A DNA stretch of 64,000 nucleotides, from NCBI GenBank assembly GCA_963716145.1, contig OY970292.1, positions 661,171-725,170 on the forward strand, written 5' to 3'. The translations under genes and the position numbers were made by a program. A model generated the notes under the pieces. The model was not told the DNA's origin. It ran no database searches and was given only the letters and a program-made list of their open reading frames with translations. Origin of the DNA: Candidatus Levyibacteriota bacterium. Lineage in GTDB: Bacteria; Patescibacteriota; Microgenomatia; Levybacterales; UBA12049. Positions 1 to 64,000 of this stretch are shown piece after piece (the first letter of the stretch is position 1; each line of letters starts with the position of its first letter).

Positions 1-2
1 AG

Positions 3-1880
3 GCTACAAGTCAGGCTCGAATTGGCTCTGTGACCATCGGAGCATTGGATGCAACAAATAACAGTCTCCTTGTACACGCAGACGGCGCAGGAGTAGGGAT
101 TATAAGAAATATAAAAATAAACGGAAGCCTTACCCTCTCAGGAGATAACGTAGACAACGGAGGATTGATAGTCCTATATGGACGGGCGGACACAGGCGGA
201 TCTGGTTTTAGCATGGCCGGAGGACAAGTAAATTCAGACATTGCCACCAGAAACTCAACTATTACAGGCGTTCACGCATACGCTAGCGCGGTTACCAATG
301 TAAATGGCGGTAACATTATATTCAATGGGGGTGCCAAGACATCGGGTAGTGGTGGGACAGATGGGAATGTTATTTTGGCTAACACCCGTGGCAACGTGGG
401 CATCGGCACCACAGCGCCTGATGTCTATTCTCTTGGTCTCACAAAACAAGTAACTATCTCAACCAACGGCGCGAGCGTCTCCTCAGCATCTATTGCAATT
501 GCGGGAGGAACTACCGGATCGGCACGTATTGATCTGGGTAATGAAAGTATTCTCAGAAGCGCTATACAAGGCATAAATGGATCCCATTTAACGCTTAGCA
601 CTAATGCTGCCAATTCAGGCACTACTCTGACAGAAAGATTGCGGATCCAATCAGACGGCAACGTGGGTATTGGGACAACTGCGCCTAGTACAAAATTTGA
701 AGTCGCAGGATACACTACCATCAGTGGGTCTGCATCTCATCTTGGATTTAATAACCCCACAACTCAACAAATATTTGGTCCTTATGGTTCAACTGCTGCT
801 GGGGGATATAGCTTTAATAACGATGCGGATACTGGATTCTCCAGATTTGCCGCGGATACCGTAGGGATAGTGACAGGAGGGTCAGAAAGACTCCGCGTTG
901 ACTCCACCGGCAACGTGGGGATCGGCACCTCTGCCCCTGGAAAAACCTTGGAAGTCGCAGGTAACAATACCACCAGCGCTTACACACCTCTCCGGTTAAG
1001 GAATACAAATGGAACAATAGGTGTGACCTGGGACTTTAACTTGGGTACCGACAAAGGACTAAATCTAAGTTCTAGTTCTGGAAATTCTTCTTTCTCGATT
1101 TCTCCGTCATCTGCAGCACTGAATGCTTTTTATATAAATAACGCTGGAAACGTGGGGATTGGGACAACAGGGCCGAATAATAATTTACATATAATCGGAG
1201 CAAGCAATACAAATTCTGGGATATTTGTAGAAGATGTCGCGGGGAGTAGGATATTAATATCTGGCTCACGGAGCACCACGGGCGTACCTTATATAGGAAC
1301 TTTTTCTTCAAGTACTCCACTTACACTTGGAACAAACGGAAACGAAACAATGCGTTTAACCACCGCTGGAAACGTGGGGATCGGGACGACTGCGCCAACC
1401 TTTAATCTGGATATCCAGAATGCAACCGGTACGACTCTACTTCGTGCCAAGAACACGGGAAGCAGCAATGCCGGTATCATCCTAGCATCTGACAATAACG
1501 GAGGATATATTACCAATAATGCCAGTCTTCTGACCAGTGAGGCAATCTACTTCCAGAACTCCACAAACTTAATGCGGCTGTATGCTGCAGGAGCTGAAAA
1601 AGCAAGACTGAGCAGTACTGGACTACAACTCTTTGGTACTGGCTCCGTTCTGGTAGTTGATGGTACCGGTAATAGCTCATTTGCTGGCAACGTGGGGATT
1701 GGGACGACCGCGCCGGGATCAAAATTTGAAATAAGCGGTAGTAACTCAGACCCATCAGGCGCATTGAGTAATGTAGGGGTAGTTCGGATAGGTACAGCCG
1801 CTACCAATGGTCTGGATATTGGCGCGAGTAGTTCGAGTCCATTTGGGGTCTGGCTTCCAGTCCAAAACAACCAGCATTAA
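3..1880 (+). CDS. Giant secreted repeat protein, N-terminal part (5' partial at window edge); six copies of a ~45-aa repeat carrying GNVGIGTT[AS]P
   Basis: Open frame runs from window start (no stop in frame before Met at 30). Repeated motif GNVGIGTTAP / GNVGIGTSAP / GNVGIGTTGP at regular spacing; Gly/Thr/Asn/Ser-rich composition typical of beta-helical fibre or adhesin repeats. Confidence 0.7.
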   Translation, partial: ATSQARIGSVTIGALDATNNSLLVHADGAGVGIIRNIKINGSLTLSGDNVDNGGLIVLYGRADTGGSGFSMAGGQVNSDIATRNSTITGVHAYASAVTNVNGGNIIFNGGAKTSGSGGTDGNVILANTRGNVGIGTTAPDVYSLGLTKQVTISTNGASVSSASIAIAGGTTGSARIDLGNESILRSAIQGINGSHLTLSTNAANSGTTLTERLRIQSDGNVGIGTTAPSTKFEVAGYTTISGSASHLGFNNPTTQQIFGPYGSTAAGGYSFNNDADTGFSRFAADTVGIVTGGSERLRVDSTGNVGIGTSAPGKTLEVAGNNTTSAYTPLRLRNTNGTIGVTWDFNLGTDKGLNLSSSSGNSSFSISPSSAALNAFYINNAGNVGIGTTGPNNNLHIIGASNTNSGIFVEDVAGSRILISGSRSTTGVPYIGTFSSSTPLTLGTNGNETMRLTTAGNVGIGTTAPTFNLDIQNATGTTLLRAKNTGSSNAGIILASDNNGGYITNNASLLTSEAIYFQNSTNLMRLYAAGAEKARLSSTGLQLFGTGSVLVVDGTGNSSFAGNVGIGTTAPGSKFEISGSNSDPSGALSNVGVVRIGTAATNGLDIGASSSSPFGVWLPVQNNQH

Positions 1881-3876
1881 TGCGAGCGCAGTATATCCTC
1901 TACTCCTAAACCCAGTCGGCGGCAACGTGGGCATCGGGACTACGAATCCTGGTACAACACTTGATATTGTCGGAACATTGAGAGTCTCAAGTTCTATAGT
2001 ACAAGGTGGAGCGGCAAATAATGGTATTGGAGAAGCCCAAATATCAGGCGTTCAACTCGCGCTATCTACAGCAGGTGCTGCGAGAAATGCACTCGCTCTC
2101 CGTGGATCCGCTTCTCAAACTGCGGATCTTCAGCAATGGCAGGACAGTGCGGGTGATATCGCGGCAAGCATGGGGCCAATCGCTGCCGGCAATCAGCGCC
2201 AACAATTTTTACTCTATAACACCCTTGAAACAACGCCTACCAATTATGAACGATTAGGTCTCTATGCTGACTCAACGAACAATATATTCAGAATTGATGC
2301 ACAAAATGGAGGAACGGGAACCCTTCGTAATTTAACCCTTCAAACAACCGGCGGCAATGTGGGGATTGGGACCACTGCGCCAACCTATAAATTATCTACC
2401 CTCAACTCTATTTCAACTGCCGGATCTGCTGTCTCTGCCATTACCAACACAAATACTACAGACAGTGCCAACACTGTAACTTTGAGGCTGAATACAGGTG
2501 CTACCTCCACCACAACTAATGCTCGTTTCATGACCTTCTATGCAGGCTGTACAACCGAAAACTGTGCAGGGACAGCGGTTGGAAATCTTCAGCTTAACAA
2601 CAATGCGGTACAACTAAATTCAGGAACCGCTGATTTTGCCGAGCGCTTCCCAGTAAGTGAATCAACAGAACCAGGAGACATCATAGGTATTGGTACCGCT
2701 GGTAACAGAAAAGCCCAAGCAGGAGATAGTTTGCTGGGAGTTGTCTCAGATACTGCCATAGTTGTAGGAAATTCTCCGGAAGGCGTTGATAAGTCAACTA
2801 ATCCTGTTGTCGGCCTTGTCGGTCAGGTCAAGACCAAAGTCTCAACAGTAAATGGTGAAATCAAAGCCGGTGATTTAATTACAGCAAGCGGCACACCGGG
2901 AGTTGGTATGAAAGCAACCCGCCCGGGAGCTATTATCGGTAAAGCGCTTGAATCATTCTCAAATGATGGAATCGGAAAAATACTAATCTACGTCAACTCC
3001 TCCTACGCTGATCCGCAAGGAGCTCTCGCTAATCTTTTCCTTGATGAAGGCGGAAACTTAGTTCTTCCAGCCAACACCAAAAGCGCAAACGCTGATCTGG
3101 GCCTGCCTCTTATTGCTTCTCCCGCAAATAATAATCCTGCCTCCCCCATCCTAAGTAAAACCGAAGGGTTTAATCCGGAGGAGTTTAATCAAAGAATTGC
3201 AACCAGTTCAGCGCACTTAGATGTCAGCAGTCAGTTGTCAGAAATCAGCAGCCAAACAGATAACCTTAATTCTAAAGTGGCTTCCGTAGAAGCTGAGCTT
3301 AAACTTTTAACTTTAAACTTTGGACTTTTAGCTAATCCTGCCTCCAGCTCTGCTCAATTAGGCTTAGACCCTGGCAACGCTACTTTCTCAGGAGATCTAA
3401 GTGTAGGAGGACGTACAACGCTTTCAGACGTTGGAATCACAGGAAAGATGAATATTGGCCTACTTGCAATTGAGGGACTATCAGAGAACGGTTTCGCGAC
3501 CATTAACACCACTTCTGGTCCTTTGAAAATCCAATCAGATGGACTCAACGGCATAGATATTCTTGATGGAAAGATTGTGATCGAACCCTCAGGCAACATG
3601 AAAGTTAATGGCGAGATTACTGTTAAGAAGGTAAATGTTGATACTGCTGAGGTAGCTTCAGCCTCGCTTGGTACAGCTATTCTTCCAACCGGCGAAAACC
3701 AAGTTGTAATTAATTCAACAGCTATAACTGATAAATCCAAAGTGTTTGTCACCTCAGAAACAGATATAGACTTACCGCTTAACGTAGTAAGTAAAACTGA
3801 TAAAAAATCCTTTACTGTAAAAATCAAGAACTCCCAGCAGGAAGATGTTAAGTTCAATTGGTGGATCGTTAATTAA
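1807..3876 (+). CDS. Giant repeat protein, C-terminal part (probably continuation of 3-1880 across a frameshift); carries a conserved ~150-aa domain (..FYAGCTTENCAGTA..ADFAERF..GDIIGIG..) and ends NWWIVN
   Basis: Overlaps the previous ORF by 74 nt in another frame and has no signal peptide of its own. Shares the GNVGIGTTxP repeat and a central domain with ORFs 9325-12009 and 17001-19646. Its C-terminus (NWWIVN) matches 9325-12009 (NWWIIN). Confidence 0.65.
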   Translation: MVWILARVVRVHLGSGFQSKTTSINASAVYPLLLNPVGGNVGIGTTNPGTTLDIVGTLRVSSSIVQGGAANNGIGEAQISGVQLALSTAGAARNALALRGSASQTADLQQWQDSAGDIAASMGPIAAGNQRQQFLLYNTLETTPTNYERLGLYADSTNNIFRIDAQNGGTGTLRNLTLQTTGGNVGIGTTAPTYKLSTLNSISTAGSAVSAITNTNTTDSANTVTLRLNTGATSTTTNARFMTFYAGCTTENCAGTAVGNLQLNNNAVQLNSGTADFAERFPVSESTEPGDIIGIGTAGNRKAQAGDSLLGVVSDTAIVVGNSPEGVDKSTNPVVGLVGQVKTKVSTVNGEIKAGDLITASGTPGVGMKATRPGAIIGKALESFSNDGIGKILIYVNSSYADPQGALANLFLDEGGNLVLPANTKSANADLGLPLIASPANNNPASPILSKTEGFNPEEFNQRIATSSAHLDVSSQLSEISSQTDNLNSKVASVEAELKLLTLNFGLLANPASSSAQLGLDPGNATFSGDLSVGGRTTLSDVGITGKMNIGLLAIEGLSENGFATINTTSGPLKIQSDGLNGIDILDGKIVIEPSGNMKVNGEITVKKVNVDTAEVASASLGTAILPTGENQVVINSTAITDKSKVFVTSETDIDLPLNVVSKTDKKSFTVKIKNSQQEDVKFNWWIVN

Positions 3877-3989
3877 TTTTCAATTTTTAATTTAAAATTT
3901 GAAATGAATAATTAATGTTTTAAATTTAAATTTTTAAACTTTTGGAGTTGATTGAAAATTGAAAACTTCAAATTGAAAATTGTCTGATT
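3877..3989. repeat. AT-rich imperfect palindromic element built from gaaaattgaaaa / ttttcaattttc units; terminator-like, between convergent gene ends
   Basis: Core ttaaaatttgaaatgaat...tgttttaaatttaaatttttaaac is almost identical to the copy at 42515-42580. Inverted symmetry (tttcaattt ... aaattgaaaa) would form a long hairpin. Confidence 0.55.
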
Positions 3990-5756
3990 TCACTCCACTG
4001 CATCGGCTACCACCTGCCAATATCTTGCTTCCTGGAAAACAATCTTGCCGGTCTTACTATCGCTAAACTTAAGCGGTCCTATTTCGTAAAACTCCGGCCA
4101 AACCTGGGGGAAATGCAGATTATAGCTCAATTTATAAGTATCCCCTTTCTTCAAATCAACATTCCATTTGATAATTTGGTTATTATGCTTATAGTTTCTG
4201 AAAACTATTCCTCTGTCTGAAATCATTGAAGCTGTTATACCTTTGGGCAAATTTTCCATAATTTGTCCTTTAAAATCTCTATTTGCATTTATAGTAATTG
4301 CTACAGGATAGGTTGAGAGCGGATAAACCCTTGTCGGATACGATGATCTTTCTACGCCAAAAACTGAATTATCCGCGACTATCAACTTCTCATCAAACTG
4401 CTTTTCGCCATCATAGGTCACGGCTTTTACATGGAGTTTGTAAACCCCTGCTTTTTCAAAAGACAATGCGTCCGCTATGTAATCAGGCATATTGGTCACG
4501 CTTCTTATTGAACATTCCCCGCTTCGCCTTACTCTACCATTTTCCGATGACAATACACCGGTTCTGACGCCTGCCGGATTAAATATTTCAAGTGATATGT
4601 CTGCATTACAAATTGTGTTGCCTGCATGATCTATAATTCCAAAGCCTAAGCTTACATCCGATCCTACGTTATTAGGGCTCCTGGGACTATTCATGGCGAG
4701 TGCGCCCCATTTAAAATCCTGCTGTGTCCCGCTCTGCTGGGGTTCTGTTCTGTCCAAGCTAGAATTCGGTTTACCGGCAGCTGTTTTTTTACCGTCTTGT
4801 TTTTGCGGAGGCTGCTGATTAGTATTTATATTTGTTAAATTAGGTAAGGGTAGTTTTGAGGGATTATTAATTACAAACAAAATAGAAAATAGCCCAAAGA
4901 GTATAATCGTACAGAGCACCGCGAATTGCCGCGCGTTAGCAAACTGCCTCCTCCGACTGATAACAGGACCGACCGATAATGAGTAAGCTAAACGGGCTTC
5001 GTAACTATTAAGCTCCATTCGTTTTAACATGTAATACAGGCCTGATCTACTTATGGTTTGACCCTTGCTTCTTACTATTATAGTAATTTGGGCTAGAGAA
5101 AATTGAGGGTTTTGCGCAACAATTTCCAATACCGTATTTTTAAGTTCCGGCACAAAGCGCCAATGCTTATCTCCCTTGGGACGATTACTTTCCAGTGCAA
5201 CTTCCTTTCTTTTTGAATGCTGATATTGACTTATCCAACGGTAGAAAATAGTTCTCGATACACCGACTTCTCTTGTCAGCTTAGTTATGGATTCACCTTT
5301 TTCATGTCTGGATATAAGCTCGATTTTTTGTGCTCCGGAAAAAAATTCATAACTTTTTTTTACCTTTCTCTTTAAACTTTTAATACCTGCGCTGGCAGTT
5401 CTTTCTTTGTAATCCTTAAGTACATTCCATGCCCCTCCCACGCTGACATGCGCACGTTTTGCAACTTTTCTTATGGAAAAATCCGGATTATTTAGCCATA
5501 AATTTATTATCTCCCGCTCTTTTTTTCTATCAAGTTTTCTCCAATGCGATTTTCCTTTGGGATACTTTTCGGAAAGAGCATCAGCTGGATTATTTTTTCT
5601 AGTATGCTTATATTCTTTTAACCAATGATAGAAAATAGTCCGTGAAATGCCGTACTCTTTACATATTTTGCTGACACTTTCACCTCTTAATGAGCGGGAC
5701 AGGAGCTCCATTTTGATTTCCGGAGATAATCTTTTGTAGTTTTTTGAAGTGTTCAT
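3990..5756 (-). CDS. Membrane-anchored protein with four N-terminal transposase-type helix-turn-helix modules, one TM helix and a ~300-aa extracytoplasmic domain
   Basis: Four repeats of a pattern like ..LSxxxKxEL..R...GES..KI.KEYG.SRTIFY.W...Y.. (IS3/IS630-type HTH). Hydrophobic segment FAVLCTIILFGLFSILFVINN. C-terminal domain of unknown function. Confidence 0.6.
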   Translation of the reverse strand: MNTSKNYKRLSPEIKMELLSRSLRGESVSKICKEYGISRTIFYHWLKEYKHTRKNNPADALSEKYPKGKSHWRKLDRKKEREIINLWLNNPDFSIRKVAKRAHVSVGGAWNVLKDYKERTASAGIKSLKRKVKKSYEFFSGAQKIELISRHEKGESITKLTREVGVSRTIFYRWISQYQHSKRKEVALESNRPKGDKHWRFVPELKNTVLEIVAQNPQFSLAQITIIVRSKGQTISRSGLYYMLKRMELNSYEARLAYSLSVGPVISRRRQFANARQFAVLCTIILFGLFSILFVINNPSKLPLPNLTNINTNQQPPQKQDGKKTAAGKPNSSLDRTEPQQSGTQQDFKWGALAMNSPRSPNNVGSDVSLGFGIIDHAGNTICNADISLEIFNPAGVRTGVLSSENGRVRRSGECSIRSVTNMPDYIADALSFEKAGVYKLHVKAVTYDGEKQFDEKLIVADNSVFGVERSSYPTRVYPLSTYPVAITINANRDFKGQIMENLPKGITASMISDRGIVFRNYKHNNQIIKWNVDLKKGDTYKLSYNLHFPQVWPEFYEIGPLKFSDSKTGKIVFQEARYWQVVADAVE

Positions 5757-5876
5757 GATTGAAAAAATGTTAACAATAATGTGAACACACAGTCAATTAG
5801 AAATTACTACATCAAAGCATAGCCCCATAAGAATTATCTAGCTTCAATTAAATTATTTCATTGTTTACTACAAGAC

Positions 5877-5898
5877 TTTAAAAATATCGTGAAAAACA
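5877..5898. repeat. Left arm of a ~20-nt inverted repeat (taaaaatatcgtgaaaaacatt) bounding a 1.34 kb AT-rich non-coding tract
   Basis: Its reverse complement (atgtttttcacgatattttta) recurs at 7219-7243 with 1-2 mismatches. Confidence 0.5.
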
Positions 5899-7218
5899 TT
5901 AACTATAATTTGCTTATTTACTATATTCACGTCTGTGAAATCATACTTTCCATACTATTTGGTAAATTAATACTAATAATTCTATTAATTACAAGACAAA
6001 TTTTGAATATTAAAACTTTATAACTAAATTTAAGTAGAATCCTAAAAAAGATAATTATTTATACCCCTGGAGAAATATATTTAGTCATGACAATTGGTAT
6101 CCAAACTTTTGCTAAGTTAAATGATCCAAACTAAAGTAAACTGGATCAATTTTACTTAAACAGACGCTTGCATGGCTAATATTAAAAACTTATATAATTA
6201 ATTTTGAGAATATTTAAAAGTTTACAAAATATTCAAAAACAAATACTAGAATTTAAATCTTAAGATAAATAGTAGCTTTAATGAGCCTAAGATATTTAGT
6301 AACAGTCATGAAAATGGCTGTTCACGAATGATCGGATGTTTTTGAAGACGATAAGTTGCAGATTAGCCTATTATAACAATCATTTCATATCTTAGCACCC
6401 AAATTATATTTCTGCTAAAAAATTTACCTTATACTTGATCTTATCTCATTTTACGCACCCGGTCGTATAAAGCGTTTTAAGGCTCTTGAAATTTAACTAA
6501 GCATCAAACCTTCATTGATCATTTTGATCTAACATGCAGATTATTACAAACCGATGTTACTCTAAAAGTCAGTTTTTGTTCAAGGAAATCTATTTTAATA
6601 ATTTGAGAATATCTCCGACCAGTAAATTCAATAAATTGCCTAGCAAGATATAAATACAGTTTTAATTAAGAATAGCGTAAAGCTCTACCGTATTTTTAGC
6701 GTATCTAGCTAAATCAAATTTTGAAGCTAAGTCTTTTTATAAATCAGCTTTAAAGTCTCATAGTTTGATTAATTTTACTACTATGAGTTTACTAAAAAAA
6801 TATTAGCTAGTCAACCAGTTGCAAACTATAATCAACAACATTAATATAAGAAATTGATACTAAGACTGATTTGTAAGTCCAAAGTGAATTATAAAAAACC
6901 TAGCACTACAACTTATCAATTGACAACAATAAAATTAACATGCTCAAAATACATTTTCTTCAATTTTAGCTATTGTCCTATTAATAAAATTCTACCCAAG
7001 TCTCATATTATTGATATACAACATTATCGTAGAGAGATTTATCTTGTCAGAGATTTAGTTAGTCATTTTTGGCTATTTTGTTTACCAAATAACCAAAATT
7101 AGGGAGCAAAAATAAAATCTAAATTGTAATAATATCCTATATATCAGAAAATTATATGAAAATATCCATTTCACAGCCTTATTTAATTTTCGTTTAATTT
7201 TTCACAGATTTTTTGATG

Positions 7219-7243
7219 TTTTCACGATATTTTTTATATATGT
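7219..7243. repeat. Right arm of the inverted repeat (gatgttttcacgatattttttata)
   Basis: Reverse-complement match to 5877-5898. Confidence 0.5.
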
Positions 7244-7285
7244 CTTAATAGTTCATTTAATATCAATATTGCTTATTTTTACCTA

Positions 7286-7365
7286 TTGACAAGATGGTGA
7301 AAACTTTTCTATTCTAGATATACTATTATTAATATATAGTTAATAATCGGTATAATTCGTATAAT
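7286..7365 (+). promoter_or_regulatory. Putative sigma70-type promoter region for the 7383 gene (TTGACA at 7286-7291; two TATAAT boxes at 7351-7356 and 7360-7365; GAGG Shine-Dalgarno at 7371-7374)
   Basis: Consensus hexamers read directly; spacing to the -35 box is ambiguous in AT-rich context. Confidence 0.3.
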
Positions 7366-7382
7366 CTCGAGGCTGTGTAGAT

Positions 7383-9416
7383 ATGGATATCATAAATCAA
7401 TTTAAAAAAACATTATTAGAAAATGGAGACTCGGCCCGTCTCGCCGAAGATGGCGAATCGAGGCGGGCAAGCAAGGTTACTGTTAAGAACTATATTGCTG
7501 ATGTTAAGAGATTTGTATTCTGGTTTGAAAATAATTATAAACGGTCATTTCCTCCTCCTGCACTAACTCTGGAACTGGTTGAGACATATCTTACACCTCT
7601 TAGAGCAGCATCTCCCAGATCAGCAAAGCGCTATCAGTCCTCTTTAAGAAAGTTCTTCGGGTATCTAACTGCTGAAGGCAAGCTTTCATACAACCCTCTT
7701 GAGAACAGCAAAGTGAAGCAACTTAAAACCGACCCATTGTATCTAAAAGAGTTCGGTAACTATCTTTACTCCTCCAACGCAAGCCCTGTGACCATCAAAA
7801 ATTATATTCTTGACGTACGCCAATTTCTTAACTGGGCTAGCGAAGTGACAGAAGATAGTTATAAAAAGGTACAGCCAGAAGAGGGTTCGCCATCACTATT
7901 CGACAATTCACTTACCCCCGCAAAACAGCTTCAATTTAGCAATCAGGCCTATCCGTTTGCCAATATTGATACCTTTATACTTGATGAATATAAGAACCGC
8001 CTTGTCAATGAAACCCGGCTTTCCCCTCTGTCGGTCAACAGAAAGCTCTCCTCGCTTAGAAAATACATCTCGTGGGCAAGTGCTAAAGGAATTCTTAAAA
8101 ATGGGGCGAATGTAGGTTCCAGCATTTTAAACTCCGCAGATGAAAACCTGGCTAGTGCGCCTGATGCTGTTCAGGTCGGCTTGGATCCGAATGTCTTAAA
8201 AGAAATTCAAACCATTCCGGCAAAGCCGGAATCACCTCTTGAAGCTGAGTACTCAAGATTCGGTCCATTGAGACTGTTTCAGAAAAGTAAACGGGCCGTC
8301 AATTTTATGCTTGATAGCCTGATAATATTATCCATTTTAAAAACAATTGAGGCCACAAAGTATAATCTTTGGAAAGCAACCGGTAAAGAAATCTTTACTC
8401 CGCTTCCAAGCGTTATAAAGTCACTGGGTCATGCTGTTAATACAACTTCCGCTGGGATTTCCGGAATAGACCCGATTAAATCAACTTCCCTCACTGCGAT
8501 AGATAAATTTGTAACCGCTTCAAACGCAGCATGGGGCAAGGGTAAAATTCGCTCAATTCCCAAATCTATATATGCGCCTTTTAGGATCTCGACAGATGCT
8601 CTACCGTTTTGGAGGAAGATATTGTTTAATGTTAAATATAGACGACCTAAATGGTACAAAAAGTATCATTCATATTCATTTGTACACTATGTGCACTTTG
8701 CAATTGTTTTGATCTTTGCAACTTTTGCCGGATTTAGCATCTATCAAAGATTCGCAAGTCCTGCGCCTATTAAAAATGTTCTTGCCAGTAAAGTAGTATC
8801 ACCCGGCAGACTTCTTTCCTTTCAGGGACGTTTGAATGACTCACAGGACTCTCCTATAACCCGCGAAAGTATTATTAAGTTTGCAATATATAATAGCCAA
8901 ACAGCCTCAGGCTCCGCACTTCTTTGGCAGGAGATTCAAACTATTCAACCGGATGGCACAGGCGCCTTCTCAACTACCCTTGGTAAGGTAAATAAAATTG
9001 AGCAAGATATATTTAATGATAATCCCAATCTGTATCTGGGGATTAGCGTAGGATCAGATGCGGAACTTATCCCGCGTCAAGAGCTTGCAAATGTGGGTTT
9101 AACCAAAAATGCAGAAGAACTACAGGGCTTAAAACCTATTACGGTAAATAATGCGGGTGCAAGTAATGTTATCCTTGCACTTGATTCTTCGGGAAATCTG
9201 ACTATAGGGGGGTCTGCGACCCCAATATTTCAAGCAACCGGCGGTGAATTTAAGTTATCCGGCCAGCAGCTCACTCTTGCTACAAATCAAGGCTCAAATA
9301 CCAATATTGTGATTAATCCTGACGGTGCGGGAATTATTGATATTCAAAGACCACTGCAAAATACATCAAACAATAACAATCTACAATCAGCCTTGGGAAG
9401 CCGTGGAAGTGGATGA
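7383..9416 (+). CDS. Membrane protein with three N-terminal tyrosine-recombinase core-binding (SAM-like) domain repeats, a TM helix, and an extracellular region leading into GNVGIGTT-type repeats
   Basis: Repeat 1 (..KVTVKNYIADVKRFVFWFENN..LELVETYLTPL..SPRSAKRYQSSLRKFFGYLTAEGKLSYNPLE) has the classic integrase N-terminal domain pattern. Two further copies follow (PVTIKNYILDVRQFLNWA.. ; LSPLSVNRKLSSLRKYISWASAKGIL). No catalytic recombinase domain. TM = VHFAIVLIFATFAGFSIY. Confidence 0.6.
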   Translation: MDIINQFKKTLLENGDSARLAEDGESRRASKVTVKNYIADVKRFVFWFENNYKRSFPPPALTLELVETYLTPLRAASPRSAKRYQSSLRKFFGYLTAEGKLSYNPLENSKVKQLKTDPLYLKEFGNYLYSSNASPVTIKNYILDVRQFLNWASEVTEDSYKKVQPEEGSPSLFDNSLTPAKQLQFSNQAYPFANIDTFILDEYKNRLVNETRLSPLSVNRKLSSLRKYISWASAKGILKNGANVGSSILNSADENLASAPDAVQVGLDPNVLKEIQTIPAKPESPLEAEYSRFGPLRLFQKSKRAVNFMLDSLIILSILKTIEATKYNLWKATGKEIFTPLPSVIKSLGHAVNTTSAGISGIDPIKSTSLTAIDKFVTASNAAWGKGKIRSIPKSIYAPFRISTDALPFWRKILFNVKYRRPKWYKKYHSYSFVHYVHFAIVLIFATFAGFSIYQRFASPAPIKNVLASKVVSPGRLLSFQGRLNDSQDSPITRESIIKFAIYNSQTASGSALLWQEIQTIQPDGTGAFSTTLGKVNKIEQDIFNDNPNLYLGISVGSDAELIPRQELANVGLTKNAEELQGLKPITVNNAGASNVILALDSSGNLTIGGSATPIFQATGGEFKLSGQQLTLATNQGSNTNIVINPDGAGIIDIQRPLQNTSNNNNLQSALGSRGSG

Positions 9417-12009
9417 TAACCTTGCTATCCTTGCTAGCACAAGTGATCAATCGGCTCTTGTAATCAACCAAAACTCCACAGGTGATTTAATTAGCGCAAC
9501 TACTGGGCAAACTGCTAAATTCACTGTGAGTAACAGTGGCTCAGGCATCTTTGCCGGAGACCTTAGTATTCTCGGGAATAACTTATCAACCGTGACGGGC
9601 ACATTCAACCTTGCCAATACAAATACCACCACTCTTAACATAGGAGGTGCCGCAACTAATATTTCTATCGGTGCCGCAACCGGTACTACAACTGTCAATA
9701 ATAATCTGAAGGTCAATGGTCTTCTGAACCTACCAAGCATAGCAGTTGGTTCAGTACCATTTATTAATACCAGCAATCAATTGGCTCAGGACACTGCAAA
9801 CTTCTTCTGGGACCAGGGCAATAAACGCCTTGGCCTTGGGACTTCAACTCCAAGTTATAGATTGTCAGTTACTGATAACGTTTCTCAGGCTGGAAGAGCA
9901 ACTGCAGCTATCACAAATATCAATGCAACAGACAGTATAAATTCTGTTGCTTTAAGATTAAATATTGGAGCTCCAGCAGCAAGCACCCAGTCACGGTTTG
10001 CAACTTTTTATGCTAATTGTAGTAGCGAGGATTGTGCGGGAACCGCTAAGGGGAATATAGCAGTTACTACGACCGGAGTGGCCTACAATACAGGTAGTGC
10101 TGACTTTGCGGAATACTTCAGCGCTGATGATAACACAATTAATCAAGGCGATATTGTTGGCCTTGATTCGAACGGAAAAGTCGTTAAAGCAACATCAAAT
10201 ACTCCTCTTGTTGGCGTTCTATCAACAACGGCCGGTTTTGTTGGGAATGATACAAGTGATCGTGACTCCAATGCAAATAAAGTGCTTGTTGGCCTTATGG
10301 GGCAATTGCCGGTTAAAGTTTCAAATGAAAATGGGATAATAAAAGCCGGCGACCCGCTAACAGTATCATCGATCCCGGGGGTTGCCAGCAAAGCAGTGGG
10401 TGCAGGGCAAATTGTAGGCCGAGCTCTTGAAACCTTTGATCCTCTAGTTAATACATCCAATAAAATCAAAATAGCTCTTAATGTATCTTGGTACGATCCA
10501 AGAGCCATACTAATGAATGATGGAAGCCTGGCTACCGCATTTGAGACTAATAAGTCAAAGCCCTCGGAACTTAGCTTTGGGGATTACGAAAAGTACATGA
10601 TATCAATCCGGGATTTTGTTAACACTCTAAACACCGGAGTACTTGAGGTTGCTAATATATCCACCAATTCCCTATCTATTGCAACTGAGGATATAACAAT
10701 TGGAGGACAAACGCTTCGGAACTACATAGCATCCATTGTTAATGAGATACTGGACAAAAGACTTGCTGAAGAAAAACCAAAGAATATTGTTGTTTTAAGT
10801 CCATTGGCTCAAGCTCCAAGTTCTGCAACTGTAAGTGCAGATATGCAAACCGCGAATCCTCCAGCAGCTACTGCTGCTGCTTCACTAACTCCTACCCCCA
10901 CTAACCCAATTCCTAGTCCAACTGCCACTCAATCTGCTACTTACGTAACCAATATATATAACAATGTATCATCAACTAGCGCTGGGTTGGCATCAACCAG
11001 CGCTTCTCTAAGCCCGACACCGGAATTATCTATCTCCCCTACGCCTTCACCTGAAATTACAGCAAGTCCCTCAGCACAACCAACACCTATTGCTACAGAG
11101 TCTGCACAAATCCAGAACACTCAGACAACTCAGCAAAACAGTAAATCTGAAATTCAGGACATCAGAGAGTCTGAAATTACTGATACACTGAGTATTCCGA
11201 GTTTTCCGAACCTTCAAACTAATCATGCTAATATCGCAACTTTCTCCGCCGAACTCTCTTATATTCCCAATCTCAAATCAGACTATGCGACTTTTAATCA
11301 TGGATTAATCGCTCTTGGCCCAACCAGCCTTGCTGAAACATCAATTAGTACTCAGCTCTCGATTGGACAAAGTATGGTAATTACCGAAAATTCAATAAAC
11401 ACTCTTGGAACAGATCTTAATCTTCAACCTCTAAAGCAAGGAAATCTTTTGATAATGGGAGGACTTGTGGCAGTAGACACACAGGGCAATTTGAGTGTCA
11501 CCGGAAACGCGGCTTTTGCTAAAGATGTTACGGTAAAAGGCAAACTTGCAGCAGGCATTATCGTACCTGTTCCCGATCAGGATCTGATCTTTCAGCTTGG
11601 AGAAAATACACCAGGCAATAAGATAGAAGTCAAAAATGCTTCAGGCAGCGGAGTATTGAGTATAAATAAGTTTGGCGACATTATCTCTTCAGGAAGCGCG
11701 CAATTTTCAAATTTCAAAATCGTGAGAGGAGCCCAAGCAGACACTTCATTCACAGAGACAGTTGCGAAAGGCTCTGCCGGAACGGCCGTGATCACAGCCA
11801 ATGAAACCGAACGAACAATAGTCACACCTTTTGTTACAAAAGATTCATTAATATATATAACTCCTGTTTCATCAACTAGCGGGACAACTCCATATATCGC
11901 AAGACAAATAGAAGAAAGCTCCGAAACCGCAAGTAAAGGCTCTTTCACTATCCAAATCTCAAGTCCAGTCTCAAGTGACATTAAATTGAATTGGTGGATT
12001 ATAAACTAA
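9325..12009 (+). CDS. Giant repeat surface protein, C-terminal part (probable frameshift continuation of 7383-9416); carries the same conserved central domain and ends NWWIIN
   Basis: Overlaps the upstream ORF by 92 nt in another frame and lacks its own signal peptide. Contains ..FYANCSSEDCAGTA..ADFAEYF..GDIVGLD..VSWYDPR.. as in 1807-3876 and 17001-19646. Pro/Thr/Ser-rich linker (PTPTNPIPSPTATQS..). Confidence 0.65.
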   Translation: MRELLIFKDHCKIHQTITIYNQPWEAVEVDDNLAILASTSDQSALVINQNSTGDLISATTGQTAKFTVSNSGSGIFAGDLSILGNNLSTVTGTFNLANTNTTTLNIGGAATNISIGAATGTTTVNNNLKVNGLLNLPSIAVGSVPFINTSNQLAQDTANFFWDQGNKRLGLGTSTPSYRLSVTDNVSQAGRATAAITNINATDSINSVALRLNIGAPAASTQSRFATFYANCSSEDCAGTAKGNIAVTTTGVAYNTGSADFAEYFSADDNTINQGDIVGLDSNGKVVKATSNTPLVGVLSTTAGFVGNDTSDRDSNANKVLVGLMGQLPVKVSNENGIIKAGDPLTVSSIPGVASKAVGAGQIVGRALETFDPLVNTSNKIKIALNVSWYDPRAILMNDGSLATAFETNKSKPSELSFGDYEKYMISIRDFVNTLNTGVLEVANISTNSLSIATEDITIGGQTLRNYIASIVNEILDKRLAEEKPKNIVVLSPLAQAPSSATVSADMQTANPPAATAAASLTPTPTNPIPSPTATQSATYVTNIYNNVSSTSAGLASTSASLSPTPELSISPTPSPEITASPSAQPTPIATESAQIQNTQTTQQNSKSEIQDIRESEITDTLSIPSFPNLQTNHANIATFSAELSYIPNLKSDYATFNHGLIALGPTSLAETSISTQLSIGQSMVITENSINTLGTDLNLQPLKQGNLLIMGGLVAVDTQGNLSVTGNAAFAKDVTVKGKLAAGIIVPVPDQDLIFQLGENTPGNKIEVKNASGSGVLSINKFGDIISSGSAQFSNFKIVRGAQADTSFTETVAKGSAGTAVITANETERTIVTPFVTKDSLIYITPVSSTSGTTPYIARQIEESSETASKGSFTIQISSPVSSDIKLNWWIIN

Positions 12010-12124
12010 TTTTCAATTTTAAATTATCAATTTTCATTGAATATTCAGTGACCTAATTTTCAAACATTGAGGCATTGATATTTGATTGAAAATTAAAAAT
12101 TGTAAATTGAAAATTATCTTGGCG
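12010..12124. repeat. AT-rich palindromic terminator-like element (gaaaattgaaaa family, subfamily shared with 36063-36174)
   Basis: caattttcattgaat ... tttgattgaaaattaaaaattgtaaattgaaaatta; lies between the convergent stops at 12009 (+) and 12125 (-). Confidence 0.55.
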
Positions 12125-12544
12125 CTAGTAGTCCTTCAAAGAAATGAATTTAATTCCCGAAGTCAATAAATTCCTATCTATATTTTCTGTCACCATGAAG
12201 GCATCTTTTTGCTCACTCAGCGCCAAAAAAACGCTCTCATAATAGCTAATTCCGTAGGCCGAGGCTATAGCATGCGCCTCTTTGGAAAGCATTTCCGATT
12301 GCGGGATAAATTGAATAGGCAAATCAGAAAGCACTGCAAGGGGAATTTTTGACTCTAACTGAGAAAGTTTCTTATTCATTATTAATACATTACCAATCTC
12401 GTATTTTGCAAGTTCAGGAGCAAATAAGCCTACCTTACCTTTAATAGCATCTTTTAAGATATTGTCTGCCTGCTCAATATGATCCTCTTTATTTTTGTTG
12501 AGCCATTTTACAATTACTGATGAATCAAGTACAAGTTTTTTCAT
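12125..12544 (-). CDS. vapC: PIN-domain toxin (VapC family)
   Basis: N-terminal MKKLVLDSSVIVKWL.., acidic residues at PIN catalytic positions; 139 aa; 12-nt gap to the upstream antitoxin-like gene. Confidence 0.75.
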   Translation of the reverse strand: MKKLVLDSSVIVKWLNKNKEDHIEQADNILKDAIKGKVGLFAPELAKYEIGNVLIMNKKLSQLESKIPLAVLSDLPIQFIPQSEMLSKEAHAIASAYGISYYESVFLALSEQKDAFMVTENIDRNLLTSGIKFISLKDY

Positions 12545-12556
12545 ATAAAATAATTT

Positions 12557-12823
12557 TTAATATTTAATATTCCTATCCCTGGTTATAAATTCAGAAGCAC
12601 TGGTTGTTGGCTTTCCTTTAATATCTCTTGATTTTTTAATAAGTTCAAACAATTTCTCCCATTCTGCTTCTTTAGCTGCTTGATGAGGAGTAATTATTAT
12701 CTCGTCAGGTTTTTCGATTGTTATTGAAACAACAGATGAAGTCCCTGTCCATCTGGTCAACTTTCGAATAGATTCAGGCAGTGTCAATTGTCCTCTTTCA
12801 CGAATTATTCCTACTGTCGTCAT
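12557..12823 (-). CDS. vapB: AbrB/MazE/SpoVT-type antitoxin (VapB-like)
   Basis: ..GIIRERGQLTLPESIRK.. swapped-hairpin motif; 88 aa; sits immediately upstream of the PIN gene. Confidence 0.7.
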   Translation of the reverse strand: MTTVGIIRERGQLTLPESIRKLTRWTGTSSVVSITIEKPDEIIITPHQAAKEAEWEKLFELIKKSRDIKGKPTTSASEFITRDRNIKY

Positions 12824-12929
12824 ACTAATCAGATTATCAGAAAATCAGAATTATGTCAATATCTTGATATAGTATTTTTGCTGTCTTGACAATATATATT
12901 TTGGTTTGATAACGTGGAAATATACCAAC

Positions 12930-12994
12930 TAATAACTCATAACAAATAACGATAACAACATGTGTTATAAGTAATCAGTCATAAGTTATTAGTC
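12930..12994. promoter_or_regulatory. ATAAC heptad array followed by inverted GTTAT heptads (ataactc ataacaa ataacg ataacaa ... gttataa gtaatca gtcataa gttatta), directly upstream of the 13004 start codon
   Basis: Same composite element recurs at 35081-35179 and 39071-39132. Confidence 0.5.
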
Positions 12995-13003
12995 GGAAAA
13001 ATC

Positions 13004-15163
13004 ATGAATACAGCCAAAAGAGAAATAACAGCATACCTCGAAAACATAAGTCTATTTGTAATAGGCGCTTTCCTCGTCCTCCTGCCTATTCTTTTTCTAA
13101 CAAATACTACTGATGCTTTTGTATTCCCCAAACAAATTGCTTTAAGTATTGCTATTGGCTTATTCAGTCTTTTCTTCGCTGTCAAAACAGTAAGCGAAGG
13201 AAAATTAAAATTCAGAACTTCTTCTTTTGATGCGCCTGTTGCACTATTTATAGTTGTCGCATTTCTCTCAGCTATTCTCAGCCGTAACCGTTATGACTCC
13301 TTGATTGCTTTTGTCCCCCTTTTCTTTACAGGTATTTTGTACTTTGCAATTGTTAACCTCGTAAAACGTGAAAAACAGTTACTTTTTGTTCTCTCCAGCC
13401 TTATCTTGGGGGCTGTTTTGTCTTCAGTTGTCAGTATCTTTTCATTTTTAAAAGTATATCCCCTGCCCTTTCCAAACACCCAAGTTCAACAATTTACAAC
13501 TTTGGGTTCACCGCTTGATCAGGCCCTCTATCTTGCCCTAGTCCTTCCTATAACAGGATATTTTATCTATGCATTTTCTTCCTCAATCAGATCAGGAAAA
13601 GAGTCTGCTCACACTCCATTTGCCAAACACGAAAAAAGGAATTCAACTCCTGTAATCGGCTTTAGCATAGCTTTTCTGATAATTGCCCTGTCATTGGGAA
13701 TAACTATATATATGCTTACCACTTCACAAAAACCTCTTATCCTTCCTTTTGAAACTGGAATTCAGACTGGCTTCGCAGCTATTTCACAAGATACGGGATC
13801 AGTCATAAAAAGCATCTTCCTGGGATCTGGTTTTGGCACATACTTGTCAGACTTTACCAGATTCAAACCAGCTGCTTACAATGCCAATCCAAATCTGTGG
13901 TCCTTTATATTCTTCCGTTCATCAAGCTTTGTGCTTGAGCTTTTAGCAACCACCGGATTACTTGGACTTGGTTCGTTTCTTTTCCTGGTCTTCAAGATCG
14001 TAAAGGCTCGCAACGCATTCCTACCACTTATTGTTGCTGTGATTGCCGCATTCCTCCTTCCCTTCTCTTTTACCCTTGTGGCTCTTTTCTTTGTTCTTCT
14101 GGCAATTTTTGCAGTCGTACTGATTCACGGTAATCCTGAAAAGTTTGCGGAAAGCGAATTCTACCTTGTGACCTTAAAACATGGACTCTTCGCCTTCAGA
14201 CCAGAGGGAGAAAACATCAGATTAAACGACTCAGAAAAGAAATTCAGCTTGATACTGCCTATTCTTTTCTTTATTGTAACTCTAATAATTGTTGGTTATC
14301 CACTATTCCTGACAGGAAGCTTTCTGATTTCTGATCTTACTTTTCAGAGATCGTTGGTGGCTGCATCCAAAAATAACGGACTTGAAACATACAATCTTCA
14401 GAATGCTGCGATTCAGCAATTCCCATACCGTGATATATACTATAGAAGCTTCTCGCAAACCAACATTGCGCTTGCGAACTCTTTGGCCAGCAATCAGCGC
14501 GAAAGCAAGGCAAGTCCTTCCGCACAACTTCAGCAAAATATCACAACTCTTATCCAACAATCAATTAATGGAGGCAGAACAGCAGTCGCTATATCTCCTA
14601 TGACCGCATTTAACTGGAACAATTTATCATCAATCTATCGGAGTCTGATCGGCTTTGGGGAAAATGCAGACCGCTTTACACTTGTTACGGCACAGCAGGC
14701 AATCGCACTGGACCCAAACAACCCTCAGCAATATCTTGATCTTGGAGGCGTATACTTCCAATTAGGGCAATATGATGAAGCCATAAGACAATTTCAATTC
14801 GCAATCAACTTAAAGCAGGACTATGCAAATGCCTACTATAACTTGGGTCATGCTCTTGAGGCTAAGAAAGACTATAAGAACGCGGTCGCAGCCTACCAAG
14901 TAGTCCAAAACATTGTAGCTAAGGACAAAACCAATGCTGACAAAATCAAAGCTGAGATAGAGGCACTCCAGAAAAAAATAGCCAGTGGTGATACCGAAAC
15001 AGCAACAGATACTGCCACAGCAACTCCAAGCGCCGATCTAAATGTAAAAGATAAAGCTAGCACTACTCTTCCTGAGACTGATCCACAAGTTAAAATCCCA
15101 GGTCCTAGCGACAGCCCAACTCCAGCTCCTTCTAAAGCGGTCTCACCTACCCCATCCCTGTAA
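13004..15163 (+). CDS. Polytopic membrane protein, O-antigen ligase/polymerase-like with C-terminal TPR repeats
   Basis: ~12 predicted TM helices in the N-terminal 450 aa; TPR-like ..YLDLGGVYFQLGQYDEAIRQFQFAINLKQDYANAYYNLGHALEAKKDYKNAVAAY..; Pro/Thr/Ser-rich tail. Confidence 0.55.
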   Translation: MNTAKREITAYLENISLFVIGAFLVLLPILFLTNTTDAFVFPKQIALSIAIGLFSLFFAVKTVSEGKLKFRTSSFDAPVALFIVVAFLSAILSRNRYDSLIAFVPLFFTGILYFAIVNLVKREKQLLFVLSSLILGAVLSSVVSIFSFLKVYPLPFPNTQVQQFTTLGSPLDQALYLALVLPITGYFIYAFSSSIRSGKESAHTPFAKHEKRNSTPVIGFSIAFLIIALSLGITIYMLTTSQKPLILPFETGIQTGFAAISQDTGSVIKSIFLGSGFGTYLSDFTRFKPAAYNANPNLWSFIFFRSSSFVLELLATTGLLGLGSFLFLVFKIVKARNAFLPLIVAVIAAFLLPFSFTLVALFFVLLAIFAVVLIHGNPEKFAESEFYLVTLKHGLFAFRPEGENIRLNDSEKKFSLILPILFFIVTLIIVGYPLFLTGSFLISDLTFQRSLVAASKNNGLETYNLQNAAIQQFPYRDIYYRSFSQTNIALANSLASNQRESKASPSAQLQQNITTLIQQSINGGRTAVAISPMTAFNWNNLSSIYRSLIGFGENADRFTLVTAQQAIALDPNNPQQYLDLGGVYFQLGQYDEAIRQFQFAINLKQDYANAYYNLGHALEAKKDYKNAVAAYQVVQNIVAKDKTNADKIKAEIEALQKKIASGDTETATDTATATPSADLNVKDKASTTLPETDPQVKIPGPSDSPTPAPSKAVSPTPSL

Positions 15164-15440
15164 TAAAGCTAAAATAAGCTAACTTTGCTTAACCGAAGGT
15201 TGAAATAATAATAGAGATTATAGTCTGCTTATGGATTGCTACAGTGATATTGCTCCTGCAATAAGTTACATTGATCCAGCTAAAAAACTTAGAGCTGATA
15301 TAACTGATGATGGGAACGTGAATCAGTTTGACTACAATCTTTTCCTCAGGGAGTTGACCAATATAAGCGGAGAGTAACTGAAAAAGAATAGAGACATGAT
15401 TTGCATCATATCTCTATATCAAAATATATACTAGTATATA

Positions 15441-15743
15441 CTATTGTCTATTTTGTCTAAAACAGTCTCGACAAAGAACTGGTTTATCGCCTCTTGGTTC
15501 AAAAGGTACAGTGTCGTCTTTTCCACAGTTTGAACACTTTATTGGGAAAGATTGTCTTGGTCCTCGGTCACCACCGCCGCCTCCGCCTCCACCGTTGAAG
15601 TTTGCACGAGCTTTTGCCCGGCAATCTTTACAGCGAAGTGGTGCGTTGAAGCCTTTTTCCTGGTAAAATTCCTGTTCTTCGGCTGTCCAAGTAAACTCGG
15701 CGCCGCAGTCTTTACATTGAATTGTTTGGTTTGTAAATGCCAC
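15441..15743 (-). CDS. Tandem zinc-ribbon protein (two CxxC..CxxC units with a poly-Gly linker)
   Basis: CKDCGAEFTWTAEEQEFYQEKGFNAPLRCKDCR and CSNCGKDDTVPF..CRDCF; GGGGGGGG linker. Confidence 0.6.
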   Translation of the reverse strand: MAFTNQTIQCKDCGAEFTWTAEEQEFYQEKGFNAPLRCKDCRAKARANFNGGGGGGGGDRGPRQSFPIKCSNCGKDDTVPFEPRGDKPVLCRDCFRQNRQ

Positions 15744-16018
15744 TTAAGATTCACCCCCTTTTTGTTTCATATTTTCTGTAATCCTAAGTGACTAAAGTGA
15801 AGAAATTTCTTGCAAGCCTTAGATTCTCTGGAATACTGATTGCTAACAGATTATGAGCATCAATAAATATTGATAATCAAAATCTATCTGCATTATACCA
15901 CAGTATATTTGCCAATGTCCATTTGTCATTTGCCATTGATTTCCGATTTAACAATTTGGTAATTGAAAATAAAATATAAATGGAAAATGGAACCTGGAGA
16001 ATGGAAAATAAAGCGCAT

Positions 16019-16684
16019 CTACTGGCTTGGAAGTGCCGTAGGAGCAGTTGTGGCCTCAGGAGCAGCAGTTGGTGCCTCCCCAGTTGGTCCGCTTGGTGTT
16101 GGACTTGGGCCAATATTGATCGGCGCTACATTGATAATCTTATTTTTGGATGGGCTGTAAAGAATTGCCTTTTTTGACTGGGTATAAATAAGTACCTTAT
16201 CGCCATTTACAGCTTTTGCGAAAAATGCCTGATTCTTGAGTTTGGCATTATCAGTGACAGTTGCAATTGTCGGGGTTTCGCTGGCAGGAAGATCAATTAG
16301 CTTCCCGACTTTATCAACAAGCTGTTTTATTTCAGTTTTGGATACTTCCTGAGGATTTTTGAAGTTTTTTAACTGCTCTTGTGACTGCCTATAAAGGAAA
16401 AAACTGTATGCAGATGCACCAATAGCAATAATCAATAAAATAATCACTATCCGCCCTCCTACACCCTTTAATTTGCCGGTCTTTTTATTGTTACCAACTG
16501 AGACTTCTTTGTCAACTATTTCTGTCATAATTTCAGATTTAGGAATACTTTCTTCAACCGGTTTAGAAAATGCGCTTTCTTTAACTCCTGCTTCGGACGC
16601 GTCTGACGTAGCTGGAGAATCTGTGAAAGTCTTCTCGGGGATTGATTTTTTTCCAAATTTTGCTGAGGGTGCTCGCTTTGCCAT
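16019..16684 (-). CDS. Single-pass membrane protein, hypothetical (low-complexity cytoplasmic N-terminus, TM, Pro/Thr-rich C-terminus)
   Basis: TM IVIILLIIAIGASAYSFFLY; no recognisable catalytic motifs. Confidence 0.45.
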   Translation of the reverse strand: MAKRAPSAKFGKKSIPEKTFTDSPATSDASEAGVKESAFSKPVEESIPKSEIMTEIVDKEVSVGNNKKTGKLKGVGGRIVIILLIIAIGASAYSFFLYRQSQEQLKNFKNPQEVSKTEIKQLVDKVGKLIDLPASETPTIATVTDNAKLKNQAFFAKAVNGDKVLIYTQSKKAILYSPSKNKIINVAPINIGPSPTPSGPTGEAPTAAPEATTAPTALPSQ

Positions 16685-17000
16685 AAAATCTCTCCTATAT
16701 TCAGGTTAGCTAATTAATAATCGAGTGTCAAGCTCTAGCAAGCTCAGCTATAACTTGTTTTTTATGCAAAGAACAAATACCGTGAGTATATTGCTGTCGT
16801 TTTTTTAAAGGTATACGAGCTTTTGATCCGCACCATGCGCAAACCCAGATAAGTTTTGTTAATTTATTTTGCATATTTGCTTTCATGTTTTTAATTTGGC
16901 TTTTGGCAAAATTAAATAACTACTTTGAATAGCAGCAAAACGTTATGTATATTTACTTTTATGCTCCGCCAAAGTTTCATACTTCTTACCTCCTTTCTCT

Positions 17001-19646
17001 TTAAGGTGTCGGGCTGGGCGATATTATCAACCCATCCCCCACTTGGATAGCAGTCCAGGAAAAATTCATATCGCTATCCGCATTCTTGTTAAGAACAATT
17101 GAAAAGCCTTTGCTGCTGCGCTTAGTCAGAATGAATTGAATATTTTTAGAAAAGAGATCTTTATCAAGTTTTTCCTCGCAAGCGCTTATTCCGGCAGATG
17201 CATTACAATCTCCATTACTTACCTGCTGATCAAACTCAGATTGATTTAACTTAACTCCGATAAGACTTGCATTGATAACCGGATCAAACTGATATTCTTT
17301 ACCAAACAGAACATCAACATGATCTCTATCCTTTTTGACAACTACATATCCGGCTGTATCCTTATTAAAAGTAGTAGTTCCTTCTATAACAACGTCTTTA
17401 TGGAAAGTAGCATTGTCTAGGAATTCGGCAAGCTTGGTAACTATCAAATTCTTGGTCATTACAGTATCAATAACATTTAGAATTCCCTCAACCAAACCAT
17501 TACCTTTGACACGAAGGTCAGCTGACACAGTCGCTGATCCATCAACCCTCAATCCTTCTAATACCATAAGCCCGGACGAGGAAGAAGTCGGGCTAGTACT
17601 TGATCCCAAGACAGATAGATTGGCAGAGTTTGATGCGTTAAGGTAAGGATCTGCTGCAAATATAATAAGACTTGCTTCAAGTGATGCAACTTTTGACTTA
17701 AGATCTGAAAACTGAGAGCTAATATCAGTTAACTTGCTATCTAATCCATCAACTTTTCCCGATACAGACACATGGGCTGAAGAACTGGAAACTTGTTGGC
17801 TAAAGCTAGCAGAATCAAATCCAACTAATCCGCTCAGGCCAGGTTGAGCAGAAGAGGTAGCTGAAGGAGTCGCATTTTCCAGCTTAGTTAAGCGTCTGAC
17901 TATGTCTCCAAGTGTCCAGGCGAGATCCTTTTTGGGAGCCGCAGGGGGAGTACCACCAAGAGCCACAACTTCAGCAGCAGGATCAGTGTTTGGCAGAACT
18001 AAGTTTCCGCTAGCATCAAGCGTAAGATTAGCCAGGAGATTGTTGGGGTCATACCAGATTGGATGCACTAAGACTTTTATAGTACCTATCCCTGAACCAT
18101 TATAAGCTTCAAGTGCCCGCCCGACTATCTCACCGGCTTGAGTAGTTTTTGCACCAACTCCGGGGATATCTGAAAGACTAATTGGGTCACCGGGTTGGAT
18201 CGAGCCATTCTGAGTAGATACTTTGGTTATAATCTGACCACTCAAACCAACAAGACTATTGGTTTGGGCGTAATCATTATCACAGTTGTTGTCATCTGTC
18301 TGGCAAAGCGGACCGTTACCGATAAATCCAGGATTTCTGGAAACAACCCCAACCAGAGCAGTTGAACCGGTTGCCCTGATCACAGAATTTGCATGTGTTG
18401 TATCAAGCATCACAATATCACCCTCAGCTGGTTTGGCGCTGGCATTTCCGTCGAGAAAATACTCGGCATAATCAGCAGCTGTTGTGGTATAGGCTACTGC
18501 ACTGGCGCCACCCTGGATTTTTCCGGCCACTGTGCCTGCTCCGGCAAAAGCGACAAAGTAGTTACCCGTAGTACGTGAAGTATTGGCTGTACCAATGTTA
18601 ATCAATAGACCATCAGAACTACTACCTGGTGCTCCGGCTGAGGTTGCTGTTGATAAGTTTTTGATCTGGGCGATGTAACCGGTACCATTGGTTCCCTGGA
18701 CATCTAGCAGGAAGCCTGGATTGGTCACGCCAATCCCCACATTGCCAGATGAGTTAATTATCAATCTTTCGGTGGCATCTAAAGCTGAGGCATTGGCTAT
18801 TACAAAATTACCGGTACTTCCGCGGTAGCCGATTGAATATCTTGCTGTACCGTTTTCACGGAAGTTAACAAAAGACTGGTCACCGCTGGCAGAATCAATC
18901 CGAACAGCAGCAGCAGCAGCACTTGATATATGAAGTTGCGCTCCTGGCGCTGTGGTCCCGATGCCCACGTTGCCACCTACATAGGCATCAGAGTTAACTC
19001 TCAAGTTGCCATAGACGCGGGCAGTACTTGCGCCGTCATCAAGAATATCAATAGAGCCAAGCCTAAATGAATTAACATGTGCAGTGCCATTAATCTCAAG
19101 TAGATATCCAGGATTGGTGAGACCGATGCCGACATTGCCGGCACTAGTTACACGTACCCGTTCTGTTGTTCCGCTGAAGATGCCAAGATCCATTGCTCCA
19201 CTGGTTGCCGGTGCAATTCCAGCCAGAGATATGGTAGAAGTAGCTGCTAAACTGTTGAATTTTAGTTGACCATAGCGAATGATCGAAACGTCATCAGTAT
19301 TATTGATACTAATTGTGGGTGCATTTCCAACAGTGCTGCCATTTGCTCCAGCAACAGCAAGTTTGTCTGTCGGACCCGTAGTGCCGATGCCCACGTTGCC
19401 GGATCCCAGAATTGTCATTGCATCTACAGGTGTACCTGCTGTTCTGAGGCGGAAGTTAATGCTTGTTGCCGCACTATCAAACCTGTTATCTATGAATGAT
19501 TGTCCGGTTGTGGTTTTATGCCATATATCAGTACCATTTGAAGCATCAGAACCGCTTCTAAGCAGAATGCCTGCGTCGCGTGAAGAAGATGAAGAATTAA
19601 TCTCGAGTATTCTACTCCCATTCGCGCTAACAAAGTTGTTTGGCAA
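17001..19646 (-). CDS. Giant repeat surface protein, C-terminal part (GNVGIGTTxP repeats plus the shared conserved domain ..ADYAEYF..GDIVMLD..VHPIWYDPNN..)
   Basis: Overlaps the 3' end of 19490-23635 by 157 nt in a different frame. The upstream ORF's last ~60 aa look like out-of-frame translation, so this is probably one gene broken by a frameshift. Confidence 0.6.
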   Translation of the reverse strand: MPNNFVSANGSRILEINSSSSSRDAGILLRSGSDASNGTDIWHKTTTGQSFIDNRFDSAATSINFRLRTAGTPVDAMTILGSGNVGIGTTGPTDKLAVAGANGSTVGNAPTISINNTDDVSIIRYGQLKFNSLAATSTISLAGIAPATSGAMDLGIFSGTTERVRVTSAGNVGIGLTNPGYLLEINGTAHVNSFRLGSIDILDDGASTARVYGNLRVNSDAYVGGNVGIGTTAPGAQLHISSAAAAAVRIDSASGDQSFVNFRENGTARYSIGYRGSTGNFVIANASALDATERLIINSSGNVGIGVTNPGFLLDVQGTNGTGYIAQIKNLSTATSAGAPGSSSDGLLINIGTANTSRTTGNYFVAFAGAGTVAGKIQGGASAVAYTTTAADYAEYFLDGNASAKPAEGDIVMLDTTHANSVIRATGSTALVGVVSRNPGFIGNGPLCQTDDNNCDNDYAQTNSLVGLSGQIITKVSTQNGSIQPGDPISLSDIPGVGAKTTQAGEIVGRALEAYNGSGIGTIKVLVHPIWYDPNNLLANLTLDASGNLVLPNTDPAAEVVALGGTPPAAPKKDLAWTLGDIVRRLTKLENATPSATSSAQPGLSGLVGFDSASFSQQVSSSSAHVSVSGKVDGLDSKLTDISSQFSDLKSKVASLEASLIIFAADPYLNASNSANLSVLGSSTSPTSSSSGLMVLEGLRVDGSATVSADLRVKGNGLVEGILNVIDTVMTKNLIVTKLAEFLDNATFHKDVVIEGTTTFNKDTAGYVVVKKDRDHVDVLFGKEYQFDPVINASLIGVKLNQSEFDQQVSNGDCNASAGISACEEKLDKDLFSKNIQFILTKRSSKGFSIVLNKNADSDMNFSWTAIQVGDGLIISPSPTP

Positions 19647-22600
19647 AGTCGCTCCAGGAGTGGTTGTGCTGATACCAACGTGGCCCCTTGGAAAATAGCT
19701 GCATAAGTAGTATCAGCCGTGTTGGCGGTAGTAGCGTCTACATATAGTCCGGTTACTGTGTTAGCCAGTGATCCTGCATCGGTGAATGAGATATGCTGAC
19801 CATAAAGAGTATTGGCATTGGTTGTTTGACTATTGGTAATTGCCAGTTTATTACCATAGTATGTTTGAGATGCTGCAGTACCGGCAATAGTATATGTTCC
19901 CAAAAGTCCATAGGCACCTGAAGTTGTGAGGTTATTTGTGCTCAAAGAGAGCCCACCGGTACTTGGAGTCTGAAGATCTGCAAACACACTGCCATCGGTC
20001 TGGGTCAAACGGAGTTGAGGATTTGAAGCATCCAGGACATCAAGCTTCCGGTCAGGCCCAGTGGTCCCGATGCCCACGTTGCCGTTTGAGAGTATGGTCA
20101 TTCTTGTATTAAATCCATCTGCTGCCCTGGTATTAAAAAGTAAATCTCCATAATTATTGGCTAGATCAATCATCTTACCTACGATGCTTGCCGCTGTAAC
20201 TCCAGCCTCCTGAAACCGCAAGCTGGCATATCCATTTGCCGATCCTGCTGCTTGATCAATCTCCAAAGCAGCTGTTGTAGATTCGCCAAGATTGGAAGTC
20301 GCTCCGGATGTATTAGTTGATCGGACCGCTGTAGTGCCTAAAGCATTGACTGTAAAGCGATTGGAGCTAGATTCCTGAAGAGTTATTAAATTAGAGCCTG
20401 TGCTTGATAACGTATTGGTTATATTAAGTTTTATGGCGGAAGGATTGGCTGAACTGACATTCCATGTTCCCGAAAGATCAAGTAGAGGCTGGGTATTTGC
20501 TGAGCCGGTTAAAGAGTAACCAGATACAGTGATTCCTGTTTGATTAGCAGTAGATTGGACCAAATGTAAAAGGCTGGTTGGATTAGTAATCCCAATCCCC
20601 ACGTTGCCCGCAGAGTTTATGCGCATACGCTCGTTGGTGTGGCCATTGGTAGCAAACATAATTGGTGCGTTCGCTCTTGTGATAATCCCAAGGCCTCCCG
20701 ATAAGCCGCTGTCTGCGGAAAGATACCCGGCATCCTGGACAAATACTCCGGTTGTGGTAAATCCTGTACCGAGTGCACCAATGCGAAGTGAGTCTGTTAC
20801 TGTAGTGCCATTTCTGACTTGAAAGACAGCTTGAGCACCTGTACCTGCACTTACATTTTCGATAACACCAGACGTAGCAGTATTCTGATCCAGCTTAACG
20901 TGGAGCAACTCGGCTGGCGCTGTTGTCCCAATACCCACATTACCTGAGGAGTTGATGCGCAGTGATTCCACTCCTCCGTTTGCAAACGCTATAGTTGACG
21001 CAGCTGGTCTCCACATACCGGTTGTAAGGTCCGAGGTCCAGGCATAGGAAGGAGCAGTTACCGTATCTGATGCTTGACCCAAGAATTGAGTATCAGTATC
21101 TATGCTTGTTGTTGCTTTAATGTTTCCTACAATATGAAGTTTATTTGTAGGGTTGGTGATGCCAATCCCCACGTTGCCATTAGCCAGGATAGTTAATTTC
21201 TCAGTAGGTGCGTTATCCGCAGTACCTGATCCTCCTGCTGTGGCTGTAAAGAAATGAAGAGCAGATGAGCCTGTGCCCGTGGAGGTACCTGATTTGAGGG
21301 TCAAATCTCCACCGGCCAGGTTGGCTGTACCTGCTATTGCTCCACCTGATGAGATGGTAAATCCCTGTCCTGCGGTAGCAGCAGTGGTATTCCTATCCAT
21401 ACCAAATGTTCTCGCTGCGGTACCGCCCAGAGCAAGTATCGAGCCTGGCGCAGTCGTCCCAATCCCCACGTTGCCATTAGCCAGAATCCTCATAACTTCA
21501 CTGTAGGCTCCTCCTGCAGCCCGGAGCTGAAATGCAAAATTGGAGTCTGCAGAGCCATTGGTCGGTTGAATCAGGTTGAGTACGCCTATCGCGTTATTAC
21601 TTCCGTTATCATTTGATGCCTGTAGCCGCAGACTACTAATAGCTCCGTTACTACCGCCATTGGCTTTGTTGTAAAAGAATGAGGTACCCGTTGTTATGGC
21701 AGTGGTACTATACGCAGTCGCGTCTGCGGTATCAATTTCCAATTTAGACGCCGGAGCCGTGGTCCCGATGCCCACATTACCTCCTTGGAAAAGGGCTGAG
21801 TAAAAGGTAGTATTGGCGAGTGTCCCGGGATCAGCGATATTAAGACCTACCCAGGTACATGCTCCCCCGGTACAGGCTGTTTTGGTAGGTATTGCAATAT
21901 TGAGGGCATTGATCGCTTTTGTGCCGGTTGCACCGGAGGTGCTTATAGTTGAGGCAATGTTAATACCATTTACTATGCTGTTTCCACTTGTATTTGAGGC
22001 GCCATCAATGACAGACAAATTAACAAGGCTTCCCGTATTACCTGCACCAGGATCATATGTTCCTGTATTTGCGATGTTTAATAAGCTGCCTGTTGTGATA
22101 CCTGTTTTGGTAGAGGTAATATTGACGGCTTTACCGCTTGTTAAGGCATTGGTTTCAATATTCAAGAAGTTGCCCGTGGTCAACGAAGTAGATTGCAGGT
22201 CCAAGACACCAAGCGTATTGGCTCCATTGCCGATCGTTGTTGCCGAATTGTTGGTGAGACTCAATGTCGCTGCAGTATTTGAGCTACCAATCAAATCCAA
22301 AAGCCCGCCGGGCGCAGTCGTGCCAATGCCTACGTTGCCAGAGAAATATTTATCACCTGCGCCCAGTGACTGATTGGCGAGACTGACAATACCAGGTACG
22401 GTTGCAGAAGCTACCTCCAGATTGCGGCTTGAGGATTCGGTAAATACTAGATCGCTCCAACGGACATTATTATCAGCGGCACCATGATAATTAACTAGAA
22501 ACAGTAATTTTACATACGCTGTACCATAAGAGAATAAGCTAGCTGTACCTACACCCGCAGTATCAAGACTACCAATATAACCTTCATAGCGAGTCCATGC

Positions 22601-23635
22601 ATTTGGCACCGTAGTATTCGCGGTCGTAATATATTTATAAGTACCACCCGACTGATTGTTCCTCACTGCTGTACCGGCAGCAATGGTAGGACCAGCCCAC
22701 GGAACACGCAACGTAATGACATTACCGCTAATGCCGGTAGTATCCCAAGCCCCAAGGCTGCCGTTACTGCTATAGTTACTCGAGTAAGTACGCGAATAAG
22801 TATAGTTTGGATAAGTATATCCTTTAGCATTTGTATACCCATACCAGATAAAATTACGAGTATGACCAGTACCACTGGTACTCCAGCCTGTTGCGTCTGT
22901 CAGGGTTATGGTGTTATCTCCAGGGTTGAGTTGAGCAGCCAGGGTTGTATCAGTTGAGCCGCTATACTTCAAATATGATTCTGGAGCAATTGAATTACCA
23001 TCAATATCATATTGTGCTACGCCAAGATATTGTTTGTTGGCTGCATTGAAGTTGGCCCCGCCGGTATCTCCAGACTTCCCCCAGCCAATCAAACGATAAT
23101 ACTTCTCAGGATCTACAGGTATGAGTTCATCGTTGAGTCTTGCTTGTTGACTAACATTGACCCGGAATGATCCTGCACCTCCATGTGTTTCCACAGAATC
23201 AAAGGTAAAGGTCGAGAAGTTATAGTTATTAAGAAGCAGTCCTGACCCGTTGGTAATAAGGTTTTCCGTACGGGACTGGACATAGTTGGTGGTCGCCAGT
23301 AGGTTAGTCCCCACGCCGGCCGCGCCGCCGGCAGTTGTAGTAGCCGCACCGGAAAAGTTGGCTGTACCGCTTACATCCAGTTTGTAGACCGGAGCAGTCG
23401 TCCCAATCCCCACATTCCCATTAGCCAAGACTGTAAGTGCCTCAACTCCTGCTGCTGAAACATGGAAAGGCTTGAGAGTTGAACTGGCTGCTGTTGTTAG
23501 ATTCAACAGATAGCCTGTTCCGCTGTTGGAAGCTGTGTCTGTCAGGTTAAATAGATTGGTTGTAGATGTAGCATTTCCGTAGGTAAAAGTTGTACTGAAG
23601 CTCGTTCCGACGCTTTGGTACATGTTGAAAGCCAA
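19490..23635 (-). CDS. Giant repeat protein (1381 aa), central part; >12 GNVGIGTT[AG]P / GNVGIGITNP repeats
   Basis: Highly regular ~45-aa repeat. No signal peptide; starts 18 nt after the stop of the signal-peptide-bearing ORF 23653-24798. Confidence 0.65.
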   Translation of the reverse strand: MAFNMYQSVGTSFSTTFTYGNATSTTNLFNLTDTASNSGTGYLLNLTTAASSTLKPFHVSAAGVEALTVLANGNVGIGTTAPVYKLDVSGTANFSGAATTTAGGAAGVGTNLLATTNYVQSRTENLITNGSGLLLNNYNFSTFTFDSVETHGGAGSFRVNVSQQARLNDELIPVDPEKYYRLIGWGKSGDTGGANFNAANKQYLGVAQYDIDGNSIAPESYLKYSGSTDTTLAAQLNPGDNTITLTDATGWSTSGTGHTRNFIWYGYTNAKGYTYPNYTYSRTYSSNYSSNGSLGAWDTTGISGNVITLRVPWAGPTIAAGTAVRNNQSGGTYKYITTANTTVPNAWTRYEGYIGSLDTAGVGTASLFSYGTAYVKLLFLVNYHGAADNNVRWSDLVFTESSSRNLEVASATVPGIVSLANQSLGAGDKYFSGNVGIGTTAPGGLLDLIGSSNTAATLSLTNNSATTIGNGANTLGVLDLQSTSLTTGNFLNIETNALTSGKAVNITSTKTGITTGSLLNIANTGTYDPGAGNTGSLVNLSVIDGASNTSGNSIVNGINIASTISTSGATGTKAINALNIAIPTKTACTGGACTWVGLNIADPGTLANTTFYSALFQGGNVGIGTTAPASKLEIDTADATAYSTTAITTGTSFFYNKANGGSNGAISSLRLQASNDNGSNNAIGVLNLIQPTNGSADSNFAFQLRAAGGAYSEVMRILANGNVGIGTTAPGSILALGGTAARTFGMDRNTTAATAGQGFTISSGGAIAGTANLAGGDLTLKSGTSTGTGSSALHFFTATAGGSGTADNAPTEKLTILANGNVGIGITNPTNKLHIVGNIKATTSIDTDTQFLGQASDTVTAPSYAWTSDLTTGMWRPAASTIAFANGGVESLRINSSGNVGIGTTAPAELLHVKLDQNTATSGVIENVSAGTGAQAVFQVRNGTTVTDSLRIGALGTGFTTTGVFVQDAGYLSADSGLSGGLGIITRANAPIMFATNGHTNERMRINSAGNVGIGITNPTSLLHLVQSTANQTGITVSGYSLTGSANTQPLLDLSGTWNVSSANPSAIKLNITNTLSSTGSNLITLQESSSNRFTVNALGTTAVRSTNTSGATSNLGESTTAALEIDQAAGSANGYASLRFQEAGVTAASIVGKMIDLANNYGDLLFNTRAADGFNTRMTILSNGNVGIGTTGPDRKLDVLDASNPQLRLTQTDGSVFADLQTPSTGGLSLSTNNLTTSGAYGLLGTYTIAGTAASQTYYGNKLAITNSQTTNANTLYGQHISFTDAGSLANTVTGLYVDATTANTADTTYAAIFQGATLVSAQPLLERLCQTTLLARMGVEYSRLILHLLHATQAFCLEAVLMLQMVLIYGIKPQPDNHS

Positions 23636-23652
23636 ATTCGCAGTTGGGGCAA

Positions 23653-24798
23653 TCAGCGATGACCAAGAACCCCACCACTAATACAACCTGAACACGATGC
23701 AACTGTCAGCGCACCTGCCTTTGACACCTTCCACGAACTTGCTGTTCCGACAATATCGTTTAAATTGCTACCAGAGGCGTTAGACAAGTTGAACTTAAGT
23801 CCGGTTTGATCCTGTACTCCTGTACCTGAAAGTGTAATCGATTGGCCGACAATCGCGCCCGTCAGAGCGGTTGAATCTGTAATTCCAAGTATGGTTCCAG
23901 TTGTTTGGGTTGAAGCCATAGTCTGTGCAACTGATGAGGTATTTGTCAGAAGGGTTCCGCCTGTTGGCAAGGTAACACTGGTAGTACCTGTTGTTGTCAA
24001 GGTCAAAGGATTGGTGCCTGATGTAGTGAATGCATCAGCAAATGAAACATTTTTGGCGGCAGTAAGCGTAAGCGTTTCCCCTCCCCCAAAGGTAATGACA
24101 TTATCAGCCAAGGTTGTTGAACCGTTTAAGGTCAGGGTTTTACCGTCAGTTCCGGTAATAGTCGCGCTGCTATTTGCTGTCAATGTTTTCCCGTTGGCAA
24201 TTGTCAAAGTGCCTGTTGTGTCAGTCACGGTTAAGCCATGAATCTTATCAGCATTAAAAGCATACGGAACAGCTGTGAATCTAACTCTTGGAGTCATTTC
24301 GCTAGCTTCCGTGCTTATCTTTATCCCCAGATACAAATTATCTGTATTGAAGTCAACACTTCCGGGAAGTGCGGTAACAGCACCTAAGGGCACTTGGAAA
24401 ATGCCGTCACCATTTGCTATGACCACAGAATCAGTTTCTGTCCAAATAGCTGTTCCTCCTGATGAAGCAGAGTAAAGAGAAAAAATAATCGAGTATGTTC
24501 CATTGGCGACATTAAGTCCGTTGGCATCAACAAGCTTTCCCTGAAAATTTATCTGCTTATTTATTCCAGCTGCTGCATTTGCGGGAGTAACTAAAAGCGA
24601 AAAGGTGATGACAGAAAATAAAAGCAATAATGCAATTGGCAAAAGGGGGCTGATGAAGTTTTTTGAAAAAAAATATTTAATCCCTATTTTTTTCTCTATC
24701 CGGATTGCAGGAATTATCCCGATCTTTAATCTTCTGGATTTTTGAGATTTGATTTCTTGTCCTGAGTTTTTCGAATGGATTGATATTTGATTTTTCAT
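23653..24798 (-). CDS. N-terminal, signal-anchor-bearing segment of the giant repeat protein (probably same gene as 19490-23635)
   Basis: N-terminal TM/signal ISPLLPIALLLLFSVITFSLLVTPANA; Thr/Gly-rich beta-strand repeats (TLTxxG...); ends 18 nt before the next ORF in another frame. Confidence 0.55.
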   Translation of the reverse strand: MKNQISIHSKNSGQEIKSQKSRRLKIGIIPAIRIEKKIGIKYFFSKNFISPLLPIALLLLFSVITFSLLVTPANAAAGINKQINFQGKLVDANGLNVANGTYSIIFSLYSASSGGTAIWTETDSVVIANGDGIFQVPLGAVTALPGSVDFNTDNLYLGIKISTEASEMTPRVRFTAVPYAFNADKIHGLTVTDTTGTLTIANGKTLTANSSATITGTDGKTLTLNGSTTLADNVITFGGGETLTLTAAKNVSFADAFTTSGTNPLTLTTTGTTSVTLPTGGTLLTNTSSVAQTMASTQTTGTILGITDSTALTGAIVGQSITLSGTGVQDQTGLKFNLSNASGSNLNDIVGTASSWKVSKAGALTVASCSGCISGGVLGHR

Positions 24799-24935
24799 GC
24801 TGAGAATACTAGTATTAATATGTGCCTCTGTTATTAATAATAGGAGAGCCTGAAAATACTAGTCAATAATTTGAAAACTTTGTATAAAATTGTATATTAT
24901 TGTTATAAATTGTATACTGTTTAGGAAACCAAAAT

Positions 24936-25223
24936 ATGAGTGAAAATAATCTTTTATCAGTCAAGCAAGTAGCCTTTATTTTGAAAGTTCATCCCTTGAC
25001 AATACGCCGTTATATTAACGACAAAAGACTAAAAGCTATTAAAGTCGGGGGCAATGTCCGGATAGATGAAAACGAGTTACAGAATTTTCACAAAGATATA
25101 AACCCATCAGATAAATCAAAAAACAGGATTTTTAAATCAACAAAACAAGCAGCCAAACAATTTGGTCCCGATGATCCCCTCTTTCATTTGATGGGCCGGG
25201 GTGCCAGTTTAAAATTAAGCTGA
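24936..25223 (+). CDS. Excisionase/MerR-type helix-turn-helix DNA-binding protein (putative antitoxin/regulator)
   Basis: ..LLSVKQVAFILKVHPLTIRRYINDKRLKAIKVGGNVRIDENEL.. (HTH_17-like). Confidence 0.55.
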   Translation: MSENNLLSVKQVAFILKVHPLTIRRYINDKRLKAIKVGGNVRIDENELQNFHKDINPSDKSKNRIFKSTKQAAKQFGPDDPLFHLMGRGASLKLS

Positions 25224-25245
25224 TAAGAGCTGAAAGGAAATAAAT

Positions 25246-25668
25246 ATGACTATTAGCAAAAAAGTATATATCGCATCCGATGGATTTGTTGCATTTATTG
25301 ATAGAGGTCACCCTAAGCATGTCAATGCGAGTGCGTATTTCCGCTATTTTTCTCAGGAAGGTTTTCAGCTTTATACCAGTTTTGTTACAATTAATGCTGC
25401 CTACGAGGAGCTTTACCAAAGTATTAGTCCTTCTATTGCCAAGGATTTTCTACGAGCCATGTACTTAAGCTCTATCAATGTAATTTACCCCGAACCATCT
25501 GATATAAAATCAGCCATAAAAACAGTTGCCACAAGCAGTTCTATTGAGTTGACCTTTTCCAAGTCTCTGATGTACGTACTTTGCAACAAAAGAAGCATTC
25601 CGCAGATTTACACCTTTGAATTTTTACATTCGCTTTTTGGATTACAGTCGTTTTATTTACCGGTATAA
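25246..25668 (+). CDS. PIN-like domain protein (putative toxin partner of the upstream HTH gene)
   Basis: N-terminal ..KKVYIASDGFVAFIDRGHPKH.. resembles the VapC consensus (..LLDTNVLIALL..PEH); size 140 aa; 22-nt gap to the HTH gene. Confidence 0.4.
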   Translation: MTISKKVYIASDGFVAFIDRGHPKHVNASAYFRYFSQEGFQLYTSFVTINAAYEELYQSISPSIAKDFLRAMYLSSINVIYPEPSDIKSAIKTVATSSSIELTFSKSLMYVLCNKRSIPQIYTFEFLHSLFGLQSFYLPV

Positions 25669-25732
25669 CATTGCTATGAATACTACCAATAACCCAATAA
25701 ACAAATACTACCAATCAATTACCAATGAGCAA

Positions 25733-26827
25733 ATGAAAAAGCCATTAAATTATTTTTTATTGATTTGTTTATTTGTAGTATTGGATTATTTGCTTATTTG
25801 CTTATTCTCGCCTATGGCGATTGCTGCTTCTCTACCCTCTTCTACCAACTACAAACTCCAAAACTACACTTTTGGCGCAGGCGGAGTAAAAGATGCCTCA
25901 TCGACCAATTTCAAACTTAATGGCATTGCAGGCGAAGTGGAGTTTGGCAGACCCTCATCGACCAATTTTAAGGCGGGCTCCGGCCTAACCTTCTTGATGA
26001 AATCAAATGTACCGGGTGCTCCTACTTTTACCAATCCATCATCCAATTACGACCGCTTACAATTCATTATCAATACGAGCAACAATCCAACAGATACGAC
26101 TTATGCTCTTCAAATCAGCACTGACAGCTCATTTGCAACCAATATCAATTATGTAAAAAGCGATAATACAATCGGCTCAACACTCATCCTCACTGACTTC
26201 AAAAGCTATACAGCTTGGGGAGGCGGAAGCGGTAACTATGTAACAGGGCTTGTACAAGGCACAACTTACTATTTGAGAGTCAAAGCCAGACAGGGAAACT
26301 ACACTGAAAGCGAGTATGGACCATCCGCTTCAGCAACTACCTCCAATGCATCCTTAACCTTTAGCGTTAATTCATCAACCCTTACTTTCAATAACCTCAA
26401 CGCAGGAAATTCTTTCACAGACAGCAGCAAAAGCACAATCCTGACTACTTCAACTAATGCGTATAATGGCTATGTTGTGAATGCCCGCGAGTCGGCTGTC
26501 CTGACTGCTGCCGGGTTTGGGACAATTGCCAATTATGCAGGCACCAACTCTGCTCCGACTACTTGGTCTGGAACAGGTTTTGGATATACGACAGATGACA
26601 GTAACTTGACAGGTGGAACAGCTGACAGATTTACCAATGGAGGACCGAAATACGCAGGCTTTACGACTTCCTCCCCCGGAGATCCTGTGGCTGATCACCC
26701 GGGGCCTATCCTGACAGCCATATCAAGTGAGGTCTTTAATATCGGTTACCGGGTAACTGTGAGCAATACACAACCCGCAGCCAAATACACAAATACAGTT
26801 TTATATATCGTAGTGCCGAGTTATTAA
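25733..26827 (+). CDS. Secreted surface protein, WxL-domain-like (paralog of 27910-29040)
   Basis: Signal peptide MKKPLNYFLLICLFVVL..AIAA; Thr/Ser/Gly-rich beta-rich body; C-terminus ..GYRVTVSNTQPAAKYTNTVLYIVVPSY parallels ..GWELQVNGVQPPGAYTGTVILIATPTY in the paralog. Confidence 0.45.
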   Translation: MKKPLNYFLLICLFVVLDYLLICLFSPMAIAASLPSSTNYKLQNYTFGAGGVKDASSTNFKLNGIAGEVEFGRPSSTNFKAGSGLTFLMKSNVPGAPTFTNPSSNYDRLQFIINTSNNPTDTTYALQISTDSSFATNINYVKSDNTIGSTLILTDFKSYTAWGGGSGNYVTGLVQGTTYYLRVKARQGNYTESEYGPSASATTSNASLTFSVNSSTLTFNNLNAGNSFTDSSKSTILTTSTNAYNGYVVNARESAVLTAAGFGTIANYAGTNSAPTTWSGTGFGYTTDDSNLTGGTADRFTNGGPKYAGFTTSSPGDPVADHPGPILTAISSEVFNIGYRVTVSNTQPAAKYTNTVLYIVVPSY

Positions 26828-26841
26828 AAATCAAAATAATT

Positions 26842-27813
26842 ATGAGTAGCAAATTTAATATATCAATATACAAATTAATATCTCGATATGTATCACTTAT
26901 GGCTTTTTTATTGGCCTTTCTGTTTTCTGTTTTCTGTTTTCTGTTTAATCCTCCATCAGTTCATGCTTCGCCTCAAGGATTGAGTATAAGTCCTATTATT
27001 ATTAATGTTCCTCTTTCTCCGGGTAAGGTTTATAACTATGAAATAACTATTGAAAATTTAACAGATTCACCTCTTCCGCTTAAGACAAACCTTAATGATT
27101 TTCAGACAACCGGTGAAGAAGGAGGCTATATTTTTGAAGATAGCAAAAGTAATCCTTTACTTTCCTGGATCAAACTAAGCAATACTGATTTTATTTTGGA
27201 GGCTGACCAGAAAAAAACTATTCTTCTAACGATCACTACTCCCAACACTGTCCCACTTGGGGGCTACTATGGAATGCTATTTTTTGAGCCGGTCTTACAA
27301 ACAACCGATGCTAATTCTTCGCGTGTCGCATCAAAAATAGGCGTTTTGCTTCTTGCCAATATCGGCGTTGGTGATAAGAATGCCAAGAAGGCTGAGGTCC
27401 CGACTTTCACAACCGGATTTTTTCATCAAGAAAGTAAAATCCCAATTCTTCTCAGAGTAAAAAATATATCACTGCATTATTTTACAGCCAAGCCGATTTT
27501 GACGGTCTCTCCTCTCTTGAGTTTTTCAAAGGCCGATCAAAAACCAATCTATCTTGAAGAAAAGATTGTTTTTCAGGGCAAAATTAGAAGGTGGGAACAA
27601 ATGATTGACTTACCAGATCTCAAACCAAATATATATAAGGCCCATATGGCAGTCTCTTCCGGAAATGGTGAGCATATAGATGCTGATAGGTATTTTGTTA
27701 TTTTGCCATTTGGAAAACCTATTTTAGTCATTCTTTCTGTAGTTATAGTTCTATTTCTTATTAGGAAAAGAAAAAGATTAAAAAAAGCATTTCGTGCCCT
27801 ACTTACTGCCTAA
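26842..27813 (+). CDS. Cell-surface protein with N-terminal signal peptide and C-terminal TM anchor plus basic tail (DUF916-like)
   Basis: ..ASPQGLSISPIIINVPLSPGKVYNYEITIENLTDSPLPLKTNLNDF.. ; C-terminal ILVILSVVIVLFLIRKRKRLKK; paralog of 29040-29981. Confidence 0.5.
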   Translation: MSSKFNISIYKLISRYVSLMAFLLAFLFSVFCFLFNPPSVHASPQGLSISPIIINVPLSPGKVYNYEITIENLTDSPLPLKTNLNDFQTTGEEGGYIFEDSKSNPLLSWIKLSNTDFILEADQKKTILLTITTPNTVPLGGYYGMLFFEPVLQTTDANSSRVASKIGVLLLANIGVGDKNAKKAEVPTFTTGFFHQESKIPILLRVKNISLHYFTAKPILTVSPLLSFSKADQKPIYLEEKIVFQGKIRRWEQMIDLPDLKPNIYKAHMAVSSGNGEHIDADRYFVILPFGKPILVILSVVIVLFLIRKRKRLKKAFRALLTA

Positions 27814-27909
27814 CTATGTTGCAATTTGCAATATATAGACTTATTCAAGGCTTCAAAACTGTATTTTACGCATTGACATTGCGTAAAGATACAAACTATT
27901 ATTAATATA

Positions 27910-29040
27910 ATGTTAACTCTACAAAAATATCACCCTAAGCACAAAATTGTAGTAGCTCTTCTATTGGCTGTTTTGCTTACTCTTCCACCTCTGGCCAATA
28001 TTTTTATAGGCCGGGCATATGCCGGAGTACTTAGCAGTTACAAGGTTCAGATCAATAATTCACAAGCTGCTGCAAGTGCTGTTACTTACAGCTTCTTCTG
28101 GACAACATCAGCAACAACTTCTATTAAGCAGATTGATATTCAGGTATGTACAACAGCGTCAGGTGCTTGTAGTGCTCCATCTGGTTTCTCATCAGGTACT
28201 CCAACTCTGGCAAGTGATAACATCGCAGGAACAGGTAGGACAACCAGTGCTCCAACTGCAAATGCATTCCGTGTGGTTGTGACAACTCCTGCTTCTCAGG
28301 CAACTCAAGCAATGTTTCTTAACTTCACAGGTATCACCAATCCTTCAGGCATTAATTCAACCTACTATGTAAGATCAACAACTTACTCAGATACTGGTAG
28401 TACAATCATTGATGGAACAACTGTTGCGGCTTTTGCAGTGCTTGATACAACCTCAATTGCTGTTTCAGCAAGTGTTGATCCAACCTTTAGTTTCAGCGTT
28501 GCCGGAGTCTCAACAGGTGGTAACTTTAATGGAGGAACTGGAAATATTAACGTAACCTCAACCGCAACAACTATTCCTTTTGGAACAGTGGTGGTAGGTA
28601 CTCCAAAAATCGCATCGCATGATGTTACTCTATCAACAAATGCCTTGAGTGGATATACCGTCACTGCATCAACCTCCGCAACAATTAGTGGTAACCCGCC
28701 TCTTGTTTCAGGAGCTGTCAACAACATTGATACATTTACAGGGACAAATGCAACACCTACTACCTGGTCTGCTCCGGCAGGTACTGTCGCCAGTGTCAAT
28801 ACCGGCTTTTTCGGTTACTCAACAGAGGACTCTGCATTGTGTACCGGAACTGCTAACCGCTTTACATCAGGTGGTGCCAAATGGGCCGGTCCTACAACCA
28901 CAGGCGCGGAGATTACCTGTAATGCCACAGGAATCAGCACTATCACAACGCGACTTGGCTGGGAACTTCAGGTAAACGGAGTTCAGCCCCCGGGAGCCTA
29001 TACTGGAACAGTTATACTTATAGCAACCCCGACTTACTAA
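27910..29040 (+). CDS. Secreted surface protein, WxL-domain-like (paralog of 25733-26827)
   Basis: Signal peptide; ..TTWSAPAGT.. and C-terminal ..LGWELQVNGVQPPGAYTGTVILIATPTY resembling the second WxL motif and terminal YTGTLTWTL-type ending of Firmicutes WxL proteins. Confidence 0.45.
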   Translation: MLTLQKYHPKHKIVVALLLAVLLTLPPLANIFIGRAYAGVLSSYKVQINNSQAAASAVTYSFFWTTSATTSIKQIDIQVCTTASGACSAPSGFSSGTPTLASDNIAGTGRTTSAPTANAFRVVVTTPASQATQAMFLNFTGITNPSGINSTYYVRSTTYSDTGSTIIDGTTVAAFAVLDTTSIAVSASVDPTFSFSVAGVSTGGNFNGGTGNINVTSTATTIPFGTVVVGTPKIASHDVTLSTNALSGYTVTASTSATISGNPPLVSGAVNNIDTFTGTNATPTTWSAPAGTVASVNTGFFGYSTEDSALCTGTANRFTSGGAKWAGPTTTGAEITCNATGISTITTRLGWELQVNGVQPPGAYTGTVILIATPTY

Positions 29041-29981
29041 TGATGAATCATCCAAATCGAAATAAAAAACCAATAAAAAAGGTTATACTACCCCTTTTTC
29101 TACTCCTGATCGTTGTTGCAGTAGCTTTTAGCTATAAAGAGTTTGTTACAGCTCAAGGTGCCGGACAAGGACTTGAAGTTTCTCCCCCATCTCAGGAAAT
29201 AACTATTGATCCAGGCAAAACTACAACCGTTAAAGCAAAGCTTCGCAATAGAAGCAATAACACTCTTCCTATAAAAGTTCATATTGAAGACTTTACAGCC
29301 AAAGGGGAAGAAGGACAAGTCGAGCTTAACGCAACAAGCCCTTACAGTATTGCTTCCTGGACTACGGTTTCTCCGGAGAGCTTTCAGCTTGCTCCAGGCG
29401 ACGAGCAAGAAGTAACTGCTACGATTAAGGCTCCGCAGGATGCGGCTGGAGGACACTTTGGGTCGTTTGTTTTTGGAGTTGAAGTAGAAAAACCACAAGG
29501 CAGCAATATAGCAGCTTTGTCCCAGGAAATAGCCTCCCTATTCTTGGTCCGTGTAACAGGTCCAGTTAGTGAAAAACTGGATATAAAATCCTTTTCCGCA
29601 CCAAGTTATTCTGAATTTGGACCTATTCCTTTTAAAATAAAGTTTGCAAACAGCGGAAATGTTTATGTTAAGACATTTGGACTTATTAATGTAACAGACA
29701 TGTTTGGAAAAAAGGTTGCGGACATTGTAGTTCCGGGAGTCAACATATTCCCCGATGCAAATAGGATCGTGGAATCTCAACTCAAAAACAGATTCCTTTT
29801 TGGTAAATATACCGCAACCGCCCTTATGTATTATGGTTCCGTTCAAAGCCAAAGTTTGAATGCCACAACCACTTTTATTGTCTTCCCAACTAGAATTGTT
29901 ATTGCTCTAATAGTTATAATTTTCATCCTCTTCATGCTTCGCAAGAGGCTTAAAAAATCACTTAAAGCGTTGATGGGATAA
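29040..29981 (+). CDS. Cell-surface protein, signal peptide plus C-terminal TM anchor/basic tail (DUF916-like; paralog of 26842-27813)
   Basis: ..AQGAGQGLEVSPPSQEITIDPGKTTTVKAKLRNRSNNTLPIKVHIEDF.. ; C-terminal IVIALIVIIFILFMLRKRLKK. Confidence 0.5.
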   Translation: MMNHPNRNKKPIKKVILPLFLLLIVVAVAFSYKEFVTAQGAGQGLEVSPPSQEITIDPGKTTTVKAKLRNRSNNTLPIKVHIEDFTAKGEEGQVELNATSPYSIASWTTVSPESFQLAPGDEQEVTATIKAPQDAAGGHFGSFVFGVEVEKPQGSNIAALSQEIASLFLVRVTGPVSEKLDIKSFSAPSYSEFGPIPFKIKFANSGNVYVKTFGLINVTDMFGKKVADIVVPGVNIFPDANRIVESQLKNRFLFGKYTATALMYYGSVQSQSLNATTTFIVFPTRIVIALIVIIFILFMLRKRLKKSLKALMG

Positions 29982-30397
29982 TGAAAAAGAAAAAATTGCT
30001 GCTCTTTATAACTATATTTATAGTAGGTTTTCTTACTCATGCTTTGTTGTTTCCAAATTTTTTGAGATATACTATTACTGATGTTTCCCAGAAGATTCTA
30101 CCTGACAATAATCAGGCAGAATCAGATAACCCACTTGATCCATTAATTACAAGAATTTACTTTGATGGTAAAAGTTTTTCAAGAAAAAATGTTAATATCG
30201 GATTTACAAGATATATACAAATAATAAACAAAAGCAAGGACTCCTTAATGTCGCTTGAGTCTAATAATCCTGATCTCAGAACTCCCAGAGGATACGGCTT
30301 AGGAGAAGCACTGCAAGCACAGTTTAATAAAAAGGGTGAATTTATAGTTGCTGATAAAAATAATCCTCAAGAAAAACTAATAATCACAGTTAAGTAA
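29981..30397 (+). CDS. Small membrane-anchored protein of the surface-protein locus, hypothetical
   Basis: N-terminal TM LLLFITIFIVGFLTHALLF; 138 aa; start overlaps the upstream stop codon (ATGA). Confidence 0.4.
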   Translation: MKKKKLLLFITIFIVGFLTHALLFPNFLRYTITDVSQKILPDNNQAESDNPLDPLITRIYFDGKSFSRKNVNIGFTRYIQIINKSKDSLMSLESNNPDLRTPRGYGLGEALQAQFNKKGEFIVADKNNPQEKLIITVK

Positions 30398-30457
30398 GGC
30401 TTAACGTTTGCCAAAAAAAACTCCTTCTTGTATAATTCTGGCTACTGCCCCTCATGA

Positions 30458-31072
30458 ATGAAATTTTTATTTGGGGCGAAAATCCCGGCATTAATACTGG
30501 CATTTCTTGCAATTACACAGCTATCTTTTATAAGTGCTTCTTCTGTTTTTGCGGATCAAATACAAAACATGACTGTTTCAGCAGTTGTTCCTCCACGCGT
30601 TTCTGATTTCCAGTTCAGTCTCGATAAGACAGGTGCAAGTAATCCTTCTACAGAAAATGAGCTTTCATATCAAATAACTTATGGTGCATTGGAATCAGCC
30701 GGTATGCCAACAGATACAACTATTGCTGTTTACTTTGGCGATAATATGGATTATGTGGACTATTCAGCAACTGAGGCTTACCGAAGCACCTCACCAATTA
30801 TTGATAAAACTAATAAAACAATTAGCTGGTTAATCCCTTCTTTGCCTAATGGAATGATTAATCAGAAGGTTAAATTCCAGCTCAAACCAAAAACGATCCT
30901 CAATCAGCCAGAAAACTCACTCATTACAGTGAGTGCCAAAATGAATAATCAGTATATAAAGATGCCCGAGCAAACTCTAACAAACCTTTTGGTGATATAT
31001 CTATCAAATTTGAACTATGGTAAGAATAGGAATGAGGTTTTGATATCTGAGCTTTCCCCGCTTTTGAAATAA
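30458..31072 (+). CDS. Secreted protein, hypothetical (last gene of the surface-protein locus)
   Basis: Signal peptide ALILAFLAITQLSFISASSVFA; 204 aa. Confidence 0.4.
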   Translation: MKFLFGAKIPALILAFLAITQLSFISASSVFADQIQNMTVSAVVPPRVSDFQFSLDKTGASNPSTENELSYQITYGALESAGMPTDTTIAVYFGDNMDYVDYSATEAYRSTSPIIDKTNKTISWLIPSLPNGMINQKVKFQLKPKTILNQPENSLITVSAKMNNQYIKMPEQTLTNLLVIYLSNLNYGKNRNEVLISELSPLLK

Positions 31073-31087
31073 TCGCCTACCATTTTG

Positions 31088-31158
31088 TGGACCCGAGGGG
31101 AGTCGAACCCCTGACCCATCCATGCCATGGATGTATGTTACCACTATACCACGGGCCC
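31088..31158 (-). tRNA. tRNA-Ala (anticodon GGC)
   Basis: Minus-strand sequence GGGCCCG-TG-GTAT..; anticodon stem CATCC/GGATG with loop AUGGCAU (anticodon GGC); T-arm AGGGGTTCGACTCCCCT; G3:U70 identity pair present; discriminator A; no encoded CCA. Confidence 0.75.
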
Positions 31159-31278
31159 TTTTTGCGAAGCAAAAAACTGAGAATTTAGAACTAAGAATAA
31201 TATTATACTATAAATTATTCTTTTCTGTTCTTAGTTCAGGGTTCTATGTTCCAAGTTAGTTTCGCACCTTGCGCGAAA

Positions 31279-32415
31279 CTACTGGACGTACCCAAGTGGA
31301 TTTACAGCTCCTCCGTTTTGTCTTATTTCAAAATGAACGTGGGGCCCGGTAGTTCTTCCCGTCATACCAATCTGGCCGATAACTGTTCTTCCTCCTGTCA
31401 CTTGCTGCCCAACTGAAACATTAACTCCGCTCATATGAGCATAATGGCTGACAATCCCAGCACCATTGCTTACGTATATATTATTTCCATATCCACCATC
31501 ATATGTACCTAAATGAACTTCTGTTACCGTACCGCTGTGTGCTGCGACAATTGGAGTTCCAACAGGGGATGTTATATCAACTCCGGGATGATAAAAACTG
31601 AAAAATGTGCTTATTCCACCTCTTACAGGATAAGTAAAACCGCCGCTTGCAACAGGAATAGGGCCTTGTGCTATATATACTTGGCGCTTGATAAATGGCT
31701 GTTCAGACGGCTTAATACCCTCAGGCACTATAAGCATTTGTCCTGACACAAGTGTAAATGTTTCAGCATTGGCAAACTCATTAAAAGGCCAATCTACGAT
31801 GTTCTGCGGATTTGTGTCATATTTTTTGGCGATTGAATATACCGTATCCCCTGGCTCAACTTTATGAGCAACACCGGCAACCGGCAATATTTTGAGAGTG
31901 TCCCCTACATTGAGATAGTCCCCCCTCAAGTCATTGGCCCAGCGGATAGTATTCTCGGATAGCTGATTGTCTTTGGTTGAGAACTTCTTCGCAACCGTTG
32001 ATACTGTGTCCCCTTTCTCAACCGTATAATCAATTACCTTGTCTCTTGGCTTTTCCGAAACCTGGGTTTGAAATACTTCCTCGCCATTTAAAACTGACTG
32101 CTTAGCGCTCGTGGTGCTGGAAAGATCCAAGGCAACAGCTCTTTGCGCAAAAATAGGATATGTGTCAGACAAAAAAGGAGCAATTATAACTCCAGCACCC
32201 AAGAAACCTATTGTGGTTAAATGCAAAAAAGGCCGGTTATAACGGCCTCTTTTCATCAGAAAAAGCTTTACAAGCCTATTCTTATTCTTCTCAAAAGTGA
32301 CAGAAAAGGCGATGAGTTTTTTCCTAAGATAATAAAAGAAAAACTCCAAAAAGTCAGACAGTTCTTTGGAGATTATTTTTCGCAGATGCGTAAAAGGAGA
32401 CAACAATTTTTTCAT
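31279..32415 (-). CDS. LysM-domain M23 family metallopeptidase (cell-wall hydrolase)
   Basis: Two LysM-like segments (YTVEKGDTVSTVAKKF.. ; HKVEPGDTVYSIAKKY..) and a C-terminal M23 signature ..HPGVDITSPVGTPIVAAHSGTV..YAHMS..GQIGMTGRTTGPHVHFEIR..; N-terminal TM. Confidence 0.8.
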   Translation of the reverse strand: MKKLLSPFTHLRKIISKELSDFLEFFFYYLRKKLIAFSVTFEKNKNRLVKLFLMKRGRYNRPFLHLTTIGFLGAGVIIAPFLSDTYPIFAQRAVALDLSSTTSAKQSVLNGEEVFQTQVSEKPRDKVIDYTVEKGDTVSTVAKKFSTKDNQLSENTIRWANDLRGDYLNVGDTLKILPVAGVAHKVEPGDTVYSIAKKYDTNPQNIVDWPFNEFANAETFTLVSGQMLIVPEGIKPSEQPFIKRQVYIAQGPIPVASGGFTYPVRGGISTFFSFYHPGVDITSPVGTPIVAAHSGTVTEVHLGTYDGGYGNNIYVSNGAGIVSHYAHMSGVNVSVGQQVTGGRTVIGQIGMTGRTTGPHVHFEIRQNGGAVNPLGYVQ

Positions 32416-32566
32416 GGGTAAGATGTAACTTTAACAAAAAACTGAGGCCGATGTCAAATCCCCAACCTGAAAATTGGTCAGCAAAGTTAATAAAAATTAA
32501 TCCTCAAACAATTCCCAAATCAATTCTAAATTATATGTAGACTATTGACGTTATTACCTGTTAGTA

Positions 32567-32586
32567 TATGTTAGTATACTAACATA
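32567..32586. promoter_or_regulatory. Perfect 20-nt palindrome TATGTTAGTATACTAACATA (with an adjacent TTAGTATA direct repeat) in the rho-peptidase intergenic region; operator-like
   Basis: Exact inverted symmetry read directly; overlaps a TTGACG-N16-TATGTT promoter-like arrangement on the + strand. Confidence 0.35.
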
Positions 32587-32643
32587 TCGAGGCTGGGGAA
32601 TGATAATATATGAAAAATTAATTGGGAGTTCTTGGAAGTATGA

Positions 32644-34257
32644 TTACTCTCCTTTACCTAGGGTTTCGAGGAATTCGTCGTTTGTCTCTACTTTACCAAG
32701 CCGTTCAACCAAAATTGATGTCCGCTCATTGCCATCTAGCATATCCATCATTCTTCGCATTGTGACTATCTTGTTAAGCTTTTCTGAATCCAGAATTTTT
32801 TCTTCTCCTCTTGTTCCTGAACGCTCGATTCCAATTGCCGGGAAAATGCGTTTTTCGGCAAGGGAACGAACCAGATGAAGCTCCATGTTACCAGTTCCCT
32901 TAAACTCTTCATAAATCAGATCATCCATGCGTGATCCTGTCTCAACCAGTGCTGTGCCGATAATAGTCAAACTACCACCCTCTTGCGCGTTTCTGGCTGC
33001 GCCAAAGAATTTCTTCGCAGGCCATAAAGCCGCCGGATCAAAACCTCCTGAAAGAGTTCTACCGCTTGGATCAACAACCAAATTATACGCACGTGCCAGA
33101 CGTGTGATCGAGTCAAGAAGAACTATAACGTCTTTTCCCAGCTCAACCATTCTTTTGGCACGGTCCAATGTGATCTCGGCCACCCGCGTTTGATTTTCAG
33201 GCGGTTCATCAAAATTACTTGCAACGACCTCACCCTTAACAGACATGCTGATATCAGTTACTTCCTCAGGTCTCTCGCCTATGAGCGCTGCCATCAGATG
33301 AGCGTCAGGAAAATTGGCTGAAATCCCTGCTGCAATTTCTTTAAGAATTGTTGTTTTACCTGCTTTTGGAGGAGAAACGATCATGCCTCGCTGGCCAAAC
33401 CCGATTGGTGCGATCAAATCAATCACACGGGTTGAAAGAGGAGTTTTACCTGTTGAAAGAACTATTTGCCTATCAGGATAAATCGCAGTTAAATCATCAA
33501 AGTGCGGACGCTTCATGGACTCATCTGCCGGGATTTCGTTAACCTTCTCAACCTTTAAAAGTCCATAATAACGCTCTGTATCTTTTGGAGGACGGGCTAC
33601 TCCTTCAACTCTATCTCCAGGTCGCAGCATAAATCTTCTGATTTGAGATTGGGAGATGTAGATATCCCGAGCAGATGGAATGAACTTAGGTCTTAGGAAT
33701 CCATGACCTTCAGGCTGAATATCAAGAAAACCAACAACTACTTCTGTCGGACCCGCTTCGCCGAACCCGCCTTGCCGCGAGGCAGGTCGAGGCGAGCCAT
33801 TCTGAACTTCTCTTTGTGGTGTAAAACGGTTAAAACGGCTTTGTCCATCATTTGTGCGGGGACTTGAGGATTGTTGCGATGAATCATCTCCGCCTATATG
33901 TATACGCCTACCTGCAGAACTGCTGTTCTGCTCTTCTGAAGGTTGTTGAGACTCAACTGGCTCTTTTGAGGAAGAAACTTCTTCCTTAAGAACAGCCACC
34001 TCTTCTACCGCTTCGTCTTGGGTCTCTTGGGCTTTTTCCTTCGGCGTAGTTTTAACCTCTTGTGTTTCTTCAGGTCTAGCGGAGCTAGATCCGGCTTCGC
34101 CGGACTCCATCAAAACCACTTCTTTCTTTTTAGTAGCGGGAGTTTTCTTCTTAGCGGGTTTACCAATAAGTTCATCTACTGCAATTTCCTCGGATTTAAC
34201 CTCGGTTTTGTCTGAGGCTTTTGCTACGGTTTTGTCTTGGGTTTTTTTAGTCGCCAT
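32644..34257 (-). CDS. rho: Transcription termination factor Rho (with extended low-complexity N-terminal region)
   Basis: Walker A ..PPKAGKTTILKEIA.., ..IGERPEEVTD.., ..VIVLLDSITRLARAYN.. and a C-terminus typical of Rho; N-terminal Lys/Glu/Ser-rich insertion. Confidence 0.9.
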   Translation of the reverse strand: MATKKTQDKTVAKASDKTEVKSEEIAVDELIGKPAKKKTPATKKKEVVLMESGEAGSSSARPEETQEVKTTPKEKAQETQDEAVEEVAVLKEEVSSSKEPVESQQPSEEQNSSSAGRRIHIGGDDSSQQSSSPRTNDGQSRFNRFTPQREVQNGSPRPASRQGGFGEAGPTEVVVGFLDIQPEGHGFLRPKFIPSARDIYISQSQIRRFMLRPGDRVEGVARPPKDTERYYGLLKVEKVNEIPADESMKRPHFDDLTAIYPDRQIVLSTGKTPLSTRVIDLIAPIGFGQRGMIVSPPKAGKTTILKEIAAGISANFPDAHLMAALIGERPEEVTDISMSVKGEVVASNFDEPPENQTRVAEITLDRAKRMVELGKDVIVLLDSITRLARAYNLVVDPSGRTLSGGFDPAALWPAKKFFGAARNAQEGGSLTIIGTALVETGSRMDDLIYEEFKGTGNMELHLVRSLAEKRIFPAIGIERSGTRGEEKILDSEKLNKIVTMRRMMDMLDGNERTSILVERLGKVETNDEFLETLGKGE

Positions 34258-34496
34258 AAAATATATGAATTAAATTAATTAAGGAATTCTTTGTTGTTGG
34301 CATTTAAGATAAGTTTTCGATATTATTTTACAGTAGAATTTTGAAACGCGAATCTACGGGATTGGTTACAGAAGATAATCACTTGTAACCAGACGTATTA
34401 CACCATATATTCGCCGCTTTGTCAACAATCAAAACTGTTTCAACACTCTTACATTGGCGTAGTTTTGCGTACGATTTTGCGTAGTTCTGCGATTTA

Positions 34497-34895
34497 CTAG
34501 TCAAGGAGTGTAGGGAGAGAAAATTTGGTAATAGATTCTCCCAGAAATACATACGTCACAGCATTTAAAATTATAAATGCGGAAAGCGATATCACAAGGC
34601 CGATGATAGCGGCACGTATATGAGCCCTCGCTGCGTCGATCTTGGCCTTATCTCCACCCGAAGAAATATACCTAATTCCCCCATACACAAGATAAATGAG
34701 GGTCAGAGATATAGCCAATATAATTAGAACGGAGACAATATTGCCAACCACTCCCCCTGCCTTGTCTGCTTTTAGCGCGCAGAGACTGGAAAATTCCGTT
34801 CCCGTAGGACACAGGTCTGCATAAGCTATCCGTGTTTGGAATAATAAAACTAAAAAAGTACTTAATGATAAAAATGAGCGGTATAGTTTTTTCAT
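34497..34895 (-). CDS. Small secreted two-TM protein, TrbC/VirB2-type conjugative pilin-like
   Basis: Signal peptide followed by two hydrophobic helices separated by a short polar loop (..VSVLIILAISLTLIYLVYGGIRYISSGGDKAK..AAIIGLVISLSAFIILNAV..); 132 aa; architecture of T4SS pilins. Confidence 0.4.
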   Translation of the reverse strand: MKKLYRSFLSLSTFLVLLFQTRIAYADLCPTGTEFSSLCALKADKAGGVVGNIVSVLIILAISLTLIYLVYGGIRYISSGGDKAKIDAARAHIRAAIIGLVISLSAFIILNAVTYVFLGESITKFSLPTLLD

Positions 34896-35045
34896 TGTCT
34901 ATATCTATAGTAGCCTTATAAAAAACCACTTGTCAAGGAGTCCAACTAACTTTATGACGAAGACCCGCCGATAATCGCAGCATGAACCGCGCTACGAATA
35001 GTAGGTAAGACGAATGCTAAGATATGGCTGGGTCAATGTCCCTCT

Positions 35046-35075
35046 TGACAAGGTCCTATAATGTATGCTATAGTT
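35046..35075 (+). promoter_or_regulatory. Putative promoter TTGACA-N18-TATAGT upstream of the ATAAC element and the 35190 gene
   Basis: Hexamers read directly. Confidence 0.3.
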
Positions 35076-35080
35076 CTCCA

Positions 35081-35179
35081 ACTGATAACTAATAACAGAT
35101 AACAAGTTATGACGACTGATAACTCATAACAAATAACAATAACGAAATGTTATCAGTTATAAGTAATCAGTTATAAGTT
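35081..35179. promoter_or_regulatory. ATAAC/GTTAT heptad-array element (two tandem units) immediately upstream of the 35190 start codon
   Basis: actgataactaataacagataac...ctgataactcataacaaataacaataac...gttatcagttataagtaatcagttataagtt; homologous to 12930-12994 and 39071-39132. Confidence 0.5.
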
Positions 35180-35189
35180 TAACCAACCT

Positions 35190-36062
35190 ATGAATAAATC
35201 AATACTTAAAGTCTCAGTAACAGCTCTTACTCTTCTTGCTCTTTCAGCAGGAGTCTCTTTTGCAGCTTCTACTAACTATGGTACAAATCAATGCCAGCCT
35301 ATCTATGGTGGTGGAGAATCATGTGTTAAGACTCCTCAGTTTGAGATCAATAAAACTGTAAAGAATCCTCAAAGCGGTGCTTTTGTTGATAACCTTGGAG
35401 TATCTGACGCAAAGTACAGAAGTGGTGAAACAGTTATCTTTAAGATCACTGTCAGAAATACAACAGGTGATACCCTTAAAAATGTTGTAGTTAAAGATAT
35501 CCTGCCTGATTTTGTAGACTTTGTTGAAGGTATGGGTGGAACATTTGATCAGAATTCAAAAACCTTAACAATCAAGATTGACTCCCTGGCAAAGGATGAA
35601 TCACGCGACTTTTTCGTTAAAGTTAAAGTAAGAGGAAATGATAAGCTCCCAAGTGACCAGAACATAGTCTGTGTTGTTAACCAATCTATTATTACAGTAG
35701 ACAACAAAACAGGACAAGATAATGCATCAGTTTGTATTGAGAAAGGTGTTCCAACACCTACTCCTACAAACCCTGGTAACCCTAACAATCCGGATCAGCC
35801 AAGCAATCCTAGCAACCCTAGCAACCCAACACAGCCTGGTAATCCAAGCAATCCAACAAATCCTGGTAATCCAACTACAACTAAAGGTGGATTCCCAACC
35901 AATCCCGCTACAGTTAACCCACCAACAACTAAAGGAGGATTGCCTGTCTATCCACCAACCAAAGCAACAAAAACACCTGATACAGGACCAGAAAGCTTAG
36001 CTTTGTTTGGACTGATACCTAGTGCAATTGGGGGAATGTTCCTCAGACGGAAGAGTAAATAA
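35190..36062 (+). CDS. Secreted surface protein with Pro-rich wall-spanning linker and C-terminal sorting-signal-like tripartite motif
   Basis: Signal peptide; PTPTPTNPGNPNNPDQPSNPSNPSNPTQPGNPSNPTNPGNP linker; C-terminal ..KTPDTGPESLALFGLIPSAIGGMFLRRKSK (polar motif, hydrophobic segment, basic tail) as in sortase or archaeosortase substrates, but the motif is not canonical LPXTG. Confidence 0.5.
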   Translation: MNKSILKVSVTALTLLALSAGVSFAASTNYGTNQCQPIYGGGESCVKTPQFEINKTVKNPQSGAFVDNLGVSDAKYRSGETVIFKITVRNTTGDTLKNVVVKDILPDFVDFVEGMGGTFDQNSKTLTIKIDSLAKDESRDFFVKVKVRGNDKLPSDQNIVCVVNQSIITVDNKTGQDNASVCIEKGVPTPTPTNPGNPNNPDQPSNPSNPSNPTQPGNPSNPTNPGNPTTTKGGFPTNPATVNPPTTKGGLPVYPPTKATKTPDTGPESLALFGLIPSAIGGMFLRRKSK

Positions 36063-36174
36063 GCTCCGAATTCTCAATTCTCAATTTACAATTTTCATTG
36101 AATGCTTCAATGTTTAAATTTTCAAAATCGTGTCATTGTAATTTGATTGAAAACTGAAAATTAAAAATTGAAAA
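36063..36174. repeat. AT-rich palindromic terminator-like element (gaaaattgaaaa family) between convergent stops
   Basis: caattttcattgaat...tttgattgaaaactgaaaattaaaaattgaaaatta; same subfamily as 12010-12124. Confidence 0.55.
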
Positions 36175-38484
36175 TTAGCCTTCCACCTTCTTCATATACC
36201 TAGTCCGTGAATTCTGTATCACCTTTTCCCTGTTCTGGGTTACTGACTGAGGCAATGGAAGCGTATATGCAAGGAAAGGAGCCTGGGTGATACTATCAAT
36301 CGCCAGCTTCACAATAGCCTGATAATTTCCAAGTGCGAGCAAATCTTCCTCTTTGAATCTCTCGGTAAATTCCCTTGCCATATAGCCTGCATCCTCAGCC
36401 CCCACCAAAAATGAAGCCATTGTGCCCGCGTTTCCGAAGATCGCGCCTCTGACCTCCTGCGGAATTTGGGAAATATATTGGTTGGCCAGAATCAGGTTCA
36501 AACGGTATTTACGGGCTTCCGACAGAATTTTGATAAAACTGGTAGTTGCGAAATTCTGGAACTCATCAACATATAGATAAAAATCCCGCCGGTCTTTTTC
36601 GGCCAAAGAAACCCTATTCATGGCAGCAAGTTGGATTTTGGTGATAAACATCGCGCCCAAGAGGGCTGAGTTGTCCTCCCCTAGCCTCCCCTGCGAAAGG
36701 TTTAATAAAAGAATCTTCCCTTCATTCATGATTTTTTCGATATCGATTGTGGATTTGGGATTTTGGATAATGTTTCTGATAAAACGGCTAGATATAAACT
36801 GCCCTACTTTATTTAGAATTGGTGAGATCGACTCAGCTCTGAGCTTGTCGGTCATATTGGCAAACTCATTTTCCCAAAAGCTTTTCAAAATCGCGTCATC
36901 TATGTGAGTCATCGCGTTTTTGCGAAAAGCTTCATTCGTCAGCATTTCAGGCACCATCAGAAGTGTTGGATTGGGCAGCCTGACAACAGTCATAAGTGTA
37001 TTACGCAAAATATACTCAAGTCTAGGTCCCCATGACTCTCCATATATCTTATGGAAAGTGGCCACAATTCCCGATACAACAAGTTCCATTTGATATGAAT
37101 CTGTCACCTCAATCGGGTTGAGAGAGAACGCATGGGTCAAATCCGATGGGTCAAGATAGATCACATCGTTAATCCTATAGGACGGTATGTAGTCCAAAAT
37201 CGTCTCACATAAATCTCCGTGCGGATCTATGATACACATCCCCTTGCGGTTACGAATATCGCTTATCGCGAGATTGGCAATAAGGGTGGACTTACCTGTT
37301 CCTGTTTTTCCGATTATGTACATATGGCGTCTTCTGTCTGATGCTTTGATCCCAAAGGTTGTCATTCTGTTCTTGAACTCAGTCCTGGCAAAAAAATTGA
37401 TTTCCGATTTCTCATCAGTTGATAAGCCTTCACTGATCGGAAGCTTTTCAGGAGGCTCGGAAAGTATAGTCTTGTGCCAAGAAATGTTGTGGATTTTGGC
37501 AAGCTTGTCGGTTGGGAAATGAAACATTGTGGCTATTTCCTGAATGTTGAAGATCTGTCTAGGCATGAAAAAACGTGACCTTTTAAGCATGGCCTTGATC
37601 AGCCTCTCCCTCTGCCAGAGAAAAACACGCCTGAAAATGAGGCTGTTGCCGGTCGGGTTGTTGTATGAAGAAAAGCTGTTGGCTATTTGGCGTATCAGAT
37701 GCTCTGAGCGTTCTGGTGTTTCTGAGTTGACGGCGATTCTTATGGCTGTTTTAAAGCCATTTGCCGCTATCTTTTCCATAATCACCTTGGAATATGGGTT
37801 GGCGTGCTCAACGCCTGCCGCATCGGCTCGCTTGCCAGCCGCACGCTCTCCCTTTGCCTGCCAGCCGTTATCAATCGGTCTGAGTAAAAATTGTATACTA
37901 ATTTTATCGGTTGGCTGGGACTTAGAAAGCAGACCCAGAACTGAGGCTAGGGAGTCAACATCCTTAAATTCGGTGAAAGTACGGATCGGATAAAGCGGAT
38001 CCGCGGTAAGTTTCATCTGTCCGACATAGAGCGTGTTCTTCGATGCTGGATCTTGGGTCTTGGTTCTTGGAATACCGCTCTCCGAAGATCCATGATCTAA
38101 GACCCTTGATCTGGCAAGGTTCTCCGAAGAACTAAAATCTAAGACCTTTAATCCAAGCACTTCCGGCAGATAATCCTTCACCTTGGTGATCAGAGCCTTG
38201 GGATAAACAGCCACGATTTGCCCTTCTATAAAGGTCTGGTACTTGCTGGGAACTGAGACGAAAAAATGAATAGCCTGATCAATCACGCCCAACTCAAGGC
38301 TGATAGGAACTCCCAAGCCCCAAAAGGGCAAAATCAGCCTCTTCAGGCTGGCAATTGAGGCCAGGAACTGCACCATGGACTCAGGCGTCTCCTCGCCTGT
38401 CCGGGAAGTCCGGACATCCAAAAGGACACGGTCCGAGACTAAATCCCCAGATTTAGATTTCTTATTTAACAATTTATTGACCAT
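36175..38484 (-). CDS. P-loop ATPase of the TrwB/TraD/VirD4-VirB4 (type IV secretion, AAA_10/DUF87-like) superfamily
   Basis: ..MYIIGKTGTGKSTLIANLAISDIRNRKGMCIIDPHGDL.. closely parallels TrwB-type GATGTGKS...IVDPNGD. Walker B ..FYLYVDEFQNF.. and ..ARKYRLNLILANQ.. are also present. No N-terminal TM helices are seen, which is unusual for a T4SS coupling protein. Confidence 0.55.
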   Translation of the reverse strand: MVNKLLNKKSKSGDLVSDRVLLDVRTSRTGEETPESMVQFLASIASLKRLILPFWGLGVPISLELGVIDQAIHFFVSVPSKYQTFIEGQIVAVYPKALITKVKDYLPEVLGLKVLDFSSSENLARSRVLDHGSSESGIPRTKTQDPASKNTLYVGQMKLTADPLYPIRTFTEFKDVDSLASVLGLLSKSQPTDKISIQFLLRPIDNGWQAKGERAAGKRADAAGVEHANPYSKVIMEKIAANGFKTAIRIAVNSETPERSEHLIRQIANSFSSYNNPTGNSLIFRRVFLWQRERLIKAMLKRSRFFMPRQIFNIQEIATMFHFPTDKLAKIHNISWHKTILSEPPEKLPISEGLSTDEKSEINFFARTEFKNRMTTFGIKASDRRRHMYIIGKTGTGKSTLIANLAISDIRNRKGMCIIDPHGDLCETILDYIPSYRINDVIYLDPSDLTHAFSLNPIEVTDSYQMELVVSGIVATFHKIYGESWGPRLEYILRNTLMTVVRLPNPTLLMVPEMLTNEAFRKNAMTHIDDAILKSFWENEFANMTDKLRAESISPILNKVGQFISSRFIRNIIQNPKSTIDIEKIMNEGKILLLNLSQGRLGEDNSALLGAMFITKIQLAAMNRVSLAEKDRRDFYLYVDEFQNFATTSFIKILSEARKYRLNLILANQYISQIPQEVRGAIFGNAGTMASFLVGAEDAGYMAREFTERFKEEDLLALGNYQAIVKLAIDSITQAPFLAYTLPLPQSVTQNREKVIQNSRTRYMKKVEG

Positions 38485-38884
38485 ATTTATATATTATCAT
38501 TGTTCTTTGTCTGCACAAAGAACCAAAAACTAAGCGGTATCCCGCCCGTTCGCTGCGTAATGCATGAAAAATCTTATGAGCGCATCAGGGGGATTCCTCG
38601 GCAGAGCAAAGCTATGATCGAGGAGGGGGTGAAATCACCCGATAAGTGAAGAAGATTTCGAAAGCATGGAGCGAGACTAGGGCGCAGTTTTGCTGCCAAA
38701 AGTGTGAAAAAAGAGTTTGTCTCCGCAAAAGAACAGAGAAAAAATTATTAAAAAAATTTTGCATTTTGACTTTTAAGTTTTGAATTGAAGCTCGAATTTT
38801 GCGTTGTATACAAATATAGTACCAGAGTCGGGAATTTTCTCCAAGTGATTAAATTATTTATACGCTATAGGCTGAAATTGCCAC

Positions 38885-38913
38885 TTGACAAATGTAATAA
38901 AATTTGATACTAT
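38885..38913 (+). promoter_or_regulatory. Strong sigma70-like promoter TTGACA-N17-TACTAT with extended -10 TG, reading into non-coding sequence
   Basis: ttgaca aatgtaataaaatttga tactat read directly; no ORF follows for >300 nt. Confidence 0.4.
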
Positions 38914-39070
38914 AAGTCGCTTTCTTTTTAAAAGCCCGTTTTGTGCCCGTAAGCCAAAACCAGCTCAAAAAGTCAGCACGTATCTGTAAGGTATAGTTCG
39001 GATTTTACTGAACTCTGCTTTGCAGAGGCACTTTAACAAGGCACACAAGAATTTAGTCGCAGACGCTCAG

Positions 39071-39132
39071 ACTGATAACTAATGACAAATAACAGATAAC
39101 TGTTATGAGTTATAAGTAATAAGTTATGAGTT
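39071..39132. promoter_or_regulatory. Third copy of the ATAAC/GTTAT heptad-array element, at the left edge of the high-GC island
   Basis: actgataactaatgacaaataacagataactgttatgagttataagtaataagttatgagtt. Confidence 0.45.
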
Positions 39133-39254
39133 CCGCGGCTATCTTAGCTTAGAAGAAATAAACAAAACATCTTCTTTTTAGTTGGTCGGAATTTTGCAAA
39201 CAAGGGTAAATCTTTGTTTTCAGAACTCCGATCAACGGAAGGAGGTGAAGCACA

Positions 39255-39404
39255 TTGGCCAACGGAGTCTTTCCGGCCAATCACCAACCAGGAAAACGGC
39301 GGAAGAGCAAGAAGCGCAAGAAGCGCGAATTGAAGGGAACCAATAAGGGCCAGAAAAAGGTCTACGTGGTCGAATCCGGAAAGGTAATTAGCTTCAAGCC
39401 TTAA
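39255..39404 (+). CDS. Small highly basic protein (49 aa, TTG start) with strong Shine-Dalgarno
   Basis: ggaaggaggtg 6 nt upstream of TTG; translation (M)ANGVFPANHQPGKRRKSKKRKKRELKGTNKGQKKVYVVESGKVISFKP; not in the ORF track because it is under 60 aa and has a non-ATG start. Confidence 0.3.
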   Translation: MANGVFPANHQPGKRRKSKKRKKRELKGTNKGQKKVYVVESGKVISFKP

Positions 39405-39533
39405 CGGCGGAAACGATTTTTGCATGAGGCAATACAAACAGGCGCCCCGAACAATCAGCAGGAGCTGAGCGTCTGAGCCTACAGGGCAAAATGGGAATAT
39501 GCGTAAACCAACGAGAAACGAGGACACACAGTC

Positions 39534-40607
39534 ATGGCAACACTCGAAGAAGTACGGCAGTGGACCAACAATCAGGCTCGCAGTCTGCAGGAACTGCAGG
39601 ACGCGGTTGCCGGATTCAGGAACCTCGGCTTCACCATTCCCGCCGGCGCGCAGACCATCGACGGACAGCGCGACAGCCTGTACCGTTTCATCATGGCGCA
39701 GCCCAACCTGCACGCAGCCTCGCCCTGGACGCCGCCCGGAATGAACCCCGGACTGCCCCAGACGCAGACCACGCAGCAGCAGGGTTCGCCGGCTCCGGCT
39801 CCCGTGGACGACCACGACGAGCCCCGCAGGAAGTTCAACCCTTGGGCCATCGCCGGAATCGCGGCGGGAGTCATTGCGTTGCTCTTCGGGGCCTACCTGC
39901 TCGGAAACCGTGACACCAAGGTGGTGACCGGTGTACCGGCAGCAGCCCCCGCCCCGGCACCCGCGGCTCAGCAGCCGATCGTTGTCGTCGCTCCTCCCTC
40001 GGGGGGTGCGCCGGCCGGCGCTTCGGCGGCTACGGCAGCAGGCTCGCCCCAGGTCCAGTCCGTGGTTTCGGCTTCCGGCACCCCCGCTTCGGCGGCGGTC
40101 GTGACGGCTCCGTCGGCTTCCTGGGGCCGTGCGACGTCAAGTCGCTGGGTGGCAACTGGGTCCCCGCGGAAGCCAACATGTGGAAGTACGCCGGTCCGGC
40201 GAGCACCATCACGGTGCCCGCTTCGGGTCCGACGTGGGTCATCGACCACGCGCTCGGCTCGATCACCAACGGCATGTCCGTGACCACGGGTGTGGCCACG
40301 GCCTACTGCCTCGGTGGCGGTACGGCCACGGCGGCTCTCGGCCTCCGGCACCATCGCGGCCACGACCACGGCCACGGCGGCTCCGGCCTCGGCTTGCCCC
40401 GGCACCTCGGACCAGGCGGCCAGCCTGCTCGGCGGCAACGCCAGCAGCTGGACGACCCTCCCCGGCAACGGGTGGCACTACAGCGGTACGAGCACCACGG
40501 TGAAGCACCCCGGCTTCGGGCGTGTCGACTACGACGGTGGGAACCTTTCCACCGCCGGGACGACGAGCCCCGCCGGGATCCAGTTCACCTTCTGGTGCAA
40601 CGCCTAG
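39534..40607 (+). pseudogene. High-GC membrane/secreted Ala-Pro-rich protein gene, apparently disrupted by two compensating frameshifts (frames 0 -> 2 -> 0)
   Basis: ORFs 39534-40283, 40178-40627 and 40290-40607 form one continuous sensible reading only if frames are switched near ~40120 and ~40290. TM segment WAIAGIAAGVIALLFGAYLL. Confidence 0.45.
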
Positions 40608-40722
40608 CTCCGCAGTTCCAACCATGAGGTGTGTGACGGTGGATCCGTACAAGAGTTGCGCCCCCCTGGGCCAACTGTGCGGTGAAGCCGTCACGCTCTC
40701 ACAAACGAGGAAAGAAGGAAAG

Positions 40723-41259
40723 ATGCAGAGAAGGACAGTCCTAACCACAGTCATGCTCGCCCTCGCGATCTTCGCGGGAGCTTGCGGTGACTCCGATGAC
40801 AAGTCCACGACGGACAACACTGTGCCCAGTGCCGTCGTCCAACCCGTCCCGACCATCGTGCAGCAGGCACCGACGAGCCCCGCGCCCACCGGCGCCACCA
40901 GCTCGGCCTGCATCAGCACCACGGAGGTTAACTCGCTCACTCAGAGCGACCTCCACCGTGTGGGGGGTGAGGCTTGCGCCTACACCCTTCGGGTCGCCGC
41001 TGTGGGCAACACGCCCGTCGTCTGCGCTTCCGTTCTGATCTGCACCCTGTCCTTCCAGGATGGGATTCGGGTCTACATCGGCGATGGCACGCAGTACACG
41101 GGCGTCCTGGCAGGAACGGTGCGATTCGTCGCTGCCTATCCCGCTTGGGACACCCCGCACAACGCGTGCGCGCAGACCGCGGCAGAGGACCTGTTCGGTC
41201 AGCAGCAAGTTCCACCCTTCCACGTCGTGGCAGGGAACTTCAGCTGCACTCGCGCCTGA
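40723..41259 (+). CDS. High-GC lipoprotein (lipobox LAIFAGAC-G), actinobacterial type
   Basis: MQRRTVLTTVMLALAIFAGACGDSDDK.. with SD aggaaagaaggaaag upstream; flanked by ~42-nt direct repeats. Confidence 0.5.
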   Translation: MQRRTVLTTVMLALAIFAGACGDSDDKSTTDNTVPSAVVQPVPTIVQQAPTSPAPTGATSSACISTTEVNSLTQSDLHRVGGEACAYTLRVAAVGNTPVVCASVLICTLSFQDGIRVYIGDGTQYTGVLAGTVRFVAAYPAWDTPHNACAQTAAEDLFGQQQVPPFHVVAGNFSCTRA

Positions 41260-41549
41260 CCTGAGAACCAGGAGAGTGACGGTGATCCGTACAAGAGTTG
41301 CGCCAGGTGGCCAACTAGTACGGTGATCCGTCGCTCTCCCCTCAGGATTCTTCTGAGCAAAATGACACAAGTCGTCAGACTTGGAAATTCTCGTCGAATG
41401 CGATGGGAAAAGAAGAGGCTGACACGAGTGTCATGGAGATGTGAGAGCATCAAGGGTACGGTTAGTACAGAAGATTTGCAGCATGCGCTGCGCTTATATT
41501 TTCTGGCTTTGCCTTCCCTTGGAGTTTTCCATTTTCCCACTTGTGTGCC

Positions 41550-41618
41550 TGTTTTCGTTTACCGGTCAAACCGGTACTGATGAGTCCTTCGGCTAACGCT
41601 CAGGACGAAACGAAAGTA
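41550..41618 (+). ncRNA. Candidate type III hammerhead ribozyme
   Basis: 5'-UGUUUUC-GUU|-[stem I hairpin UACCGG ucaaa CCGGUA]-CUGAUGA-[stem II G UCC uucggcuaacgcuca GGA C]-GAAA-C-GAAAGUA-3'. Both conserved core strands (CUGAUGA and GAAA) are present, three stems close correctly, and a GUH cleavage triplet (GUU) sits before stem I. Confidence 0.55.
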
Positions 41619-41694
41619 CTTGAAATTAAAGAGAATATGTTATAGGATACAAGGTAATTAATTAAACTTAGTACTTATAATAATTAAATAAAAT

Positions 41695-42478
41695 ATGAAA
41701 ACAATATCATTTATCATACCTGTATATAACGAGGAAAAAAGACTGTATAAAACTCAGGAGGCTCTGATGAAGCTGAAGCTTCCCCGTGGTCTTAAGCTTG
41801 ATGAAATCATCTTTGTGGATGATGGCTCAAAAGATAAGACTGTAAAAAGTATCCGCTACTTTATTCATGTTATGAAAAAGTACAAAATCCAAAAAGGTGC
41901 CAACTATAGAGTTATTAAATATTCTCAAAACCAGGGCAAAGGTTACGCAATAAGACGCGGTATGCTTGCGGCCCGCTCTGACTACGCTCTCTTTTTTGAT
42001 GCCGATATGTCAACTCCTCTTAAAGAGCTTAATCATTTCATGGAGTATATTAAGCAGGATGTTGATGTGGTGATCGGGTACCAGAAAACACAAAGACTCC
42101 AAGGTTATAAGAAGCCAATCAGTGTTTCGTGCCAAATTGGGTCAGGGATTTACGCTAATGACAGGAACATTGCTTGGAATGGATTTGACTGATTACACCT
42201 GCGGATTTAAAGCCTTCTCAAAAAACGCCAGGATTGCTATATTTGCCAATTGTCAAATCAACAGATGGGCATTTGATGCTGAGATACTTTATCTTGCGCA
42301 CAGATATAAAATGTCTATCGCGGAAGTACCTGTTGTCTGGAGAAATGACGAATACACCAAAGTTAAATTGCACAAAGATGTGCTCTTAACACTTCTTGAC
42401 CTTTCAAGAATAATCGGCTTGCACATAATTGCTCCCGCTCTTTCCTTTCCCAAAAGGCAGGTTGCCCTATCCGCCTAG
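41695..42478 (+). pseudogene. Family 2 glycosyltransferase (dolichyl-phosphate mannose synthase-like), split by a frameshift near 42120-42190
   Basis: ORF 41695-42192 carries ..IIPVYNEE..VDDGSKDKT..GKGYAIRRGM..FFDADMS..; ORF 42122-42478 in another frame continues with ..DYTCGFKAF..FDAEILYLA..; together they make a typical GT2. Could be an assembly indel. Confidence 0.6.
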
Positions 42479-42660
42479 CCGGCGAGGCTGGCAATATAAT
42501 TCCTAAAGTTAGAATTTTCAATTTGAAATTTAAAATTTGAAATGAATTTTGATTGTTTTAAATTTAAATTTTTAAACATTTACCTGCCTGCCGGCAGGCA
42601 GGGATTTCAATGAAAATTGAAAACTGAAAATTGAAAATTCAGCACAACTAAAGCTTACTA
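42479..42660. repeat. AT-rich palindromic element (gaaaattgaaaa family, same subfamily as 3877-3989) with an embedded exact GC palindrome CCTGCCTGCCGGCAGGCAGG (42583-42602)
   Basis: ttaaaatttgaaatgaattttgattgttttaaatttaaatttttaaac matches 3905-3950; GC palindrome identical to 51965-51984. Confidence 0.55.
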
Positions 42661-42689
42661 AAAATTCATAAGTCTAGTACAATAATACT

Positions 42690-43940
42690 ATGCCAAGCTT
42701 AGTTGTCATCTCTAGTTACCCACCTCGTGGGACGACCCATCATAAAAGTGTTATTGGGGGAGCGTCCTACACCAAAAATACCCTGATTGCCCTCGAAAAA
42801 GAAATTCGCGCGCGAGGTGAAACTCCTGACATAACAGTACTTGCTCAAAAAATAGATGGCTCTGAGGCATCTTATGATGACGAAGGCATCGGAGTAAAAA
42901 GGATCTGGGAACGCAACTCTCTTCTTACCTTTAGCAGGCTTTACAAAGAAATTATTAGCAACCACAGGCAGACAAAAGAAATCCTTATTGAGCTGGAACT
43001 GAATATTTTTGGAAAAAGCGGAATATTTCTCATCCTGCTTATTAACTTTATTTACTCCCTGAAATTGCTGAACAAAAAAGTAATTTTGGTAATTCACGAG
43101 GTTATTTTTGATATGGACAAATTCGGGCCTCACATAAATCTTAAACAGAAAAGTCTCAAGACAGCATTTTATAATTCCGGACTAAGCATGTTCTATAAAT
43201 CAATATTGAAACCAGTGGACAAAGTTATTGTTTTTGAGCAAAGCCTAAAGGAAAAGCTGGCAGAAATAACGGGCCAAAAAAATAAAATTAGTGTCATCCC
43301 GATTGCTGTTGAGAATATCAAAAATGTTATTTCCAAAGCTGAAGCAAGAACCAAGTTGGCAATTCCAAAAAATGATTTTGTAGTTATGACTTTTGGGTTC
43401 TTGGCATGGTACAAAGGAACCGATTGGATAGCTGAAGTATGGCCCAATAGCGCAGCGCCCTTGCGCTTAATTATAGCGGGAGGTGCCAATCCCAACCGCA
43501 TGGAACTTCCCTACTATAAAAAGTATTTGGAAGAGCTTGAAACTATTGCACGGGAAAAAGACATAACTTTAACAGGATTTATTCCTGAAGAAAAAATGCA
43601 ATTATACTTTGCTGCAAGCGATATTGTAGTCTTCCCCTACCGAACCATGATGTCATCAAGCGCTGTCCTGTCAATGGCTTTTAGCTTTGAAAAACCATTC
43701 CTGCTTTCCGAAAACATGAGACAAATCTTCCTGGGACAAGATATGAAAGAAGAATTGTTATCTTCAAATCTCAAAGAAGAAGACGTGCTTTTCCCGCTTG
43801 ATAACTCATTTGGTAAAAAAATTAAAAAGGTAAAATATGACTTAGAGCTGCTTAAAAAATTGGAACTTTTTTCCAAAAAAATGAAGGACAAGAGATCATG
43901 GAATTTAATCGGCGGACAATATTATGAAACATTTTTTTAA
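42690..43940 (+). CDS. Family 1 (GT-B, GT4-like) glycosyltransferase
   Basis: C-terminal half ..FVVMTFGFLAWYKGTDW..LIIAGGAN..ITLTGFIPEEK..ASDIVVFPYRTMMSSSAVLSMAFSFEKPFLLSE.. fits the GT-B sugar-donor domain. Confidence 0.6.
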   Translation: MPSLVVISSYPPRGTTHHKSVIGGASYTKNTLIALEKEIRARGETPDITVLAQKIDGSEASYDDEGIGVKRIWERNSLLTFSRLYKEIISNHRQTKEILIELELNIFGKSGIFLILLINFIYSLKLLNKKVILVIHEVIFDMDKFGPHINLKQKSLKTAFYNSGLSMFYKSILKPVDKVIVFEQSLKEKLAEITGQKNKISVIPIAVENIKNVISKAEARTKLAIPKNDFVVMTFGFLAWYKGTDWIAEVWPNSAAPLRLIIAGGANPNRMELPYYKKYLEELETIAREKDITLTGFIPEEKMQLYFAASDIVVFPYRTMMSSSAVLSMAFSFEKPFLLSENMRQIFLGQDMKEELLSSNLKEEDVLFPLDNSFGKKIKKVKYDLELLKKLELFSKKMKDKRSWNLIGGQYYETFF

Positions 43941-46900
43941 AAAATATTGGGCAATTTTAATACTTTTGGGCTTTGTGGTCTTGCTTTTTGTGACCAATTA
44001 CCGCCCGGGTACTATTTTAAGCGGCTGGGACAATCTCCATCCTGAATTTGATTTTGGTCTTAATATCAAGCGCTCAATTTTTGCAGTCTGGCAGGAATAT
44101 CAAGGGCTTGGTCTTCTTGGCGGCATGGCACACAGCACTGATCTTTTAAGACAAATCTTTTTATTCATTCTTTCACTATTTTTACCAAATGATTCCCTGC
44201 GCTACATCTGGACATTCCTGATGCTTTTCACTGGATCTGTTGGTTCGTATTTTTTAATAAAGTACGTCCTAAATTTCAGAACCCTCAGAAAACTCGGTGA
44301 ACCGGAAAATCAGACCCGTCAGACTGTCAGACATTCTGATAGTCCGGCTTCTGAGTATTCTGAGTTTTCCGGAAAAGAAAATGCCAACAAACTGATTCCT
44401 TTTTTGGGTGCTTCCTTCTACCTTCTCAACCTTGCAACTATCCAGATGTTTTATGTGCCTTTCGAATCATTTATCGGGTTTTTTGGATTTCTGCCATGGG
44501 TGCTATTATCATCCATTATATTTTTCCGGAAACCGGTCAAAAAAAATCTGCTTTTTCTTGTTTTAATTCTACTAATAGCAACTCCCGCCTGGTATCTGCA
44601 AACGGTATTTATCGTTTTTATAATCGCATTAAGTATCATACTTCTCCCCTCCTTACTAAATAATTTCAAACCCGGATCAATTATAAAATTGGTAAAACTT
44701 TATGGCATAATTTTTCTTGTAAATAGCTTCTGGCTACTCCCAGCTACGTATTTTACACTCACTAATTCTGACGTAAATCTCAATTCCAAAATTAATCAGA
44801 TGGCAACCGAGACAATTTTTCTTCAAAATAAGGAATTTGGGACGCTGCCTGATGTAATGCTCCTCAAGGGATTTATGTTCAAAGGCGTTGATCCCAATGC
44901 GCAGGGAAACATTACATATATGTTAAAGCCTTGGAGTGATCACTTGAACAATCCTTTTGTCGCGGTTGCGGGTCTTTTACTTTTTGCAGTTGTATTTATA
45001 GGCTTTATCAAAGCTATTCGAACTAAGAACCCTGCTTTGCAGGGCTTTGCGCTGCTTTTCATATTTTCATTTATTGCGTTAGCTGTTGATACTCCGCCAT
45101 TTTCTTTTATAAATAGTCTTCTGAGGAATAATATCCGCGTACTTAATCAAATCTTCCGTTTTCCTTTCACAAAATTCGCTACACTCGCAAGCCTTGTATA
45201 TGCAATTTTATTTGCAGTTGGAATACAGACGGTAGTCAAAAAATTAGAATTAAGAATTAAGAATCAAGAATTGAGGTTTAGTAACCGAAAATATCCCTTC
45301 TTGCTTCTTACTTCTTGCTTCTTACTTCTGATCATCTTTGCGCTTCCCGTCTTTCAGGGTCACTTATTTTATGATAAAGAAAGGGTTATAATTCCCACTG
45401 AATACAAACAACTGTTTGCTTTTTTCAAATCAAAAGATCCGAATACCAGAATTGCCAATTTTCCCCAATCCAACTTCTGGGGATGGAGTTTTTATAACTG
45501 GCTTTCCTCACCTAATCAAGGCAGGCCCGGAGGAGACTATGGCGGCTCAGGATTCCTCTGGTATGGAATAAAACAACCGATTCTTGATAGAGCATTTGAT
45601 GTTTGGTCAACAAATAATGAAAATTATTATTTTGAAATTACACAAGCATTGTACAGCAAAAATAATGCACTTTTTGAAAAAGTTTTGAATAAGTACCAAA
45701 TTAATTGGCTGCTGGTTGATAAAAATATTTTTGACTCTTCATCAAGTAAGGCACTATTTATTCCGGAGCTTGAAGAACTATTGGCGAATTCTTCTTTGGC
45801 CAAAAAAGAAGCATCTTTCGGAAAGCTTCAAGTATACAAGATAAACCTGACAGACAAGCCCAAAAACTATGTATATATGACCAAAAATCTGCCTGTTGTG
45901 AATGAATACAAATGGAACAACTTTGATCAAGCCTATTTTGACAATGGAAATTACATTTCAAGAAACGGGCAGGAAGCAAAATCCAATAGCCAAACTTATC
46001 CCTTCCGCTCCCTCTTCACATTAAAAACTCAGAACGAAAAAGAGTTTGAAATAAAAGAAGAACCCGCGTCTATTGCGTTTATAAACAAACTTCCCGTTAA
46101 ATCAGGAAGCACACTTATACTTCCCTCTTTTACCCAAAAAGAAAAAATAATCCCAATCCACATAAAAACACTAAGAACCGCAAGTGGCACCCCGAAAATC
46201 GAGGCACAAGTCCTACTTCCTCAAATAATAGTTGGCAACCGGGAGCTGCAAAAAAATACAGGTCCGGTTTTTCAAGCTCAACTTCCGCCTTTTAAAAATG
46301 ACCAATATCCTCTCACCTTGAATATAAATGGAGCGAGCTACTCACCCATTTCAAATACTGATAAGGATATAGGTGTTGCATTCTTCACTCTTAATTCATC
46401 AAATACCATAACGGTCTCAGATAAGACCAAAAGAGGTATAAGTAACGTTGTTTTTCCTTTGGAGACTATCTCCCGCCTTCAGACAAGTCCGTTATTTATC
46501 AATGTGGGAAATACATCAAATCAGTACATAACAGTAAGGTTTCCCAAAATAGATGCAAATTACTTGACCTTCCGCCCGCTTCTTAACAGTGCTGACAGCG
46601 TCAGAAACTGTGACAATTTCAATGGAAAAAGTTTTTCATCCAAAATCATAGACGACAGCTCTTTGACCCTAAGCTCGCTCGGGGCTACTGCATGTACTTC
46701 ATTTTTCGCTCAAAATCTGCCTCATGATCAATCTTTTGCAATTTTTATAAATAGTAAAAATATACAAGGCCAGGGACTTCGCTTCTGGGTGGAAAACACC
46801 AACCAGCAATCCGTACCGATTGATACATACCTTTCAAAAGAAAAAAATCTAGTTACAAGTTCATTTATCCTACCTGCAATGGAGCAATTCGGAAGTTCAT

Positions 46901-47445
46901 ACGCGTTTCACTTCTATAATTCGTCCATCGGACGGGATAAAACAGTAAATGAAATAGGAAGATTTGCCGCTTACCCGGTATTCTATAATTACTTAAAATC
47001 AATAAAGATAACTGCCGGCCAAAATACTGCAGGCAGTTTGACTGACACTTCCAAGATGGATGTCTCACATCCAAACGAAAGTAAGTACGTTATTTCAATG
47101 GAAAATGGAAAATGGCCAGTGGGAAATAATACAACCCTTGTCCTCTCTCAATCTTTTAATCCCGGCTGGAAAGCCTACGCAATTTCAAATTTCAAATGTC
47201 AAATGTCAAATTTCAAATGCGCGGTAGCCCAAGCCTTTCCTTTTATTTTTGGGAAGGAAATCAAAAATCACGTTATGGTAAATAACTGGGAAAATGGATG
47301 GGTTCTCAGTGATCCGCAAATGGCAAATGGCAAATGGCAAATGGTAATTGTTTACACCCCCCAGTACCTTGAATATCTTGGATTTGGATTGTTGATTTTG
47401 ACACTATTTGGCATAATTATCCGATCAAAGTTTTCGAAAACTTGA
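43924..47445 (+). CDS. Large polytopic membrane protein (1173 aa), putative GT-C-fold / YfhO-like envelope glycosyltransferase; contains in-frame short tandem DNA repeats
   Basis: ~13 TM helices in the N-terminal 500 aa then a large extracytoplasmic domain. DNA tandem repeats at 45244-45275, 45296-45330, 47186-47221 (ttcaaatgtcaaatg..) and 47318-47345 (caaatggcaaatgg x3). Confidence 0.4.
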   Translation: MKHFFKKYWAILILLGFVVLLFVTNYRPGTILSGWDNLHPEFDFGLNIKRSIFAVWQEYQGLGLLGGMAHSTDLLRQIFLFILSLFLPNDSLRYIWTFLMLFTGSVGSYFLIKYVLNFRTLRKLGEPENQTRQTVRHSDSPASEYSEFSGKENANKLIPFLGASFYLLNLATIQMFYVPFESFIGFFGFLPWVLLSSIIFFRKPVKKNLLFLVLILLIATPAWYLQTVFIVFIIALSIILLPSLLNNFKPGSIIKLVKLYGIIFLVNSFWLLPATYFTLTNSDVNLNSKINQMATETIFLQNKEFGTLPDVMLLKGFMFKGVDPNAQGNITYMLKPWSDHLNNPFVAVAGLLLFAVVFIGFIKAIRTKNPALQGFALLFIFSFIALAVDTPPFSFINSLLRNNIRVLNQIFRFPFTKFATLASLVYAILFAVGIQTVVKKLELRIKNQELRFSNRKYPFLLLTSCFLLLIIFALPVFQGHLFYDKERVIIPTEYKQLFAFFKSKDPNTRIANFPQSNFWGWSFYNWLSSPNQGRPGGDYGGSGFLWYGIKQPILDRAFDVWSTNNENYYFEITQALYSKNNALFEKVLNKYQINWLLVDKNIFDSSSSKALFIPELEELLANSSLAKKEASFGKLQVYKINLTDKPKNYVYMTKNLPVVNEYKWNNFDQAYFDNGNYISRNGQEAKSNSQTYPFRSLFTLKTQNEKEFEIKEEPASIAFINKLPVKSGSTLILPSFTQKEKIIPIHIKTLRTASGTPKIEAQVLLPQIIVGNRELQKNTGPVFQAQLPPFKNDQYPLTLNINGASYSPISNTDKDIGVAFFTLNSSNTITVSDKTKRGISNVVFPLETISRLQTSPLFINVGNTSNQYITVRFPKIDANYLTFRPLLNSADSVRNCDNFNGKSFSSKIIDDSSLTLSSLGATACTSFFAQNLPHDQSFAIFINSKNIQGQGLRFWVENTNQQSVPIDTYLSKEKNLVTSSFILPAMEQFGSSYAFHFYNSSIGRDKTVNEIGRFAAYPVFYNYLKSIKITAGQNTAGSLTDTSKMDVSHPNESKYVISMENGKWPVGNNTTLVLSQSFNPGWKAYAISNFKCQMSNFKCAVAQAFPFIFGKEIKNHVMVNNWENGWVLSDPQMANGKWQMVIVYTPQYLEYLGFGLLILTLFGIIIRSKFSKT

Positions 47446-47477
47446 CACGAAAGTAGTAGTAGTAGTAGTATTGAGGC

Positions 47478-48701
47478 ATGGCTGAGCCAGGTGGACACGA
47501 CCAACAAGAAAAACCTACAACTGAATCTCAAGATAAACCGCAAAGTCCTCACAGAGTCAAAAAATTAGTAAGAAGGGGTGTAGCCGCTGCAGCAGGAGCA
47601 GCAACGCTTGCAGCCGCAGGTATGGGGGTCGGAATTGTACCCCGCCCTGGGTCATGGAATGAGAGTGGGTCTAGTACGCCTTCTGCCGAAATACAAAAGG
47701 GATATAAGGAAGCTTCGCTTGAGAGTTTATTACTAAAGCCCGGTGAAGGCTCGACAAAATGGGATAGTGTAACAGAAAAAATAGCAGTTGAGGGGTATCT
47801 CACTCTCATTAATACCCCAGATAAACCGCATCTGGCGGGTATATATACTTATGGTTTGTACCCAAATGCACCTGAATCTTTAGATCAAACTATGTCTGAT
47901 GCAGAATTTAGGAATGGAACCAACGAGGGTAAATTTTTACCCGTTTATGTTGTTGCAGACAACCCTCTAGGTGAGGCAATCAAACCTCCTGAATATCACA
48001 ATCCTAGTTTGAATCCTTTAAAACTTTTGCGCCGTGACAAAAAAGCTGAAGAAAGACATGGTCCTCCTGCCGATGGATGGGTTAGTATAAGAGGAGATTT
48101 TTCAGCGCAATCAACTGACACGGGTGATCGACAAGCAAAATTGGAGGTCAGCGTGGGAAAAGACAATCCCGAATTTCCGGATCGTACAAATATGCCTACT
48201 TTTGACGAACTGCTCCAAAACCGGGAAGCATTTTATATGAAAACTGTTGCAACAGAAGGATATCTTCAATTTGTCGGTCTCTTAGATTCAAGTTATCCTG
48301 CCATCGACAAACATGGCCAACGAATTACTCATACAAGAATTGATGCGGTATACGCTCTATATGACCATACTGCAGATCAAGCTGACATACCAAAAAATAT
48401 AGATGAGCTTGAGGAAGCTGCCGGAAACAGAAAACTGGTAATTGTGACACAAACTACAGAACGTGATTCCGCGCCTGATGATGAAATGAGAAATCGAATC
48501 ACAACAGATGCCAGAAAAAATAATGGATGGGCACACGTTCAAGGTGAGATGGGCAGATGGCTGACTAACGGTCTTGCGGAGGATAATCCCCCTCCTGTAG
48601 ACCATACTGATGTCATAAGGCGCAGTTCTGCCTCAATTGAAATACGTGGTAGCGATAAAGATGGTAGCATCAAACCAATCCCAGCACCTGCTGGGAAATA
48701 A
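47478..48701 (+). CDS. Hypothetical protein, N-terminal low-complexity segment plus one TM, large C-terminal domain
   Basis: ..GVAAAAGAATLAAAGMGVGIV.. hydrophobic segment; no recognisable motifs. Confidence 0.4.
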   Translation: MAEPGGHDQQEKPTTESQDKPQSPHRVKKLVRRGVAAAAGAATLAAAGMGVGIVPRPGSWNESGSSTPSAEIQKGYKEASLESLLLKPGEGSTKWDSVTEKIAVEGYLTLINTPDKPHLAGIYTYGLYPNAPESLDQTMSDAEFRNGTNEGKFLPVYVVADNPLGEAIKPPEYHNPSLNPLKLLRRDKKAEERHGPPADGWVSIRGDFSAQSTDTGDRQAKLEVSVGKDNPEFPDRTNMPTFDELLQNREAFYMKTVATEGYLQFVGLLDSSYPAIDKHGQRITHTRIDAVYALYDHTADQADIPKNIDELEEAAGNRKLVIVTQTTERDSAPDDEMRNRITTDARKNNGWAHVQGEMGRWLTNGLAEDNPPPVDHTDVIRRSSASIEIRGSDKDGSIKPIPAPAGK

Positions 48702-48736
48702 TAATCCTCACCAGATTTGACAAAAACACTCCTAAC

Positions 48737-48994
48737 TTACTTCTTCCCCAATCCCTCATCGTGGGGACCGACTGTGTGCAGAATTATCTCATCTTTATGT
48801 TTTTCAAAAGTGAAACGGTAGGACCTGTCAATTCTTCCTTCCCACAAATCAGCGCTATCCATTTTTTTGGTATTTAAACCAGGATAGAAAAAGTCCTTTT
48901 TTAGCTGCTCTAGAGATTTCTTCGTCTTCTTTTGTAAATGCTGAGGCAGCTTATCATAAGCCTTTTTAAACTTTTTTGAAGCGATAACTTTCAT
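48737..48994 (-). CDS. RelE/ParE-family type II toxin (mRNA interferase)
   Basis: MKVIASKKFKKAYDKLPQHLQKKTKKSLEQLKKDFFYPGLNTKKM..WEGRIDRSYRFTFEKHKDEIILHTVGPHDE matches the RelE/YoeB pattern; 85 aa. Confidence 0.7.
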   Translation of the reverse strand: MKVIASKKFKKAYDKLPQHLQKKTKKSLEQLKKDFFYPGLNTKKMDSADLWEGRIDRSYRFTFEKHKDEIILHTVGPHDEGLGKK

Positions 48995-49233
48995 CGGAAA
49001 AGTTCTTTAAGAGGCTTGTCCAGATCATCAATGGATTTGAGCTCTGCAACCCTACCCTTTTTAATATCCTCCGTTGCTTCAAGCTCTGATTTTTCCCACC
49101 ACAATTTACTCCCGTATGGAATTAATTCTTCGGGAAGCAGCATCAAAACATGCTTTTTGAACTCTTCAAAATGTTCAAGTTCTTTTACAAGCTTTTTCGC
49201 TGTATTAGTATCAATTGTTACTGCTTTTGCCAT
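48991..49233 (-). CDS. Putative antitoxin partner of the RelE-like toxin (start at internal Met MAKAVTID..)
   Basis: Small acidic protein overlapping the toxin start by 4 nt; the tracked ORF's N-terminal extension is probably not translated. Confidence 0.4.
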   Translation of the reverse strand: MAKAVTIDTNTAKKLVKELEHFEEFKKHVLMLLPEELIPYGSKLWWEKSELEATEDIKKGRVAELKSIDDLDKPLKELFR

Positions 49234-49402
49234 ATGGCAATAGTTTAGCACACAGCATCGGATTTGACAAAAGGCGCTCAGTTTGATAATATTTACCTCT
49301 TCTGTCCTAAGGAGGCTCCCGGATTTTATGATCGGGATCAAAGAAGTACATCTGCTCGTAAGATAACTGCCGAATAACTGCTAATTACTTCAAAATAATT
49401 TT

Positions 49403-50188
49403 TTGCCTATGATTATTCTTAAAGAAAATGTTGTATCTATTATTTTACCCGTATACAACGCAGGCCGATTTCTAGCAGAATGTCTGGAAAGCCTGAGTGC
49501 CCAAACTCATGAAAACCTCCAAATAATCGCTATTGATGACAAATCTACCGATAATTCATGGTCAATTCTTAAAAAGTATCAAAGAAAAGTAAAAGGCCTG
49601 CAAGTTTACAAAAATAAGAAGCATTACGGCATGAGCATCTGTTATAACAGAGGGCTCAAGCGGGCTTCCGGCCAGTTCCTCGCCTTTAGCAACCCCAACG
49701 ACCTCAATAGTCCTATCAGAATTAAGCGCCAGGTAAACTTTCTCTTATCAAATCCCAAAACAGTAGCAGTTGGAACACAATACACTAGAATTAACGACGA
49801 AAATGTAAAAATCGAGCGGATCAGCCTCCCACAGGAACATGAGACAATTTATGATAATCTGCTCCACACCAAATCACTCTACCCTGAAACAGTAATGATC
49901 AATAGGCTCTTAATTCCAAAAGATCTGCTCTATTTCAAATCAAATAGATATCCTTTTATCTTTAATGAGGTTTTTACTAAGCTTTTTCAGTACGGCTTGG
50001 TTGCAAATATTGGTCACGCGCTTTACTTTCACCGTGTCGGAATAAAACGCAACAAAAAGCGAGTTTCAAAAGTTAATCACCTAACAGCAATGGTTAAAGT
50101 CTGGATCAAATCGCGCTCAGACCACGACTATCGCCCATCCATAAGATCTGCTGTTCTTCCTCCTCTTTTGAATAAATTCAACCTCTAA
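49403..50188 (+). CDS. Family 2 glycosyltransferase
   Basis: ..VSIILPVYNAGRFLAECLESLSAQTHENLQIIAIDDKSTDNS.. GT2 N-terminal signature. Confidence 0.7.
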   Translation: MPMIILKENVVSIILPVYNAGRFLAECLESLSAQTHENLQIIAIDDKSTDNSWSILKKYQRKVKGLQVYKNKKHYGMSICYNRGLKRASGQFLAFSNPNDLNSPIRIKRQVNFLLSNPKTVAVGTQYTRINDENVKIERISLPQEHETIYDNLLHTKSLYPETVMINRLLIPKDLLYFKSNRYPFIFNEVFTKLFQYGLVANIGHALYFHRVGIKRNKKRVSKVNHLTAMVKVWIKSRSDHDYRPSIRSAVLPPLLNKFNL

Positions 50189-51097
50189 TCAAGAAAATGG
50201 CAAATGGAACTTGGAAAATGGAAAATATTATCCTCCCCAACTTATCCACATATTTGTGTATAAATAAATTAGCTTGAAATATCAATCTATTTTGCATATA
50301 TTTTACTCTAGGACATATGATATCTTATGTACTATTTATTATAGGTTGACAGACTGGAAATTTTGTGTTATATTTCTATTAAATATGAAATCTTTGATGA
50401 GCAAAACATTTAAAAAACTGCTGACACAGGCGCGCTATGATAACAATTCCCTTAAAACTATTGCAGAATACAATCGTGAAGTTTTGGTGAAGCAAGGGGC
50501 CGATCAATTTAAGCAGCTTGTTGAAAAAGGTTTAAGTATACCGGTTGCACTTTTATAAAATTCACGAGGCAACGTAAAATAAAGGTAAATTTGCGTTGTT
50601 TAGGCTCGTTAATCTGAAAATTGCGCAAAAAAAGAGCATCGCTTTCGTTACACAAATGATAAAGTCAGGTACGATAAGCAATGCTCTTAAGGTAAACGGC
50701 ATTTAGTCCTTCAGGCAGGAATAAAACTAATTGCCGATAAGTAACAAATATAGCAAAATCGGAAAGTTTGTCAAGAAAAATAGACGAAGCTAAAAATAGA
50801 TTTTTTAATTGACAGATCAAGATTTTTCACAGTGTAATAAATTCTTACAATTGAGGTCAAAAGAAATCGTAATAGTTAAAAGTGGTTCTTTATTTGCAAT
50901 GAGGTAGGAATCTTGCGAAGTCTTGATTGAATCTGGACGGAGTCCGCCGAAGATCGCTCTTTGAGCCGCAGTTCAAATGAACTAAGGCGAAAAGTAAAAT
51001 CAGGAGGAGGCAGGGATAGCAAAATTGGAGTTTTGAATGAGGTAGGAATCTTGGGCAGGGATTCTTACCTCTTTCAAGGCTTTAAACCACCCTCCAG

Positions 51098-51874
51098 CTA
51101 GATTTTCTTTGCAAACAATATTCTTCCGGTGGCGGTTTGAATGACTCTTGAAACAACTACATCAAAACTCTTCCCTATTCCGTCTCTTCCCTCTTCAACA
51201 ACAATCATTGTCCCGTCATCCAGATATCCAACACCTTGAGTTGCTTCCTTCCCTTGATGTGAAACTTTTACATGAAGTGCTTCACCCGGAACGGCAATAA
51301 CTTTAAGAGCATTTGCCAAAGCATTTAAGTTAACAGCTGCGACATTATCAATACTTGCTTTCTTTTCGAGGTTATAATCACAAGTTATCAGTTTGCCTTT
51401 ATGATTTTTTGCTGATCTGATCAACTGCTCATCCACCTCTATTCTGTTTTCTGTTTCAGCTTCTTCGTTGAGAATCATCACTTTTAGTTTCTTAGATTTT
51501 TTTAACTTCTCAAGAGCAACGAGCCCTTTTCTTCCCCGTTCACGCTTAACAGTGTCCTGTGAATCAGCCAAATGCTTGAGCTCTAAAAGAATGCTTGAAG
51601 TTATTACAATTGTTCCTGTGAGAAGATCCAAATAAATTACATCAAATATCCGCCCATCAATAATTGCTGAGGTGTCAAGGAAAATCCCGTTTTCAATTTT
51701 CTTGGGTTTTGATAGTTTGGATTTTCGGCGGGGACGCCTTATCATACCTGGCAAGCGGGTCATAAGCGACTTGGAAACTTCATCGGCAATTGCCCCAATC
51801 ATGCTGGGTGAAAAAACAGCTGGCCTTTTGGCGCTGTTTTTATTTTTTTTGGTTTTGGTTTTTTCTTTTGCCAT
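51098..51874 (-). CDS. PIN/TRAM domain protein (YacL-like)
   Basis: ..IFLDTSAIIDGRIFDV.. PIN N-terminus; C-terminal TRAM-like ..GEALHVKVSHQGKEATQGVGYLDDGTMIVVEEG..; sits downstream of radA as in Firmicutes. Confidence 0.65.
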   Translation of the reverse strand: MAKEKTKTKKNKNSAKRPAVFSPSMIGAIADEVSKSLMTRLPGMIRRPRRKSKLSKPKKIENGIFLDTSAIIDGRIFDVIYLDLLTGTIVITSSILLELKHLADSQDTVKRERGRKGLVALEKLKKSKKLKVMILNEEAETENRIEVDEQLIRSAKNHKGKLITCDYNLEKKASIDNVAAVNLNALANALKVIAVPGEALHVKVSHQGKEATQGVGYLDDGTMIVVEEGRDGIGKSFDVVVSRVIQTATGRILFAKKI

Positions 51875-51964
51875 AATTTCGGAAAACTCAGATGATACTC
51901 AGTAAGCCAGATATTCTGACCGTCTGGGTATCTGATAATTCAGACATTCCGGAACACCGAGTTT

Positions 51965-51984
51965 CCTGCCTGCCGGCAGGCAGG
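51965..51984. repeat. Exact 20-nt GC palindrome CCTGCCTGCCGGCAGGCAGG (second copy)
   Basis: Identical to 42583-42602; lies between radA and the PIN/TRAM gene. Confidence 0.6.
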
Positions 51985-52000
51985 TCTGAGTGTTCTGAAG

Positions 52001-53353
52001 TTACTTACCTAAACCATCAATTACCTCTTTCAAACTCCTGTGCGTCTTGGCTGTAATAACGTTTTTGTATCCCAATTTCTGCGCCTCTCTGCTTCTTTTA
52101 TCACTTCCGGCAACTGTACGCAACTCTCCAAGAAGACCAACTTCGGCAATTCCAACTGTCTTTGTCAGGGAAATATTTTTAAGACTTGAGTAGACTGCAA
52201 GACAAATTCCCAGATCAATTCCCGGGTCATTCAGTTTAAGTCCTCCCGCAACGTTGACAAAAACGTCCATTGTTTCAACCGGTAATTTAACATGTTTTTG
52301 TAAAACCGCCAAAAGCAATTCTACCCGTCTCGGATCAATTCCTGATACCACTCGTCGTGGCATAGGAAGCTTTGAGAACACAACCAATGCTTGCAGCTCG
52401 ACTAGAAATGCTCTTGACCCTTCAAGTGTCACTACAAGGACACTGCCCGGGCTGTTAACTCTTTTGTCGTTGAGAAAAAGTTGCTCCGGATTTGCTGCTT
52501 CTTTCATTCCCGTATCTTCCATCAAAAAAATACCGACTTCATCAACCGGACCAAACCGGTTTTTGAGAGATCTCAAAATTCTGGTCTTTGAAAATTTTTC
52601 TCCTTCCAGAAAAAGTACCGTATCCACCATGTGAGAAAGAACCATAGGCCCTGCAACCATTCCCTCTTTTGTAACATGCCCCACAAGAATAATTGGTATG
52701 TTATTCTGCTTCGCACATCGAACAAACTGCAATGCGGAATACCTTACCTGACCAACGCTACCTGCTAATCCTGATACATTTTCTGACTCTATTGTTTGAA
52801 TAGAATCAATAATAACCAAATCAGGTTTTGACTCTTCAATTTGGGCAATAATTTCCTCAGTATCTGTTTGGGCCAATAAAAATAAATTATCATTTTTTCC
52901 TTGATTCTTAATTCTTAATTCTGAACTCTGAATTCGTGTTGCTCTCATTTTCACCTGATCAACTGATTCTTCTCCTGATACGTACAAGACTTTATTATCT
53001 CTGGATAAACTTAGAGCAAGCTGAAGAAGGAGTGTCGACTTTCCAACTCCCGGATCGCCTGCAACCAACGTTACTGATCCATGAACAATCCCTCCACCCA
53101 AAACTGTATTCAGTTCTGTAAAATTAGTTTGAATCCTTGAGGTTTGCTTATATACAATTTCACTAAGTTTCTGTGGTTTAGCGGACTCCAAACTAACTCC
53201 GGAGTTCTTTGTTCTTTGTTCTTTGTTCTTTGTTGTGTGGAATTCCTTTAATGTATTCCACATTCCACACTCCGGGCATTTTCCAAGCCAAGACGTTGTA
53301 TCATATCCGCATTCCTGGCAAACAAAATTGGTGGTAATTTTTGCTTTTTTCAT
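52001..53353 (-). CDS. radA: DNA repair protein RadA/Sms
   Basis: N-terminal zinc finger CQECGY..CPECG; Walker A ..LVAGDPGVGKSTLLLQ..; KNRFG motif (..SLKNRFGPVDEVGIF..); Lon-like C-terminal domain. Confidence 0.9.
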   Translation of the reverse strand: MKKAKITTNFVCQECGYDTTSWLGKCPECGMWNTLKEFHTTKNKEQRTKNSGVSLESAKPQKLSEIVYKQTSRIQTNFTELNTVLGGGIVHGSVTLVAGDPGVGKSTLLLQLALSLSRDNKVLYVSGEESVDQVKMRATRIQSSELRIKNQGKNDNLFLLAQTDTEEIIAQIEESKPDLVIIDSIQTIESENVSGLAGSVGQVRYSALQFVRCAKQNNIPIILVGHVTKEGMVAGPMVLSHMVDTVLFLEGEKFSKTRILRSLKNRFGPVDEVGIFLMEDTGMKEAANPEQLFLNDKRVNSPGSVLVVTLEGSRAFLVELQALVVFSKLPMPRRVVSGIDPRRVELLLAVLQKHVKLPVETMDVFVNVAGGLKLNDPGIDLGICLAVYSSLKNISLTKTVGIAEVGLLGELRTVAGSDKRSREAQKLGYKNVITAKTHRSLKEVIDGLGK

Positions 53354-53454
53354 ATTAAGTTAATTATATCACCGCGAGGCAGAATTGATGCCTTATGAAG
53401 ATTTAAGAAGTAAGATTTAGGATTTAAGAATTTCTTTAATCTTATCTCTTTAAT

Positions 53455-54525
53455 CTATCTATATCCTATTGGTTTCTCTTTAAGAACTGGGGTCAGAATA
53501 ACTCTGTGCCTTTTTTTATCAAATTCAGAAACAGTCAGATCTATCTCCTGCCCTACAGTGTAAGTAGTGAGCGGAGGAATCTTTTCTTTTTTTACAAAAC
53601 CTTCCAAATCATCATCAAGTGTAAATGAAACTCCTGCACTTTCAACCTTTGCTACAGTTGCTTTCACTTTCTTATCAACCGGATAATTGGCAATCAGCTG
53701 TTCAAAAGGATCAGCAGTTAACTTTCTGATAGACAAATTAATTCTCTTGCTTTCTTTATCAAATCTTGTTACAACAGCCTCAATTTTCTGTCCCGCTGTA
53801 AATAGTCCGCTTAAATCCTCCTGCCTCTCCCATGAAACTTCTGAAATATGAATAAATCCTTCAACTTCTCCCATTGAGACAAATAATCCAAATGCTGTTA
53901 CATTTGATACCACGACTTCCACAGTCTGACCTACTTTATATTTTTTCATTGCTTTATCAAAATCCTCATCAGTCATCTTGGTTTTTTGGGAAAAAATTAC
54001 TTTATTATCAATTCTATTTATTTCAAGAACCGACGCGTTAATTTTCTGCCCGATGGCATTATCAGGTGAGGATGTATGAGATTGGGGAAGAAATCCTGAA
54101 ATACCAAAGCTAGTTGCGACGACATATCCAGCTTTGCCAACTTCTGTTATCGTGACTTCGATTTGCTTGTGATTTTTCTGCAGCTCTTCAAGTTTGACCC
54201 AGGCAATGTTGCCAAGATAGCGACGCAGTGAAACAATTGGCTGGCCTGTTTCGGATTCCGGATTGAGGACATTTACCTCAACAGTATCCCCCACTTTGAA
54301 CATCCCCAGAATTGTGCGGAGGATATTTTTATCTTTTTCCATGATTGAGGCTTCTGTTTTGGCACCGAGATCAACCAGAATTTCATTTGGGGTCAATTTG
54401 GTGAGTTTTCCTTTGACGCTTTCACCTTTTTTAAGCGAGACAACACTGCTTTTGTGCTTTGCCAGAAGCTGCCCCATGGCAGACTGAGCCTTTTCGGAAC
54501 TAAGTTGTGAGGAATTTTTTGCCAT
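53455..54525 (-). CDS. rpsA: S1 RNA-binding domain protein with four S1 repeats (short ribosomal protein S1-like)
   Basis: Four repeated ~70-aa S1-fold segments (..GESVKGKLTKL..ILVDLG.. ; ..VGDTVEVNVLN.. ; ..GQKINASVLEI.. ; ..VGQTVEVVVSNVTAFGLFVSMG..). Confidence 0.55.
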   Translation of the reverse strand: MAKNSSQLSSEKAQSAMGQLLAKHKSSVVSLKKGESVKGKLTKLTPNEILVDLGAKTEASIMEKDKNILRTILGMFKVGDTVEVNVLNPESETGQPIVSLRRYLGNIAWVKLEELQKNHKQIEVTITEVGKAGYVVATSFGISGFLPQSHTSSPDNAIGQKINASVLEINRIDNKVIFSQKTKMTDEDFDKAMKKYKVGQTVEVVVSNVTAFGLFVSMGEVEGFIHISEVSWERQEDLSGLFTAGQKIEAVVTRFDKESKRINLSIRKLTADPFEQLIANYPVDKKVKATVAKVESAGVSFTLDDDLEGFVKKEKIPPLTTYTVGQEIDLTVSEFDKKRHRVILTPVLKEKPIGYR

Positions 54526-54646
54526 GAATCATAATGCCTTTCATATCGGATGCACCCAGTATAACAGGTTAGTTTCATTACTGCAATGTGGCCCATCAAA
54601 AAACCGCTCTTGCGGGCAGTTTTGTATATTAATAAATTATTTTATC

Positions 54647-55144
54647 TTATGCTGCAAGATAATGCTCAAGTGATTTTAATCTAATTTCGACAGCTTTTCT
54701 ACTAACTAGAAATTTCTCCGACATCTTTTCTATATCATGATATTTCTCCCAATATTTTCTAAACCATCTCGCCGGCATAAGAAGACATGCAGCAAAATAT
54801 TCTGCTTTGCGCTCCTCAACCATACCTTCTTCAGTTTCCTTATTATAGCCAGGATTATTCTGAAGCATATGATAAAACTCGTGGAAAAGAGTAAATCTTT
54901 TTGCACCAACCGATAATCCTTGGTTTAAAAGTACATACCATTTTCCGTTTTTTGGAAAGGAGAATCCGAATGCGTCCGGATGGAAAGGTGTAACTTGTAT
55001 TTCAGAATCTGGAAATAATTTCTTAACAAGACTAGATGGTACTGGAGGCTCTTTGATATCAAACAACGCAAGAATATCTTCCGCATCATCTTCGGTCTTT
55101 ATATATTCAGCCGTTAAACTGTTTTTATAGCCTAAAGAACTCAT
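54647..55144 (-). CDS. ImmA/IrrE-family zinc metallopeptidase (HEXXH)
   Basis: ..FTLFHEFYHMLQN.. HExxH motif; 165 aa; translationally coupled (ATGA overlap) to the upstream XRE regulator. Confidence 0.6.
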   Translation of the reverse strand: MSSLGYKNSLTAEYIKTEDDAEDILALFDIKEPPVPSSLVKKLFPDSEIQVTPFHPDAFGFSFPKNGKWYVLLNQGLSVGAKRFTLFHEFYHMLQNNPGYNKETEEGMVEERKAEYFAACLLMPARWFRKYWEKYHDIEKMSEKFLVSRKAVEIRLKSLEHYLAA

Positions 55145-55491
55145 TTACGATTTTTATATTTTTTAATAATTAAATTTTTTATTATATCTATTTCTTTAAT
55201 TGCCTCTTCATTCAAATTTGGATGCTTTGTTCTTAAATATACATCGAAGGAAGGTAGATCTGTTTTATTTATCTCAGGCATATAACCAGCCACCTGAAAT
55301 ATGGCCTCATGAGAAACACCCAAGCCATTAGCCAACTTAATAAGAACCATTGCTGATGGTGATTTATAATCGTTATCTTCCAATCGGGAAATATAACTCC
55401 TGGCTAAATTACTTATGTCAGCTACTTGCTCTTGAGTCATTCTTTTTTCTACTCTAACTTTTTTTATAAATTCACCTAGGGTTAACATCAT
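55141..55491 (-). CDS. XRE-family helix-turn-helix transcriptional regulator
   Basis: ..LTLGEFIKKVRVEKRMTQEQVADISNLARSYISRLE.. Cro/C1-type HTH. Confidence 0.7.
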   Translation of the reverse strand: MMLTLGEFIKKVRVEKRMTQEQVADISNLARSYISRLEDNDYKSPSAMVLIKLANGLGVSHEAIFQVAGYMPEINKTDLPSFDVYLRTKHPNLNEEAIKEIDIIKNLIIKKYKNRK

Positions 55492-55623
55492 ATATATGTT
55501 ACCATAATGACAAAAATTGTCAATATTAGCAATCTGGTACTTGACAAAGCTTAAGAACTAATATATTATTGTTACTATTGTGACAATATATGTCTCAATA
55601 ATCTACAAGAAGGGAGGTGAAAA

Positions 55624-55881
55624 ATGAATACATATCTTATAACATACGACTTAAATAAGCCAGGCCAGGTTTACCAACAACTATATCAGGAAATAAAATC
55701 CCTTGGCGTAACAATTCACGGTATGCAAAATGTTTGGTTTTTGGAGTCTAACTATTCGGCCAAACAAATACGTGACTCTTTAAAACAGGTTGTTGATTCC
55801 AACGATAAAATTTTTGTCTGCGCTGTGGTTACTTGGGCAACATCTAACTTGCCCACTGTCGCTTCATGGCTGAACAGTTAA
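55624..55881 (+). CDS. Small hypothetical protein (85 aa) with a Cas2/VapD-like sequence pattern; divergent from the XRE/ImmA pair
   Basis: MNTYLITYDLNKPGQ..LYQEIKSLGVTIHGMQNVWFLES.. recalls the Cas2 N-terminus (M.VLVxYDV.....R..V.K.L..YG.RVQ.SVFEC). No cas genes or CRISPR nearby. Confidence 0.3.
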   Translation: MNTYLITYDLNKPGQVYQQLYQEIKSLGVTIHGMQNVWFLESNYSAKQIRDSLKQVVDSNDKIFVCAVVTWATSNLPTVASWLNS

Positions 55882-56113
55882 CTAAACTGAACTTATCTGC
55901 CCGCAAAGAAACCTTCTTAAAGGAGGTTTTTTTGTAGCGTATTTTTCCACCAAAAAACCGCCCTTGCTGGCGGTTTTATTGGATTCTTTTTTTGCCCAAA
56001 AGCTTTCACGAAGGACATGTCCTGTACAAAAAGCTGAAGATTTGAAAAAAGAAAATTCCTGGCGATGACTTATTGTCCCATAAATAAATACAGTATCGTA
56101 GGCGCTGGCATGT

Positions 56114-56144
<31 letters not shown>

Positions 56145-56235
56145 GTGCCACACCGCACAAATCACCAGAAAATTTCTTTTTTCAAAGTGCTAACTTAGCT
56201 TCTTAACAAGTGAAGAGAAACGTCTTAAAAATTTA

Positions 56236-59505
<3,270 letters not shown>

Positions 59506-59786
59506 TTTTACCCCGTTAGATAATTTTCATATCTAATGGGGTGTTTAAGACGTTTTTAAATCCCGTACAGTCCGCCGGTTTGACGGAACATACAGGATCT
59601 TCTCTTCACTTGTAAAAGAGCCAAATCATCCATTCATAACTCTCGTATAACCCTCTCTTACTAGAGGGTTGTACCAAAGTACGAATCGCGCTTCGCGCTC
59701 AACTTAGAACTGAGAACTTAAAACTTAGAATTTTTCCTTTTTGTTCCTAGTTCTTTGTTCAAAGTTGTTCGCCCGCTGGCGAACAG

Positions 59787-59860
59787 TGGACCTGAGGAGA
59801 TTCGAACTCCTGACCTCCTCATTGCAAATGAGGCGCAATAACCAGCTATGCTACAGGCCC
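59787..59860 (-). tRNA. tRNA-Ala (anticodon UGC), upstream of 23S in the same orientation
   Basis: GGGCCTG acceptor with G3:U70; anticodon stem CCTCA/TGAGG, loop UUUGCAA (anticodon UGC); T-arm AGGAGTTCGAATCTCCT. Confidence 0.8.
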
Positions 59861-60012
59861 ATTAAGGAATTCCTGCGCCAAGCAGGCTAGAATCCAGAAA
59901 ATTGTTAAACGAAACGAGGGAAAAGCGTGATTATGAAGAACAGACTACGAGCCCAGAATGGGTTTTAAAGAAATATGTTCAAAAGTTATCATAAACAAAC
60001 GCTTTCGCAAGT

Positions 60013-60047
60013 TCGTAAAAGCAATGATAACACAGGCTGGAAATAGT
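60013..60047 (-). promoter_or_regulatory. Putative sigma70 promoter (TTGACA-N17-TATCAT on the minus strand) for the tRNA-Ala/23S transcription unit
   Basis: Reverse complement of 60013-60047 reads ttgaca ctatttccagcctgtgt tatcat. Confidence 0.35.
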
Positions 60048-60126
60048 GTCAAGGGTTATTATAAATAACAAACTATAACAGTAAGTATTGCCTACCAAAT
60101 GCTGTTTACATATAATGGTACTGATT

Positions 60127-60690
60127 ATGATCCAGAATCTTGAGACCGCTACTCTTGCCAATGGGTGCTTCTGGTGCACAGAGGCGATATTTAAAAGACT
60201 AAAAGGTGTTGAATCTGTCAAATCAGGCTACGCAAATAGTAACGTCCCCAACCCGACTTATAAGCAGGTTTGTTCAAAGACTACTGGTGCGGCTGAAGCT
60301 CTGCAAATTAAATACGATCCCAAAATCGTTTCTTTTGAGACTCTCCTTGATGTCTTTTTTGCAACTCACGATCCGACAACTCTCAACCGTGATGGAATCA
60401 ATATAGGCACAGATTACCGCTCTGCAATCTTTTATCAAAATGACGACGAGAAGAAAATAGCAGAAGATAAAAAGAAAGAACTTGATAAATCGGGAAAATA
60501 TACAGATAAAATCGTGACTCACATTACTCCATTTGAAAATTTTTATGATGCCGAAGATTATCATCAGGATTTTTATGAGTCCGGCCAGCGGCCTGATTAT
60601 TGTATGTTCATAATCGATCCAAAAATAAGAAAACTTCTGACGCATTTTAATGATAAAGTAAAAGAGGAATATAAGGTAAAAGACTTATGA
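60127..60690 (+). CDS. msrA: Peptide methionine sulfoxide reductase MsrA
   Basis: ..ATLANGCFWCTEAIF..SGYANS..PTYKQVCS..TGAAEALQIKYDP..SFETLLDVFFATHDPTTLNRDG..GTDYRSAIFY..; likely start at MIQNL (60127) rather than the tracked 60088. Confidence 0.9.
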   Translation: MIQNLETATLANGCFWCTEAIFKRLKGVESVKSGYANSNVPNPTYKQVCSKTTGAAEALQIKYDPKIVSFETLLDVFFATHDPTTLNRDGINIGTDYRSAIFYQNDDEKKIAEDKKKELDKSGKYTDKIVTHITPFENFYDAEDYHQDFYESGQRPDYCMFIIDPKIRKLLTHFNDKVKEEYKVKDL

Positions 60691-60724
60691 TTTCATTGAG
60701 GCCCAAAAATATCGCCCCGGACTT

Positions 60725-61336
60725 ATGACGGGGCGGATCGAGTCCTTAAGCGACGGCGTTTTTGCTTTTGCTCTGACACTTCTGGTTCTGGCACTTGCAG
60801 TTCCCCAACTTACTCCAGTTGAATTACAACACGGAGGACTTACTACCAAACTTTTTGAACTCTGGCCCAAATTCCTGACATATATAATCTCAGCCTTAGT
60901 CATCATAATTTTCTGGATCGGACATGTGATGCTTTTCCATTTTGTGAACCGTTCAAATAGAACATTTATGTGGCTCAACAGCCTTTTTCTGATTATGATT
61001 GCCTTTTTCCCATTCCCAGTTGAGCTTTTGGGACAGTATCCGAGAGAAGTTGCGTCTCTTGCCTTATACGGACTAACTCTTAGTGTGACAGGAATTTTTT
61101 ATGCGGCAATGTGGTTTTACGCAACGACAGATAGGCATCTTATCAATAATAAATTGACAGACGCGCTAATTAAGAAGGGCAAATTGCTTGTGACAGTTGC
61201 GCCAATTGCCTATCTGGTCAGCATTGTTTTCGCGTTTATAAATATTAATATCACTCTTCTTTTATACATTTTTATCCCTCTAGCTTATACACTCCCCAGC
61301 CCGGTTGATGAATTTGTTGATGCTGCAATTGACTAA
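60725..61336 (+). CDS. DUF1211/TMEM175-family membrane protein (putative K+ channel-like)
   Basis: MTGRIESLSDGVFAFALTLLVL.. hallmark N-terminus; 6 TM helices. Confidence 0.7.
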   Translation: MTGRIESLSDGVFAFALTLLVLALAVPQLTPVELQHGGLTTKLFELWPKFLTYIISALVIIIFWIGHVMLFHFVNRSNRTFMWLNSLFLIMIAFFPFPVELLGQYPREVASLALYGLTLSVTGIFYAAMWFYATTDRHLINNKLTDALIKKGKLLVTVAPIAYLVSIVFAFININITLLLYIFIPLAYTLPSPVDEFVDAAID

Positions 61337-61339
61337 ATT

Positions 61340-61879
61340 ATGAAATACGTAGCTTTTTTACGGGGAATAAATGTCGGAGGGAATAAAAAAGTCAGCATGT
61401 CTGACTTGAAAAATATTTTTGAATCACTGGGATTTCAAAATGTCTCAACTTACATCAACAGCGGGAATGTGATTTTTGAAGCTGAGGCGACAACGGATAA
61501 AGTTTCAAAACAGATCAAAACAACTCTAGAGAAAAACTTTGAACCCGCACTCGGACCAATCAAAGTTCTGGTAGTTAGTCATACTCAGCTCAAAACCATT
61601 GCAAGAAAAGCACCCAAAGGTTTCGGGCAAGAACCCGCCAAATACTACTCTGACGTTATCTTTTTAATAGATGTTACTGCTGATGAAGCCTTTGGGACTT
61701 TCGAACCACATCCGGAAGTAGATGCTGTCTGGAAAGGACCGGGAGTTGTCTATTTCCGAAGGCTTAGTGCGGAGCGGACCCGCAGCCGCATGTCCAAAAT
61801 TGTTGGAAAACCTATTTATAAAAACATGACCATACGCAGCTGGAATACTACCACCAAACTTTTATCGTTGATGAACTAA
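61340..61879 (+). CDS. DUF1697 domain protein
   Basis: MKYVAFLRGINVGGNKKVSMSDLKNIFESLGFQNVSTYINSGNVIF.. characteristic DUF1697 N-terminus. Confidence 0.7.
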   Translation: MKYVAFLRGINVGGNKKVSMSDLKNIFESLGFQNVSTYINSGNVIFEAEATTDKVSKQIKTTLEKNFEPALGPIKVLVVSHTQLKTIARKAPKGFGQEPAKYYSDVIFLIDVTADEAFGTFEPHPEVDAVWKGPGVVYFRRLSAERTRSRMSKIVGKPIYKNMTIRSWNTTTKLLSLMN

Positions 61880-62016
61880 AAAGTAATTAAAGATTTTTCA
61901 ACAACTCTTTCCAGTAACTCCCCATATATCGGAACTGAAAATTATCTGGTTTGTATAGGTAATATCTCCCTATAGTTGCTTTGATTTGCTAAATAAACCC
62001 TGCTATAATCCTCTCT

Positions 62017-62736
62017 ATGTCAGCTGACACTATTGAACTACTGGTGCCTCCAACAGGGCATCCAACATGGGAAGAAATACTTGAAAGAGGATACATTGTA
62101 TCTGGAGCACCACGAACCGTTGAAGAAATTCAAAATCCTGATGAATTTGCAGCCATACAAGAATTAGGAGCAGGACTTAGGCTAGAGGGACATATCGATC
62201 TTAGGTCACCCCACGATAGCATACGATCAGGTTCAGCAAGGCTTGCTCCACCTCTTGTTCCAATCCTTGAAACAATCGCAAACGATGCATTAAAAATAAA
62301 TCCTAGTCTGATAGATGGATCACCTATGAATAACTCTTGGCAATTTCGAGTCCAAGTATCAGCAGAAGAACCTTCCGTACATATGGATTCTGTGCTTTTA
62401 AAATTAGGAAAAGAACCAAAAAGATTTGCGGAAAGACCAGAAGGCGCACTAACTTATACTGTTGGTACATCTGGAAGTCTTTTTTATCCTAAACGCTATG
62501 ACTTTCCTCCACTTTCAGGATTGCTAGTAGGACATTCTAGAGACGACTCTTTAAATCAAATAAATGCCTTAATTCGACAAATGGCGCAAAATGTAGAACC
62601 TCAACAAGCCAAACCTTTCATGATAGTTCAATTTAATGGAATAACGCAACATAGCGCTGATTTTAGGCCTAAACCTAAACCCGGAAGCCCTCCTCCTGGA
62701 AAACGCAGAGTACTCGTTGCTTCATTTGGTTATTGA
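62017..62736 (+). CDS. Hypothetical protein (239 aa)
   Basis: Long ORF with ordinary composition; no recognisable motifs. Confidence 0.4.
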   Translation: MSADTIELLVPPTGHPTWEEILERGYIVSGAPRTVEEIQNPDEFAAIQELGAGLRLEGHIDLRSPHDSIRSGSARLAPPLVPILETIANDALKINPSLIDGSPMNNSWQFRVQVSAEEPSVHMDSVLLKLGKEPKRFAERPEGALTYTVGTSGSLFYPKRYDFPPLSGLLVGHSRDDSLNQINALIRQMAQNVEPQQAKPFMIVQFNGITQHSADFRPKPKPGSPPPGKRRVLVASFGY

Positions 62737-62785
62737 TGAAGTGGAATACATTTCCATAACATTTAAGAAGCAGTAAGGCCTATGC

Positions 62786-63361
62786 TTAAAGTTTTCTCAA
62801 CAACTCTTTCCAATATTTTCTCCACGATTCTACAGCTTTTTTATCTTTCAGCTTATCAAGAGTTATTGATAGACTCGATTGGTTATCTCCTTTTGGACCG
62901 ATGTTTGCATATACTCTACTTCCATTTGCCAGATCCACTTTCCAATAACGCCATTCTTTTGTAATTGATGTTCTGAAATCCCCTTTTATTTTTACCTTGT
63001 TAAACTCTTTTTTATTTTTCACTAAATTTTCCCAAGTCTTAAATGCCTCATCTGGAGTACCGTCCAAACTTTTACCGATTGAAACCTCATAGTTCCCAGT
63101 TGTTTTTTGTCCCCAGACGCGGCGTCCTATCTTCTCTTCATAGCCGACAACTAGGCTTTGCGCCCACCAGCCTTCGTTAAAACTTCGGCCGGCAGGCCAG
63201 CCGGATTTAATTAAACCTTTATCCATAATCCAGAGAACAATATCTTTGTGAGGCATTTTTGAAGCTTTTATGCTAGCTAGTATTTTAAACCACTCCTCCC
63301 AGTTCTTCCCCGTCGCCTTCTTCACCGCTTCATCCGATTTCCCTGCAAATTTATCTGCCAT
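62786..63361 (-). CDS. Hypothetical Trp/Lys-rich protein (191 aa)
   Basis: ORF with basic, Trp-rich composition (..NWEEWFKILASIK..WIMDKGL..GWWAQSLVVGYEEK..); unknown function. Confidence 0.4.
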   Translation of the reverse strand: MADKFAGKSDEAVKKATGKNWEEWFKILASIKASKMPHKDIVLWIMDKGLIKSGWPAGRSFNEGWWAQSLVVGYEEKIGRRVWGQKTTGNYEVSIGKSLDGTPDEAFKTWENLVKNKKEFNKVKIKGDFRTSITKEWRYWKVDLANGSRVYANIGPKGDNQSSLSITLDKLKDKKAVESWRKYWKELLRKL

Positions 63362-63379
63362 ATTTAGAAGAAAACTAAT

Positions 63380-64000
63380 CTACAACAATCCCATTTTTTC
63401 TTTCACTTCTTTGATTGTTTGCTGCGCCCTAACTCGGCATTTTTCTGTATGTTCTTCAATAATCTCATCAACGATTTTTGGATTTTCTTCAAACTCTTTT
63501 CTCTTTTCCTGAAGAGGTTTCAGTTCTTTATAAATTGCACTCGCAAGAACCTCTTTCATATCACTATAGCGGATTTTTTTGTCCTGATAGTCCTGAACAA
63601 AATTACTGAACACTTCTTCAGATTCAAACAGTCTTAGCAAGTCAAAAAGATTGGCAACTCCACCCTCTCTTGGTAATTCTCCACCCTGCGTACCGCTGTC
63701 TGTTGGGGCTTTTGCGATGTGCGCTTTTATGTCCTCTAGGCTATCATTTAGGGTGATAAAACTCCCCTCAATTGACTTACTCATCTTGCCAATTCCTGTC
63801 AAAGACGGCACGTACTGACCGGGTGTCGCAAATCTTTTTGGCTCAGGAAAAGTAACTTGTCCTGAGCCCGCCGAAGGAAACATGCTGTTAAACTTCCTAG
63901 CAATTTCCCTAGTTACTTCAATATGCGGTTCCTGATCTATCCCAACCGGGACGAGTTCTGCTTTATACAATAAAATATCTGCCGCCATTTCAATCGGATA
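63380..64000 (-). CDS. trpS: Tryptophanyl-tRNA synthetase, C-terminal ~200 aa (5' end beyond window)
   Basis: ..ADILLYKAELVPVGIDQEPHIEVTREIARKFN.. and class I ..GKMSKS.. motif; frame stays open to the window end. Confidence 0.8.
   Translation of the reverse strand, partial: YPIEMAADILLYKAELVPVGIDQEPHIEVTREIARKFNSMFPSAGSGQVTFPEPKRFATPGQYVPSLTGIGKMSKSIEGSFITLNDSLEDIKAHIAKAPTDSGTQGGELPREGGVANLFDLLRLFESEEVFSNFVQDYQDKKIRYSDMKEVLASAIYKELKPLQEKRKEFEENPKIVDEIIEEHTEKCRVRAQQTIKEVKEKMGLL

What the first reader, a model, noticed from the sequence alone, without database searches (positions are those of the whole stretch)
41536..41625. Candidate type III hammerhead ribozyme at the edge of a foreign high-GC island
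The sequence fits the complete hammerhead architecture. Stem III 5' strand UGUUUUC (41550-41556) is followed by cleavage triplet GUU (41557-41559). Stem I is a closed hairpin UACCGG-ucaaa-CCGGUA (41560-41576). Core CUGAUGA is at 41577-41583. Stem II GUCC/GGAC carries a 15-nt loop (41584-41606). GAAA-C is at 41607-41611, and stem III 3' strand GAAAGUA (41612-41618) pairs with UGUUUUC through Watson-Crick plus G-U pairs. Both conserved core strands, the pairing G10.1-C11.1, A15.1-U16.1, C15.2-G16.2 and an allowed NUH site are all in place. That is unlikely by chance. It lies ~75 nt upstream of the glycosyltransferase gene at 41695 and directly after the high-GC island, so it could process a read-through transcript or be part of a small mobile or retro-element.
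Basis: partly seen in the sequence, partly recalled or inferred. Interest (0 to 1): 0.8.

Follow-up and report, generated by a model that had tools for sequence, protein, structure and literature searches.

The report
Conserved hammerhead ribozyme before glycosyltransferase operon
A genuine-looking self-cleaving hammerhead RNA sits just upstream of a sugar-transferase operon in this ultra-small (Patescibacteria/CPR) bacterium, and at the same spot in at least 15 related genomes, so it belongs to that operon rather than to a foreign or mobile element.

Summary
The motif is at the stated coordinates (41550-41618, +). It has a full type III hammerhead core, 9/7/5-bp stems and U17, so cleavage would fall between 41559 and 41560. 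Rfam Hammerhead_3 scores it 35.8 bits, below the gathering score of 48.5. A descriptor matched 1 of 300 shuffled windows.

The main evidence is comparative. The organism is a Microgenomates-like CPR bacterium. In 98 related loci, 16 further distinct type III hammerheads were found, all on the operon strand. Fourteen lie directly before the homologous GT2 gene or, in L020, before a 71-aa ORF preceding it. Ten of these end no more than 10 nt from a start codon. A model built without the window or its closest relative recovers the window copy as the only hit (44.5 bits, E~5e-13). Stems differ while the core stays fixed, and one copy has the known U3/A8 swap.

The "foreign" high-GC island is real (GC3 72-90%) but syntenic. 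Homologous GC-elevated secreted-protein genes precede the operon in relatives. I found no sign of a mobile or retro-element.

Most likely role: self-cleavage separates the glycosyltransferase mRNA from upstream RNA. Cleavage itself is untested. This is a new member of a known class in a new, conserved, non-phage context.

The parts
41550..41618 (+). Complete type III hammerhead ribozyme. Stem III is open; stems I and II are capped.
41550..41558 (+). Stem III 5' strand UGUUUUCGU. U41558 is U16.1.
   Evidence: Pairs with 41610-41618 in 9 bp, including G-U pairs.
41559..41559 (+). Position 17 (U). The predicted scissile bond is between 41559 and 41560.
   Evidence: Position 17 is C, U or A in all 17 family members, never G.
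41560..41576 (+). Stem I hairpin UACCGGU-CAA-ACCGGUA.
   Evidence: It is identical in the closest relative L020 and differs with compensatory changes in all others.
41577..41583 (+). Core strand C3-A9, CUGAUGA.
   Evidence: Invariant in 16 of 17 family members. L027 has UUGAUAA, the U3/A8 covarying pair (PMC3088659).
41584..41606 (+). Stem II: GUCCU/AGGAC with a 13-nt apical part, UCGGCUAACGCUC.
   Evidence: Stem II length varies from a 4-nt loop to a ~57-nt insert across the family, which is what costs the Rfam score.
41607..41618 (+). G12 A13 A14, then the stem III 3' strand ACGAAAGUA. A41610 is A15.1.
41695..42478 (+). GT2-family (polyprenyl-phosphate glycosyltransferase-like) gene that the ribozyme precedes. 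In this window it is split by a frameshift near 42077-42085.
   Evidence: Pfam PF00535, 3.4e-25. NCBIfam matches are all below their cut-offs. Frameshift seen against the L020 homologue.
42690..43940 (+). GT1/GT4-family glycosyltransferase, second gene of the operon. It was used to fetch related loci.
43924..47445 (+). 1173-aa protein with an apparently hydrophobic N-terminal half. It overlaps the GT1 stop and is probably the third gene of the operon.
   Evidence: No family hit.
39534..40607 (+). High-GC ORF1. It is split at about 40283-40290. A related intact 381-aa protein is encoded in L099.
40723..41259 (+). High-GC ORF2, lipoprotein-like, with C-terminus ...GNFSCTRA. It is the co-oriented gene immediately upstream of the ribozyme.
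   Evidence: 56% identical to L020 44-619 and 55% to L021. Homologues lie upstream of GT2 in at least 10 loci.
41271..41339 (+). Long imperfect hairpin after ORF2. A sister copy lies after ORF1 at 40633-40694.
   Evidence: It is kept with compensatory changes in L020.
41362..41434 (+). Conserved stem-loop between ORF2 and the ribozyme. Its role is unknown.
   Evidence: Window/L020 consensus fold with compensatory pairs.

Best explanation
41550-41618 encodes a canonical type III hammerhead self-cleaving ribozyme. It is an ancestral, lineage-conserved part of the leader of a glycosyltransferase operon (GT2, GT1, large uncharacterised protein) in Microgenomates-like CPR bacteria.

The ribozyme is transcribed on the + strand together with upstream RNA. 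That RNA is either read-through from the co-oriented GC-rich secreted-protein genes or a long leader. The RNA folds into the three-way junction and cuts itself after U41559. The upstream RNA then ends in a 2',3'-cyclic phosphate. The glycosyltransferase mRNA begins with a 5'-OH followed by the compact stem I / stem II fold.

The inferred consequence is that the fate of the glycosyltransferase mRNA (stability and translation) is uncoupled from the upstream RNA. It also gets a defined, structured 5' end, as with the engineered RiboJ insulator.

What is shown:
- the motif itself;
- its statistical significance;
- its conservation at one syntenic position, with variable stems and an invariant core.

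What is inferred:
- that it cleaves;
- that upstream transcription runs through it;
- what cleavage does to expression.
For: 1. All defining sequence and structure features are present. It is rare by chance.
2. An independent family model, R2, was built from 12 relatives without the window or L020. It finds this site as the only hit in 64 kb: 44.5 bits, E~4.7e-13, against 12.7 bits for the next hit.
3. In 830 kb of related loci searched on both strands, model R1 found 18 hits at E<=3.3e-8, all on the operon strand. They are 17 distinct ribozymes in 16 distinct loci, window included (L080 duplicates L012). Fifteen lie 0-254 nt before the GT2 homologue (L020's is 10 nt before a 71-aa ORF that precedes GT2). 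The two in L033 flank a small ORF further upstream in the same cluster. Position was not a search criterion.
4. On the model-fitted alignment, 12 of 15 stem pairs show changes on both sides and 98% of cells are paired, against 33-49% when partners are slid. The core is invariant. L027 carries the active U3/A8 covariant (PMC3088659).
5. The closest relative, L020, has 76% identical intergenic DNA and an identical stem I. Its stem III changes G-C to U-A.
6. The upstream genes are co-oriented in the loci where an upstream ORF could be called. Most are followed by hairpins without a U-tract, so read-through is plausible.
7. Precedents: bacterial and prophage hammerheads cut polycistronic RNAs, and the HHphage variant lies 13 nt before a start codon (PMC3088659). 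RiboJ raised protein 2- to 10-fold and mRNA about 2-fold (PMC6206723).
Against: - There is no cleavage assay and no transcript data.
- Rfam's gathering score is not reached (35.8 against 48.5).
- U17 (GUU) is a slower site than GUC in minimal hammerheads (my own knowledge, not tested here).
- Loop-loop tertiary contacts were not identified.
- The covariation counts are partly circular, because hits were selected by a structure-aware descriptor and model.
- Only about 16 of about 50 distinct loci with a GT2 homologue carry the ribozyme, so it is dispensable for the operon.
- A terminator-like hairpin with a U-run (41477-41492) and a weak promoter-like site after the ribozyme (41620-41648) could mean little transcription crosses it.
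- The window's GT2 gene is frameshifted, through either an assembly error or decay.
Confidence: 0.62

Rival explanations
1. Translational gate. The ribozyme mainly controls ribosome access. Stem III and stem II hold the Shine-Dalgarno and start region in a fold, and cleavage lets the short stem III fall apart and switches translation on.
For: In 10 of 17 family members the 3' end of stem III is 0-10 nt from a start codon. The stem III 3' strand is often SD-like (AGGGG, AGGGA, AGGUA, ACGGGG) 4-8 nt before AUG.
Against: In the window the start codon is 76 nt away and the spacer is AT-rich with no SD. Partition-function folding before and after cleavage raises RBS accessibility in some loci (L001 0.28 to 0.63, L012, L020). 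It does not in others (L003, L021, L025).
Confidence: 0.15
2. 3'-end maker for the upstream genes. The selected function is to end and stabilise the mRNA of the GC-rich secreted-protein genes. Cleavage leaves a cyclic-phosphate end, which is trimmed back to the conserved hairpins. The effect on the glycosyltransferase mRNA is incidental.
For: Co-oriented GC-rich ORFs followed by large conserved hairpins lie upstream in most loci. The region 41255-41700 is extremely structured (z = -9.0).
Against: The ribozyme's distance to the upstream stop codon is variable (100-300 nt), while its distance to the downstream start is often 0-10 nt. Loci with the GC-rich genes but no hammerhead are common.
Confidence: 0.12
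3. Part of a small mobile or retro-element, or a prophage remnant, that brought in the high-GC island.
For: Bacterial hammerheads are often phage-linked (PMC6155905, PMC3088659). There is an abrupt GC change at 39.4 and 41.4 kb. Repeated hairpins follow the island ORFs.
Against: Island ORFs and ribozyme are syntenic in divergent relatives (GT2 46-57% identical over its first ~130 residues). There is a single hammerhead in 64 kb, whereas retrozyme-like circles need two. The island ORFs carry no Pfam domain, so no reverse transcriptase or integrase, and the neighbouring 769-aa gene is a conjugation-type coupling ATPase. No viral-contig match was found for the specific motif.
Confidence: 0.04
4. 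Decaying or inactive copy. The motif is homologous to real ribozymes but no longer matters here, because the locus carries frameshifts.
For: GT2 and ORF1 are both split by frameshifts. U17 is used rather than C17.
Against: Every core position and all three stems are intact. The frameshift in GT2 is in a G-run, typical of assembly error. Five family members use U17.
Confidence: 0.05
5. Chance resemblance with no function.
For: The score is below Rfam's gathering score.
Against: Shuffle tests, the leave-out model and synteny in 15 other distinct loci.
Confidence: 0.02

Closest known systems
Hammerhead ribozyme, type III (Rfam RF00008, clan CL00010)
   Same: CUGAUGA and GAAA core strands, G10.1-C11.1, A15.1-U16.1, H17. 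Three helices with stem III open and stems I and II capped.
   Different: It scores below the family's gathering score, as do L020 and L021. This is mainly because of longer loop I and stem II. The host is a CPR bacterium, not a viroid, satellite or plant genome.
Bacterial and prophage hammerheads that flank genes in polycistronic RNAs (Perreault et al. 2011, PMC3088659), including the HHphage variant 13 nt before a helicase start codon
   Same: Intergenic, co-oriented with flanking genes, and close to a start codon. L033 even has two ribozymes flanking a small ORF. The U3/A8 core covariation is seen.
   Different: The context here is a chromosomal glycosyltransferase operon conserved across many species. 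It is not a prophage, and the associated genes are not variable.
RiboJ and related engineered ribozyme insulators (sTRSV type III hammerhead placed between promoter and RBS; PMC6206723)
   Same: A type III hammerhead directly upstream of RBS and ORF. Cleavage removes the upstream RNA and leaves a structured 5'-OH leader on the mRNA.
   Different: This one is natural, not engineered, and has no added 23-nt hairpin. Its effect on expression is untested. This is a functional analogy only, not homology.
glmS ribozyme (5'-UTR self-cleaving RNA that controls mRNA fate)
   Same: A self-cleaving RNA in the leader of a cell-envelope sugar-metabolism gene. The 5'-OH product determines mRNA fate (own knowledge).
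   Different: It is an unrelated fold. There is no evidence of a ligand here, although the variable stem II inserts were not examined for one.
Retrozymes and other hammerhead-bearing circular or retro-elements
   Same: They use type III hammerheads.
   Different: They need two ribozymes in direct repeats and are not tied to a host gene. Neither applies here.

Membership tests
Hammerhead ribozyme type III | Core strand C3-U4-G5-A6-N7-G8-A9 | tested here: met
   CUGAUGA at 41577-41583.
Hammerhead ribozyme type III | Core strand G12-A13-A14 followed by A15.1 | tested here: met
   GAAA at 41607-41610.
Hammerhead ribozyme type III | A15.1-U16.1 pair and H (not G) at position 17 | tested here: met
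   A41610-U41558 pair, with U41559 at position 17.
Hammerhead ribozyme type III | Three helices at the junction, with pairs adjacent to the core (1.1-2.1, 10.1-11.1). Stems I and II capped and stem III open. | tested here: met
   Stems of 7, 5 and 9 bp. The Rfam alignment shows full model coverage 1-54. The MFE fold is close to this.
Hammerhead ribozyme type III | Score at or above Rfam's curated gathering score (48.5 bits). This is a database convention, not a biochemical criterion. | tested here: not met
   35.8 bits, E = 4.8e-6. The penalties come from loop I and a 13-nt insert in stem II. A lineage-specific leave-out model gives 44.5 bits, E~5e-13.
Hammerhead ribozyme type III | Helices supported by covariation among homologues | tested here: met
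   12 of 15 pairs show both-side changes, and 98.1% of cells are paired against 33-49% in slid controls. Caveat: the sequences were picked by structure-aware searches. Synteny is the independent support.
Hammerhead ribozyme type III | Stem I / stem II tertiary contact needed for fast cleavage at physiological Mg2+ | not tested
   No contact was identified. A shared stem II motif (CCUUCG(G)CUAA.GCU.CAG in the window, L007 and L033a) was only noted by eye.
Hammerhead ribozyme type III | Site-specific self-cleavage giving 2',3'-cyclic phosphate and 5'-OH ends | not testable with these tools
   Needs in vitro transcription or RNA-end mapping.
Retrozyme or mobile hammerhead element | Two hammerheads in direct repeats bounding the element, with copies at unrelated sites | tested here: not met
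   One hit in 64 kb with filters off. Homologues are always at the same syntenic site.
Prophage-associated hammerhead | Phage or integrase gene neighbourhood | tested here: not met
   The neighbours are a T4SS coupling ATPase, secreted proteins and glycosyltransferases. There were 0 matches to the specific motif in viral contigs.

The most novel reading that the evidence does not exclude
The hammerhead is a native "insulator/gate" that CPR bacteria have kept for a long time at the head of a cell-envelope glycosylation operon. Self-cleavage separates a GC-rich, hairpin-stabilised surface-protein mRNA from an AU-rich glycosyltransferase mRNA. It fixes the latter's 5' end and, in the many relatives where the ribozyme abuts the start codon, licenses translation. 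This would be one of the first bacterial hammerheads with a defined, conserved cellular (non-phage) regulatory role. It would also link the ribozyme to the unexplained, lineage-wide GC elevation of the upstream genes.
Probability: 0.3. Interest if true: 0.7.

Novelty: new member of a known kind. Interest (0 to 1): 0.55.

Why it matters
What bacterial hammerheads are for is still an open question. Most known copies sit in prophages next to variable, unnamed genes (PMC6155905, PMC3088659). Here the ribozyme has one fixed cellular address, the head of a glycosyltransferase operon, across many divergent CPR genomes. There are 17 natural sequence variants, and in most the start codon lies within a few nucleotides. 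That gives a concrete hypothesis that can be tested in E. coli: does leader cleavage set mRNA stability or translation? It also shows that Rfam-threshold annotation misses these ribozymes in CPR genomes. My full-text searches found no paper that mentions hammerhead ribozymes together with the Candidate Phyla Radiation, and none of the 15 papers listed for the Patescibacteria-group terms mentioned hammerheads. The finding also corrects the reading of the adjacent high-GC block. It is not an import but a conserved and compositionally odd gene set.

Tried and rejected
1. Exact-product look-ups for ORF2 and GT2 found no contigs on record.
2. A viral-contig scan for the specific stem I + core + stem II motif gave 0 hits.
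3. An Rfam gathering scan of 13 related loci looked for another ribozyme class replacing the hammerhead where it is absent. It found only rRNA and tRNA. It also showed that the L020 and L021 hammerheads fall below the gathering score.
4. I considered that a long hairpin (about 41405-41555) sequesters the stem III 5' strand as an off-switch. It appears in the window's MFE fold but not in the window/L020 consensus fold, so I dropped it.
5. RBS unmasking by cleavage gave mixed results in partition-function folding. I kept it only as a minor rival, and it does not apply to the window copy.
6. attC/integron-cassette reading of the hairpins after the island ORFs: by eye they lack the R''/R' core sites. 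I did not pursue this.
7. Actinobacterial origin of the island: the protein search returned only two unnamed relatives, whose contigs are also GC-rich, and no donor lineage.
8. MAFFT alignment of the native ribozymes misaligned the stems. I replaced it with fixed-length seeds and model-based realignment.
9. A weak descriptor hit at 55981-56058 (CUGAAGA core, A/U stems, next to the 5S rRNA) was not recovered by the covariance model in the window scan. I treat it as chance.

Full report
**Observation.** The sequence at 41550-41618 (+) reads UGUUUUCGU-U-UACCGGUCAAACCGGUA-CUGAUGA-GUCCUUCGGCUAACGCUCAGGAC-GAA-ACGAAAGUA.
- My descriptor gives stem III 9 bp, stem I 7 bp and stem II 5 bp.
- Position 17 is U41559. 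The predicted scissile bond lies between 41559 and 41560.
- The MFE fold of 41545-41625 is close to the three-way junction (-24.2 kcal/mol, z = -2.1).
- Rfam's Hammerhead_3 model aligns end to end (model positions 1-54) at 35.8 bits, E = 4.8e-6 in a 601-nt search. That is below the gathering score of 48.5, so the site is absent from the whole-window gathering scan.
- A loose hammerhead descriptor matched 1 of 300 dinucleotide shuffles of the window. A descriptor as strict as the observed motif matched none.

**Host and neighbourhood.** The window carries 23S and 5S rRNA and tRNA genes. The genes look typical of a CPR bacterium:
- a Rho homologue with a long N-terminal extension;
- a 769-aa T4SS coupling-ATPase-like protein on the minus strand (36175-38484);
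- a GT2 gene (41695);
- a GT1 gene (42690-43940);
- a 1173-aa protein with an apparently hydrophobic N-terminal half.

The GT1 protein's best relatives (28-46% identity) are in Levyibacteria, Gottesmanbacteria, Shapirobacteria, Woesebacteria and unclassified Patescibacteria MAGs. Some MAGs are labelled otherwise by their depositors. I fetched 18 genome loci and 80 metagenome loci centred on this GT1 gene.

**Comparative result.** A pattern scan, and then my descriptor, found complete type III hammerheads immediately upstream of the GT2 homologue in several loci.

I built covariance model R1 from fixed-length seeds. I searched 830 kb (window plus 98 loci, both strands) with it. There were 18 hits at E<=3.3e-8, all on the operon strand, plus one weak doubtful hit in L045. 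After removing a duplicate (L080 = L012), this is 17 distinct ribozymes in 16 distinct loci, including the window.

Spacing from the end of stem III to the next start codon:

| Locus | Spacer (nt) |
|---|---|
| L011 | 0 |
| L012 | 1 |
| L021 | 1 |
| L024 | 1 |
| L025 | 2 |
| L001 | 3 |
| L003 | 8 |
| L027 | 8 |
| L005 | 10 |
| L020 | 10 (to a 71-aa ORF that precedes GT2) |
| L009 | 43 |
| L068 | 43-61 |
| L033b | 69 |
| window | 76 |
| L072 | 96 |
| L007 | 151 |
| L033a | 364 |

The two L033 ribozymes flank a 125-aa ORF further upstream in the same cluster. Genomic position was not a search criterion, so this clustering is independent evidence.

Roughly 16 of about 50 distinct loci with a GT2 homologue and enough upstream sequence carry the ribozyme.

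**Independent test of the window copy.** Model R2 was built from 12 relatives only, excluding the window and its closest relative L020. With filters off it finds 41554-41614 as the single significant hit in the window: 44.5 bits, E~4.7e-13. The next best hit scores 12.7 bits at E = 0.12.

**Conservation pattern.** On the model-fitted alignment of native sequences:
- 98.1% of cells form standard pairs;
- 12 of 15 pairs have changes on both sides;
- slid-partner controls give 33-49% paired.

This is partly circular, because the hits were chosen by pairing-aware methods. What is not circular is that the stems have diverged almost freely while U16.1, CUGAUGA, G10.1/C11.1 and GAAA are invariant.

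The one exception is L027, with UUGAUAA. This is the U3/A8 double change that preserves the C3-G8 tertiary pair. It is known to be active and to occur naturally (PMC3088659).

Position 17 is C, U or A, never G.

L020 shares 76% identity with the window over the whole intergenic region. It has an identical stem I and a compensatory G-C to U-A change in stem III.

Stem II ranges from a 4-nt loop to a ~57-nt insert. This explains the Rfam penalty. L020 and L021 also fall below Rfam's gathering score.

**The high-GC island.** The block at about 39450-41400 reaches 60-73% GC in a window that averages 41%. It holds two co-oriented ORFs:
- ORF1, 39534-40283, continuing after a frameshift at 40290-40607;
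- ORF2, 40723-41259, lipoprotein-like.

Their GC3 is 72-90%, against 36-41% for the glycosyltransferase-operon genes. Neither has a Pfam hit.

The island is not foreign in the sense of a recent import.
- ORF2 is 56% identical to an ORF at the same place in L020, whose GC3 is 79%.
- It is 55% identical to one in L021.
- Weaker homologues lie upstream of GT2 in L075, L046, L049, L086, L005, L024, L009 and L073.
- The C-terminal domain of ORF1 recurs in L024, L074, L021, L025, L001 and L081/L082.
- In nearly all relatives the 1-1.5 kb before GT2 is 10-25 GC points above the rest of the locus.
- A search of 5.8 billion proteins found only two unnamed relatives at 62% identity. One of them lies on GC-rich (57-66%) contig L099, next to an intact 381-aa ORF1-like gene.

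Why these genes stay GC-rich while diverging as far as their neighbours is unexplained.

**Mobile-element reading.** I found no support for it.
- There is a single hammerhead in 64 kb.
- The island ORFs carry no Pfam domain, so no reverse transcriptase or integrase.
- No direct repeats bound the ribozyme.
- The specific motif has no match in viral contigs.
- The position is syntenic across relatives.

**Mechanism.** The shown facts are a canonical, conserved ribozyme on the coding strand, between co-oriented GC-rich secreted-protein genes and the GT2-GT1 operon.

Upstream ORFs are mostly followed by hairpins without U-tracts. In the window there are:
- a conserved 69-nt hairpin (41271-41339);
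- a conserved stem-loop (41362-41434);
- a terminator-like hairpin with a U-run (41477-41492).

The whole region 41255-41700 folds with z = -9.0. A promoter-like site (TTGACA-17-TACTAT) lies at 38885-38913, ahead of the island. A weaker one (9 of 12 matches) lies just after the ribozyme at 41620-41648.

The most economical inference is that RNA polymerase reads through into the ribozyme and the ribozyme cuts after U41559. Two products result.
- Upstream RNA: it ends in a cyclic phosphate and can be trimmed back to its hairpins.
- Glycosyltransferase mRNA: it starts with a 5'-OH and the stem I / stem II fold.

This is what prophage hammerheads are proposed to do to polycistronic RNAs (PMC3088659). 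It is also what the engineered RiboJ insulator does, which raised protein 2- to 10-fold and mRNA about 2-fold in E. coli (PMC6206723).

A translational-gate variant is suggested by the 10 relatives in which the start codon lies within 10 nt of stem III. In several of them the stem III 3' strand looks like a Shine-Dalgarno sequence. Folding before and after cleavage gave inconsistent changes in RBS accessibility. The window copy is 76 nt from an SD-less start, so this is at most a lineage-specific extra.

**Comparison with what is known.** The element meets all sequence and structure criteria of a type III hammerhead. It does not meet Rfam's curated score threshold. Catalysis and tertiary contacts were not testable.

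Reviews state that type I and III hammerheads occur in bacterial intergenic regions, that their role is open, and that many are phage-linked (PMC6155905). My full-text searches found no paper that mentions hammerhead ribozymes together with the Candidate Phyla Radiation, and none of the 15 papers listed for the Patescibacteria-group terms mentioned hammerheads.

I therefore classify it as a new member of a known kind in a new, conserved, cellular gene context.

**Caveats.**
- There are no experimental data.
- E-values from my models are rough because calibration was short.
- Loci were sampled around one gene, so hammerheads elsewhere in these genomes were not surveyed.
- The window has two frameshifted genes: GT2 at a G-run near 42077-42085, and ORF1. 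This may reflect assembly errors.

Noticed in passing
window 39450-41400: Two secreted-protein ORFs with GC3 of 72-90% in a 41% GC window. Homologues in related CPR loci sit at the same place and are also GC-elevated (50-68%). The composition is therefore maintained over long divergence, and the cause is unknown.
   Followed up: partly
window 40633-40694 and 41271-41339: A long imperfect hairpin follows each island ORF. The two share the exact 21-mer GATCCGTACAAGAGTTGCGCC. The second is kept with compensatory changes in L020, and a similar one lies in the L099 tail.
   Followed up: partly
window 41362-41434: A stem-loop conserved between the window and L020 with compensatory pairs, lying between ORF2 and the ribozyme. 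The whole of 41255-41700 folds with z = -9.0.
   Followed up: partly
window 39255-39404 (+): A 49-aa, very basic ORF (TTG start) behind a strong GGAGGTGA Shine-Dalgarno sequence, in the long leader before the island. It has no NCBIfam hit.
   Followed up: partly
window 42077-42085 and 40283-40290: Frameshifts split the GT2 gene (at a GGG run) and island ORF1. These are either assembly indels or real pseudogenes.
   Followed up: partly
window 56227-59503 (-): The 23S rRNA match spans 3277 nt for a 2925-position model, about 350 nt extra. It may be an insertion or intron of the kind reported in CPR rRNAs. No 16S gene was found in the window.
   Followed up: no
L008 9040-9160 and L010 3440-3560: These loci lack the hammerhead. 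They share a different conserved structure before GT2 (CACACGCGAUCCUCCGAUGAGGG...CGCGUGUG), followed by a hairpin that pairs the AAGAGAA just before AUG. There was no Rfam hit at gathering.
   Followed up: partly
L069 about 3130-3190: A hammerhead-like motif before GT2 has CUGAUGA and good stems I and II, but GAAU and a 16.1 = A site (the 15.1/16.1 pair is swapped). The covariance model missed it. It may be inactive or a variant.
   Followed up: no
L033 200-273 and 1103-1164: Two hammerheads flank a 125-aa ORF upstream of the GT operon, like the gene-flanking arrangement described for prophages.
   Followed up: partly
L005, L007, L021, L025, L033b, L024: 3-4 nt before stem III: A TATAC(T/C)-like motif recurs directly 5' of the ribozyme. 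If it is a -10 box, transcripts would start inside stem III. The motif is absent in the window and L020.
   Followed up: no
Stem II of window (41588-41602), L007, L033a; also L003 and L072: Subgroups share conserved stem II inserts (for example CCUUCG(G)CUAA.GCU.CAG). These could be tertiary-contact or ligand-binding modules.
   Followed up: no
window 38885-38913 (+): The best sigma-70-like site in the region (TTGACA-17-TACTAT with TG). It is a candidate start for a transcript covering the island and reaching the ribozyme.
   Followed up: no
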